NCBI GenBank assembly: GCA_004431415.1
Contig: QPMI01000640.1
Span: 124,001 to 188,000, forward strand
Length of the DNA: 64,000 nt
Direction of reading: 5' to 3'
DNA from: Cyanophora paradoxa CCMP329
Taxonomy: Eukaryota; Plantae; Glaucophyta
This document shows, piece by piece, positions 1 to 64,000 of the stretch. Each line of letters begins with the position of its first letter. Position 1 is the first letter of the stretch. Both the position numbers and the translations under genes were made by a program. The notes beneath the pieces were generated by a model, which saw only the letters and a program-made list of their open reading frames with translations, was not told the origin of the DNA and did no database searches.

Positions 1-1660
1 ATCGCCTGCCTTGTGCTTCGCCCAGTCCGCCGTCTGCGGGACCGATCAGCGCCTGGCGACCGGCATGCGCGCCGGCGCGGCGCACCGACCCGTAGGTCTC
101 GCCAGCCGTCTCCTTTGCGCGGCCGGCCGCCTCGCCGGCGCGCTCCCGCACATCGCCTGCCTTGTGCTTCGCCCAGTCCGCCGTCTGCGGGACCGATCAG
201 CGCCTGGCGACCGGCATGCGCGCCGGCGCGGCGCACCGACTCGTAGGTCTCGCCAGCCGTCTCCTTTGCGCGGCCGGCCGCCTCCCCGGCACGCTCCCGC
301 ACATCGCCTGCCTTGTGCTTCGCCCAGTCCGCCGTCTGCGGGACCGATCAGAGCCTGGCGACCGGCATGCGCGCCGGCGCGGCGCACCGACCCGTAGGTC
401 TCGCCAGCCGTCTCCTTTGCGCGGCCGGCCGCCTCGCCGGCGCGCTCCCGCACATCGCCTGCCTTGTGCTTCGCCCAGTCCGCCGTCTGCGGGACCGATC
501 AGCGCCTGGCGACCGGCATGCGCGCCGGCGCGGCGCACCGACTCATAGGTCTCGCCAGCCGTCTCCTTTGCGCGGCCGGCCGCCTCGCCGGCACGCTCCC
601 GCACATCGCCTGCCTTGTGCTTCGCCCAGTCCGCCGTCTGCGGGGCCGATCAGCGCCTGGCGGCCTGCGTGCGCGGTGGCGTGGCGCACCGACTCGTAGG
701 TCTCCTTTGCGCGGCCGGCCGCCTCGCCGGCGCGCTCCCGCACATCGCCTGCCTTGTGCTTCGCCCAGTCCGCCGTCTGCGGGACCGATCAGCGCCTGGC
801 GACCGGCATGCGCGCCGGCGCGGCGCACCGACCCGTAGGTCTCGCCAGCCGTCTCCTTTGCGCGGCCGGCCGCCTCGCCGGCGCGCTCCCGCACATCGCC
901 TGCCTTGTGCTTCGCCCAGTCCGCCGTCTGCGGGACCGATCAGCGCCTGGCGACCGGCATGCGCGCCGGCGCGGCGCACCGACTCGTAGGTCTCGCCAGC
1001 CGTCTCCTTTGCGCGGCCGGCCGCCTCGCCGGCGCGCTCCCGCACATCGCCTGCCTTGTGCTTCGCCCAGTCCGCCATCTGCGGGGCCGATCAGCGCCTG
1101 GCGGCCTGCGTGCGCGGTGGCGTGGCGCACCGACTCGTAGGTCTCCTTTGCGCGGCCGGCCGCCTCGCCGGCGCGCTCCCGCACATCGCCTGCCTTGTGC
1201 TTCGCCCAGTCCGCCGTCTGCGGGACCGATCAGAGCCTGGCGACCGGCATGCGCGCCGGCGCAGCGCACCGACTCGTAGGTCTCGCCAGCCGTCTCCTTT
1301 GCGCGGCCGGCCGCCTCGCCGGCACGCTCCCGCGCATCGCCTGCCTTGTGCTTCGCCCAGTCCGCCGTCTGCGGGACCGATCAGAGCCTGGCGACCGGCA
1401 TGCGCGCCGGCGCGGCGCACCGACTCGTAGGTCTCGCCAGCCGTCTCCTTTGCGCGGCCGGCCGCCTCGCCGGCGCGCTCCCGCACATCGCCTGCCTTGT
1501 GCTTCGCCCAGTCCGCCGTCTGCGGGGCCGATCAGCGCCTGGCGGCCTGCGTGCGCGGTGGCGTGGCGCACCGACTCGTAGGTCTCCTTTGCGCGGCCGG
1601 CCGCCTCGCCGGCGCGCTCCCGCACATTGCTGGCCTTCTGCTTCGCCCAGTCCGCCGCCT
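1..1660. repeat. Tandem array of exon+intron units: 8 x 151 bp and 3 x 139 bp, plus a diverged terminal copy
   Basis: Units start at 1, 152, 303, 454, 605, 744, 895, 1046, 1185, 1336, 1487. The 139-bp units lack 12 coding nt and carry a distinct intron variant. Confidence 0.95.
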
Positions 1661-2581
1661 GTGCGATGTGAGTTGCCAACGTTATTGCAATTAAAATCGC
1701 CAACCCACATCGTGGGCCTTCTCAGCCGCCCAGTCGCGCGCGCTTGCCGCCTCCTTCGCGGTCTGTGCCGCCTGCCCGGTGCCTCGGAATGCGCTCTCCA
1801 ACCTGGGACCGGAGAGACGTGACGCACGTGCGAGACTTTCTCAACGGTGGCATTCTTCGCCCCGGCCAACGTGTCCTGGGCCGCGTGCCCTGCCTGCGGG
1901 CGCGGTCATCCATTTGTCATCGACTTTTCTGCGCCGCCCGGGAACAAACCTCAGCCGCCTTCTGCATAACGTACTCTTTCGCCTTGGGAATGGTGTGCAT
2001 GCCGGCATCCACGCGCTGCAAACACCCGTAAGCGGCCAGGTGGCGGGAGCGCGCCCTGTTTTCAAGGAAAATTGCGCACGGAGGCGACGAACTCGCGAGC
2101 CGCTTCCTCCGTGGCGTGCACCTTTTCGCTAAGCTGCGGTGAATATGAGCGCCGCGCGCCGCGGCGTGCGGAGACCGAGACGCGTACAGACCTGCTCGGC
2201 AGCCGCTTTCGCGGAAACTCCGATCCCGCGGCGAACGTCCTCTGCCTGCTCCTTTGCCTGCTCAATCACGCCCCGGTCCTTCGGGTCCTTCTCCAGCGAG
2301 GAGAGCGCGCGTGCGCCGCCCGCGGCCGCGGCCGCAGCTGGAGGAACGAGGAACATCGGGGCGCCTGTGCATAGGATTAGTGGGAGAGCGAAGGCGCAGC
2401 GTGTACTACAAACGCAATGAAAGAGGAAGAAGATGCAGCTGTCGAGCAAAAACGAGCGCAGGTGTTCTAGACGCAAGGGCCGTGCACCAGGCAGGCAGAA
2501 CGCGTTGGGCCGCAGCATTGCGACAGCACCCAGGCGGCGCGCTGCGGCGCCGCGGCGCGCGGCGAGGGAGGCCGCGAGCAT
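1..2581 (-). CDS. LEA (group 3-like, 11-mer repeat) protein, probably mitochondrion-targeted; 3' end runs off the window
   Basis: ATG at 2581 gives an Arg/Ala-rich presequence MLAASLAARRGAAARRLGAVAMLRP, then ...DRGVIEQAKEQAEDV. Removing the 52-nt GT..CTGAT..CAG introns (e.g. 34-85) gives repeated 33-aa exons TADWAKHKAGD-VRERAGEAAGR-AKETAGETYGS (3 x 11-mer). Confidence 0.8.
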
Positions 2582-2661
2582 TTTTTCAGAATCACGACGT
2601 GTATCCCCCTGGCGTGAATTCCCCCCTCGCCAGCGCCAGCGTTCGTCGCCAGCGAAAAAGG

Positions 2662-4349
2662 ATGTTCGTCGCCAGCGTTCCCTCAACCGCCGCCGGACAG
2701 CGGGCGCCCGTCCACGCCAATATTCGCGCCCGCCCGGCCGCTCCGGAGCTCCGCTCGTCGAAGTTCTTCGGCTCGGGCCCCGTTGCCGCGACCAAGCCGG
2801 CCCAGCGGCGCGCGGACCAGTCGAATGTCGTCTTCTGCGCCGCTGTTCCCGCGTCGGGTGCGCCTTTCGCAGCCGCGCGCACCGTGCTTGAACGCGCGGG
2901 CGCAGAGATTGGCACCGTGTTCGTCGCTGGCGCCACCGGCGAGACTGGCCGCCTGATCGTCAAGGTTCGCAGTCCGCCCCCGCAGCACCGCCGCGGCGAA
3001 ACTGCTGCGCCTGCACGTGCAATGATTCCCCGCACTCGCTAGCTGCCGCCAGGCGGCGCCAGCTCCGCCCAGCGCGCTCTAGAGGCAGTGCAACTCCCAA
3101 CTGTTTTTAGATTGCCTAGATGGACATCTAGTCCTGGAGGCCACCCGCCAGCTTTAGCCAGCCGGCCGCTGGCGCGCGAGACGCAGCCCGGGGTGCTGGC
3201 CGGCCGCGCGCGGACTCACTCGCGCGCGCCTGTGCAGGAGCTGCTGGAGCGGGGCGTGAAGGTGCGGGCCGGCGTGAGGAACCCGGAGGAGGCCAAGGGG
3301 GTGCGCTCCTGGGTTCCTCACGCCCGCCTCGGCCAAGGGGGTCCGGAGCTCGCGAGCTGATCGCTGCGCTTCTCGAAAGGTCGTCCCCGAGGGGGCCGAG
3401 GTCCTCCGCGCGGTGCGCCGGCGCCCGCCCCGGGGCCTCCCCAGAGCTCGCCGGCCCTGCGGCTGCGGGGGAAGCGGGGCTTGAGGCGGGGGCGGGGCAG
3501 GACGTCAAGGACGCGAAGATGCTGCCGGGCTGCATCGGCGACGCCAAGGTCGTCGTCTGCGCCTCCGGCGTCAACTACCGCAAGGGCGAGACCAAGAACC
3601 CCCTCGGGCCCTTCTCCGTCCGCCCCGCGCCCCGCGCCGACCGCCCCTGTGGCCCGGCGTGACGCGGCGGCAGGTGGACTACGTCGGCACCAAGAACCTC
3701 GTCGAGGCCGCCAAGGCCGCCGGCGTCAAGCACTTCGTGCGCGCCGAGCCCGTCCTCCGGACCCCCCAGGCGCCCCGGGCGAGGCGGGCGGGCAGGTGCT
3801 GGTGACGTCGCTGTGCGTGTCGAAGCTGCTGCACCCGCTGAACCTCTTCTACCTCATCCTTTTCTGGAAGAAGCAGGCCGAGGAGCACCTCCGGGTGAGC
3901 CCGCCCCGCCCCGCCCCGCGCCCCGCGCCGCTGAGGCGGGGGCCGCGGCGGGGCAGGGGAGCGGGGTGACGTACACGATCGTGCGGCCGGGCGGGCTCTC
4001 GAACGACCCGGTGGAGGGGGAGGTCGTCGCCAGCGGCGCCGACACCCTCTTCAAGGGCCGCATCAACCGCGGCCGCGTCGCCAAGGCCCGCCACCCCGCC
4101 CACGCCCAGCCTCCCGCCCCCGCCCGCCCGCCCTGACGCTCGCGGGCCGGGGGGCGCAGGTGGCGGCGGACGCCGTCTTCGAGACGGAGAGCTACAACAA
4201 GGCGCGGCGCAGGCCGTCCCCGCTGCGCGCCCGGCCAGTGGGCAGGGGCGCTGACGGGGATGGGCGGGGCGGGGCGGCAGGTGGTGGAGATCGTGCAGGA
4301 GGCGGGGGCCCCCGCCAAGAGCCCCGCCGAGCTCTTCGCCGCCCTCTAG
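2662..4349 (+). CDS. Plastid-targeted atypical SDR / NAD(P)-binding Rossmann protein (Tic62/Ycf39-like)
   Basis: Spliced peptide contains VFVAGATGETGRLIV, VRAGVRN, VDYVGTKNLVEAAKAAGVKHF, VLVTSLCVSKLLHPLNLF, YTIVRPGGL. N-terminal transit peptide MFVASVP...SSKFFG. Confidence 0.85.
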
Positions 4350-4665
4350 ACGCCCACCCGCCATCCCCGCGCCCCGCCTCGCCCCCGCCCCGCCGGGCCG
4401 CGCCCACGCTCGAGCTCGAGCTCCGCCCTCCCCAGCCGCCCGTTTTCCAGTACTGGTTCCAGATGACATTTCCAGATGACACTCGCCCTCATTCTCCGGC
4501 TCGTTCCTGAAGAAGTACTTACTTATGAAGAACGTGGATATATGTTATATATATGGCCGGACTTCCAGTACCCCTGGGCGGTCAAAAAAGTTAGCAGGGT
4601 ATACGTACTCGGGCTCAGTGACGGACTCGCTACATCGACGTCGCCGAGTCGGGGCGCGCGGTGGA

Positions 4666-7600
4666 ATGGAGAAGCCGATCTACCTCGACTTCAATGGCTC
4701 GACGCCGCTGTCCCGCGAGGTCGTCGACGCCATGAAGAGCGTGCTGGACGTGCGTGCGGCGCACGACCGGCGCTGGCCCGGGCGTACGCCGCGGACGCGC
4801 GCGTCTGACGTCGACGCGGGCAGAGCGGGCTGGGAACCGGCAACCCGTCCTCGTCGCACTTCTACGGCGCCGAGTCGAAGAAGGCCATCGAGGCGGCTCG
4901 GAAGCAAGTGGCCGCCGCGCTGCATTGCGCAGAGGATGAGCTCATCTTCACGAGCGGCGGCACCGAGTGCGCCCGGCGCTGAGCGTGCGCGTGCTGGTGG
5001 GCCCGGCCCGGCCCGAGCGCCTGCGCGGCAGGTCGAACAACTACGCGATCAAGGGCTACTTCGCGGCGAATAAGGGGCGCGGCAACCACATCATCAGCTC
5101 GACCGTGGAGCACCCGGCGGTCACGCAGGTGTGCGACTTCCTGGCCGAAACCGGTGCCGGCGCCCCGCCCGTCCCCCGCCGCCACGCCGCCCCTCCCTGC
5201 GAGCCGCGGACCGACCCGCCGGCCGTGCGCGGGGCGCGCGTGCAGCCGGGGCGCGGGTCTCGTACTGCCCGGTGGACGGGACGGGGCGGCTGGACCTGGC
5301 GGCCCTCGAGGCGCTCATTACGCCAGCGACGATCCTCATCAGCGTCATGCACGCCAACAACGAGGCCCGCGCGCCGCCGCCGTTGCCGTCGGCCTCGCGC
5401 GCCCCGCCGCGCGCCGCCGCCGAGGGCGCCCCGCACAGGTGGGGACGCTGCAGCCGATCAGGGAGATCGTGGAGATCGCGAAGCGCGGCGGCCGCAACAT
5501 CGCCGTTCACACGGACGCCTCGCAGAGCGTCGGCAAGGCGTGCCCTCCCCGCGCGCGCCGCCGCCCGCGCGGCGCGCGGCCCGGGGCGGGAGGTGACGGC
5601 GGGGCGCCAGGTGCCCGTGCGGGTCGACGAGCTCGGCGTGGACATGCTCACCGTCGCCGGCCGTGCGCGCCCCGCCCCCGCCGCCCCGCCCGCGCCTCTC
5701 CAGCGCCGGAGGGGGGCGGGGCGGGGCAGACAAGCTGTGCGCGCCGAAGGGGATCGGGGCGGTGTACACGGGGCGGGGGACGGCGGTGGAGCGGCAGATG
5801 CACGGCGGCGACCACGAGCTCAAGCGCCGCGCCGGTGCCCCCGCCCCGTGTACACCGCCCCTCTCCTTGCCCCGCCCTCCACCACGCGCCCCAGGCACCG
5901 AGAACGTGCTCTACGCTGTGGCCCTGGGGACGGCGGCGGCGGCGGCGGCGCGGGACCTCGAGAAGAACATGGCGCACTGCCGCCGCACCCGCGACCGCCT
6001 CCTCGCGCGCTTCAAGGAGGCCGGGTGCGCGCGCCCGGCCCCGGCTCCCCGCTCGCGCCCCGCCTGAGGGGGCGGCGGGCGGCAGGCTGGACATCCGGGT
6101 GAACGGGCACCCGGAGCACTGCCTGCCCAACACGCTGAGCGTCGGCTTCGGGCGGATCGAGGCCCCGACCCTCCTCTCCGAGCTCGCCGCCTCCGTCTCC
6201 GCCTCCGCCGGCGCCGCCTGCCACTCCGACCACAAGGACGCGCGCGCCCCCGCCGCCCCGCGCTCCCCGCCCCCTCTCGTTGCGCTCAGCGGGCGGCGGC
6301 AGATGTCGGGGGTTCTGAAGGCGATGAAAGTGCCGGCGGTGTACGGCATGGGCACCGTGCGCCGCGGCCCCCCGCCTGCGCGGGCGGCGCGGCGGGGGCG
6401 AGGGGGGCGGGGGGCGGCAGGTGCGGTTCAGCACGGGGGCGACGACGACGGAGGAGGAGGTCGACCGCGCCGCCGCCCTCGTCGTCGCCGCCGGCCCGCC
6501 CGCCCTCGCCCCCCGCCCCCACGCCCGCCCCGGCCCCCTGCCCCCTGACGCGTGGCGCGCAGTGAGGCGGCTGACGCCGGGGGAAGAGGCGGGGGCGGGG
6601 GACGGGGAGGGCGAGGGGGGGCCCGAGGGGCTCCCCGCCCTCGCCGACGTCCGCATGACGCGCTACACCAAGGGGCCCGCCCCGCCCCGCCCCGCCCCGC
6701 CCCGGGCCCCGCGTGGGGGGCGGAGCTGAGGGGGCGGCAGGATGGGGTGCGCGTGCAAGCTGAAGCCGCAGCTGCTGGAGGGCGTGCTGCGGGGCCTGCC
6801 GCGCGCCACGGACCCCCGCGTCCTCGTCTCCACCGAGACCTCCGACGACGCCGCCGTGTCCGCCCCCCGCCCGCCCCGCCCCTCCCACGCACCGAGGCGC
6901 CCCGGGGGCGCCCGCAGGTACAAGATCAGCGACGAGCTGGCCGCCGTGCACACCCTCGACTTCTTCACCCCCGTGTCCGCCCCGCCCCGCCCCGCCCCGT
7001 CGGCGGCCTCTGGGTGCGGGGCCGAGGTGCGGGCGGGGCGGCAGGTGCGACGACCCGTACGAGTTCGGGGCGGTGGCGGCGGCCAACGCGATCTCCGACG
7101 TCTACGCGATGGGCGCGACGTGCGCCGCCCCTTCGCCGGGGGCCGGGGCGTGCGGTGAGAGCGGCGCAGGCCGGCGACGGCCCTCTCCATCGTCGCCTTC
7201 CCCTCGCTGCGCCTCCCCATCACCGCCCTCCAGCGCATCCTCCAGGCCGGCCCCCGCCCCGGCGGCTCCGGGCGCCCTCCCGCGGGGTCGAGGCGGGGCG
7301 CAGGGGGCGGCGGACAAGTGCGCGGAGGCCGGCGTCTCCATCGTCGGCGGCCACTCCATCGACGACCCCGAGCCCAAGGCCCGCCCCCCCCCCCCCCCCC
7401 ACCCACCCCCACCCCCCCCCCCCCCCCCCCCCCCCAAACCCCTCACCTCTCCCTCCGCCCCTCGCCCCCGCCCGCCTCGGCCCGCCCTGGCCCCGCTCAC
7501 CCCTCGCGCAGTTCGGGCTCTCGGTGACGGGGTACGGGCACCCCGAGCGGATCCTGCGGAACAGCAGCGCGCGGGCGGGGGACGTCGTTGTCCTTACGAA

Positions 7601-8420
7601 GCCCATCGGCGCGCCCCGGCAGCTGCCCCCGCAGCGCACGCCTCGCCCGCCCCTCACGGTCACCGCGGCAGGGACGGGCGTGCTGACGACGGCCACGAAG
7701 CGCGGGGTCGCGTCGGCGGAGGAGGCGGCCGCCTGCGTGCGCAGCATGGCCGAGCTCAACCGCGCCGCCGCCGAGGCGCCCTCCCCCCCGGCCTCTTCCG
7801 CCGGGCGCCGCTGAGCGTGGGCGGGGCGGCAGGCGATGGCGGCGGTGGGGCCGGCGGTGCACGCGGCGACGGACGTGACGGGCTTCGGCCTCGTCGGCCA
7901 CCTCCACGAGATGACCGCCGGCTCGGGCCCGCTCCACGCCCCGCCCCGGCCCTTGCCCCCGCTCAGCCAGCGCCTCGCAGGCTGGACGCCGAGCTCGACT
8001 CGGCGGCCGTGCCCTCCTCCCCGGCGCCTTCGCCCACGCCGCCGCCGGCATCGTCCCCGGCGGTGCCGCCCCGCGCCGCCCCTCGGGGCGGCGGGGGCGG
8101 CTGAGGGGCGCGGGGGCGGGGCCAGGGACGGTGAGCAACATGGAGTACGCGGGGCGGTGGGTGCGGTGGGGCGACGGGGTTGGGGAGACGACGCGGGCCC
8201 TCCTCTGCGACGCGCAGACCTCCGGCGGCCTCCTCCTCGCCGTCGCCCCGTCCGCCCTCCCCCCGCCCCCGCCCCGCCCCGCCCCCGACTCCACCCGCCC
8301 CGCCGCGCGCAGGAGTCGGCCGAGGCGCTGCTGGCGGCGCTGCGGGAGCGGAAGACGCTGGCGGCGGCCGCCGTCGCCCGCCTCACCGCCCCGGGGCCTG
8401 GCATCATCACCGTCCGGTAG
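4666..8420 (+). CDS. selD: Fusion of NifS-like PLP-dependent cysteine desulfurase/selenocysteine lyase with selenophosphate synthetase (Cys-type SelD)
   Basis: NifS part: IYLDFNGSTP, GNPSS, FTSGGTESNN, VEHPAV, MHANNEVG, HTDASQ, VAGHK (PLP Lys), GTEN, SAGAACHS. Read-through linker EEAGAGDGEGEGG. SelD part: RYTKGMGCACKL, SDDAAV, DFFTP, AANAISDVYAMG, GGHS, LTKPIGTG, ATDVTGFGLVGH, DAQTSGGLL. About 22 introns; 2-3 probable homopolymer errors at 7920-8250. Confidence 0.92.
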
Positions 8421-9944
8421 TCCTCTAGACTGGAAGCTGCCTGGGCCCGTTTCCTAATTTTAATTATAACCGACTCGGCGACGGTGATGGCGCCCGCGCG
8501 GGGCCCCTGGGCGCCGGCGCCAGCGAGGAAGGGCCGCGTTAGCGAGCGGCATTTGATATAAAAGGGCCACTGACTTGCCGCGCGCGTCAGTTGGGTCCGG
8601 GGAAGGGCATTTAACCTCGGCGAATCCAAGATCTAGATGCGCGCATGCAGAGGGCAGCTGCAGGGACTTAAACTAGCGCTTAATTAAGCTTAAGAAGGCG
8701 CGCGCACGGTGGCCGGGCGAGCCGCTGGGCCGGCTCCGGCTGAGGCTGGCCATGCCAGGCGAGCTCAGCGGCTGCAGCTGTCCTCGCGATCGAGGCGAGC
8801 TGTCCTCTTAGAGGTAGGCCTCATGATCGGGGCCTAGCGAGCTAGCTCTAGCTATGTAAGGCGCGGGCCTTGAGAAGGGGGAGGGAACCTTGTCTGGCCA
8901 TGGACGTGCTCCAGCTCCTGCAGCTGCCAGGCTGCGCATGCCCCGTGGCCGTCGCGCGCGGAGGCGTGGCGGGTGCACGAGTGCGCATGTGCTGCGGGTG
9001 CACGTGCGTCACGGCGTGGCTACATAGCTAGGGGCTGGCCGGCGCCTCGGCCTCCGCGCGATCTGGGCGCGGGCACGGGGACGCTGCTCAAGCTCACGTT
9101 CCGCTCAAAAAGCGGCGCAGCGGGCCAGCTCATGATCAGCGGCGCCGGCTGCATGCGCAGCAGGCATGCGCATCGCGCGCGCGCGGGGCTCTGCGTCGCG
9201 CAGCACGCGCGCCGCGCTGGCATCGGCTTGTTGGAAGTGGCATAGCCCGCCAAGTGCGGCCGGCTTGCGGCCGGCTTGTGCAATTGCGTCGGGGCGCGGT
9301 TGGCGCGGGTGAAGCGTGCGCGGCTGGCGCGGCTAGCCGCTGAGCCACAGCAAGCTGCCGCGCGGGCGAGAGGCGTAACCATTGTTGAGCCGAGCCGAGC
9401 TGCGGCGCCCGGGGGAGAAAGCGGCCGGGGGGTACTTTAAGAGGTTTTCTCAGGGTAAGTTCGCACTCTCCAATGTGATTGGCTAGCGCGCGCGGCGTCC
9501 TCCCACGCGACCGCGTTCGCGCCTGGCCTCGCTCTCGCAGTACGGAATGTCGAACATGATGCGCGCAACGACCTCGAACTGGTCTGGCCCGTATATCTGC
9601 TCCCTGTGCGTCGCTGGACCCATTTTTGTCCCGGGTGTTGGTGCCTGTTCCTGGATCACCCTTTGGTCGGACGGGACCGGGAGACATGGTTTCGGGGTCC
9701 CCTGGGGATGCGCTTTCAGGGTGTACCGCGCGGCCCCGGTTTTGCGGAGGTCGGGGAAATGGGATTTGGGGTAGGGTTGGACCCAAGGGACAGGGACAGG
9801 GGAAGTGTTTTACCCTTCCCCAATCATAATTACATGCAGGCAGCCGCTCGAACTGTCCGATCATCTGATCCGTCGCGGGGCTAGCGCTACAGGAACTGAT
9901 GCAAGGCGGGTACATCAATTGAAGAAGGGGGCTACAGGCAAACA

Positions 9945-12143
9945 ATGCGAGCCCGCGGCCGCCCGCGGCCGGTCGCGGCGTCGGTCGTGCTCGCGCTGCT
10001 CGCCGTTGCGATTCTGTGCGCGGGGCAGGAGCCGAGCGATTGGCGTACGTTACCCGCACCCTCGCCGAAGCCGCCGCCGCCGACTGCGCCGCGAACTGCC
10101 AGAGGTCCCGGAGTGCGAACCGCTCACAACGGACGTTCATGCCTTCTTCTACAGCTGGTATGGCAACCCGCAGGTGCGAGACACGCTCAGCGCCGACGGG
10201 TCGCCGGCGCGCGAGTCGCAGCTTTAAGCTGCGATTGCGATTTAGTCTATATTAGAAACGACTGCGATTACAAACGACTCGCGGGGGGCCCACGCCGCAA
10301 AAGCTTTTGCGGCGTGGGCCCGCCCTCCACCGTAGTCGCAGCTAGCTCCTGCGCATGCGTTGTCCGCAGCTAGCCTGCTCGTGTTACCGCTAACCGTGCA
10401 CGAAATAGCTAACCGTGCGACGCGCACAGGTCGACGGCAAGTGGATTCATTGGTGCGGGCCAGCGCTTCGATCGCTTCAGCTGCTTTCGCGCCATCAAGC
10501 TTGCCGCTGACAGGGACCACGAGTTTCTGAGGGAAGAGAAGACACGCGGCCGGCACGACCCGGACAGGGGCGACCTCGGTGCGCCCCGCAACGTTAACGC
10601 CGAGCTCACGCTTGAGCGCGGCAGCGTGACGCTGATTCGGGGCCGGGCGCAGCGAGCCCGTACTACCCCGCCCTCGGCGCGTACTCGAGCGCGGACCCGG
10701 CGACGGTGCGCGCGCAGCTGAAGCAGGTGCGCGGAGGCGGGCGCGCTCGTCTCGCCGGCGCGCGATTCCGGCGGCTGCAGGTGAAGTGCGCGGGGATCGG
10801 CACCATCTCCTACTCCTGGTGGTGCGACAACGACCCCGCCCAGAGCCGCCCCGCGCGACTCGCGGCGCGAGGCGGTGCGGGCAGGGGCCGGGGCAAGGCG
10901 GACGGGCAGGGCGGGTTCACGGACCGGATGCTCAACATGACTCTGGCCGTGGCCCACGAGGAGGGCGTCCTCGTCAACATCCACGTACCCCCCGCCCCGT
11001 CTTCCCCCCCCCTCCGCCTCACGCTTCCCGGGGCAGCTGGAGCCGTACGAGGGGCGGAGCACGGGGACGATCCGGGAGGACCTGGGGTACATCGCGGCGA
11101 ACTACGGCTGGAGCGCCGCGCTGCAGCGCGTCGAGGGCCGCCCTGTGCTCTACGTCTACGACAGCTACCACATCCCCTACGCCGACTGGCGCGAGGTCCT
11201 CCTCCCCGGGTGGCCGCCCCGCTCCGCCGCAGGCCCGGCGGCGCGGGGCTGATGCGGGGTGCGGGGGCAGGGGCGCGGGGAGCGTGCGGGGGACGGGGCT
11301 GGACGGCTTCTTCGTGGGGCTCGTCTGCGAGCCCGGGGACGACCGCGCCGTCCTCGAGGCCGGCTTCGACGCCGGCTACTCCTACTTCGCCACCGTCCGC
11401 CCCGCCCCGCCCCGGCCCGCACGCAGGCTCCCTGCCGCCTCACGGCCGGCGCCGGCGTGCGGCGCGCGCGCAGGAGGGCTTCACGTACGGCTCGACGGCG
11501 CGGCACTGGCCGCGCTTCGTGCGCGAGGCCGAGGAGCGCGGCCGCGCCTTCATCCCCTCCATCGGGCCCGGCTACGACGACCTCCAGGCCCGCCCGCCCC
11601 CGCCCCCGCCCCCGCCCGGGTGCGAGGGAGGGGGCGGGGGCAGATCCGGACGTGGAACGGGGTGAACCTGCGGGAGCGGGGCGCCAACGGCGAATACTAC
11701 GAGGCGATGTTCGAGCAGGCGATGCAGGCCCGGCCCCGCTTCCTCACCAGTGCGCCCCGCCCGCGCCCGCGCCCCGCCCCTGCCGCCCCGCGCCGCTCGG
11801 TCGGTGAGCCGGGGCGGGGCGGCAGTCACGTCGTTCAACGAGCAGGGGGAGGGGACGGCGATCGAGGCGGCGGTGCCGCGGAAGGCCGCGGGGCGGGGGT
11901 ACAAGGACTACGGGCCGCACGGGCCGGACTTTTACCTCCGCAAGACCCGCGCCCTCGTCGCCCGCTTCCTCGAGGCCCGCGCCAGCTGGTGCCGCGCCCC
12001 CCCTCCCCCCCCCTCCCCCCCCCCCCCCCCCACCCACCCACCCCACCCCCACCCCCTTCCCCCGCCCCGCCGGCTTCTGAGGGCCCACCCTGCGCAGGTA
12101 CCCCGCCCTGTACGGTGCAGGCCCCGGGGGCGACGAGCTGTAG
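9945..12143 (+). CDS. Glycoside hydrolase family 99 endo-alpha-1,2-mannosidase-like protein
   Basis: Signal-like VVLALLAVAILC; motifs VHAFFYSWYGNP, YYPALGAYSS, NIHLEPYEGR, YVYDSY, FDAGYSYFA, IPSIGPGYDD, TSFNEQGEGTAIE; spliced C-terminus ...GPGGDEL*. Confidence 0.88.
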
Positions 12144-12808
12144 ATATCGATCTGGCCTCGGCGAGCGCATGCATATGCGCAGGCCTAGGAGGGAAACGTG
12201 CAGGTGTATGGCCGGGGCGGGGGCCGCCCGCGGCCGCGCACCGCCGCGCGGCCGAGTCGCGATCGAGCACTGCCGCGCCGGCAAAGGCACGCCATGCATA
12301 TGCGCATGCGCACTCCGCGTGACGTCGACGCGCGCCGGCCGCGGCCGCGCGCCGAAGATATGCAGCGAAGATATACGCGCCGGGCATGCAGCGAAGATAT
12401 GCGTATCGGTCGGTGCGCTCTTGATGAGCTCACCGCGTGCGGAGGCCGCCGGGGATCCCATCGCTGCAGCGCTAGCGCTAGCGCGGATCCGGAGCCGACC
12501 CTCGCTGCCTGGGTAGAGGAACTTCCGGAACAACTTCCTGGGGCATTTCTTAGTTGCTTCCGGCAATCGATCGCCCGAATCAGAGACTTGTAGCCGACTA
12601 AGCCGGTGCGAGTCAGTGTCATGAGAGCGACAGCGGCGAACGAATAGCGCCGTCGGCAGCGTTCGCAAACCTCCGGCAGCGCGTCCATTCCGGCAGCATG
12701 CTGCTAGCGCTGTGAGCCGCCCGCCGTCGGCCGCGGACGTCGGCCGGACTGGATCGGACGAGTGTTTCGGGCCGCGGGAGTGCAGCGATCGATATCCGTC
12801 TCGCGCGC

Positions 12809-13348
12809 ATGGCGAACGTCGGGGAGCGAGTGCTGATAATGGTGCAGTCTCCGACGCCGGTGCCTGCGCATGCGGCCGGGGGCGGCGGCGAGCTCGAGCT
12901 CGAGGGGCTGCGCGCCTGCGCCGGCGCCGATGGCGGCGCGCCTGCGCCGGTTCCCGAGAGGGGCGCAGCGGAGCTCGACCTGGGGCCGCTGGACGGCCTG
13001 CGGGCCCTCAGCGCCCTCCTGATCGCCGCAGGGCACCTCTTCTCTGGCTGGCTCTACACCGGCGGCGGCCTCGACGGGCCCCAGGCCGCCATGCGCGTGT
13101 ACCCCCTTGACCTGAACCTCCCTGTATCCCTCTTCATCGTCCTCTCCGGCTTCACCCTGACCGCTGTGTACCCCAACGCGAAATCTTCCCCACGCGCCGC
13201 CCTCACCTTCTTTGCCCGGCGTCTCGTCCGCATCGTACCCCTCTACCAGTTCTCCCTGGTGCTGGTCGTACCCGTCACGATCCACTATAACGAGGGCTTC
13301 ACGCCTGGCCTCTTCAAGGTACGGCCTCGTGGCCTCTGGACCTCGAAG

Positions 13349-13382
<34 letters not shown>

Positions 13383-14925
13383 GCTCCCGCCCCCTCCACC
13401 CACCCTCCCCCCTCCAATCCCCCCTCCCCTTCCCTCACCCTTTCCCTTCCCTCCTTCCTTCCCCGCACCAGCACCCCCCCCCCCCTCCCCCCCTCCCCCA
13501 TCCCTCCCCCTCCCTCCCTCCCTCCCTCCCCCCCCCCCCACACACACACACCCTCCCTCCCCTTCGGCCGTGGTCGCCGCCCCTTCCCCCATCTCCAACC
13601 GCACCCGCTACCCCGTCCCCCACTCCTCCCTCGCACTCTCCAACCCCTTCGCGCCCACTGCACCTGCGCCCCGGCCCCGTGCGCCTGCCCTGACACGCCC
13701 CCGCAGATAATGGTTATCACGGCACTCGGCATGCAGTCGCTCGTCGCCGACTGTGCGCTGCTCTCAATGGCTCATTTACTCTTTCTCGCGGTCACAGCTG
13801 ACGGGGCGCCGCGCAGCCCAGTCGACCTTCAACGGGCCCCTCTGGACCGTCAGCGCCCTCCTCGTCTGCTACGCTCTGTACCCCTTCCTCCTTCGCGCCC
13901 TCCGCTCGCGGCCGGCCGCCGCCCTCGTCGCCCTCCTCGTGCTCCTCTCCGCGGCGACCTACCGTCTCGCCTGCGAGCACGTCGCCGAGAAGGGCGTCGC
14001 GGGGGTCGCCTTCCTCCACCTCTTCGTCGCCTACCGCGTTCCAGGGGTGCCCCAATTCGTCTCTTTTCCCCGCCCCCCGCCTCCATCCCCCCTCTTTTAA
14101 TTTCCCCAAACCTCCCCCTGCTGGCGCGCACCAACGTCGGCGGGGCGCAGTTCGTGTGCGGCATCTGCGGGGCGCTGCTGGCGAGGGGGCGGCGGCTGCC
14201 GAGGCCCTCCCTCGTCTCCGAGGCGTGCTCGGCCTCTGTCCTGGCTGTGCGCCCCCGCCGCTCGTCTCCGCTCGCCTCCCGATCCCAAGTGGCGGCTGGG
14301 CGCGCGGGGCGCCGGCGCAGAGCCTGGCCTACGTGATGGCCACCACGCGCGGCAACTTCCGAGCGTTCACGGAGCTCACGGGGTGCGCATGTGCATCTGC
14401 CGCCTCTGCCCCCGCGCCCCGCCGCGCCCCCGCCGCGTCCTCGCTGACGGCGGCGGCGGCACCGGCGCAGCACGCTCGAGTTCGCGCTCGTGCCCCTGCA
14501 CTGCTGCTGGCTCTGGGCCCTCGCCTCCCCGGGCTGCCGCGGCCCGACCCGCTGGGCCCTCGGCTCCCGCCCGCTCCGCCGCCTCGGCGCCGCCTCCTAC
14601 GCGCTCTACTGCCTGCACATGCCGGCCACCTTCCTGATGGCGTGGGCGCTGGGCGGGGGCCCCGCCGCCGTCCCCCTCCGCTACGTCGGGGACCACCACG
14701 GTGCCGTGCCCCAGCGCACCCCCGCACCCTCCCCCAGCTCTAGGTCTAGACCTCCTCGAGCTGATGTACCCGCGTATCGCGATCGGTCCAGGCTGGTTCT
14801 TCTTCCCACTCTGGAGCCTGCCCCTGCTCCTCGCCGCATTCGTGGCCATCGCGCTCGCGGGCCAGAGGTTCGTTGAGATCCCGTGCCGCCACTGGGCGCT
14901 CTCTCGATTCGCTTGGATGAAGTAG
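12809..14925 (+). CDS. Acyltransferase family 3 (OafA/YrhL-like) multi-pass membrane protein
   Basis: LDGLRALSALLIAAGH, VSLFIVLSGF, RRLVRIVPLY, NGPLWTVS, LGAASYALYCLH, RFVEIP. Confidence 0.82.
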
Positions 14926-15124
14926 TGGGCTTGGATTCGCTTGGATTTCGACAATGCTAGTATTTGGGATTGCAGTTGTAAGTAACAACATGCAGAAGAA
15001 AGCAAGATTGAGACGAAAACCTACTAGGCTATAGCTATATAGCTAGTGCTAGTACGCGGCTGCAGCTGCAATATTTAATCGCCGAGTTCGGCGGAGACGA
15101 TAAAGGGCGCATGCGCAGATCTAG

Positions 15125-18100
15125 CTACAGATCTAAAGCCGCGAGGGCCTGCCGCAGGGTCCCCACGATCTCTGCCGTCGAGGGCCGCCCGGAGGGCTCC
15201 TCGGCCCAGCAGCGCGCGAGGAGCCCCGCGAGGGCGGCCGGCAGGTCGGGGGGGATGGGCGGCCGCTCGCCCCCCTCCAGCACCCGCGCCGTGATCTGCC
15301 GTCCCCGCGCCCAGTATTAGTTATATATATATCTTTAATTCGCTCGGCGCCGGCCTAGCACTAATTCGAGTCCGGAAGCTGAAGGATAGGCCTAGGGTGG
15401 CGGAGGCGTATACGTAGATCGATATCCAGCTACAAAAAAAGCAAGATTGTAGAGAAGAGCGGGGTGCATATGGGCAGGGCAGCGGGGGCGTACGTGCTCG
15501 GGGCGGAGCCAGGCCTCGACGGGGCGGCGGGCGAGGAGCTCCCAGAGGACGACCCCGAGGCCGTACACGTCGCTCCGCTCGTCGTACCCCCGCATCCGCT
15601 CCACCTCCGGCGCCCGGTACTGCCCCCCCGGCCCCCGCGACGGTGAGCCGGCACTCCATCGCAGACCTAGATCCAGACGAAATTGAAAAAAGTCAAACAA
15701 AAGCGGCGCACGTGGCGGTCGCCGACGGGGTTCCTCGGATGGCGCCCGCTCCGCTCCCTCCGGTGGGAGGCGCTGAAGTCTGAACGAAAGGGAACCCCAT
15801 GCAAAATTAAAGGAAATTCAATCGAGACGGATTTCAGAAGCTCAAACCACCAATCTTGACATTTAAGAGGTCGTCCTGCTCTCCATCGCGCAATTCAGCT
15901 TAGTCCATTAGACAAACTTCGGATTTATGCATCACAAATTTCATCCGACGTACCACAAAGATATTCTCAGACTGCGAATTCGCGCGGAGGGACATAAAGC
16001 TTAAGATCCGTCCTCTTGATGCTGGGCCCGGGATACGTATACGCATACGAATTCGCACCTTGAAGTCTTTGTGTATCACAGGTGGCTGTCTGCTTTGCAG
16101 ATAGTGCAGGCCTGCTCACGCAAAGAAATAAAAACATATTTGCATACATATAACACGCGTAGTACGAGCTATACATATTTGCACCAAATAAAAACTTCAT
16201 CAAGGCTTGCAAAACAATTGCACCTTCGGCGATCTGAAGGGCCATAAGCATAATCTGTTTTTGATCCAGCTCGCCAATCAATGAGCTGTTCTGCATCGTT
16301 AACATCACATATCAATATTGTTCATGACAGGCACAAATTCGAATGGAACGGAGGTGCACATGTAGTTCACGCGCGTGCTCACCCGTATGATTTGCTTCAA
16401 GTTCCCTCGCCCCATATACTCCATGACTGCATCGATATCGCGCACCGCAATTCATTGAGTCAGTCTTCTGCGCACTCTGCTACGAGCGGGCAGATGTGGG
16501 GCCCTTCGGGTTCACCGAGAATGGGGCTGGGGGGTCTCAACGAAGCCCCGACGAGAGCGACGACCCGCGGAGACTGCAGGGACCTGCAGCAAATATTTCA
16601 GTACTATTCATTGAATCTCAAAATATGAATTGAAGCTTTTAGAGACATATATGTGTATGTTCAATTGCTCATGAATATATGGTGCGTGCACACGTACACG
16701 TACCAGTGGATATCCGCTTCGCTTCGCAATCTACGTTTCTCTGCGTCTACGTACTCGTCGACGCGGGTCACCCTCTTGACCGCAACGACCTTCCCTGATC
16801 ATGAGAATTGCACGCACAGAGTCGATTTGTGATCGACGAAGAAAACCCAAAGGCAGATATCGATTGCGCCAATTTTGCAAGGCGGACCGTTGTAAATTCC
16901 CCGAAAAATCTCGACTCGTGTGTCCAAATCTGCATACCCGCCGGAGTTTGGCACGATGCGCTCACCTAGAGCCAGCTGTGACCTCGAGTCAGGATGCAGC
17001 CAGGACACCCGGGACAGAGTTTCGGATAAATACGTATATATACGCGGAGCACATGGGAGCGAGTGTACCTTGCGGGCATCAATATTCCACGGTAGTTCAG
17101 TTTCGAACTCGCCCCACTCAAGATGAACGCCGAAATTTGTATGGCCGGCGTCATCACCAAATTTCCAGTCATCCCTCGAGCACGTTTCCAGAAGACTCAT
17201 TTTCTGTACACACGAATTAAAATGATGCGTGCGATATTAATTCGTTCGTTCTTTAATTTCGCGGCATTGAAGCGAATTCGAAGCGAACACGTGCGCGGAC
17301 CGTTGGCAGGGCGATCCCCGTGGCTCGCACCTCGCGCACTTTCTCTGCCTCTCGAGATAAAACCTGCGCTTCTCGAGATCAAGCTCGCGAACACTCGATC
17401 GCAGATTCGATTTCAGTACGCACGAGCATCGAGCTGTACGCCGTGCGAATGCGTTCAAACTCTGGATCGTTTGTAGACCTTGAATCCAAATTCGAAAGAT
17501 CTGATCATCAATTTTATGTGCATATGCATGTCACAGAACATGAGGTAGCCTGAACCTATATAATTAGCTATAGGACGCCGGTAAGGAGAGATCTGGATTT
17601 CGAAGTATACTGGTGAAGCCAGCTATTTTAAATTGAAGTGCGCCCGAATATTTTGCTGCGATATTACTCATGATCAGCGCGAACGGGGGCGCCGCACCTT
17701 GTCCGAGGCAGGTCAATGCGTCAGCGAAAGCCGCCCTGGCCTCGCAGAGCAGCAGGGGAAGCACGGCGGCCTTCTGCCTCGACCACGCGCATGCGAACGA
17801 TCGGGTCAGTCGACGTCGGCATCATCTCGAGCTGCCAAGCGAGGAACGGGGCATGGAAAATGCGTCTCGCAGTCGCCGAGCTGGCTCGCCTGGCGGACGA
17901 TGAGCTCCCAGTCGGAGGAGCTCTCGTCGGGGCCCGCGGAGAGCGCCGCCCCCTCCTCCAGCGCCCCGCCCCCGTCCGCGCGCCTGCCCCCGCCCCGCCC
18001 CCGCGTGCCTGAGCCGCTGACTCCGTCTCCAGAAGCAAACGCACGAGAGGACAACTCGCAGGGCCTCTTCGATTCAAGGAGCCAGCCTCAGCGCGTCCGC

Positions 18101-19220
18101 ACGCGTCGAGCCACGCGCACTGGCGCCCCCAGGCCTGCGAGCGAATTTAATCTCCAACGTCATAATTATATAAATTAAACGACTCGGCGATATATCGATT
18201 TCATGATTGAGGTGCTGCTAGACATGAACGCCATTGCGGATCTCTGGACGCACCAACAAGCGCTGGCCATGGCCGGATCGCGATGCGGGCTCGCCAACGT
18301 CAACGCTCGCAGCTTTTCAGCGAGCAGGTCGGCGAGAGAGGAGAGGAGGAGGGTGGACTCTTGGACGACCGCAGCAGCAGCTGCAGACGCCTCCTCGAGC
18401 TCCTCGTGCTGGCCTGCCGCTGCAGCGCGCAACCGGGCCCACCGAGCAGGCAGCGCCGCGACGGAGGTCGCCAGCTCGTCCAGAGCCTGCAGCTGCCGCA
18501 CCGTGGCCGTGGGGCTCCCCAGGCCTGCAGCTGTGCGCGCCACGCCCGAATAAATTAGAGACCGCGAGCGCAGCTACAGGAAAGGTCGCACACGCGTACA
18601 GACCGGGTAGGGGATGCGCATGCGCATGCGCAGCTGCGGCGTCGATTGTGCGGAGCGCCACGGCGAGGGTCTTCGACGCCGCCACGAAGCCGAGGCGATG
18701 GTCTTCCAGTCGCGCCGACAGGCAGCGGAGGGCATGCGCAGCTGCTGCATGCGCATCGATTGCTCCAACGGCCTCTAGATCTCGCGCGTGAAGCATGCGC
18801 TCTAGCTCTGCGCATGCATATGCGCAGAAAGGAGCGTACGCGTACACGTGAGCTTGTAATTGCGCGCTGCCGCTGCCAAATTAAAGCCGGCCCGGAGCAC
18901 GAGCATGAGATCTAGACAGGAAAGATATGCACGTGCTCACTTCGAACGTACAAATCGTCCGGAGGTCCGAGCAGGCTGGCACGCGTTAACGTTGCCCGCC
19001 GGAGCCACCAGCAGATCGAGACGAGCTCTTGATCGAAGTCACGACCAGCGTACGCGTCCGCGTGGGGCGGGAAGCTGACGCTAGCGATCGGCCGCGGCTG
19101 CCAAAGCGCCCCTATGACAAGTACTAGGCGTGGAGTCGATGGCCAGCCGCAGACCGCCCAGATGGCGATGGCGACGATGGCGCAGCTCGCAGACGCGATC
19201 CAGAAGCCGTCGAGGCGCAT
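15125..19220 (-). CDS. Protein kinase (TKL-like C-terminal domain) with a long uncharacterised N-terminus; 5' extent uncertain
   Basis: Exons on the minus strand: VMEYMGEGNL, ALQIAEG-LHYLQSRQPPVIHKDFK, VKIG-DFS, QYRAPE..YDERSDVYGLGVVLWELL, GERPPIPPDLPAALAGLLARCWAEEPSGRPS. Start tentatively at the hydrophobic MRLDGFWIASASCAIVAIAIW. Confidence 0.65.
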
Positions 19221-20231
19221 GGGTCGCCCGCGCGCTGCTGCTGCATGCATATGTGCGCAGCTGCCGCGCCGCGGCTGCGCGCGCGCGGGCCGGGGCCGGC
19301 CGGCGCGCCGCGGGGGCCGGCCGCGGGCAATTGCAAATTGAAGGCCTATAGCTGCAGCTGGGGCGCGCCCCGCGCGCGGCGCCGGCGCCGGCCGGGCGCG
19401 CGTCGGGCTAGCGCTACGCCGAGGCCTAGATCTCGCTGTGGGGCGGCCTTGCAATTGCAAGCCGATCGGATCGCCGCCGCTACGGCTGCATGCGCAGCTG
19501 TCGCGATCGCGCGCGCTTCAGATGGGCCCAGCTGGCCAGTCCGCGCGCGCGCGCGCAGGGCCGTGGCCTTGAATGTTATCGTTGCGCATGCCGGCCCGCG
19601 ACAAAGCGGCTGCTTCTGCGCCGTGGCCCTTGATAAGTCGACATGCGGCGCGCACCGCGCGCGCCGGGGCGCCGCGCATTCGCCGGCGCATGCGCACCGC
19701 GGCAACAGCACTAATGCTGGCGCGGCGCGCGCCCAGTCCGAACGCCCGCGCAAGTAACTGCCCGCGCGCGCGCGCGCGAAGTAACTGCCCGTGCCGCCCT
19801 CGGAAGTTCCTCTACCCAGGCGCGCCAGCTCAAGCCGGCTTGGAGCTTCTGCAGCTGTAGTTTTCCGGCTCGCCAGCTCCTCCCCTCCCCCCGCCCCCCC
19901 CAATAAAAAAAAAGCTCCCCGCCTAGCGCTAGCTCAATATTATTTATATAATTAAATAAATATAATTGCAAGCTCTGCACGTCTCGCGCGGGCTGCGGGC
20001 GCGCAGGCTGCAACGAGGGGGTCGGGGTCGACGTCGGCCCCGGGCTGCGCTGCGCTCCGCTGCGCTGTGCTCGAGCCCGCCTTCACCGAACTCGCCGCAC
20101 CCCTCCACGCCGCATTCCCCACTGTCCCCCCACTGGAGCCGGCCCTCGTGTTTCTCGCGGCCGCCCGAGCCGGCCCAGCCTCTCTTCCAAGTCAAAACAC
20201 GGTGGCGGGGCGCCGTGGGGCCGGCGAGGCG

Positions 20232-21913
20232 CTAGCGGAGGCAGTGCTGGAGGGCCGTCTGGGGGAAGGGGCCCGAGGAGCCCGAGAGGCGGCGGCCCAG
20301 CCCCAGGCCCCCCGGCGCCCCGTGCGACGAGTCCCGCGCCAGCGCGCTCGCCTGCGCGTGAGGTTCGATCCGCACATCGGAAGCGGAGGGGAGGGGCGGG
20401 GGGCGCTTCGCTGGCTCGCTTGCCTGGCGCTGGGCCGAGCCGACGGAGTTGAAGATGGAGGGGGCGGCCGCCCCGTACGATTGCGCCGAGAAGCGCCGCG
20501 GGGAGAGCAGCGGCGGGCCCATGCCCCCCGCGTCGTAGCTGCGGCGGGGGGCGTCAGGGTCGCGAGGAACAGGGCCTGCCTCCGCCGCGCTCGCCTGTGG
20601 TGGATTGGGGAGGAGAAGAGGCCGGGGCCGGACCCCGAGGGGCCCGGCGAGGTGCCCGGGGGCGGGTTCAGGGGTACGGAGTTGAGGAGCCGCCCGAGGA
20701 CGGGGTCGGGTGCCGCGAGGCGGCGGTCGGGGTACGACGACGGGACGGGGGGGGCGGGGGCGGGGGCGGGGCGGGGGGGGGAGGAGGGGCCGGCCCTTGG
20801 GGGGTCCGGGAGGGGCCGGGAGGGGCCCGACGGAGTACGGGGCGGACGGGGGCGCGGGCGCGGGGGCCGGGCGGGTAAGGGGCGCCTCGGGGGGGCGCGT
20901 GGCGTGCTGGAGATGCGGGGAGGAGGGGCTGATGAACCCCAGGCTGGTGCGCGCCAGCTGCTGCACGCGGCTGTCCCAAGACGAGCCCACCAGCTGTGAC
21001 AGCGGCTCCTGCGCGCCCCTCGCCTCGCGAGGCGGCGGGGGGGGGGGGGGGGGGGGGGGGGCGCGGGGAGGGGGGCGGCGCACCGCCGCGCCCTGCGAGC
21101 GCGCCAGCTGAATGTTCTCTGTGCGACGCGACGTGAAAAGGAGGGGCGGGAGGGGGTAGTGGGAATGGAAGGGGGTACCCGAGCTGCCCTCGCACGCCAG
21201 GCACAGAAGCGCCAGCGCCTGGATGGCGACGCCGGTGTCGGTCTGGCCCCGCTCTCAGCCCGGGAAAAAATGGAAGGGGGGTAGGCGGGGCACAGTGGGG
21301 GTGGCGGCGATGTTGGCGAGGGCAGCGAGGAAGCCGTACTGAGCCATCGAGGCGCGAAGGCCTGCGGGGATGAGGGGCGGAGGCGAGGCTCAGCGAGAAG
21401 AGGACGAGCTCGCGGGAGGCAGGGGGGGGGGCGGGGGGGGGGCGCGCACCCCTGCGGCGGGCGTCGTCGGCGCGATCGTACATGTGCCCGAGGAGCGTGA
21501 TCGCCTCGGCCGAGGCCTCCGCGAACGCCCCCGACACGATCTGCCGCCCCCGAGGAGACGCCGTGAGCGAGCGCCCCTCCCGGCTCCTCGCGCGCAGCAG
21601 CCGGCGGCTTCTTCGGGGGTACGCCGACGCACGCGGGCGAGCATGCCGGACTGGTATTTGTACGAGGCGCAGACGACGCCGCAGGCCACAGCGTCGGCGC
21701 CCTCCTCGATGCACGTCTGCGCGGCGCCCCGCCGGCTCGGTCGGGGGGGCGGGGGTGCAGGGCAAGGGCGGGAGGGAGGGGGCGTGGAGCGGGAGAGACG
21801 TACGGGGAGGATGGTGGCGGGGGAGAGGCCGACGAGGGTGTAGAGGATGCGGAACGCGGTCGCCATCGCTGCCGTCGCCCCGCCCGGGCGTCGGCCCCCG
21901 GGCGGGCGCGCGG

Positions 21914-21945
<32 letters not shown>

Positions 21946-22911
21946 CGGGCGGGTGGCTCACCGCGGGCGTTGTCGAGGCTGGCGCACATTACGTCGACCA
22001 GCGCGCGCACCGAGCCGGCGAAGAGCGTCCCGCTCCCTGCCCGAGCTCAGCATTCCATGAGGGCGCGGGGCCCCCGCGCGGGGCGCACCGAAGGCGGCGA
22101 CGGCCGCAAGAACGCGCATCCCGTGCTCCACGAGCTCGTGGTGGTCCGTCCGCGCCTTCAGCAGCCGCAGCACCGAGTGCGCTGCGCCGCGTGAGGAAAG
22201 AATCTGCTCCGCCGTGCGGTCGGGCGCAGTGGGAAGCGACGCGTGGCGCACCGGCGCCGATGGTTGCAAAGGCGCAGACGCTTTCGGCGCCGGCGGCACA
22301 CATCGATTCGATGGCGTTAAAGCAGGCGATGAGCGCCGGAGGCCGCAGCACGTCGCTGCTGTCCAGCACGGCCAGCAGCCGCTTGCACCCGTCGTGGTGC
22401 AAAAGCTCCAGCACCGCATCTGCTTGTGTCGTTTCGAGGTCTCAGCGCGCGCCTGCGGGGCGGCGCGGCCGCGGGTCAGGGAAAGCACCTCTGGGAGCAG
22501 GGCCGTGCTTCGTCTTCCAGATGATGGCGCGGCATGCGATCTCGATCTGCATACAGCGTAAACTTGCGTCGCCGTCGCCGCTGAAGCGCTTAGGCGCCAC
22601 CTGCTCGTTGTCGTGCGGGTGGTTCTTGATCGAAGTGAGCACCTGCTCGACCGTGGCGTGGTTCCAAGCTGCGAGTTGCGGTCAAAATGAGGGTTCAAGT
22701 TACGAAGAGATAGAGAGATGCGCCCACCGGCTTGTCCCGGAAGCGCCCTCTTCAGCAAGCCGCCGCCTCCACCCTTGTCTTCGTCGTCGCTCGGGCGGCA
22801 GCATAGGTCCAAACCAAAGCTTGCTATGGCATCTTTCATGCGCTCCAAGAAGAATCGGGCGAGCAGCTGCCCGGCCGAAATCCGATCCGGCGCGCGGAAG
22901 CTGCCGTCCAT
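20232..22911 (-). CDS. Hypothetical alpha-helical (ARM-like) repeat protein with a low-complexity C-terminus
   Basis: Spliceable exons: IEIACRAIIW, DGCKRLLAVL, GAAHSVLRLLKARTDHHELVEHGMRVLAAVA, AMATAFRILYTLV. Both ends approximate. Confidence 0.5.
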
Positions 22912-23037
22912 GGCGGCCCCTGCGGCGCCGCTGGTGCGGCCAAGCTCCAAAAGTCACCAGCTCCGGCGGCCGAGTCGCCCCCGGTCGGAGCTTCGGTCGG
23001 AGCGCTCTAATCGGAGTACCCCTGCATTGGATCATGC

Positions 23038-23443
23038 TAGGGACTATCCTTGCAAGGAACCACCTTGCGTTTAAGGTGCGTTTTTGGCCGTTTAAGGTGA
23101 CCTTGCCAAGGTCGGAAGGTGATCAAGGTGAGGGCAAGGTCCGCCCATACAAAATTTTTGTATGGGAGCGCTACGGCGGCCTACATCTGACCCCCCCATC
23201 GGACGCTGGATTGGTGGAAACGTGCTTAATTTCAGCCACATTTGGCTAAGATCAACTCGATCTGAGACATAGATCAAGTGAAAGATGCACGGTTCAATGT
23301 TGGATCTAGTAAATTGTGAGCCCGCCGCACGATTTGTATGGTGAAAACTTTGTATGGCGGGACCTTAAGGGAACCTTGCCAAGGTGGCGAGGCGTTCAAG
23401 GTCACCTTGTCAAGGTGGCGAGGGGTACCAAGGATAGTCCCTA
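23038..23443. mobile_element. Non-autonomous hAT-type DNA transposon (MITE), 406 bp
   Basis: Perfect 15-bp TIRs TAGGGACTATCCTTG / CAAGGATAGTCCCTA, a perfect 8-bp TSD GATCATGC (23030-23037 and 23444-23451), and many subterminal CAAGGT/ACCTTG motifs. Confidence 0.9.
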
Positions 23444-23600
23444 GATCATGCCATCATGGCTGGCATAGCCAGCACAGGCTCGCCAGCGGCCGTAGGCGCG
23501 CCTGGGTGCGGCTAGGCACGTTCGCGGTGCACCCTTGTTGACGGTCGATTTGCTGTGCACGCTTGTGGACTGTCGAGCCTTTCAGCATTCACCTGCCGCA

Positions 23601-26600
23601 ATGGACACATCCGGGAGCTACGAGAACTCGCTGGAGCTGTCCTCGTCCGCCGGCAGCATGAACTTCGGCCGCAACGAGGCGGCGTTCGCCTTCGGCGGGC
23701 AGATACCGCGTGCGGTGCAGAAGAAGCTCCAGCAGCAGCAACAACAACAACAGCAGCAGCAGCAGGGCGCCGGGCGCGGCAGCTACGGCGCTCCAATTTC
23801 AAAATCCGCGCCCGCCCCTGCCGGCCGCGGGGTCCCTCCGGCGGCCGGCGCGCGCGATCCTTACGCAGCTATCAACCTCTCGGGTCCCGCATCATCATCC
23901 GCCGCGAAGCCGAGGGAGCCCTACGCCGGCATCCAGCTCGGCGGTCCGAGCGCAGCAGCGGCGAAGGACCCCTATGCCAGCATACCGCTCGGGGGCGCTA
24001 GCGGCGTCGCGAAGAAGGATCCTTACGCGGGCATCCCCCTGAGCGCGGGCCCCGGTCCCTCGGGAGGCGGGGGCGGGGGCGGCGTGCTGGGGTTCGGCGG
24101 CGGCCGCGGCGGCGCGGGCGCCAAGGACCCGTACGCGGCGGTGAGCTTGGACCCGTACGCGGCGGTTGATCTCAGCCGCGCGTCCTCCGCGCCGGGGGCG
24201 GCCAAGAAGGACCCCTACGGAGGCATCCAGCTCGGCGGCGGCGGCGCTGGCGGAGGCGGCGGCGGCCAGCGGCGCGGGAGCGCGACTTTCGACGCGGACA
24301 GCGATTTCGACTTGGAGGAGTTCGAGAAGCCGCAGAACAAGGGCCGGCGGACTGCCCCGGCGGGGGCCGCGACCGCCGCCTCCGCCTCCGCCTCCTTCGC
24401 GCGCGCCTCCAGCGCCCCCGCCAAGCAGGCCCCGCCCTCCGACCCCTACGCCGCCATACCCCTCGACTTCGGCGGCGGCGCCAAGGCCGGCGCGAAGGAG
24501 AAGCGCAGGGGTTCGGCCTCGGGCGGGGACGCTTTCGACCCCTTCGCGCCCCGCCCGGGTATCGCCGTCTTCGACCCGAACGCCGACCCCGACTTCGATG
24601 AGCTGTACGCCCCCCCGAAGCCCAAGCCCGCCCCCTCCCCCGTCCCGGCTCCGTCCCCCGCCCCCGCCCCCGCCCCCTCTCCGGAGCCGCGCCCGGGCAT
24701 GTCGGGCCGCAAGGACGCTGCCCCCGGCCCCGCATCCGCCGCCGGCTCCTCCTCGGCTTCGAAGGGCGGCGGCCAGTCTCTCTGGAGCGCCCCCGGGGCC
24801 CAGTCCTCCCTCGCCCCCGCCCGCTCCGCCCCTTCCTCTTCCCTCAAGGCGAGCGCCCCCCCCTTCCCCCCCTTCCCCCTCGCCTGCTGATACACGGGCA
24901 GGGGGGCGCGAAGGATGCCTACTCCTTCGAGATCGACCTCAAGCCTGCGTCGTCCTCCTCCAAGGCCCGCCGCGGGCCCCGCGCCCCCGCAACCCCCTCC
25001 CCGCACCTCCTCTCATCCCCCTCTTGCCCCGCCGCAGGCCCCGCCAGCATCAACCAAGCCGAAGGATCCGTACGCCTTCGACCTCGACCTCTCCTCCGTA
25101 CCCTCCTCCAAGCCCGTGAGCCCTCTGCCCCCTTCCAGCTCGCCTTTCTGAGAGCCTCTCCCGGCTAATCGCGTGCCCCAGGCCGGCCCGAAGGACCCCT
25201 ATGCCTTCGACATCGATCTCAACCTCCCCTCCTCGAAGTCCCAGGCCCGCGCCCCTATCGACCCGCGTACCCTGGGGTCTCCTGTTGACGCGGTACCCCT
25301 GCAGCCCGCAGCAGGCAAAGTGAAGGACCCGTACGCGTTCGACGTCGACGTGCCTGCCGCAGGCTCCAAACCCGTGCGCATGCACCCCCTAGCCTTCCTG
25401 TACCCCCATCCCTCTGAGCCGGGGCAGGGATCGGCGAGAGGGTCGGACTTGGACGGGGAGAGCCGGCCGCGCACGGGCCCGCAGGCGCAGGCGGAGTCGC
25501 GCCGCGGGTCCATAGCCGACTCGCTGGCGGCGGCGGCGCAGGGGGGGCGGCCCCTCTCCGCAATGGAGCGAGCGGAGATGGCGCTGAGGAGCGGCCGGGG
25601 CGGCGGCAAGGCGGCCCCGGCGGCGCCGCCGGCGGCGCGCAGGTCGACATTCGAGGATTCGGACAGCAGCGAGGTGTTCGACTCGGATGGGGAGCTGGTC
25701 GTGGGGCCCAGGAAGCCCAAGGCGAGGCCGCCCGCTGCCCCCGCCGGCCCCGCCCCTGTTCGCCACCTGCCCCCTCTGCCCCCGCCCCCTCGCCCCCTGC
25801 CGCCTCCCTCGACTCGGCGTGTGCAGGGCGCGAGGGACCCGTACGCCGCGATAGACCTCGACATGGACTTCGGAAAGGCCGCCGGCAAGCCCGCCCCGGA
25901 AAAGGGCCCCGGCGAGAAGAACCGGCGGGGCAGCATCGCCTCCGACGCCTCCCTGGTGCAAGCCAGCGCCGCGCAAGGAAACAAACGCGGAAACGAGATC
26001 CCCCCGCGCAGGAGTCTGTCCCCTCGTCGGCCTTCTCGGACTCGCCGCGGCGCAAGTCGCCCCGGCGGGGGGCCGGCGCTGGGGCGGGCGCAGGCGCGGG
26101 CAAGCCGCAGCAGCGGCGGCCGCTCAGCGACGAGGAGGAGGACCTCGAGGTGCGGCGGGCGCGCTGGGGCGCGGGGCGACCGCTTCCGGCCGGCCGGCCT
26201 CTCTGAGGCCCGCGGCAGGCCAGCGGCGGCCTCGGCGAGTCCGACGAGCTCGCCAAGAGGTGCGCCCCAGCGACCCGCCCCGCCGGGGCGCGCGTGGTGG
26301 GGGTGTGGTGGAGGTGAGGGGGCCGGCTCGGGGCGCAGCGACGCGCTGGCGAACGCGATCCGGACGCTGGACTCGGCCATCGCCGAGCGCGCCCCCGTCC
26401 CCGCCCCCAAGAGGTCCCCCGCCCCTCCCCGCCCCGGAGAGCCCCCCCTCCCAACACCCGCATTCGGAAGCCCCGCGCCGCCTGACGCCCTAAGCCCCTC
26501 CCTTTCGCCGCAGCTCTTCCTTCAAAGCCTCCGCACCCGCTCCAGCCCCGGCCCCGGCCCCGCCGGCGCACCAGCCCATCATCGCCGCCAAGCTCGGGAT

Positions 26601-29004
26601 CCAGGTTCGAGTCCAGCCGGAGCCCCATTATGCGAGCGCCGGGGTGAGCCTGGGGTACAGGTGCGGACCATCGCGGACCTTCTCGCGGAGGACCCGACCC
26701 CGATGCCCTTGGCCTCTGCCGGGGTACGGGAACCTCACTCGCGCGGCCTCGATTTCGTTTCGTTTCGTTGAATTCGGCTCTGCGGCCCCGCAGAGCGAGA
26801 CGAGCAGCGGGGTGCCCACCCCGCGCCGCAGCTCCGACGGCGGCGAGATCTCCTCGGTGAGCGTACCCCCTCTTCCTCCTCCCACCACGACTGAGGGGTC
26901 CCGTCCATTCTCCAGCCCGAGCCCGTGCCCGTCGTGAGGGCTTCAGTCACGGGGCAGCGCGTCTTCTCTGCGGCCGACCTGATGGTTCGTGAGGCGCCGT
27001 ACCCCCCGGATCCCGCAGAAACCGAGCTCAATCCCGTACCCCCCAGCGCCAGTCCGTTTCCGCTTCGGAAGTCTCGGCCTCGCAGGAGCTCGCAAACTCG
27101 GCCTCCAGCATCCCAGAGGTTCCTCTCTCCCTTCTTGTCTTTGTACCCCCCAGCGATGTGACCGCGTACCCACAGATCGCGGACTCGATCGGGTCGCCCC
27201 TGGGGCGCAGCGGGCGCCGCGTGTTTGACTCGATCGAGGAGGTCCCGGTTCGGATCATCCCGTCATAAACCACTCCACGCTCACCCCGCGGGGCCGCCAG
27301 GAGGAGGAGGAGGAAGAGGACGGGGGAGGGGTCGACGAGAGTGCCGGCGAGGTGCGTGCGAGGCGGGCACCCCTCGGCGGGACACGTGCAGAGCGTCGCC
27401 GGCGGCCATCCCGCACTGCCACCGAGGCCTCGCCGCTCGCACAGATCCCGGACGAGGACGAGGAAGAGGAGGAGCGGGGTGGGGCGGGGCACGACGCCTC
27501 CGTCGTCGGCACCGAGCCCGTGCGCCCGCCCCCGGCCCCGCCCCTATTCCCCCTCTTGCCTGCTCCTCCCCTCCCTCTCTGCCTCCTCTCCACAGAGATC
27601 GCCCTGCTAGAGATCCATCCTTTCCCAAACGACCCGTGTCCCTCCCTACGATGGAGAACGCTCGCCAGCCGCTCGACTTCGGGGCGGGGCCGCGCTGAGG
27701 CGGGCGGGGGTGCGCAGGTGAGCGACGGGGAGGAGGGGGAGGGCGGGGGTGGCCCCCGCGCCGACCGCGACGACGCCGGCACCGTGCGCCCCCCCGCCGC
27801 GACCCGTCCCGCCAGAAACCTTCCCGAACGCAACACTCCACGTCCATCTCTAGAGGGAGGGGGGGGAGAAGGGGGGGTAGGGGAATGGGTGTGGGGGAGG
27901 AGAGGGGGGGGGTGCTTCTAGGGGGTCTAGGGGAAGGGTGCGGGGCGGTGTGGAGGGGCGTGGGGGCGGGGCGTGCGGGGCTGGTCGAGCGGCTCCGGCA
28001 GGAGTACACGGAGGACTTCGAGGCCCTCTCCGTCGCCGACACCAGCGCCCTCCTCAGCCCCAAGGCCCCGCCCCACACCCCCCGGCCCCTCCCTCTCCTC
28101 CCTCCCGCTCAAGACGGGCGCAGGGCCAGCGCACGCCCTCCGCCCTCCGAACCGGCGTGCGGGTGCGCCGGGGCCCTACGAGCGCAAGCGAACGGCGCGC
28201 CTCTTTTAAGCAGGCGTGTACCCCCGCAGGAATCGGCGGGGTCGCTGCGGGAGTCGGTCGGGGAGCGGCGCCGGAGCGTTGCGTTCCGCGAGACGCCGTC
28301 GCGCCGCGGTCCGCCGGGCGCATTCGGAGCGCCTCCCCGGGGGCTGAGGCCGGCGCGTGCCCCCCGCAGGCCACACGCACGACGCGGAGGTGCAGGCGGG
28401 CGGCCCCCTGCGGCCCCTCGTCGGCAACTGGACCTCCGCCCTTCCCTTCGACTACACGCGTACCCCCTCCCCCTACCCCCGCGCCCGCACGCGGCTGAGC
28501 GCGGGAGGGGCAGTGCCGGAGGTCCCCGCCGAAGATGTGTTCGAGGTGCGTGCGGCGGGGCTGGCGGGGCGATCGGGCCGAGCTCAGTCGGCTCCGCTCA
28601 GGTCAACCAGTGGGCCACGATGGAGTTCTTCAAGCGGCAGCTCGACCTCCTCTGCATTCGGGTACGAGAGTCCCGCCCCGTCGCTCTCCCCGCCCCTCCC
28701 ACACCCGACCCGCGCGCTCCCCAGATCAAGACGGACGCGTTTGCGGCCGACCTGCACGCCGGCGCCCTCGCGGGGAGCGGCTGGGGGTACTACGGCGGGG
28801 GTTACCGCTACACGACCCTCGAGGAGACGAAGCAGGCGCGCCCGCGTACCCCCCTCCCGGCGCCACCGCGGGCCACGCGAGGGCGCAAGGAACCGGGGGT
28901 GCGTGGCGCAGTACATCGCGGCGAACCGGCCGAAGGCGGTCTCCTTCGAGGAGGCCCTCGAGGCCGTCAAGCGGGAGGAGGCCCTCGGCATTCGCATCTC
29001 CTAG
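23601..29004 (+). CDS. Large disordered protein with polyQ, DPY-motif repeats and a C-terminal DUF4614 (C19orf44-like) domain
   Basis: Long first exon with DPYA repeats. The C-terminus MEFFKRQL..GYRYTTLEETKQ-YIAANRPKAVSFEEALEAVKREE resembles the C19orf44 C-terminal motif as I recall it. Confidence 0.7.
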
Positions 29005-29903
29005 CTCGTCTCCTGGCGCCCCCCTTCCCCTCCCACCTCCCCCCCTTCCCTCTTCCAACCGGGCGTCGCCTGCACTCGAATCCGCAAGCCCCGCCAGCAG
29101 AGGTCGATCGCGGCTGCGGGCGTCAATCTCGCGCGCCGGCCCGGGCGCAGAGGGTGAATTTCGCGCAAGTCTTGGAACTCGAGCTGCAGCTGCAGCTGGC
29201 GCCGGCGGCGGAATTTCGCAGCGAGATATCGATGTTGCCCGGGCTTGCCCCGCCGCGGCCCCCCGGGCCCGCGAAGCTCGAATTAAGTGCGAACGTGTAC
29301 GTAACGCTCCGCAAGCTTACCCCGGCCCGATTAAGTCGTTCGAATTCGCGTACCCTCTGCATGCTCCGCGGCGAGTCCGCGCCCTGCTGCTTCGGGAAAA
29401 GACGCGAATCCCGTCCACGCATTTCCCGAATGCACTGCGGCAGCCGGGCGCCCGCCGCCTGGGAGCAGCATGCCGCAGTACGCACGCGCGCGGCTCTACG
29501 TACGCCACAGCAGCAGCAGCTTCCGAAGTTCGAATTCCCGTTCGACGTCCTGTCGATCAGGCACCTGCAGCTAGCGCTATAGCTAACGCTGGCGGAGCGA
29601 GCTCTAGATCTTAAGCTTGCGTCAGATAGTTCAGAGGCACGCGCGCGTTGACTTTACTGCGGCACGCTCTTAAGCTTGAGTCGTTCGAACAATCGCCGCA
29701 GAGGGCGAGGCCAGCTGCAGCTGCAGCAGCTGCAGGCGCGGGCCATTGCAATTGCAGGCATGCAATTGCAATCGCAATCGCAACTGCAACTGCACCTAAT
29801 ATAGCTGGGCTTCATGGCTTCAGCAGCATACGCCAGTTTTAGTTGCAACTCCGCCTCGTTGGGCCCGCTCAGCGGATGCATATGCATGCGCAGCGTCGTC
29901 GTC

Positions 29904-32900
29904 ATGCGTTCGGCGACCGAGGCTCTTGAGCCTCCAGCCGCTCGCGCATGCGCAATCGTGCGCGAACGAGCGCATCCCTTGGCCTTGAGCTCGGTCGGGG
30001 CGCCGGCGAGGCCGCGGCCGGTGTCTGCGTCAGTTGCATGCGCAGCCGCGGAGCGCCGGCCAGGACAATTCCGGTGGCAGCAGCCGCAGTGCCGAGGTCG
30101 GCGCCTCTGTTCGCTCCCGCAGCTTCGGTTGCAGCTGCGGCTGGTCGCGCTGGTGGCGCTGGCGCTCTGGGGCGGCAGCGCGCCGGCGGCGCTGGGGCAG
30201 GCGGCGGCGCCCTCGTGCTCGAAGCCCCTGTGCAGGACCGGCGTGGGCCCGGCCTCCCGCTGGTCTCCCCCCGGTGCGCCTCCTTGCCTCGCCTCTTCGC
30301 GCGGCGCCCCTCACAGCCCCTATCTGATCCTGGTATCGGCGCAGCGAGCACTTTCCGGCGCGTCTCCGCGGCGTCTCCCCCCTCGGCTCCGCTTCCGCCG
30401 CTCACGGTGCGCGGACCCCGCGTACACGGACACGGCCGAGGCGCGCGGCTCGCTGATCACGAGTCGCGGCGGCGGCGGCGGCGGCGGCGGCAGAACGCGA
30501 GCCGCCTGCTGCAGACGGGCGTGGCGTACGCGGGGAGCGCCGTCACCTCGGCCTTCATCGCCGGCTGGATGCAGTTCCTCGCCCTCGTGAGCCCCTTCGG
30601 CGCCTTCCTTAAAAGCTTGGGCCCTCCTAAGCTGAAGCTACCTTTCAGCCAAGTAGTAAATCTAACGTTTAAGCTAATTATAAAGATGAATTCATTAGTA
30701 CGCTTCAATGTAGCCGTAGCTAAACCAGGAAAGCTGAAGCTGAACGGGCCAGGACATCGCGGAGTGGGCGACGAACGCGACGGACGACCCGCTGGTGTAC
30801 GCCTACGAGGCGTGCGACGCGGCGGGCCGCTGCTCGCTGCGCAACGGGAGCATCCCCGCGCCGCTGACCGCGGGCGGGGCGCTCGTGAATGGCGCGACGA
30901 ACCGCATCGACGGGGGGCCCGTCTACGGGGCCACCCCCGCGCGAGCGGCCGCCGTGCGGGCCTTCTCCGGCGGTTCGCCCCGCCTGCTTCTCCCCGCGTT
31001 CCTCTCCGACGCTCCCCCCGCAGGCCTTCTCAAGGAGGAGGGCTCGGCGGGGCCCCCGCCCAACGAGCTGGGCCTCCCGATGGGGGGCCCCCCCGAGCGC
31101 GCCCGCCGGCAGCGCCTGACCGGGAGCCCCGAGGGCAACGCCAGCCCCGCCCTCCTCGGCGTCATCAGGTGAGGCTGGAGGGCAGCCTGTGAACAGCCAT
31201 CCTGCGCTCTAGCGATCGCACGCGCTCGAGCTGCGCCCTCGAGCCTGCCCCTCGAGCGGCGGCCGGGGCGGCGCGCTGGGTGCCGCCTGACGCGGGGGCG
31301 GGGGCAGCACGCTGGTGCGGGAGCACAACCGGGTGGCGCGGGCGCTGCTGGCGGAGAACCCGGCGTGGGACGACGAGGCGCTCTTCCAGGAGGCGCGCGT
31401 CCGCGTCGTCGCCGTCATCCAGGTGCCCCGCACCGCCCCGCGCGCTCGAGGGCCCGCCCTCCGTGCCGGCGCCTGCTCGACAGCGCGCGTGACGCCGGCT
31501 GCTGCGGCGGGGCGCGCGCGGCGCAGCGGGTGACGGTGCTGGAGGTCCTCCCCGTCGTCCTCGGTGCGCCCCCTCGAAGCATCCACGGCAGGCCGCCGCC
31601 GCCCCGCCGGCATCCGAAGCCGCCGCGTCCCGCAGGGGCCCCGCTGACGACGTACAAGTACAACGCCTCCGGCGAGGCCCGCGTCCCGCTCGAGGTGCCC
31701 GCGCTCCGCGCCTCGAGGTTGAAGGGTAGGGGGCCCCCGCCCCGCCTAGAAGACCCGCCTCGTGCATGCGCAACGCGTCGCCCCCTCAGCGTCCGCCACT
31801 CACCCTGGGGTCTGAATCCTCATCTCAGTTCGCGGCGGCCGCGGCGCTCGTGCACCGGACGCTCCTCCCGCGCGTGCGCCCCGGCCCCCGGGCGCCAGCT
31901 GGCAACCGCGCAGCTCTCAGAGGCCTCGATGGGGGCAATCTGAGCGCCGCTCGGCCCCTCGCAGGCGTACGCGCGCGTGGACGCGAGCGGCGCCGTCGCC
32001 GCCGAGGGGCCCCTCTCCGCGTACGACGCGTACTACACCGCCGCCTTCCTCGAGGTGCCCCTACCCCCCCTCTTCGCTCCTCCGCGGGGCCCTCTGAGGG
32101 GCGGGGCGGGGCGCAGGGGAGCGCGGAGGGGATGCCGGGGCTCGTCCGCGGGCTCGCCTCGACGTACTCCTCCAGGGCCGACCTCCACTACGCCGACTTG
32201 TGCGCCTTCAACTCTACGATTCTGTAGTGGTTCCATAGGACCACTTGCCCCGCCCCTGACCGGGAGGGGCGCAGCCTGCGGGCGGGGCTGTGGCCGCTGC
32301 CGGACGCGGGGACGGAGGACTTGGCGCGGGGGCGGCTCGCGGGCCTGCCGCGCTACGGGCAGGCGCGGGCGGGCTTCGGGCTGCCCGTCCCCTCCTCGTG
32401 GGACAAGGTCGCCTCGGGGGCCGCCCTCCTGGAGGCCCTCCAGGTGCCCGCGCCCGAGCCCCCCGCCCGCCCCTCCCCATCCCCGGCTCAGCGGCCCCGC
32501 GCGGGGGGGCCGCAGGCGGCGTACCCCTCCCCGGCCGACGCCGACCTCCTCGTCGGCCTCCTCGCCGAGAAGGTCCGCCCGAGGCCCTCGAGCTCTTCTA
32601 GAGCACGCGCCTCTCTAAGATCTGGCTTTGAGACACGAAGCTGCTAGAGCTGCAGCTCGTCTCTGATCATGAGGGCGGGGCGCGCAGGAGCAGGCGGGGG
32701 GCGTGGTGGGCCCCCTCGCCGCCGCGATCATCCTCGAAACCATCAAGACCGTCCGCGACACCGACCCCTACTGGTCCCCCCAAGCCCCACCCGCCTTCCT
32801 CTCGTACCCCCCTTGCCTCAGCCGGCGGCGGCGCGCGCGCAGGTTCGACACGCTGGCGGCGCCGGTGCAGAACGAGGTGCGGGCGCGGCGCTTCACGGAC

Positions 32901-35900
32901 ACGGTCGAGTCGGCCTGGGCGCCCTTCATCAAGAGCCTCCCCCGCTCCGTGCGCGACCGATCGCTCTCCGCCGCGCGACGCCCGCTGCGCATGCTCCGGC
33001 GCGAGGCCAGCGCTGTGGCCGACGGGCGGGCAGGTCTTCATCGCGACGCCGCCGCCGTGGCAGCAGAACGACTTCTCGCAGGACCTCTCCGCCCTCGCCA
33101 ACGCCACTTCGCCCGCCCCGGGCAACGCGACGTCGCCGGCGTCGAACGCGACGGCCTCCGCGTCGGCGACGAACGCGACGGCGGCCTCGCACGTGTACGC
33201 GGCGTCGGCCCGCCTGAACGACGTCCTCAGCATCCGCTGGTCCATGCTCGTCGCGACCCGCGAGATCGAGGTCGCCGTGACCTGCGCCTGCGACGGCTGG
33301 GTCGGCATGGGCTTCGGCTCCTCCATGGCGGACGCCGACGTCGTCTGGATGCGCCACAACGCCTCGGGCTCGCCCCTCGCCGTCGACGCCAAGGCCATCG
33401 GCTTCCGCGGCCCCGCCACCGGTGCCTCGCCCCGACGCTCGCGGCCGCGCTTCGGGTGCAGCTGACCCGGCCGCGCGGGGCGCAGACGGGCGGCAGGACG
33501 TGACGCTGGTGGAGGCCTCGCGCTCGCCGGGCACGCAGACCTTCCGCTGGAGGCGCGCCTGGAGCACGGGCGACGCGGCGCAGGACAAGCCCATCGAGCC
33601 CGGCCGCCAGCGTGAGCGCCGCTGATTCGCGATCTATTCGCGGCTTCGCCCCCTCGGCCTGATCCTCCTCCGAAATGTGCAGCTCTCATCTTCGCGTGGC
33701 GGGCGAGCGGGACGGAGGTGCGATCTTTCGTTTGATACGCTCTATCGCATTGAATCAATCGTGGACACGTCGCCGAGAGAATGCTAAGGGCGATCCCGCA
33801 GTTTTCCATCCACCGCCCCATGGACGTCCTGCGCGGCTCCATCGATTTCTTCGCGGCGGCGGGCCTCAGCGCCGCCGTGGCCTACGGGACTGGCACCTCC
33901 AGCTCCGCATCCTCAGATCCCGGCGCGGGGGCGATCGCGACCCCAGCGGACCCGGGCTCGAGCTTCACTGTCTCCGAGGGCCGCGACTACGGCAACGCCT
34001 ACACCGGTGCGAGAGGCAGTCGCCCGCGCGTTCGGCGAGCCCTAGGCCTGACGCCGGTCGGATTCGCGATCGCGATCGCGGGGCAGTGCACGCGGTGGCG
34101 ATGGCGATCACGTGGGCGGTGATCGTCCCTGCGAGCATCTTCATCGTGCGGCACCTCAAGCACATCCCAATCTGGCTCAACCTCCACCGCGGGTTCGTCG
34201 AATCTGCCGCGCACCCTTGAGCTGCAGCTTGAGCTTGCCTCGAACCAAACGTCGACGCGCTCGAATTATTGACACCGAGCGTCACAGGATGATGCAGCTG
34301 GCGCTGACCATCACCGTTCCCGCCGCCTCTGCCGCGTTTGCCTCCCGGGCGACAGGCGCCGAGGCGAAATCTCACGGGTGCCGCCCCTTTGGAAACGCTC
34401 TATTGCGCGCGCTGGATCGTTGAAGCACGCGGCGGGCAGGCTGCTGGGTCTGGCGCTCGCCATCGATTCCGCCCTGCAGCTCGCGTTGGGCATGCTCGTC
34501 AAGTGCGCCGTTCATTGCGCAGCGTTGTTGAATTACACGGCGTTTAATCTGCCCGGCTCCTTGGCGCGTGCGCGCAGGCACTTCCACATGTCGCGCAAGC
34601 CGCAGCGCTGGGCGCACGCCGTCCGCACCCTCCACCGCGCCAACGGATGGCTAGTCTGCCTCGGGGCCCTCGCGAACGTGGGCCTGGGGCAGCAGCTGAT
34701 GATGCCCGTCGCCCGGAACGCCTTCATCCTCTGGCTCGCCGTCCTCGTCACCGTCTTCGCGCTCGGCGAGGCGATCTCCTTCTACAACTGGCGCCGCGTC
34801 GAGGTCATCTTCGACTCGATCAACGTCAAGAAGGTCGCGGTGCGCCAGGCCGGCGCAGAACCCAACAGAATGTCGCTGAACACGCAACGCGGATCCGGAT
34901 GGACAGCACATCACGCCGTCAGAGTTCGAGCGGGCGATCCGCCTCGGGTCTCAGTGGGTGCTGGTCGGGGACCGGTGCGCCCGCAACGTTCCTCGACGCG
35001 CCCCCGCGTGTCTAACGCGACGCGCTCCCGCGCGGGGGCGGGCAGCGTCTTTGACCTCGCCCCGATCATGTCCTCGCACCCCGGAGGTGCCCCTCGCACT
35101 CCGGCCCGCTCGCCTCTGGAGCTCGAGCGCCCGTCCGACGGGCGCCCCTCGGCCTTGCAATTGCGCAGGGACGGCGCTCCTGCACTCGGTCATCGGGCAG
35201 GACGTGAGCGCCTTCCTCTACGGCAGCGGCGGGCGCATGGCGTTCGGGGGCTACCGGGCGCACCACCACAGCGTCTTCGCCCACCGCATGCTCCAGGACG
35301 TCCGCCCCACCCTTCACCCGTGCAGCGCGCCCCCTCCGGCTTCGTCTGAAGGATGCGGGGCAGCTGTGCGTGGCGGTGCTGCACCCCGAGGGGGACAGGG
35401 ACGACGAGGCGGCGGTGGCGGAGGTGCAGACGTGGACGGTCGTGGAGCGGACCGTCGTCTGCCCCAGCAACCGGCCCATCTACCGCGTCCGCTTCGCCTG
35501 CGACGTGACCCCCTTCTACCAGTGCGCCCTCGGGGTCGTCGAGGGGGCCGTCGGCTCATGCTCTTCCCAGGGACGACCTCCGCTACCTGGGGCAGCACTT
35601 CGAGGTCACGGCGAACATCAACGGGCGCGACGTGCACCGCCACTACTCCCTTGTCCGCATCGCGCACGCCGGCGGGGCGCGGGCGGCGCCGACGCGGGCG
35701 CGGCGCTACTCGGTGGATCCCGACGGGGAGCTGGACTACAGCGCGACGCACGACCTGTGGCTGCGGCGCTACCCGACGGGCGCCATGTCGCGCTACCTGC
35801 TCGACGCCCCCATGGGCTCCTCCATCCGGTGCCCGCCCCGGCGCCGCCCCGCCCGCGCCCCCCCGAGAGAGGCCGCCAGCGAGCGCGCCCCTCCGAACTC

Positions 35901-37686
35901 GCAGCGTGCGGGGGCCCCTGGGGCTCGGCCTCCGCCTGGGGCACGACACGGAGGGCGACCTCGTCGCGGTGCGCCCCGCCCCGGCCGGCGCCCCTGCAGC
36001 GAGGCGGGGGGGCGAGGCGGGGCGGCTGACTGCGGCCTCGTGCAGGTGGTGGCGGGGACGGGGATCCTGCCCCTCCTCGACCTCGTCGCCCACATCCGCA
36101 GGACCGAGGACGAGCACGCCGCCCAGGTCCCCCCGCCCCGACCCCCACCCCTCCCCTCCATACCCCCGCTGCCCCGCCCCATGACGCGCTTGGGGGCGGC
36201 GGGGCAGCTGGCGAGCCCGGTGCTGGGGCCGCGGCAGGGCCCGGAGCCGGCGGCCCTGCGCCTCCCCGCGACGGAGGTCTCGGACACCGACCGCGAGGCG
36301 GCCGCCCGGGCGCGCGCCCGCCTCCGCCGCTGAACGCGGCGCCGGCGTACGAGCCGCTGGGGCCGGGGCCGCCGCCGGGCGCCTCGGGGTCCGAGGGGGA
36401 CGCCGAGCGCCGGGGCTCCCTCCGCAGCGGCGGACAGCGGGCGATCAGCTTCGGGGCGAGCGCGTCGCGGAGCTTCAAGGGGAGCGCGAGCAGCAAGAGC
36501 TTCCGCAAGAGCTTCAAGAGCCGCCTGGAGCCCTCGGGGAGCCTCCTCGGCCGCACCGCCCTCGTCGTACCCGTGGAGGGCGCCCCCGGCCCCTCCCCCT
36601 CCCGCCCCTCATCCCCCCCTACACGCACGCCACGCCGCCTCCGCCCGTCCCCGCATCCATGGTGCGCAGTCTTCTAGCCGCTTGAGCGCAAGCCTCGCTG
36701 GAGCGCCCGGCTCCTTCCCCCTCCCCCTGACGCCTCGGGGGGGGGCGTGGCAGTCGTCGGGGATGGGGATCGGGAGCTTCCTCAACATCAGCATGCCCCT
36801 CCTCTCCCCCTCCCTCAGGGGCCCCGACTTCCAGCTGCCCCTGCCCCGCGACGGCTCCCCCATGCACCAGGAGCTGCGGGGCGGGAGCTTCACGGGGCGC
36901 CCGCAGTCCTCGGGCGCCCTCGGCGGCCCCGGCAGCGCCACCGTCCGCCGCCGCCGGGGCCCCCGCTCCGCCGCCGCCCGCGGCCTCGCCGCCCCAAGGG
37001 CCCCACCGCCCGCCCAACATGCGCCTCCGCCTCAAGGTCCCCCCCCCCCCCCCACCCCCCACCCACCCCACCCCACCCCGGGTGTGACGGGGGCGGCAGC
37101 TGGTGGGGTGCTTCGAGAGGGCGGAGGACATCCCCGAGCTGCCGTGGCTCGAGGAGTGCGCCGCCGCCTGCCCCGCCCTCGACCTCTTCCTCTTCGTCGC
37201 CAAGCCCCCTCCCAGGCCCGCCCCCGCCCGCCCCCGCCCCGCCCCCCTGCCCCCCGCTTCCCGCCTCTTCCCGCACCGCCGGCTCCACGTCACTAGGCGC
37301 TTCCGTCGACTCCAGCGTTACTGGCCCCGCCGCCCCAAGACGTCGGCTGTGCTGCGTGCGGGGCGAGCTGAGCGGGGCGGGTGGGGCGCAGGCGTGGCTC
37401 TCGCAGGGGCCGGGGCGGCGCTCGGGGCGGGTGGACGCCGCCTTCCTCCGCGACGCCGTCCTCGCCAAGGCCAAGGCCCTCCGCGCGCCGCGCCCCGCCC
37501 CCCCGCCCCCCGCCCAGAGCCAGAGCCCCGCACCGGGGCCCGCCCCTCTAGATTCTCTGCCGGCTGCTGGAGGTGACGTGGCGCGCAGGCTTCTTCTACA
37601 TCTGCGGGCCCCCGGTCTTCGCGCACACCATCCGCGCCGCCGCCACCGAGATCGGCGTCGAGCCCAGCGCCCTCGTCTCCCTCTGA
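29904..37686 (+). CDS. Multidomain membrane oxidoreductase: haem peroxidase-like + DOMON + cytochrome b561 + cytochrome b5 + FAD-binding + NAD(P)H-binding
   Basis: Signal-like [12 protein letters not shown]. Peroxidase: [54 protein letters not shown]: [15 protein letters not shown]. b561 with four His: AVHAV, LHRG, SHG, LHRA. b5: HPGG and HHS. FAD: RHYS, GAMSRYL, VRGP. NAD: [13 protein letters not shown]. Start codon uncertain. Confidence 0.85.
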
Positions 37687-38386
37687 CCCCCATCCACCTC
37701 CGCCCCGCCCCGCCCCGCCCCGCCCCGCCGCCGCCCCTTTCACCGGCTCATTGAGTCGCACACGGCCCGTAGCTTTCGCCGTCCGACGGTCGTTTTAGGG
37801 CTCCGAGGGTCGAGCCTCGGAGATCGAGTTGCCTGTGTGCTTCTATCCGCCGTCGTGAGAGGTCGTCCTGTACATTAATATATATTAGGCACTTGGGCTT
37901 GTTCGGATTCCTTAGCAATAGATTTGATTTCTGCACGTGGCAGTCGGCTGTTCACTTCTGCTTTTCATAGCATTAAGAGCCGCCTCCCTCTTTCATTGCA
38001 AACCTTGATCTTAAGCGCATCTTTGCTAACTTAGTTAGCCTGGCATTGTACGCGCATTGCTTTGAATCTCGTATTCCACGGTGTTCTCTTCAGCCCCGCA
38101 ACTTAGTAAATTGAGGCCGCAAGTCCCTTGTTTTGTATAGATGCGTTACGTGCTCATATTCGAGTATAGCGACCAGATACAGTTATATATATATGATCAG
38201 AAGGCCTTCTTTATTTAATTTCGCCTCAAATGTTTTCATGATCAGCTTCAATTTCCTCGATTCTTCCCTTTCACTGCTCTGATGAGCCTCGGAGCGCGTT
38301 AACTCGATCTCTGCGGGGGCGGCAATCGAAATACGTGCCCGTGGTTCTATCTGCGTGTCAGAGTCCCTTCCAGATCTCTATTCTTC

Positions 38387-38430
38387 TTGATTAATTGATT
38401 GATTGCAATTGATTGATTGATTGATTGATT
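38387..38430. repeat. (GATT)n microsatellite, imperfect
   Basis: ttgattaattgattgattgcaattgattgattgattgattgatt. Confidence 0.8.
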
Positions 38431-39041
38431 GTGGTATTCTTCCCGGGTCCATCGATATCATGGTCATCATGGCATGACGTCGACATCGCACAGTGACATA
38501 ACGTTCTCGCTGCCAGGAGACTTCCGGCTTGAAATGCATATGTGGCCCGTACTAGTGGGGAGTCGTTGAGGACGTTGAGGACCGTCGGACGTCGACGTCG
38601 GCCGGCCGGGTCGCCCCGCGGCCGCGGCCCGACGGCATGCGCATGCTTCAAAAAATTTACAGTTTCACGAAATCGAATTCGAACTGAGACCCGTCTACAT
38701 CGAGCGGGGGTCGGGCCGCCGCCGCGCCGGCCCGCCGCGAGTCGCCGCGCTAGAGCCCTATAGCTAGCTAGTCCTAAGCATTATCACCCCCCCCCCCCCC
38801 CCCCCCTCCCCCCTCCTCCCGGCAGCAGGGCCGCGGCCTAGGCCTGCAGTTTTGCTTTGATTGAACTCGGAATACGTAATGCGAAGGCAGATACTGGCCG
38901 TGGAAAGCTTCGAGCAGCTCCGAGGCTCAAGAGCTCTCTGGGTGACACACTGACACGAGACGCCGAGCGGCCCAAGCGGCCGGGTACAGGGCCAGCCGCA
39001 GTTAACATCTGAGCGAGGCAGGGCGCGCGCGGGGCGCTGCG

Positions 39042-41154
39042 CTATATAACGTAGTCGCCGATATAGTCGTCGAGGGTCTGGTCCATCCCCTGCGCCCCGC
39101 CCCGTGTCGGGCCCGGGCCGGGGCGGGGCGCGGGAGGGGGCCGGGGGAGGTGGGAGGCGCCCGTCCCCCCGGGCACCTTGGCGGGCTCCATGTCCTTGTT
39201 GCGGCCAAGAACGCGCGCCGGCACCCCCACCTGGCCGCCCAGCACTCAGGCCCCCGCCCCGTGCCGCCGGCGCCGCAGAGTGGCCGCCCCGCGCGCACCG
39301 CCGTCACGTGAGGGGGTATGCTCTTCAGCACCAACGACCCCGCCCCGATCTTGGACCCGTCCCCGATCTGCACGGGGGGTACGGGATTCAGAGCCGGGGG
39401 CAAGGCGGTTGCTGGTGCTCGACGCACCGTGATGTTGCCCAGGACAGTGACGTTCGCGGCCAGCAGTACCCCGTTCCCGATCTGTACCCAGCTAAGCGAT
39501 CCGATTCGGATCAAAAGGGGTACGGGCGCTCAGCACCTTCGGGTGCCGGTCGCCCGTTTCCTTGCCGGTACCCCCAAGCGTGACGCCGTGCAGGACTGGG
39601 GACGCAAAGGAATCAGGGGGCGCAAAGGGCCTGGAGGGGTGGCGCGGAGTACAGGCGCACTAGAGACATCGTCACCGATGACCGCCGTCTCTGCGCGTAC
39701 CCTTTTCAGCCGATTCCTGAGGGGTACTCCAAAATGCGAGCAGCGGGAAAGCGCAGCGAACCGCCGATCACAACGCCCGTCGCGTGGTCGAGCTGAGTAG
39801 GGCAGATGGTGAGGGGTACTGAAGAAAAAGGGGGGGGGGGAGAGGGAGGAGGGAGGGGAAGGGGAAGACGCACGAGGATCCCCTTCCCAACGCGCGCAGC
39901 GGGGTGAATGTCCACGTGGAAGCAGTCGCTGATCCGGGACTGGCGCCCGGGCACGCTTTAGAGGGGAGGGGGGGGTGGGGGGTGGGGGGGAGGGGGACGC
40001 GGCGGTCCCCGGGGTACAGGACGCGAGCGCGCACCTGGAGGGCGAGCGCGAGGGGGATACGCTCGCGCTGCCACAGCGCGTGCGCCACGCGGTGCGCCTG
40101 CACGGCCTGGGGTACGGCATCGGCGCCGGGAGCACAGGGACGGGGCGTGGGAGGAGGGGAGCACCTGGAAGCCCTTGAAGTACAGGAGGGCCTGGCTGTA
40201 CCCTCGGCACGCCGGATCCCGTGCCTTGACGGCCTGTGGCGGTGCAGAGCTCGGAGGGGGCGCGGACAGCGCCCGCGAGGGGGGTACGCGCGCACGCGGA
40301 GGTCGGCGCGGTACGCGTCCTGGATGCCGGGGTCGCTCCTGATGACCTGCTTGAAGAGCTGCGGGGGGTGTCGCAGAGGGACGAGGTCGGCAGGCGGGTA
40401 CGGCGGCGCCGCGCGGGGCGGGGCGGGCACCTCCATGAGCTGCGTGGCGAGGAGGGTGGGGGAAGCCAGCTTGTTGGCGAGGTGAAAGGCCTGCGCGCGG
40501 CGCAAGGCGGCCCTCAGCGGCGCGCTCAATTCGAAGCGACGCGCTCCGAAGCGGGCCGCACGAGGGAGTCGTCGAGAGAGCCTGCGGCGCGGCGGGCGGG
40601 CGGGCGGGCGCTCAGCGGCGCCCCAGCGACGCGCTCTCAGTGGCGCCGGGCCTTGAGGGGGGCGGGGCGCACTGTGGGCGAGGATGACGGAGTAGAGGAA
40701 CGAGGCAAGCGCCGGCTCCTGCTGCGTGTCCGCCTTCGCCTCCGCCCGGATCTCCTCCCACAGCTCCCCCTGCCGGGCCCCGCGCGTGCGTTCAGACGGC
40801 TCCAGCACGAGCGAGCGGCGCGGGGGCATGTACGTCGTCCAGGCTCTCCGGCGGCCGCGCGGAGCTGGTGATGGCCGGTCGCTCTGGCGCCGCCGGCGCG
40901 CCGGACGCGGCGCCGGCGAGACGGCCAGAGCGGAGCGGCAGGACTGCCGCGCGGCCGCAGAACCTCCTAGCGGATGCAGAGAGCCGCAAATGGGCCGCCT
41001 CGCCCGCGCCGCATCCCAGAGCGCCGCGAGCGCCACGAACAGAGCGCCGGATGGCGCTCCGGCGCGTGCCTGGGGCCGCGCATGCGGTCTTAGCTTCGGT
41101 CCATGGCCAACGACTCGGCTGGCCGCTGACTAGCACCGGCGCGGCGAACAGCAT
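39042..41154 (-). CDS. cysE: Serine O-acetyltransferase, probably plastid-targeted
   Basis: ELWEEIRAEA..EPALASFLYSVIL, LLYFKGFQA, HRVAHALW, VDIHPAARVGKG, LDHATGVVIGETA, VTLGGTGKETGDRHPK, KIGAGSLVL. N-terminus MLFAAPV is transit-peptide-like. Confidence 0.93.
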
Positions 41155-41294
41155 TGCATGAACCTATTCGAACCTGTACCCCGAAGCCACCGGTCAGAGC
41201 AGCACATCGGCAAGCCGCGGCGCGGCGAGCAGCGATCTGCGGCACGGTTTGAGGCGGGTGGCGCTCGGGGCGGCGCGTGCCGCCGCGTTGGCCA

Positions 41295-44200
41295 ATGGAC
41301 CGCATCGTCAACCAGCGGAGCCTGCAGGTCCTGAAGTACGTCCCGCGCTCCGCATCGCATCAGCCGCCGCTGAGGCGCGTACGCGCGCCCCGCAGCTACT
41401 ACGCGAACCTCAATGACACGGCCGAGCTGTACTCGCACCGCCACGAGATCCACGACCGGGAGCCGAGCACGAGGCACAGGGAAGCGGCACGCGACCAGCC
41501 GCTCTTCGTGCGCCCCGCAGCGCCGCTCGGCGAGCCGCCGCCGCCGCTCTCCCGTCTGACGTGTGGTTCGCCGCCTCCGATCCGCGCCCTCGCAGCGGCG
41601 CATCCTGGCGTATTGGACGGACTCGGAGCTGCTCGTGTCATTCGTATACCTCGCGTCGCTCGGGATCCTCGGCGGCTGCCTCGCCATCCTCTACAGGTCC
41701 GCCCTCGCCGCCGCCGGCCGCGCCCTGCCCCTCCCGCCCCACCGCCTGCCCCGCGACGCGCGCGGCGCAGCTTCATCGAGGAGAACATCGTCCACCTGCA
41801 CAACCTGCTGGGCGGCGACCCGGAGCTCTCCTGGGTGCGAATTCGAATTCGATGCAAGAGCACCGCTGCTTGGGCGAGGCGGCGGGGGGCGGGGGCCGCG
41901 CAGGTCCCCCCCGGCCCTGCCTCGTTCGTGGCCTTCGTCGCGCACACCGTCTTCTTCGCCGGGCTCGCCGGGGCGACCCCCAAGCTCCTGACCCCCCACG
42001 GCGCCGGCTCCGGTGCCGGCCCCCGCCGCTCCACGCCTCCTCCCCTGGGGATCCCTCACGGGGCGGGGCAGGCATCCCGGAGCTGAAAGCGATCCTGTCG
42101 GGCATCATTCTGAACAAGTACCTCACCTTCCGCATGCTCCTCACCAAGGCGCCCGCCCCGCGCCCGGCCTCGACCCCGCGGCCCCGATCCGACGCCGCTC
42201 CCCCGCAGTTCTTCGGCCTCATCTTCGCCGCCGGCGGCGGGCTCTTCACCGGCCGCGAGGTGGACCCCGCATACCGCCCGCTTCCGCCCCCCGCGCGCCC
42301 CCCGACCCTTCCCTCTCCTCGCCGCCTCTCCGCAGGGCCCCTTCGTGTGCCTGGGGGCGTGCGTGGCGCACCTACTCTGCAGGCGCGCCCCTGCCCTCCG
42401 CTCCCTCCTGGCGAGTAGAGGCGCCGTTGGACTCACGCGGGGCCCGTGGCCTCAGCCTGCCGGTCTTCCGGGGCAAGTTCCTGCGCAACCAGCGCCAGCA
42501 CCTCTCCATGCTCGCCGTCGGCGCCGCCGTCGGTGCGCCGCCCACAGGCCCCGCCCCGCTGCCGCCCCGCCTCCTCTCAAGGGCGGGGGCGGGGGCGGGC
42601 AGGGATCGTGTCGACCTTCGGCTCGGCCATCGGCGGCGTCCTCTTCAGGTGCCGCCCCCGGCCCGAGGCCCCCGCGAGGGCCCCACACCAGCTCGCCCCG
42701 CCCCGCCGGGGCCCACGAGTAGCCTCTAAGAGCTCGCCCACGAGCACGCTTCCCCGGCCCGCTCTTGCGCCGCCGCTGAGCGCTCCGCAGCATCGAGACG
42801 ACGGCGACCTACTACATGGTCCGCGACATGTGGAAGGCAGGCCCCGCCCCGCCCCGCCCCCTGCCCTCGTCGTGAACGCGCGGGGCGGCGGGGCGCACAG
42901 TGCTTTTTCTCGTCCCTCGTCGTCTCCCTCCTCTACGCCTACGTCCGCTTCTCCGGCAAGGCGCGCCGCCGCCGCGCCGCGGGGGCCTCGGCCCCGAGGG
43001 AGGCGCTGAGGCGGCTTCGGGGGCGGGGGCAGGTGTCGGCGGTGGAGGGGACCTCCTTCGAGCAGGCGCGCCCCGCGCGCCGCCCTCGGCGCCGCTGCGG
43101 TCCGACGGGGTCGGGGGGCGGGGCAGGTGCGGTGGACGTGGGAGGCGGGGCTCTTCGTGGGGGTCGGCCTCCTCGCCGGCCTCTCCGGCGCCGCCTTCAA
43201 CCTCCTCGTCCGCCGCGCCGGCAAGGCCCGCCCCGCCCCGCCCCCCGCCCCGCCCCGCCGCGCCCCCTCCGCGCCCCCTCCGCGCCCCATGGGCGGCGGC
43301 AGGCGAAGAAGAAGTGGCGGTGGACCCGCGAGAGCCGCATCGGCATCCTGTCCGCCCCCTCCCCCTCCCCTCTCTTCCCCTCTTTCCCGGCTCCGCGCTG
43401 ACTCGCCTTCTCTCCTCCCCCAGCTGCGTCTGGGGCCTGCTGGTGGGGGCGATCTCGTACCCCCTGGGACCCTTCCTGCGCAACACCTTCGACGAGTCGA
43501 TGAACGCGCGCCGCGCCCTCCCCTTCCCCCTCCCCCGCGCCCCGCGGGGAGGCCGCCTCAACGGGTGTGCGGGCAGGACCTGTTCACGCACGAGAGCCTC
43601 GCCGAGCGCCGCCCCGAGTGGTGCCCGCCGCCCCCGCCCCTGCCCACCCCCGTCCCCCCCTCCTCTCCTCCCCCTCCTCCTGCCCCTCCTCCATTCATCA
43701 AAGAAGCTCGAGCTCCCATAAAGCCAGCTTCCGTCTACATCGTGCTTTACGCGAGCCCATGCTTGCATAAAGCACGGTACAGGCGCCTGCTCCCCTGACG
43801 CGCCTGCGCAGGTTCGTGGCGGGCGCCGGGTCGATCGTGCCTGCGCTGCTGCTGCACGCCTCCGCCCGCCTCGTCCTCACCGCCCTCACCGTCACCCTCC
43901 CCATCCCGTCCGCCCCCCACTGCCCCCGCGGCCCCTCTCCCTCCCCCCCCGACCAGCCCCCGCTCCTCCCCCCCAGGACGGGCATCTTCGTGCCCTCGCT
44001 GACCTTCGGCGCCGGCTTCGGGCGCGCCTACGGCGAGGCCCTCGCCCTCCTCGGTACCCCGCCCGCTTTCCACCCCCTCGCCCTCTCAGGCCGCCCCCCG
44101 CAGGCGCCACCTCCATCGCCCCGGGCATCTACGCCCTCGCCGGTCCCGCCCCCCTCCTCACCCCCCCCCCTCTCTGACGATGTACCCCCCTACCGCGCAG

Positions 44201-46071
44201 GGGCGGCGGCGGCGTGCACGGGGACGACGCACTCGATCGCGGTGGCGGTGATCCTCCTCGAGATGACCGGCCAGGCCCGCCACCCGCCCGCCCTCTAGCT
44301 TAGAGGCCCCGCCCCAGAGGCCTTCAGGGGGCAGGCGCGGGGCGCGTCGCCTTCGCGGGCCCCGCCCCGCCCCCCGCCCGCTTCCGACACCGGCGGCCCC
44401 CGCAGATCTACCACCTCCTCCACGTCCTTGTCGCCGTCGTGCCTACCCCCCGGCCCGGCCCCGCTGTGTCCCCCTGACCACACCTCAGCTGGTGGCATAC
44501 GGCGTGACGACCTCTCTCTCCCCCTCCTACTACGAGAACGCCCTCGCTGCATACAAGTGTGTACCCCCAGAGAGCGGGGGTACACGCGGGGTGCCTGATG
44601 CGCCGGCGCCCGCCCCCGGGCCGCCCCCCGCAGCATCCCCTACATGCCCCTGCTCCGCCCCGCCTCCACCAAGGTCTCTTCCCCCCCTCGTCCCCACCGT
44701 TCTCCCCCGGCCCGGTACCCCCCTCGACCCCCCCGCCTCAGGAGACGGCGCACGACGTGATGGTGCGGGAGCCGATGCTCCAGTGGCTCGCCCTCGACTC
44801 CCCCCTCTCCGTGCGCCCGTACCCCCCCCCTCCCCCTCCTCTCCAACCCCTGCTGCACCCAGGACGTGCTGGAGTCGCTGCGGCGGAACAGGGACTTCCA
44901 CGCCTTCCCCCTCGTCCTCTCCACCCGGTCCGCCCCGCTCGCCTCTGCCCTCTGGCCTCCCCCGGGGCGCTCAGGGCTGGGGGCGGCGGGGCGGGGCAGG
45001 TCGCGGCGCCTCGTCGGCGTCGCCACGCGGGCCTCTCTCGAGCGCGCCCTTCAGGTCAGAGGGGGAGGGGAGGCGGGGGAAGCGAGCGCCGTGACCGCAA
45101 TCGACGGGACGCTGCCGGCTGACGGGGGGCGGCGGGCAGGAGGCCGGCCTGGTGGCGCGGGGGCGGGGCGCCGGGGAGGCCGACCCGACGGTCACCTGGC
45201 AGCGCTTCCACGTGCGATGCCGGGGGGCGGCCAAGGCGATGGCGAGCGCTCCCCTGAGCGCGCCCCCGCGCAGGACCGCTTCCTCAGGAAGGTCGGCGTG
45301 CGGGACGGGCCGGGGCCCGACGCGGGGCTGGGGCCCGGGTCCCCGCCGCGCGTCGGCCCTGCGGATGCGGCCGCCGGCGTGGGCGAGGTACAGCCCTGCA
45401 CCCCCTCGCCGTCCCAGGGGGCTCATTCGGGAGGTACAGGAGCGGGAGGCGCCGCGGAGCGAGGGGCCCCGACCCCCCTCCGGGGCTGCCAACGATCTCG
45501 TAGAAGGGGTACCCCCCTTCCTCTAGCCATGCCCCCCTCCTGCCCGACGCCCGGCCCCCGCAGGCCGATGCGCCGCCCGTTTCGCCCCCCGGCCCTCCGT
45601 CCGCGACGAGCAGGTGCCGTACCCCCCTGCCCTCCCGCCCACCGTTCCCCTCTGATTCTGGGGTAGGGGCGCGCTCGCGTCCTTCGAGGAGGGGGGTCCG
45701 CTGTTTCCGGACGACTCGCCCCCCGAGGGGCCCCGCAGGCGGCCCCCGGGAGGGGGTGCAGGTGACGAGGTATGCGGAGGAGCGGGGCGGGGGGTACGGT
45801 CGTGTACTCACGGCAGGGCAGGACCCCCCGTCGGCGCGGCCCCTTGGCGCCTGCTCCCCGAAGTACGACCCTGCACCCCTCCAGATCTCCGAGTGTACCC
45901 CCCTCACCAAGGTAAGCCGTGCCGTACCCCCACCTGCCCCGGTTCGAATCCGCGCAGATCCACTTCTACTTCACAATGCTCGCGTGCAACGCGCTGTACG
46001 TCACGGGCCCCGGGGGAACACTGGTCGGCGTCCTCACGAAGCGCATCCTGATCGCGGCCTCGATGCGGTAG
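41295..46071 (+). CDS. CLC family chloride channel/transporter with C-terminal CBS domains
   Basis: GSGIPELKAIL, GREGPFV, FGSAIGGVLFSIE, GIFVPSLTFGAGFGR, VILLEMTGQ, PSYYE; CBS segments TAHDVM, FPLV, IHFYFTML..LYVT..LVGVLT. Confidence 0.93.
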
Positions 46072-46329
46072 CCTCATGAGCCCCCTGTACCCCATAGTAC
46101 TAGAAATAGTCTGTTCTCCTGTGTGCAAATGTTTTACTGCATCTATGGCCTTCGCTGCACCGAATCGACTGATCATGTGAAATGTCATATGTGCTAAGCT
46201 CGCATGCTCCGGTTCTGTACGCCGAGGACTATACTACGATAGCTACTCCCTGCGGGGATGCCTGTCTGGATCTACACAATCTAGCTCAAGGTGCGCCGCC
46301 CCGAGTCGGGGGCCGGCCCGGCCGGGCGG

Positions 46330-46969
46330 TCACACTTCGGTCGTGTAGGTCGGGGCGCTGCCGCCGGCCCATCCCGCGAGGGCCGTGCCCTGCTTCTCCA
46401 CATACGCCCGCTTGTTCTGCCGCTTCCTGCGAGGCCCCCCGGGCGTAACCAAACACGCCGCGCTGACGGCGCCGATGAGATCGCGAAGCGCACTTGTGTA
46501 TTTGGTACGCGCAGATGAGGATGAAGACTAGCGCGATGAAGGCGGCCGTCGCTATGAACATTCCTGCGGGGCGCGCCGCGGTGAGCTGCGCTGGCGGACG
46601 CCAGGCGTGGGACGTGGCACGCGGACTGCCCGCACCGATCATCGTCCAACCGAGGCCCTGCGAGGAAAAGACAAGCGAACGTCAGCGCGAGGGCGTGCGA
46701 GGCCTGGGGACACGCGGCGGCGTCGACAGGGAAGGCAGTGTTTCGGGCCGGTTGGCCCGCGTACACCAGCAGCTATCCGGGGTCGCCGGGCGGAGGCCTC
46801 GCGGATGCGCGAGAAGGATAGATCCCGGGCTCCCTTCACGACGCTGCGACGCGACGCCGCGGCGACGAACCTTGTCCAGACGGTGGCTTTCGTGGTGGGA
46901 CGGCGCCCCCGCTTCGGCGCCGGTTCCCGCGCTGCTGCTGCCGCCAGTTTCGGCGCTGATGCTCGCCAT
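46330..46969 (-). CDS. Small single-pass membrane protein (~95 aa, 4 exons)
   Basis: GT-AG splicing gives MASISAETGG...HRLDK|GLGWTMIG|MFIATAAFIALVFILICAYQIHK|KRQNKRAYVEKQG...PTYTTEV*. Confidence 0.6.
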
Positions 46970-47078
46970 CGTGAAACGAGCCGCCGGTCAAGCGTGCACT
47001 AGACTGGGCCTCGATAAACGGACTCCCGAAAGCGCGGTTTGCGTTTCGACGCTCGGTACAGGCTGTTCGATTCGGGAA

Positions 47079-50000
47079 ATGAGCTGCGTGCTCGGCGGCG
47101 GGGCACAAGGGGCTCAAAGGACCGCTGGTTGGACCAGGTGGGGGGTACGCAACCAATTCCGCACCGCTCCCGCCCAGCGGCACGATCGATCGCTCGTTCG
47201 CAGCATCGCAGCGCTCGCGCTTCGCAGACCCAACGCTTTACTGCCTGTACATGTGTGTGTCAGGTGCAAGCTCCATGCGGCGATGCTGGCAGCGATGCAA
47301 ATGCAAAATCTTGAAACTTTGCTGCAGGTCGATCCCTGCGGCGTGTACAGGGAGGAATTTGACATCGGCGCCAGCGGTAGCGCTGCGGCCATCATATCGA
47401 TCAAGCTCGAGGCGTGCGGGCACAAGCTCGAGGGGGCCGATCCCGCCTCGATGGCGGCAGCTCGCCGCGCGTCTTCTGCCCGTTCCCCTTCGCCAACTGC
47501 AGCAAGGAAATCGAACTTGAGCCCGCCGCCGCGCCGCCGCTCACCCGCCGACTCGGATCCAGGGCTGCCCCCTCGTCTCGTTTAAGCCAGGCGAAGATGT
47601 GACCAAGTGCCCCTCGTGCAAGCGGCCCGTCTGCCGGCGCTGCGCCGGGTCGGTGTGTGCGCGGCCCGCTAGACGCTCTCGCATCGATTCGAGCAGTGAA
47701 GACTCGCTCACGGCGGCGCAGGAGCACCCGGACGGGGCCTGCCGGCCCCCTCCGGAGCCCCACGATGCGATGGCGGAGGATCTCGGCCCCCTCCCAGCGC
47801 ACGTCAAGGTACCCGGCGCCCCGCCCCGCCCAGCCGGCCCGGCAGCCGAGGCGGCGCGGCGCACACACGTCGCCCCTCGACCGCCCCCCCTCAGGCGTGC
47901 TCCTCCTGCAAGGCTCCGATTGAGCGTATCAGCAACTGCGACCACATCGTATCCTCCCCTCATTCCGAGTTCACTCGCCTCCCTGCCCGTGTCGCGATCG
48001 CGACCTTACCCCCGCAGACGTGCCGGTGCAAGCACCAGTTCTGCTGGCAGTGCCTGACCTCCCACCTGTGCGCCCCCTCCGCCCCGCACCGAGCCTCGCC
48101 CCGCTCAGGCCGCGTTCAGGGGCCACACGCCATACTGCCCGCTTGTCCTGCCCACACCCCTGAATACGCCGCGAGGGCCCCCGAGCACGTGCCCCGACCG
48201 CCCGACGCGGACTGGGTGGAGCGTTCCGACGAGGCGCTCCGAGGCCGCGAGCTGCGGCGCGCCGGCGAGATCCTCGGGGTGCGCGTACGCCACCCCCCGG
48301 GGCGGAGCACGCCGGCCGGGGCCGACGATGGCGGGGGCGCAGGGGGCGGCAGCGTACCTGGAGGGGCGGGCGGGGCAGGAGGCCGGCGCGCTGGAGCTCG
48401 GGCGGGCGCTCGGGCGCATGGCGAGAGCCCTCGCTGCCCCCGCCGCCGTCGGCGATCGCGATGCCGTCTCCTTCCACCGCGCGCGCCACGCCTCCGACCC
48501 CGCCCGGCCTGTCCGCCCCGGCCTCGGGCCCTTCGTCACGCGCTTCCCTCTGGCTGCCCCTGCTGCGCGCCGTCCGCGCGCTCGATGCCGCCGTGCGTCC
48601 CCGCGAGGATCGCTTCGAGCGGCCCGTGCGCCCCCCGCCGGTGGCGCGGCGGTGCGCGGGCCGTGACGGGGCGGCAGGGGTACGTGGAGCTGGCGGAGGA
48701 GCGCCTCCTCCTCGGCCGCGCGCTGTTGCTGCGCATCGGCGGCGCCCACGAGGCCGTACCCCTCCTCCAGGCGCATACGCAGGCCAGCTCTGTAGCCCCG
48801 GCCCCACGGCTCATGTTCTTCCTCCCGCAGGAAGCCCTCAAGGATCTCCGGGCGGCAAACGGCGCCGCCTCGACGCCGGCGGCCGTCGCTCTCGCGGCCG
48901 CCTCCCTCTCCCACGCCCTCGCGGAGGCCAGCGACCCCGGCGCGGCCTCCCGCGCGGCCCTCGCGGCCTGCAGGCCCCTGCAGCCCGGCCCCGAGCCTCC
49001 GCTGGCGCCGCGCGCAGACGGCGGTGGTGGTGGTGGCCGCCGCGCCGGGCGGGCCGCCGCCGGATCCCGGAGGCGAGGCGGCCGCCTGGCGCGAGGCGCG
49101 CGCCGCCCTCGACGCCGCCGCCGCCGCCGCCGCCCGCGCCCCCGGTGCAGCGCCCCCGGGGGCGGCTGCAGCGGGGGTCCCGTCGTGCCGCGCCCCCGGG
49201 GCGGCTGCAGCGGGGGTCCCGTCGTGCCGCGGGGCGCGCGGCAGCGAAGCTGGGGCGCTCTGGCGGCGGCGCTGGGCGCGGCGCACCCGCGTGCGGCGGC
49301 GGCGGCGCGCGTCGCCGACGCGCGGGTGCGACCTCCAGGTGCGACCTCGCAACGACTCCCGCGTGAACTTCGGCTCGTTAGCTCATCAGAGCTGCATGGC
49401 GATCGTCGTTCGAGGCTCGCTGACGCGGGGCGCGCCGCGGGGCAGGAGGCGGAGGAGGACGGCGTGGGGGCCCTCGCCTGCTTCGCCGAGGAGTGCGAGC
49501 GCGAGCTCTGGGAGGCCCTGGACGCCGCCCGCGCCGCCCGCGCTGCCCTCGCCGCCCCCGCCCCCCGCCGCTGCCGCGAGAGCGAGCTCCGCCCCGCCCC
49601 TCGCTCCGCCTGATAACCCCGCGCCATGCTCGCCATCCCCCGGCCTATCCTGGAGTCCTAGCGCACTCCTAGCCCCCGCGCCCCCCAAGCCCCGCCAGGA
49701 GCAAATCGAGCAGCCTTATCCTTCCCCCGCGTCGCAAACCATCCCGCAGGCTGACTTGGAGGCTGCGCGGCGGGAGCGCGGGCACGGGAGCGCGGGGGCA
49801 GCCCTCCCCGCGGCCGCCTTCGCGGAGGCGGCCGTGGCCGCGGGGCGCCGCCGCGCCGCCCCCGAAGCCCTCGAGGTGCCTTCCCCCAGCAGGCCCCGCC
49901 CCTCGCTCCTTCGCTCTAGATCTCCTGAGCCTCACGCTTCTTCCCCAGCAAGCGGAGGCGGCGCTGGAGGCGGCGCCCGAGCACAAGCCCGACGCCGAGC

Positions 50001-50136
50001 TGCGGGACTGGGGCGCCGCGAGCTTCGCCGCCCTCGCCGCCCGCGCCGCCCTCCGCCACCCCGACGCGCCCCTCGTCGACGCCCCCGCCGAGCTCGAGGC
50101 GAGCGCCTAGACGAATGCAGTTTGAATAAAGGCTGA
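47079..50136 (+). CDS. RBR-type (IBR + RING2) E3 ubiquitin ligase-like protein with an Ala-rich helical C-terminal extension
   Basis: RVFCPFPFANC..VTKCPSCKRPVCRRC..EHPDGAC (IBR); ACSSCKAPIERISNCDHI-TCRCKHQFCWQC (RING2 with catalytic-position Cys). Boundaries approximate. Confidence 0.68.
49150..49231. repeat. Two-copy ~40-bp tandem duplication
   Basis: gcgccccc(g)ggggcggctgcagcgggggtcccgtcgtgccg occurs twice back to back, probably intronic. Confidence 0.8.
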
Positions 50137-50313
50137 GGCGGCGGCGTGCGGTTAGCTTTCGATCGATATCAGCACTTTGCATGTGCACGTGCAGCGTTTT
50201 TGGAATCGGTCTCGCTTCGAATTCGGATTCTATACTCACAAACACCGGAGCGCCTTTCAAGCTCAAGCTAACGGCGGCCCGCGTTTGAGTTCGAATGCTG
50301 CGCCGCCTCGAGC

Positions 50314-51000
50314 TCACCGCCGCGCCGCCGGCTGAGCCTCCTCCGCAGAGACGACGCAGGAGCGCCCCTCCCAGTTCGTCGCTCCGCACTGCACGCGCCG
50401 CGAAGCCGCAAGTGAATTAGACGGCGCAGCGCGCGATCCAAGATCGAGAGCCCAAGGAATCCGAACTCGCGATCGAGCGGCCGCACCGAGCAACGCTGCT
50501 CCGGGGGCACGCTCGCTTTGACGGATTCGACGTGCACTGCACATGTGCAGAAGAGGGGGCGCGTCAAAGCTTAAGACACAGCTGCAGGCGCGCGGAGTTG
50601 GGGTTTGGGTTTGGGTTTCGGGCGCACTCCCGCAGCCCGTCCAGCTCGTTTTGCCGCACTGGGAGCTGCGGGAGGCGCGTCAGCTGCAGGGGCAGTGGGC
50701 GAGGCGTTGATCCCCGCCGAGGCGAGCGCCTGGCGCCCGCGTCACGCATAGCGCAGCAACACAAAGGCCGTTGGCGGGCTAAGAAGAGCAGGATCCGGAA
50801 TGGATGATAGCTAACGCTCGCAGCTTCCGCCCTGGCATCGACGGCACCGACGTGGCGCATGGGCGAGCTCGAGTGTTCGGCGGCACCGACGTGGGCGAGG
50901 CGACGACCCAGCCGCGAGGCGACGACCCAGCCGCGTGGCTTCTACCGAGCACCATTCTCTCAAAAGAACGCCGCACGCACCACTTGCACGGGCTGCACAT
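50314..51000 (-). CDS. 60-aa Cys-rich putative metal-binding microprotein (4 exons)
   Basis: Exons 51000-50981, 50665-50628, 50536-50487 and 50388-50314, all GT-AG, total 183 nt: MCSPCKCSQCGKTSWTGCGMHVESVKASVPPEQRCSCGATNWEGRSCVVSAEEAQPAARR*. Confidence 0.8.
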
Positions 51001-51205
51001 TTTTGCTAAGGCTTGCTTCGAAACAACCGCACGCCGACTGAGCGTCGCGCGTCCGACTCGCGGGGCCGGGCGGGTACACGAATGACTGTTAACCTAAGAG
51101 AACTACGTATACACTTCTCTACCCAGTGTACGGGGGTCGACACACGAAGTTGGCCAGCGGCCTAGCGTCGAAGCCTGCTTATCCATAGCACGCGGCTACA
51201 CGCCA

Positions 51206-52842
51206 ATGCGCTTCATCGACGTTGGGGTGAACCTGAACGATGACATGTTCGCGGGTGTCTACAACGAGAAGAAGGCAAGTGAAGCGCCGCGCTCCTCCCA
51301 GCTCTTCGCGCGTGCCGATCGCCCGGACAGGCGCACGACCCGGACCACGATCTGATCCTGAAGCGGGCGCGGGAGGCGGGTGTCGAGCGGGCGATCGTCA
51401 CCGCCGGCTTCTGGGAGGAGTGCAACGCGGCGCTCGAGCTCGTGAGGCGCCTGGCGGACGTCGAGGGCGCCCCGCGGCTCTACAACACGATCGTGCGCGC
51501 GGGCCTTCCACCGCTTCCCACCGCACGCGCCCTCTCGTGCTCAGGCAGCGCCGCATGCGCAGGGTGTGCACCCGACGCGGTCCGCTGGGCCCGGGAGCGA
51601 GGCGCTTGGCGTCTCTCCAGAGTTGCTTACGCGTACGCCGGCGCCGCAGGTGCCAGGAGTTCGAGACGGCGGAGGGAGGGCCCGACGCGCACCTTGCCCG
51701 CCTGCAGGAGCTTATCGAGGCCAACAGGGGCCGGGTGAGCAACGCCTGTACCCTCGACGCCTGCACTCCCGCAATAGCACCCAACCGCCCCGCGTCGCAG
51801 GTTGTTGCGGTCGGGGAGTGCGGGCTCGATTACGACCGGCTCCACTTCTGCCCGAAGGAGGTCCAGCTGAAGTGCGCCGTACCCCCACTTCGACCGCTCG
51901 AAGCTTATACTCCTCTTTCGAAGGCACTTCGAACGTCAGTTCGAGCTGGCTGAGCGCACGGGGCTACCCCTCTTCCTCCACAAGCGCGCCCTTACCGCCG
52001 CGTCACCCGCCGCAAACCCCGCCGCGCACCCTCCTTACGCGTACCACCAACACGCAGCCGCGCGACCGGAGACGATTTCGCGGGTTCCAATCCTCCCACG
52101 CCTGTGGCCTCGCCTGCCTGCCCGCTGCCTCACTCGAACCCGCCCCCTCTCCGGTATCCCCCCCGGTATCCCAGACCTAGTGCGGAGGAACCGGCATCGG
52201 TTCAAGAGCGGCGTGGCGCACTGCTTCACGGGGGGGCTGGAGGAGGCCCGCGCCCTCATCGATCTCGACCTCTACATCGGTGGCCCCCGCGCCCCCTCCC
52301 CCCGCCCCTCGCACGCTGCGATCTAAGCGGTGGGGCGGGAAGGCGTCACGGGCTGCTCGCTGAAGACGGAGGAGAACCTGGCGGTCGTGCGCGAGATCCC
52401 CCCGGAGCGCCTCATCCTCGAGACCGGTGCCCCCGCCCCGCCCCCGCCTTCCGCTCCCGCCCCCCCCCTCCTTGAGTGCGGACGGCAGACGCGCCGTGGT
52501 GCGACATCCGGCCCACGCACGCGGGGTACAAGCATGTCCTCACGCAGTGGCCCTCCGTCAAGAAGGAGAAGCGCGCTCCGGCGCCGCGGCGTGCCCCCCG
52601 CCCCCTCCCTCCTTGAATCGGCCCGCAGGTTCGAGCGGGGGAAGACGGTCAAGAACCGCACGGAGCCCTGCCACATCCGGCAGGCGAGCTCGCGTACCCC
52701 GCTCCCTCATACTTCCCGTTCTGAAGTGTACCCCCCGCAGGTCGCGGAGGTGGTGGCGGGGGTGCGCGGGGAGGAGCCGGCGGCGCTGGCGGCGGCGGCG
52801 TACGAGAACTCCATGCGCCTCTTCTTCCCGTCCGAGCTCTAG
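51206..52842 (+). CDS. tatD: TatD family DNase (TATDN1-like)
   Basis: [78 protein letters not shown]. Confidence 0.93.
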
Positions 52843-53011
52843 CCGGCCGCGGCGCCCGCAGCCGAGCGCTATAGCTAGCATTCACTTCATTGTTGATGCC
52901 ACAACGACGCCCCACGAAAAGAAGTTTGCATCTTCGAATTCGAGTCTGAAGCGCAAACTTGAGAGATGCATTCCATTCCATTCACTTTCGCCCGCGCGGT
53001 GCTTTGCCGCG

Positions 53012-56000
53012 CTACGCCGGCAGGGAGGGGGATGGTGCCTGCGCGGGCGGGGTGCCAGCCGCGAGGCGCGCCTTCTTGCTGCGCTCCCGCTCCTCCCTCA
53101 GCCGGTTCTGCTGCTCGAAGTGCTCCAGAGCCCTGCCGCCCGCGGCTGCGTGAGAGGGGGCGGCGCGGTCTAGGGGCTCTCGAATCGCTATACGATCTGG
53201 GGGGCACCGGTCGAGGGACTGGGTGATGGGCATGAGCATGGGGCAGAGGCGCGCCCGCTGCTCGCCCGGCACGCTCCCTCCCAGCGCCCGCACGTTGTCG
53301 TAGAGCTGCCGGCACGGTGACTTAGCCATGGAGGGGGGAGGGCCAGCGCACTGCACCTGGGACATCGCCTGCGTGATCTTTTCTGCCCTCTGCGAACGCG
53401 TCCGAGGAGGAGGGATCAGAAGACTGCGAGGCGGGGGGGAGAACTGACTGGGCGCGCCGCTTGGAGGAAAGGGGCTGTGATGGGGTAGCACGCCCAGAAG
53501 TGCCGCAGCAGCTCGCACGAGTGCGCGAAGTGCGCCTGCGGGGGGCCGCCCCGGCCTCAGCAGCGCCCCCGGATAGCGCGCGCTGACCCCGGCGGCGCGC
53601 CTTCAGAGCGACGGCGAACTCGGAGGGGGTGCGCAGGTCGGCGTCCTCGGCGCCGCGCGCCGCCCGCGCGGAGAGCGCGTTCTGCTGCGTCTGCTCCGCC
53701 AGCACCTGCCACCGGCCTCGCCGCGCGCGCGGGAGCGGCGCGGGGGGCCCGAGGCGCGGACCTTGGAGGCGAGGGCGTCGGGCACGATGGCGCTGCGCAG
53801 GCTGAGCAGCGGCGCGCTCCCCTCCGGCCCCGCCTCCAGCCCCGTCCTCAGAGCCTCCAGCCGCCCCTCGAACGCCGCCAGCATGCGCGCCGCCTGGCGC
53901 CCCCTCAGGCGGGAAGGGCAGCCCGAACGAGAAGTGCGCGCGCCTGCTCGGGGGTCGGGGGCGGCTCCTCCACGGGCGCCGCCCGCTGGCTCGCGAAGGC
54001 CGACGCCGCCCCGAACGGCGTCGACGCCTGCTCCCAAAGTGAGGAGGCGAACCAAGGAGAGGGGGGCCGGGGTACGTATGCCTGCGGCGGCGGCTCCGGC
54101 GCCGCGTTTGCGTGGGCGTCGAAGTACCGTCGCGGGTCCTGCGGGGAGCGTGGGCCGCCGGCGCCGGGAGGCAGACAAGGGGGTACCGCGATGCGGAGGG
54201 GCAGCAGCGCCGGCGGCGCCTCCTTCTCCAGGTCCTGTACCCCCGGCCCCGGCGTGAGGAGTCGCGAACCCCCCGTAGTGCCGGGCCGGGCGGACCTTGA
54301 GCCGCAGCTGCTCGGCCACCTTCTGGTGGGTGTCCTCCGCCGCCTGCTGCACCCATCAGCGCCCCGCGGCCAAGTCTCCGTGCCCCCCCCTCCCACCTGG
54401 GGGGGCGGAGTAGCGGCGGGGCGGCCCTTGGCGGGGGGCGGGGCCGGCGGCGCCTGCGCCTGCGCCTCGCGCGCCGCGACGGCGTCCTCCGACTCCAGAA
54501 TCAGCGCCCCGTGCCTGCGCCGCCGCCTCAGGCGGCCCCGCCCGCGCCCGCCCTGCCGCCCGCGAGGCGCGCCTGTTGAGGGTGCGCAGCACGCGGGTGC
54601 GCTCCTTGGAGGGCGGCGCCGGCGGCTCGGTGCGCACGCCGTAGCCCTGCGGCGGCGGGGGGGCGTGAGGGAGGCGGGGGGCGGGGGCGGGGGCGGGGCG
54701 GGGCGGGCCTCGGGGAGGCGGTCGTCGGCGGCGAGGTTGACGGTCGGCTCCAGCCGCCGCACCTTCGCCTTCAGCTCCATCGCCAGCGCTGCCACCCGCG
54801 TCGCCCGGAGCGGAGGAGAGCCCCCCGCCCCGCCCCGCCCCGCCCCGCCCCGCGCACCGCTCGTGTCCTCCTCCAGGCACTTCGCGAAGATCGGGTCGAT
54901 GTTGGCTACCGAGAGAGACCCGCCCGCCGTCCCGTCCTGCCGTTCCGAGCCCACGCATCAGCCCGGGACCCGCCGAGCTCGTGCCTGACGGGGCGGCCCT
55001 CGCAGGGCGGCGCCTTCAGGGCGCTTCTCAGCCGACGGGCTGTGAACCCGCCTATGGCGCCTCTGACCCCGCCTTGAGGCGCGCGCGCCTGGGCGTCGCT
55101 TGCGCGGTCCCTGAAGAAGTATTTCGACTGGAAGTAACGCGTCCAGAACTCTTTCTCGCTGAGCTGCTCGGAGGTAGCGAGGCGCCGGCCAGCGCAGCTC
55201 AGCGCAGAAAGCTGGGTAAAAGATGCGTCGGGCACCTTGTGCGGCACGTTCTGCAGGTACGCGCGGTGCACCGCCGGCGTCTCGACGAAGATCGCGTGGA
55301 TGACCTGTTGAAGACAGCACAGCGGTGGGTACAGTGGAAAGCTAGGAGGGTACACGTGAAAGGTGTGCGGGGCCCCTCTGAGGGGCGCGCGCGGGGCACG
55401 CGGACCTCCGGAGTGACACGGAAGTGGAGCTTGTTCGCGGTGTCCTTTCAAGTGCCAGTTCCCGGTCGGTCGGGGGTACCGCCCAGTGGGGGCGGGGGTA
55501 CGGGGCCCGACCTGCTGGGGCTTGAGGTCCGAGATGAGCGCGTTGGGCATGCCCGTGCGCCTCGCGGCCTCCATCTCCTCCTCGCGCCTCAGCAGGGCCT
55601 GCGGCGGGGGTGAGGGGCCGGGGGCGGGGCCGGGGGCGGGGCCGGTGGGGGGGTGCGCGGGCCCTCCTGGAGTCCCAGAACTCGTCGTCGGTGACGACGC
55701 CGCCGCGGACGAGCTGCTCGTGCAGCCGCCGCAGCTCCCCGTCCCGCGCCAGCAGCTCCCCGCGCGCCCGCACCTCCCGCTCCGACACCGCCGCCGGCGC
55801 CGGCGGCGGCGTGGCCGCCGGCGCCGGCCGCTTCGGCGGCGGCCGCGGAGGGGCGGCCGCGGCGGCGGGTGGAGCGGGCGGGGCCGGGGAGGCAGCCGGG
55901 GCAGGGGCGGATGCGGACGGGGGCGGGGAGGAGGAGAGGCGGGGGGGCGGGCTGGGAGCGGGGCGGGGGACCTGGCCGTTGGCGTGGAGCAGGTCGGCGA

Positions 56001-56433
56001 GCAGGTCGCGGAACGAGTCGCGCTCGCGGTACGTCGCCTCCCGCTCCCGCGCGGCGTGCACGCCGAAGTCGAACGTGAACGGCCCCGCCGAGCCGCTGCT
56101 CGACGCCCCCTCCGGCGGGTTCACGTCCACGCGCATCATGATCGGCTTCGCGGGATCCTGCTTCGTGACCATGTAGCCTGCGCCGCGCTCGGCCGCAGCG
56201 GGGCACACGGGTTGGGTCGGCCGCAAACCTTTCATCGACGCGAGGGACACGCGCACGGAGGAAGTTCCCGGCAGCGCCTCCGTCCACGCGAGCGCCTCGC
56301 GCGTCAGCTCCAGCGTCCCGTTCTTCTTCTGGTAGCGGACCTGCACGGTACGGCGGCGCTCGATCGGGCGCCCGGCTCGACCGCCCGTGCACCAGGGCCG
56401 CACCATCTCTACGCGCTGCAGGATCTCCTCCAT
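53012..56433 (-). CDS. GTF2H1: TFIIH p62 subunit (PH-like domain plus two BSD domains)
   Basis: VRYQKKNGTLEL (PH-like), [59 protein letters not shown]. Confidence 0.85.
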
Positions 56434-56526
56434 CGAGCCAGTGTCGGCGAGGGGGAGGGGGGCAGCTGAGTCCGGGTACGCGGAAGTTTGCCGGGTACGC
56501 GGCAGTCCGGGGTTTTCGGGAGTAAC

Positions 56527-57025
56527 ATGGCGCCGAAGTCGGGCATCGGTGCGGCTCTGCGATCGCTGGCGTAGCTGCGGATCTGATCTCTGAACCTTTT
56601 TGCAGCCGTTGGGCTCAACAAGGGCCACGTGACCACCAAGCGCGAGAAGATCGTGCGGCCGGCGAGCCGGAAGGGGGTCAGTCGCTCCCCAGCTAGTGTC
56701 TAGAGGCCTGCTGCACGCGGGCCTCGCGACCGCACGCCTCGCTAACCCGCTCCGGCCGCAGACTCTCGGCAAGCGCGTGAAGCTCATCCGCGAGGTGATC
56801 CGTGATGTGACTGGCTTCGCCCCGTACGAGCGCCGCATGCTCGAGCTTCTGAAGGTCGGCAAGGACAAGCGCGCCCTCAAGTTCGCCAAGAAGCGGGTCC
56901 GCTGTGCATGTGCTTCTCGAGCGCCGCCCCTCCTGACCCGATCGCAGCTCGGCACCCACATCCGCGCTAAGCGGAAGCGGTCCGAGATGGAAACCGCGCT
57001 CCGCCACATGCGTGCCAAGCACTAA
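56527..57025 (+). CDS. RPL36: 60S ribosomal protein L36 (eL36)
   Basis: [61 protein letters not shown]; 3 introns. Confidence 0.97.
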
Positions 57026-57274
57026 GCTGCTTGTGCATGATCACGTGGTCGCCTACCTCGGCAATCCTGTATGGAGTTTCTGTGACTCCATCAATCAACC
57101 CCGGCATCAGATGTATCGCCGAGCACGCGGGGCCAGGCGCTATCGGGCGGCGAGCGAGCCCTGGCGGGGCGCTGTTTCCGGCTAGCAGCTTAGCTCTGAG
57201 CGGGGCGCCGGGCTTGGGCTCTGCGGCTCTTTCAGTCATCCCTTTTCCGCCTTTATCCTCCCGTTTCGTTCTAC

Positions 57275-57409
57275 TTGCCCAATTAAAAACGGAGTGCGGG
57301 GGATGCAGACCCCCCGTGCCCTGTCCTGTCTTGGGCGACAGCGACTCTTCCATGTTCCTGTCGTGGGCGCTATACTAATGGCGCTTACGGTGACTTATTG
57401 GGGACAGTT
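57275..57409 (+). ncRNA. Putative H/ACA box snoRNA, copy A1
   Basis: Hairpin (GCCCAA..TTGGGC), hinge ACAGCGA (atypical H box), second hairpin, then ACA at 57404-57406 plus 3 nt. Confidence 0.65.
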
Positions 57410-57446
57410 CCCGCTGTTCTTCCACTATCTCTCTTTTCCCGTCTCC

Positions 57447-57597
57447 GTGCCCTTACGAAACAGCGGCATAGGAGCCCGCGGGCTCTGCCTATGCTCTGTT
57501 GACATTTTGTCATGGGCCAGAGGAATCGCTTCCAGGATCGTTCCAGTTGTGCTCTGTCGCTCTCCGGCGCAGCTGGTGGTTTACAATGGGCACATCT
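57447..57597 (+). ncRNA. Putative H/ACA box snoRNA B
   Basis: 5' hairpin (GCCC..GCATAGG/CCTATGC..GGGC), canonical H box AGAGGA at 57519-57524, 3' hairpin, ACA at 57592-57594. Confidence 0.6.
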
Positions 57598-57628
57598 TCC
57601 ACCCATTCTCTAGAAGCCCCTCTTTCGT

Positions 57629-57763
57629 TTGCCCAATTAAAAACGGAGTGCGGGGGATGCAGACCCCCCGCGCCCTGTCCTGTCTTGGGCGACAGCGACT
57701 CCTCCATGTTCCTGTCGTGGGCGCTATACTAATGGCGCTTACGGTGACTTATTGGGGACAGTT
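57629..57763 (+). ncRNA. Putative H/ACA box snoRNA, copy A2
   Basis: Near-identical to 57275-57409. The two substitutions I see both convert G-U pairs to G-C pairs. Confidence 0.65.
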
Positions 57764-58150
57764 CCTCGCACTCGCCCCCGGGCCCCCCGATAGAGAGTCC
57801 TTTCACGACCCGGGCCCTGCGCTACGAAGGAAGCCCTCCAACCCCACTCGTGCTTGCCCATGCGGCTCCCAGCGAGTTTTCACGTGCACGTATACGTAGG
57901 CGTGTCGTTTCGAATTCACAAAGCTTAAGATAACCCGGATTCTCGGGCGTGAGATTCAGCTGCAGGCCTAGGGCCGGGCGAAAAAAATTGAAGACTAGTA
58001 CTAGTATTGGCGGTGGCAATGCATGTCTTAAATTCATTAAGCTTGCAGACGTCCATATTTGTCTAGCCTAGATCCGTATATAAAATCTGCGGGGCCACAG
58101 TACGGCCCATCCCGTACCGCATTCAATCTAGTCAGTCTCCGGGTACCAGT

Positions 58151-59467
58151 CTAGCTCCAGACATCTCCTTTAAAGATTCTGAGGACGCCGGGATACGTGG
58201 ACCATGGCGCCAGGCGGGCCCTCACACTCGCCCCAGCGTCCTTCTGTGGGGGCGTCAGGTGGACCTGATGGGCGGAGGGAGTAGAAGGGGGAGGGGTACG
58301 AGCCATGATCTTCTCGTGGAGAGCCCAAGACTCACGAGGAAGTAGCAAATCGCATTCTCTGGACCCAGAACCGGAGGAGGGGGAGGGTAGAAGTGTGAGC
58401 CGGGTACACAGCAAAGAAGGGCATTGTCTCGCGCACCGAAGGCACGTCGCGGGGCAGAAGTCGCCTACGTAGTGGGTCGCGGGTCAAATTTCGCAGGAGA
58501 GAGAGAGGGCGCACTCGAAGGAGATATCGACGTACCCCCTCCGTCCCCGAGGTACACGATGCGGGCCCATGACCCCTCTGCCAGGATCGAGCGGACGATG
58601 GAGCCTGCGGGGGCCATGGAAGAGGGTCGCGCGGACAGAGACACGGTCGCAGGGATATGCGGACCCTTGCACAGGTTGGGCGGGCAGAGCGGGCAGCCGT
58701 GCGGGGGCAGCTCGGGGGCGTGGTAAGGCCGGACCCGCAGCGGGCCGCGCCCGCTGCTTTCAAGGTGCGCGGGGTTGGTATACACATGCGAGAAGAGCTC
58801 AGCGACGCCGTAATGCTGCGCGGGGTTCGCTCGTTCGTGTACTGGACTCCGAGGCCGCGATTCGAATTGGAGCGGACCCTGCAGATCGTGTCGATGAAGT
58901 TCGTGTTGGCGTCTGAGATGATGCGAAGTTCAAAGCCGCGGGCGTGCGACTCGCGGAGGACCTCCAGCATGGCCGGGTGCTGCGTCACGCGCGCTTAGCC
59001 TGAGCCTCGCAGCAGCACCTGCGCGGCCTGACCAAAGTGCAGGTCTGAAGCGCACGGGCCAGGTCTTCCGGACTGTGTCCCCGATGCCAGAGGATGCCCA
59101 GCATCCGATCTAAGCGCGTACGGATTCAGAGCTTAAGCGTGCGGATCGCACCCCCAAGCAGATCGCCTAGGCGAAGGCATTAAGAACATTCAGGCATTCA
59201 TTCTAATAGAAGAACATAATAATAAGAGCAAAAAAACGGACCCATGAGCTGCGTCCAGCCGATGCGCTCCGCCGCTTGAATCTCACGCATCTCGTTGATC
59301 ATATCGGGAGACAGCACCGTAAAGATGTGCGTGTCACTGTTTTCGTCGATCTGCGAAGAGTCTCGCACACTTGACAAGGCATGCAGCCGCGCCGAGGCGT
59401 GCGTGCGTACCAGCGTGTGATCGAAGTCGAAAAGGACGAGCACCTTGCCTTCTCTCAAGTCTGCCAT
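58151..59467 (-). CDS. HAD phosphatase, PHOSPHO1/2 family (pyridoxal-phosphate/phosphoethanolamine phosphatase-like)
   Basis: VLFDFDHTLIDENSD, LRIISDANTNFI, VYTNPA, HGCPLCPPNLCKG, IVYLGDGG-DFCP. Confidence 0.9.
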
Positions 59468-60104
59468 CTCTCCAAACTTCAATCCACACCTACGTGCCCC
59501 ACGCGCAGGCGAGGTCGAGCAGGCGAGGTCGTGTGCCTGTGCGCTCCGCTATCTGCCTGTGCGCTCCGCTTCGCGTGAACTTGCAATCAATATTGGTAAC
59601 TGGGGTGTCTTGCTGGCCCAGCTGCAGTACTAGTGGCGCGCGGCTATAGCTAGCGCGCGCTCTGAAGGGAATTCAAATTCAGGCACCCCCCTTCCCCCCC
59701 ACCCCCGGCCCCACTCGAGGAACGGGCAACCATGCATGCAATGGCCACGAGCCAGCTGCAGCTGGAGCTATAGCTAGCGCTCAGCGGCTTGCGCGGCTCA
59801 TGCACCGGATGCTCGATGATGCATCGGCTTCTTCTGATCATATATAATCATGAGCCGCTGAGCGGAATCGATGTCGCGTGTCGGACGTCGATTATATATA
59901 GGTGGGCCTTTGTGAAGCGTTGAGCTCTCGAGCTTGCCCCTTCGCTGTCAATGCATTGTTAACCCTCGGAGGTTGCATGAGTCACGCGTCGCGGAGGTTT
60001 GGGTGTTATATTGCGATCAGGTACACGCTGCACTAACAGGGGGGCTAGCACTAACCGACGCGGGGAGTAACAGCCGGTGTACCCCTCGGGGGGCCTCCCG
60101 GCCT

Positions 60105-60886
60105 CTAACGATGCTCAGGCTCTAACTGAATGCTGTACCCCCCGCTGTTACTGCCCGAACCTTCCGAACTTGCGTAATTCGGCCTCGCCCTGTACCCAGT
60201 GGCTGGTGTCGTCCATCCATTCGCGTACCTCCCTCTGACGCTTGAGTGACTCACGCTGCTCGGGGGTAGGGGAGGGGGGCCTTCGAGGCGGGGTGGGGAA
60301 GGGGGTACGGTGGCAAAATTCAGCCACTCGGGGGGTATGCCGAATTCGCCGTGAACGATCCTCTGCGGTGTGAAATACCGGTCGCTGCTCACGGCCAAGT
60401 GGAAGAACGCGCTCCTGAGCCCGGAGAGGAAGCGTGGTTGCATGAATGGCTGCTGGAGGGACTCGTCGCGCCAGGGGGCTACGAAATCAATGATACGCTG
60501 CTGTACCTGCGCGGGCAGGGCAAGGATCTGGCTCTTGCGGTTCGCAAAGGCCGTCCACAGCGCTTGCAGGTCGGCCCAATCGCCGTTCAGATCCCTGCGT
60601 TCGCGCCTCAGGTACGATCTCGGGTTCTCTGTCATACCCATCAAGCCCGCGGCCCTGATCATCTCCCTGTCCGGGAGCTCTCGCTCGTCGTGGAATTCGT
60701 CTCTAATCCAGCGCACAAGGTAGAGCACGCGCTCCATGAAGTTCTCCGCCGGCGAGCCGCCCCTGAGGACGTGCGCCTCCCCTCCAGCACTGCGTTCGCA
60801 TCCTCCAAGTCCACGTTCCGCTGTCGAATCTCCCCGTCCAGGTCGCCGTTGTTGTACAGCACGTCGGACTCGCGTGTTCGCGCCAT
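60105..60886 (-). CDS. Hypothetical protein, paralogue 2 (one frameshift at ~60780)
   Basis: MARTRESDVLYNNG..AVLE / EAHVLRGGSPAENFMERVLYLVRWI...GRYANGWTTPATGY; the frameshift lies in a G run. Confidence 0.5.
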
Positions 60887-60906
60887 GCTCGCGGCTCGGT
60901 GAGAAT

Positions 60907-61611
60907 TTATACCTGTACCCCTACTCGCGGTCGGGGTACCTGTCGCCGGGCATCAGCCTCGCGCGCTTCCGCATCTCCGCCTCCCGGGTAGCCAGTTCTT
61001 CGGGTCGTTGCTCCACTCCTCCCATTCGCGTATGTCCCGTCTGACGTCACGCGGGGCGGGGCGTTTATCGGTGGGGCGGGCGGGGCTGGCAGGGCCTGGC
61101 GCGGGGGTTGAGGCCCCTGTTCCACGAGTACTCGGGTACTCTTCCCATCCCAGGGGTACCAGATTCATCGGAATTGGCTCAACTTCGAATTGGGGCTTTT
61201 TGACGTGATAATCATAGTTTGTGACATACGCCGTCACAGCCGAGCGCAAGCGCGAGAGTCGCGCAAATTTACGTCGTCCATTGCGAGTCCCTTGCCTTCG
61301 CGTACCACTCGAGGATTTGCATGCGAATGTGGTCCGGGAGGGTCGAGAGTATGCTGAGCTTGGAGCCCAGGGCGAACCAGATGCGCTTGAACTCGTCGAT
61401 AATCCTGCCCTCGTCGTGGCTCCGAACGTAAAGGGCCCCGCCAGAGTTGTAATGCGTGTCTAGCCACCCTGCCGGGCCAGCTCTAGCACCGGCCAGGGTT
61501 GGCGCTGTCGATTCGGTCGCGAGGCCTGCTCTACCACCAGCGTCTAAGGTCCTTGACCTGATCTATGAACTGTGCGATCACGTCCCTGGGCGCTTCCTCT
61601 GCATCCGACAT
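60907..61611 (-). pseudogene. Hypothetical protein, paralogue 1 (several frameshifts; decay or assembly error)
   Basis: Fragments MSDAEEAPRDVIAQFIDQVKDLRRW / EFKRIWFALGSKLSILSTLPDHIRMQILEW / RLSRLRSAV..VPLGWEEY / GTYANGRSGATTRRTGY align by eye with the neighbouring ORF. Confidence 0.5.
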
Positions 61612-61661
61612 TTGCAATTGCACACATCAAGAAATTCTAAACGCTACTGCGAGGCTACGCT

Positions 61662-62316
61662 ATGCATACCGATACAAATTGCGAGACTTTGCAACAGGGG
61701 AGCGCAGCGTGGCACGCGGCGCGCCGTGAAAAACTAACTGCATCTAATTTTGCGGCTGCGTGCGGCATAAACCCCTGGAAATCCAGGCCCGCCTGTGGCG
61801 GAGCTAAGCGGGATAGCGGAGGAAAACAACTTTGACAACCCTGCCCTAACCTATGGGCATGACTATGAGCCCCTCGCGGTCTCTCTCTACAAAACGTCGA
61901 ACAACAACGTGGACGTGCAACATACTGGATTGCACGAACATAAGGAACTGCCCTTCCTGGCGGGCAGCCCGGACGGGCTGATTGGAAGCGATCGTATACT
62001 TGAAATAAAATGCCCCTACAAACAAGAACTCTACGAAAAGGTCCCAACTTATTACATGCCCCAGCTCCAGGGCCTGCTGGACATAACGGGCCGCGACTGG
62101 GCCGAACTTTTCTGTTTCACGCCTCTGCGCGTGCAAACGTGGTACGTCAGACGGGACGAGAGGTACATCAAGCTCATGAGGAAGTGCTTACATCTATTTT
62201 GGATGCACGTCAAGGAGGGCACGCCGCCCGAGCCCTACAGCGATCGAATGAAGTCAGAGAACCTCAGCGAGGAGCAGGCGGCGCTGCGCGAGTTTAAGTC
62301 GTACGCCCTCCTCTAG
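61662..62316 (+). CDS. YqaJ-like viral recombinase / lambda-exonuclease family nuclease (frameshift at ~61790)
   Basis: N-terminal QGSAAWHAARREKLTASNFAAACG in one frame; YGHDYEP, PFLAGSPDGL, ILEIKCP and YYMPQLQGLL in the next frame. Confidence 0.88.
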
Positions 62317-62655
62317 TGTCCCGACCCTCTCAGATATTAATTTAAAGATCTGGGAGGGTCGGGACACGTCTCTTGGTCAGACTACTTATGTACGCCCTCC
62401 TCTAGTGTCTCGACCCTCTCAGATATTAATTTAAAGATCTGGGAGGGTCGGGACACGTCTCTTGGTCAGACTACTTATGTACGCCCTCCTCTAGTGTCTC
62501 GACCCTCTCAGATATTAATTTAAAGATCTGGGAGGGTCGGGACACGTCTCTTGGTCAGACTACTTATGTACGCCCTCCCTCCTCTAGTGTCCGGACCTTT
62601 CCAATAATCTATAAAGAAAGTAGGGAGGGTCCGGACACGTCTCTTGGTCGGACTC
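62302..62655. repeat. 89-bp tandem array (3 near-identical units plus 1 diverged), each with a 20-bp inverted repeat around an AT-rich loop
   Basis: Units start at 62302, 62391, 62480 and 62569. Arms GTGTCCCGACCCTCTCAGAT (62316-62335) and ATCTGGGAGGGTCGGGACAC (62348-62367). A related inverted copy lies at ~62932-62982. Confidence 0.93.
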
Positions 62656-63027
62656 ACCGTAGCTTGGTGTAGCTCAGGCCCAGGCGGGGAAGGCGAGTCT
62701 GCAATGAATCAGACCCCACAGGATTTGGTTGAGCTGCTCTTTGCAGGGGGCAGGAAGGCGGCCGCAGAGGGCTAGGGAGACTAGATCTAATTAGTAATCC
62801 CACACCGCGCATGTGCAAGCGACAGAGAACGAAGTGAGTAAATGCAGATCGATGATACGGCAATCATGAGTTGTTCAGAAAAGGTCGGGACACATAGAGA
62901 GTGCATGCCCTCACTCTCGTCCGCCCTCGCAATGTCCCGACCCTCCAGATCTTTAAATTAATATCTCAAAAGGTCGAGACATTCATTGATCATATGCATG
63001 ACGTCACTTGAATTCGCACGTTCGTAT

Positions 63028-64000
63028 TTACACACTGGCACGCGCATCCCGTTCGCGAAGTCCACACTGTGACATCCGACAATCACACGCGCCTGTGAAT
63101 GAGAGCATAGCAGTCGGAGAAAACGTTGTAAACCTCTGGAAGCTTGGCGCCATGCCTGCCCTTGCCTGCTTAGCCTGGCGCTCTACTGCGTCGTCGAGCA
63201 TGTCTTCCTCCCACGTGATGTAGCGTCGCTTTCGGCTGCCCATTTGCCCTCCGTCCGCGTCGGAGAAAGCGCGTCTCACTCCGAGGTACTTCTCCAGCAG
63301 GTACTTGATGACTTGCCAAGACTGCTGCGAGAGCCGCTTCTTCTCACCGTCCGCTGCATCGAAGCGGGGCGCGCGCTCGTCCAGACTCTGCAGAGCCGCG
63401 TACGCCTCCCGACCCTCCGGCGACGCCAGGGCCGCGTAGGCTTCGTCCGACCACAGAGCACGCCCCGCGAGCTTTCCATACCCCCGCCAGCCGAAGAGTT
63501 TCTTGAACAGCGCGACGACCTTCGATACCTTGAGGCGCTCAGCAGTAGGCACGATCTCGGCAACGTCCGCGCCATGCTTCAGCACCAGCGTGACCACGGC
63601 AGTGAGCGGGATGGAGTAGAACGAATCCCACATCCAGGCGACGTCTCCTTCGGTCAGCTCGCTCGGATCCTTGGCCAGGAACGCGGCGATCGACGTGCGA
63701 GCAAGCGAAGCAACCTTCTCGATGTCCAGCTTAGCGAGAGACTCGCGGGACTGCCTCCAGGCCAGCACCGTGCTCCACAGATCGACGGGCTCCAGCGCGC
63801 CCGCCTCCAGCACGCTCCTGATCTCGCGCAGCCGCTGCTCCTTCTCCTGCTTCGGTCCGCTCGGGTTTTGATCCTCCGTGACTTGCACGTTCATCAGCGC
63901 GCAGGTCGACATCAGCCGCAGGCGCGCTGCCACTGCGAGGCGCCGAGTGGGCATGCCGGCGCGGCGGCTCCCGCGGTGGCTAGCCTTCAGGTCCAGGTAG
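63028..64000 (-). CDS. Intronless hypothetical protein, probably the C-terminal part of a larger gene of the element
   Basis: Open frame of ~300 aa with protein-like composition (..WMWDSFYSIPL..VIKYLLEKYLGVRR..GSRKRRYITWE). No confident family assignment. Confidence 0.55.
   Translation of the reverse strand, partial: YLDLKASHRGSRRAGMPTRRLAVAARLRLMSTCALMNVQVTEDQNPSGPKQEKEQRLREIRSVLEAGALEPVDLWSTVLAWRQSRESLAKLDIEKVASLARTSIAAFLAKDPSELTEGDVAWMWDSFYSIPLTAVVTLVLKHGADVAEIVPTAERLKVSKVVALFKKLFGWRGYGKLAGRALWSDEAYAALASPEGREAYAALQSLDERAPRFDAADGEKKRLSQQSWQVIKYLLEKYLGVRRAFSDADGGQMGSRKRRYITWEEDMLDDAVERQAKQARAGMAPSFQRFTTFSPTAMLSFTGACDCRMSQCGLRERDARASV

Follow-up and report, generated by a model that had tools for sequence, protein, structure and literature searches.

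The window, a 64,000-nt stretch of the Cyanophora paradoxa genome, carries at 29904..37686 on the + strand a fusion gene of 35 exons with a product of about 1,600 aa. The gene is real, spliced and transcribed, the transcripts being contigs judged to be RNA by their splicing. Encoded in order are a signal peptide, a peroxidase-cyclooxygenase-type domain, DOMON, a five-helix b561, a cytochrome b5 and a b5-reductase/FNR module. This order had been proposed in the initial annotation and is borne out by in-order exon-wise Pfam matches and motif positions; all motifs named there lie on the + strand where they had been placed. The protein is rather likely a self-sufficient CYBDOM-type reductase of outside acceptors, NAD(P)H-fed and ascorbate-independent. 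In published descriptions, eukaryotic b561 proteins draw on ascorbate, and the export of electrons from NAD(P)H is credited to the FRD/NOX family. The fusion protein crosses both designs, with a b561 to which b5 and b5 reductase are fused, in an alga without detectable ascorbate. Its features are as follows.

29904..37686, +, whole fusion gene (exon model, paralogue colinearity, spliced contigs, EukProt entry)
30123..30197, +, signal-peptide core and cleavage region, preceding Gln-Ala-Ala-Ala-Pro-Ser-Cys (paralogue P0003 laid out alike)
30198..33075, +, An_peroxidase-type (peroxidase-cyclooxygenase) ectodomain, exons 1-16 (Pfam, alignments, motif positions)
33076..33190, +, Ala/Ser/Thr/Asn-rich linker (exon 16 has five N-glycosylation sequons, most of them here)
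33191..33855, +, DOMON with haem-ligand Met (33325, SSMADAD) and His (33811) (Pfam, motifs, paralogues)
33856..34006, +, Ser/Gly/Ala-rich linker, its length varying among paralogues
34087..34790, +, cytochrome b561, five predicted helices and four His (Pfam, helix prediction)
34907..35380, +, cytochrome b5 domain with His in HPGG (35077) and HS (35267)
35420..35968, +, FAD-binding domain of b5-reductase/FNR type, RHYS 35638, GAMS 35779 (FAD_binding_6 Pfam match)
36046..36126, +, beginning of the NAD(P)H-binding domain (first strand, first helix) with GTGILP 36055
36208..37010, +, Pro/Ser/Gly/Arg-rich insertion of about 250 aa within the NAD(P)H-binding domain
37010..37686, +, remaining NAD(P)H-binding domain with CGPP 37603 and stop (paralogue P0005)

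Pfam and homology searches of the spliced model were done exon by exon, and whole-domain tests used the database proteins P0001 (same locus) and paralogues P0003 and P0005. The haem-ligand residues of DOMON, b561 and b5 are all intact, and every motif of the chain from FAD to DOMON, claimed earlier to be complete, could be located. The DOMON profile was matched at positions 3-58 and 78-115 (exon-wise), and Met 33325 and His 33811 are kept in three copies. The b561 His at 34089, 34185, 34373 and 34633 lie one each on four helices, spaced 32, 31 and 41 residues along the chain; the b561 core of helices 1-4, four His and in-out-in loops (PMC10691727) is found in the fusion protein. The database protein of the locus matches Cytochrom_B561 at positions 1-130 of 137 with E 3.7e-4, slightly below the curated cut-off, and Cyt-b5 with E 2.5e-8. 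Both axial His of b5 (HPGG, HS) are present, also in P0003; one paralogue's database model is without the second, possibly by a model error. NADH-cytochrome b5 reductase 7ROM is the best PDB match of the FAD-binding domain (E 1.4e-7), and the FNR-family motifs RxYS, GxMS, GTG and CG are all present in the reductase module. The single exons of 37010..37686 share 59-90% identity with P0005, and the paralogue gave weak matches to flavohaemoglobin, NqrF and BenC.

By homology, cytosolic NAD(P)H would reduce the FAD of the b5-reductase module, and FAD would hand electrons one at a time to the b5 haem, much as the diaphorase part of nitrate reductase does. In place of ascorbate, b5 would feed the inner b561 haem (His2/His4); the outer one (His1/His3) would reduce the Met/His haem of DOMON, and DOMON would deliver to an outside one-electron acceptor, most likely Fe3+/Cu2+ chelates or quinones. 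In known CYBDOMs, electrons run from cytosolic ascorbate through three haems to ferric and cupric acceptors (PMC10784544). The b5/reductase fusion may free the CYBDOM from ascorbate, which Cyanophora largely lacks: ascorbate is undetectable there, and MDHAR, DHAR and APX are missing (PMC4396506). The NAD(P)H-fed design suits such an alga. The cytosolic loops of the fusion protein are basic and fit the HYP1 ascorbate site inexactly.

CYBDOMs (Arabidopsis HYP1/CRR, animal SDR2/FRRS1, Drosophila CG8399) are similar in having a signal peptide, an outer Met/His DOMON and a four-His b561, and HYP1 also has five membrane helices; the extracellular DOMON with Met and His ligands that marks them is found here. 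They differ in using ascorbate as donor and in lacking b5 and flavin modules, both carried by the fusion protein, and animal CYBDOMs have a reeler domain in place of its probable pseudo-peroxidase. DOMON-FRE ferric reductases of Naegleria and oomycetes also end an NAD(P)H-fed trans-membrane chain in an outer DOMON, but have an FRD with directly docked FAD and no b5, b561 or peroxidase fold (PMC3591440). In the diaphorase part of nitrate reductase and in cytochrome b5 reductase, b5 likewise precedes the FAD- and NAD(P)H-binding domains; the b5 acceptor in nitrate reductase is a molybdenum centre, whereas in the fusion protein it would be the membrane b561. Unlike both, the fusion protein has the long NAD(P)H-domain insertion and no C-terminal aromatic residue. 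A ciliate-rich ESM Atlas cluster (54 members, 995 aa, score 0.78; Cyt-b5 85%, DOMON 50%, FAD_binding_6 41%), with no peroxidase family listed, probably has the same DOMON-membrane-b5-reductase core and is a weak lead to a relative. The ciliate Paramecium is without both terminal ascorbate enzymes (PMC4396506).

The fusion protein is not a DUOX/NOX member. The convergence with DUOX suggested in the initial annotation is real as a layout, with an apparently non-catalytic peroxidase-homology ectodomain as cap, a two-haem membrane domain and a cytosolic FNR-type FAD/NAD(P)H domain in a single chain. The membrane domain of DUOX is an FRD, whereas that of the fusion protein is a b561, accompanied by the additional DOMON and b5. 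The FRD pattern, six helices of which helices 3 and 5 carry His pairs at a spacing of 13-14 residues, was not found, and Cytochrom_B561 was matched instead of Ferric_reduct. No match to an EF-hand calcium module was obtained in P0001-P0003. The cytosolic FNR part is present, but of b5-reductase type (FAD_binding_6), and the N-terminal peroxidase homology is present through An_peroxidase. The ectodomain is more similar to bacterial (74.6 bits) and Dictyostelium (57.1 bits) peroxidases than to DUOX1 (37.5 bits), which points to an independent fusion.

Function as a convergent DUOX is an unlikely alternative: superoxide or H2O2 would be made outside, directly or by Fe/quinone cycling, to signal, to defend the cell or to let partner peroxidases docked on the cap cross-link the surface. 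The layout with its disabled peroxidase cap (PMC7794343) fits, and the basic Ser-rich insertion might act as a regulatory switch. Against it, the protein has no FRD/NOX membrane domain and thus no NOX oxygen-reducing centre, EF-hands were not matched, and the potentials of b5, b561 and DOMON haems are usually too high for them to pass single electrons to O2. Since b561 and DOMON haems are ascorbate-reducible, their potentials are normally far more positive than those of NOX haems. Reduction by ascorbate is described for both haem types (PMC10784544, PMC10784552), and the NOX haems lie at -225/-265 mV vs -160 mV for O2/superoxide (PMC8228183). Of the roles initially proposed, metal reduction is retained in the main reading, and ROS output is less likely than the reduction of metal chelates on account of the haem potentials. 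An independently invented DUOX, that is, a surface oxidase built on b561, powered by NAD(P)H and keeping haem in a remodelled pocket of its cap, is judged quite improbable. If true, eukaryotes would have a second way, free of NOX parts, to make extracellular oxidants under regulation, with the haem-bearing cap helping to deliver ROS or cross-linking chemistry.

The b5/reductase part is strongly predicted to lie on the inner face, with DOMON opposite, because there are five helices, the inner loops are basic and the sequons lie mostly before the membrane domain. Lys/Arg counts are 3, 6 and 4 (loops 1-2, 3-4 and after helix 5) vs 1, 2 and 1 outside, and ten N-glycosylation sequons are found upstream of the membrane domain vs one downstream. 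This predicted topology agrees with the trans-membrane arrangement proposed earlier. Two structure models were poor (pLDDT 39 and 48), and fold searches with these low-confidence AlphaFold models gave nothing informative and left the b561 fold unconfirmed. The protein is presumably located in the plasma membrane. It may instead feed lumenal enzymes of an internal compartment (ER, alveolar vesicles, vacuole), a rather improbable location that would not conflict with the chemistry proposed above. The signal peptide and sequons place the N-terminal half only in the secretory lumen, and single-domain b561s work in vesicles and vacuoles (PMC10784552 and works cited in PMC11066809); but plant five-helix CYBDOMs are plasma-membrane proteins (PMC10784544), and no retention signal is seen in the sequence.

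In the ectodomain, An_peroxidase profile positions 145-175, 230-266, 392-429 and 462-487 were matched in order (exon-wise Pfam). The distal His was located through the family motif W-x-Q-x-x-x-H-D, and the distal Arg by alignment. Compared with DdPoxA (distal His101, Arg233 and Glu236, proximal Asn403; PMC5787809), His101 is replaced by Leu (30584), Arg233 by Glu (31131), the ester Glu236 by Ala (31140) and Asn403 by Asp (32318), while the distal Gln (30572), the Ca-site Asp (30753) and the proximal Arg (32327) are kept. Of the distal Gln-His-Arg triad of active members of the peroxidase-cyclooxygenase superfamily, Gln alone is thus found. Paralogue P0003 has the same losses, but Ser instead of Ala at Glu236. 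Because distal His and Arg are lost, in the paralogue too, the ectodomain is probably a pseudo-peroxidase like the DUOX1 cap and unlikely to be the end of the electron wire. The peroxidase-homology domain of DUOX1 is haem-free and off the described electron path (PMC7794343). The initial idea of electrons entering a working peroxidase domain is not supported, and the fold would more plausibly be a catalytically disabled glycosylated cap for scaffolding, dimerization or partner docking, as in DUOX1.

It is very doubtful that a proximal His-Asp-Arg set still holds a haem in the ectodomain, which would then be the last redox centre of the chain and have a remodelled distal pocket unlike that of a peroxidase. 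A His at or beside the proximal position (31853), which has Phe at -8 and Pro at +5, aligns to MPO His336. Common to this copy and P0003 are the proximal Arg, the distal Gln and the Asp that replaces the Asn of the proximal His-Asn-Arg triad of active members. However, the position is Arg in the DdPoxA/8S6C register, the Arg and Gly that directly precede the proximal His are lost, as are both ester residues, and ectodomain and DOMON are set apart in this copy by some 40 aa of glycosylated linker.

At least three copies of the fusion gene are present in the Cyanophora genome, and the DOMON, b561 and flavin motifs are invariant across three copies of 48-80% identity. With the b561 exon, phmmer found no relatives outside Cyanophora among 1.84 billion representatives; a fourth match was a repeat artefact. 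Three word-index searches, two of them limited to 8000 candidates and so of low sensitivity, gave the Cyanophora copies alone among the matches listed, and scans of metagenome, viral and prokaryote contigs gave no homologue, their single match being dismissed as low-complexity. The full architecture thus appears so far in one species, and blank searches do not show absence. As the initial annotation had supposed, no characterisation of the architecture was found in a literature search, the likeliest sources on its core lying outside the reach of that search. If active, the protein would represent a third, self-contained way of moving electrons out across a membrane, each chain bearing one FAD and four haems, and a simple system for how b561s can function without ascorbate. 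Recruitment of a disabled peroxidase cap would have occurred repeatedly, here and in DUOX, which bears on what such a cap does.

The reading frame is open from ATG 29904 to 36316 in 31 in-phase exons with zero stops (phase checked per exon); all 30 introns are GT..CAG and 49-166 nt long. GC3 of the exons is 0.79-1.00, and for nearly all exons the best matches on the paralogous proteins P0003/P0005 run in colinear order. The start codon is uncertain, with ATG 29904 lying about 75 codons upstream of the hydrophobic core and ATG 30038, with a 49-nt intron, giving a normal signal peptide; the mature protein is identical for both. An early-model exon, 30416-30440, was dropped, as it required a non-canonical acceptor, and exon 30345-30406 matched P0003 instead.

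The contig check spanned 31701-37700, from exon 9 onward; the contigs were presumed to be RNA from their splicing. Contig X3 record 13 links DOMON, from 33234, to b561, up to about 34636. X1 record 3, whose 1513 nt correspond to 1512 exonic nt of 33920-36310, joins the DOMON-b561 linker, b561, b5, FAD and GTGILP. DOMON is thus tied directly to the NAD-binding start by overlapping spliced contigs, the longest piece being shorter than the whole gene. X1 record 2 and X2 record 6 extend 241 and 274 nt past the 5' end of exon 16, lengths that fit the final peroxidase exons. The peroxidase-DOMON link is argued for by these lengths, by a GT-AG intron that is in phase, and by two database models in which the fusion recurs. 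The claim of a single gene agrees with the paralogue-colinear frame and the contigs; that of one spliced frame stands to 36316 and fails beyond it in the window as written, where the frame switches at C-runs (36316, two near 36950-37010, and 37209), the stop codon being at 37684-37686. Further switches are probably present near 36570-36660 and 37500-37540, and most of the one-base slips fall in the NAD(P)H-domain insertion. A few one-base C insertions are needed in this 3' part, and the breaks look like assembly slips because an additional C is present in spliced contigs at 36316 (three runs), 37008 (two runs) and the 37209 junction (one run). The C. paradoxa EukProt model tig00021493_g21899.t1 is partial, covering b561-b5-FAD only and stopping at the frame slip. 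That two or more adjacent genes, or a decaying gene, were misread as one is extremely improbable. The frame breaks and a EukProt model of only 584 aa would allow it, but the contigs bridge the DOMON, b561, b5 and FAD junctions and supply the missing bases at three breaks, the same fusion is in the paralogue models, and GC3 is near 1 throughout. Another extra C, at 35846, falls within an intron and was disregarded.

The gene at 29904-37686 (+ strand) encodes a product of about 1,600 aa, very likely a single chain with peroxidase, DOMON, b561, b5 and FAD/NAD(P)H domains, as the initial annotation proposed, because spliced contigs overlap, the phase is open and the same fusion occurs in two database models. 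From ATG 29904 to 36316 it has 31 exons (GC3 0.79-1.00) with phase kept and no stops, and every one of its 30 introns, 49-166 nt in size, is GT..CAG. The gene model was built and searched exon by exon, with stored database proteins as proxies for the joined model, and the best matches of nearly all 31 exons are colinear on one of two paralogues:

P0003: tig00000718_g3689, paralogous protein
P0005: tig00000523_g1831, paralogous protein

The exon 34579-34839 is 100% identical to EukProt EP00741 protein tig00021493_g21899.t1 (P0001). This model is a 584-aa fragment, so no single annotation covers the whole gene.

The contigs come from four runs, at most three samples and two studies; their RNA origin is presumed and the splicing is clear. 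GT-AG joints of the predicted b561 and b5 introns were confirmed in contigs of four runs. Contig X1 record 3, with 1513 nt against 1512 nt of summed exons 33920-36310, joins the DOMON-b561 linker, b561, b5, the FAD domain and GTGILP. Contig X3 record 13 starts at 33234 in DOMON, skips exactly the expected 160 nt of intron and ends, judged by its length, at about 34636 in b561. Upstream of exon 16, the peroxidase-DOMON boundary exon, X1 record 2 has 241 nt and X2 record 6 has 274 nt, reaching, from length alone, 32524 and 32419, both in the peroxidase domain. None of the matched contigs spans the whole gene.

Downstream of 36316, the frame tracked by GC3 shifts several times, each time at C-runs. 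The spliced contigs have an extra C at 36316 (three runs), 37008 (two runs) and the 37209 splice junction (one run), and further frame breaks are near 36570-36660 and 37500-37540. One-base deletions in the assembly explain these shifts most simply; a difference between strains may also account for them. Across 36208-37540, several single C's are missing from the assembly relative to the spliced contigs. Public gene model g21899 is truncated at 36333 by such deletions, so other GC-rich genes in the C. paradoxa assembly have probably been broken up by one-base errors of this kind. Four further exons complete the 3' end, with the stop codon at 37684-37686. Intron 37216-37391 (176 nt) is GC-AG, supported by one contig joint, and the upstream introns are GT-AG in 30 of 30 cases.

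Exon-wise Pfam searches matched An_peroxidase in four exons, in profile order, DOMON in two and FAD_binding_6 in one. P0001 matched Cyt-b5 (E 2.5e-8) and, full-length but below threshold, Cytochrom_B561 (E 3.7e-4). For the flavin part, the best relative with a solved structure is NADH-cytochrome b5 reductase. The NAD(P)H domain is interrupted by about 250 aa of inserted low-complexity sequence, and its C-terminal half, beyond the insertion, has weak FNR-family profile matches, seen in a paralogue. In this insertion, a basic Ser-rich stretch (36400-36540), partly kept in paralogue g1831, is a possible phosphorylation or regulatory site. The genome has at least three copies (the studied locus, g1831 and g3689), 48-80% identical in shared parts. 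All three share the DOMON Met/His, the four b561 His, HPGG and the flavin motifs; the second b5 His is present in the studied locus and P0003 and absent from the P0005 model. In the P0005 models, b5 lacks its second half and only the last third of the peroxidase domain is present, through either model error or real decay.

In a predicted structure of low overall confidence, the b561 region of P0001 shows five long helices, and HYP1, an Arabidopsis DOMON-cytochrome b561 protein (CYBDOM), has five as well (PMC10784544). Basic residues are concentrated in loops 1-2 and 3-4 and C-terminal of helix 5. Of the N-glycosylation sequons, ten are N-terminal of the membrane domain and one is C-terminal of it. 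CYBDOMs carry the outer haem on His1/His3 and the inner haem on His2/His4 (PMC10691727), and the helix, charge and sequon layout agrees with their arrangement. Together these features indicate that b5 and the reductase are cytosolic, opposite DOMON, in agreement with the topology predicted earlier.

Most likely, electrons would pass from NAD(P)H through FAD, b5, the inner and outer b561 haems and the DOMON haem to an outside acceptor. Characterised CYBDOMs use cytosolic ascorbate and three haems to reduce ferric and cupric chelates (PMC10784544). In Cyanophora, ascorbate is undetectable and MDHAR, DHAR and APX are absent (PMC4396506); the fused b5/b5-reductase would stand in for this donor. 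Both terminal ascorbate enzymes are also absent from Paramecium (PMC4396506). A ciliate-rich ESM Atlas cluster with b5, DOMON and FAD_binding_6 (score 0.78), the only lead outside Cyanophora, would fit such a replacement. Indirect production of ROS via reduced iron or quinones is possible. Ascorbate-reducible haems normally have positive potentials. Direct superoxide production is less likely on that account, since NOX needs haems at -225 and -265 mV (PMC8228183).

The distal motif of the peroxidase cap is W-M-Q-F-L-A-L-D, with Leu at what we take, from the family motif, to be the distal His position. The other cap residues were placed by aligning P0003 to 6ERC and 8S6C and transferred to the studied locus via identical motifs. 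Dictyostelium DdPoxA has distal Gln97-His101-Arg233, ester Glu236 and proximal His325-Asn403-Arg406 (PMC5787809); in the cap, Arg233 is replaced by Glu, Glu236 by Ala and Asn403 by Asp, and Arg406 is retained. The proximal His is uncertain by one residue, as it aligns with MPO His336 and is offset against DdPoxA. These losses make peroxidase catalysis unlikely and speak against a wire ending in a working peroxidase domain; the cap may still bind haem. Of the proposed DUOX-like convergence, the layout stands, as the resemblance there is true. The DUOX1 cap is itself without haem (PMC7794343), and the likeness therefore gives no ground for the cap as electron sink. The cap scores higher with bacterial and Dictyostelium peroxidases than with DUOX1, which fits independent fusion but is only indicative.

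Among described systems, CYBDOM, DUOX and the DOMON-FRE reductases of Naegleria and oomycetes (PMC3591440) come closest to this protein. Without the ferric-reductase membrane domain and EF-hands, the protein is not a DUOX. It has all structural features of a CYBDOM and, judged by its sequence, differs from all described ones in its built-in NAD(P)H module and pseudo-peroxidase. Fusions of DOMON with FAD/NAD-binding oxidoreductases receive a general mention (PMC10784552); a b561-b5-reductase fusion was not found described in a literature search with incomplete coverage of key reviews. Protein-database, metagenome, viral and prokaryote contig searches, of limited sensitivity, found no relatives in other species.

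The flanking genes look unrelated. Features in the window are:

24000-29003, + strand: long gene of low-complexity sequence containing DPY(A) repeats, ending 900 bp 5' of the studied gene
about 39035-40790, - strand: intron-rich serine O-acetyltransferase-like gene with N-terminal extension, motif HGVTLGGTGKE by eye
61795-62316: YqaJ-like ORF (Pfam E 8.6e-14), inside the virus-like stretch 60105-64000
62301-62654: tandem array of an 89-bp unit, 3.9 copies, inside the same stretch

A Pfam search of one short exon of the serine O-acetyltransferase-like gene gave no match. The stretch 60105-64000, a virus-like element with additional ORFs, has no introns and a lower GC.
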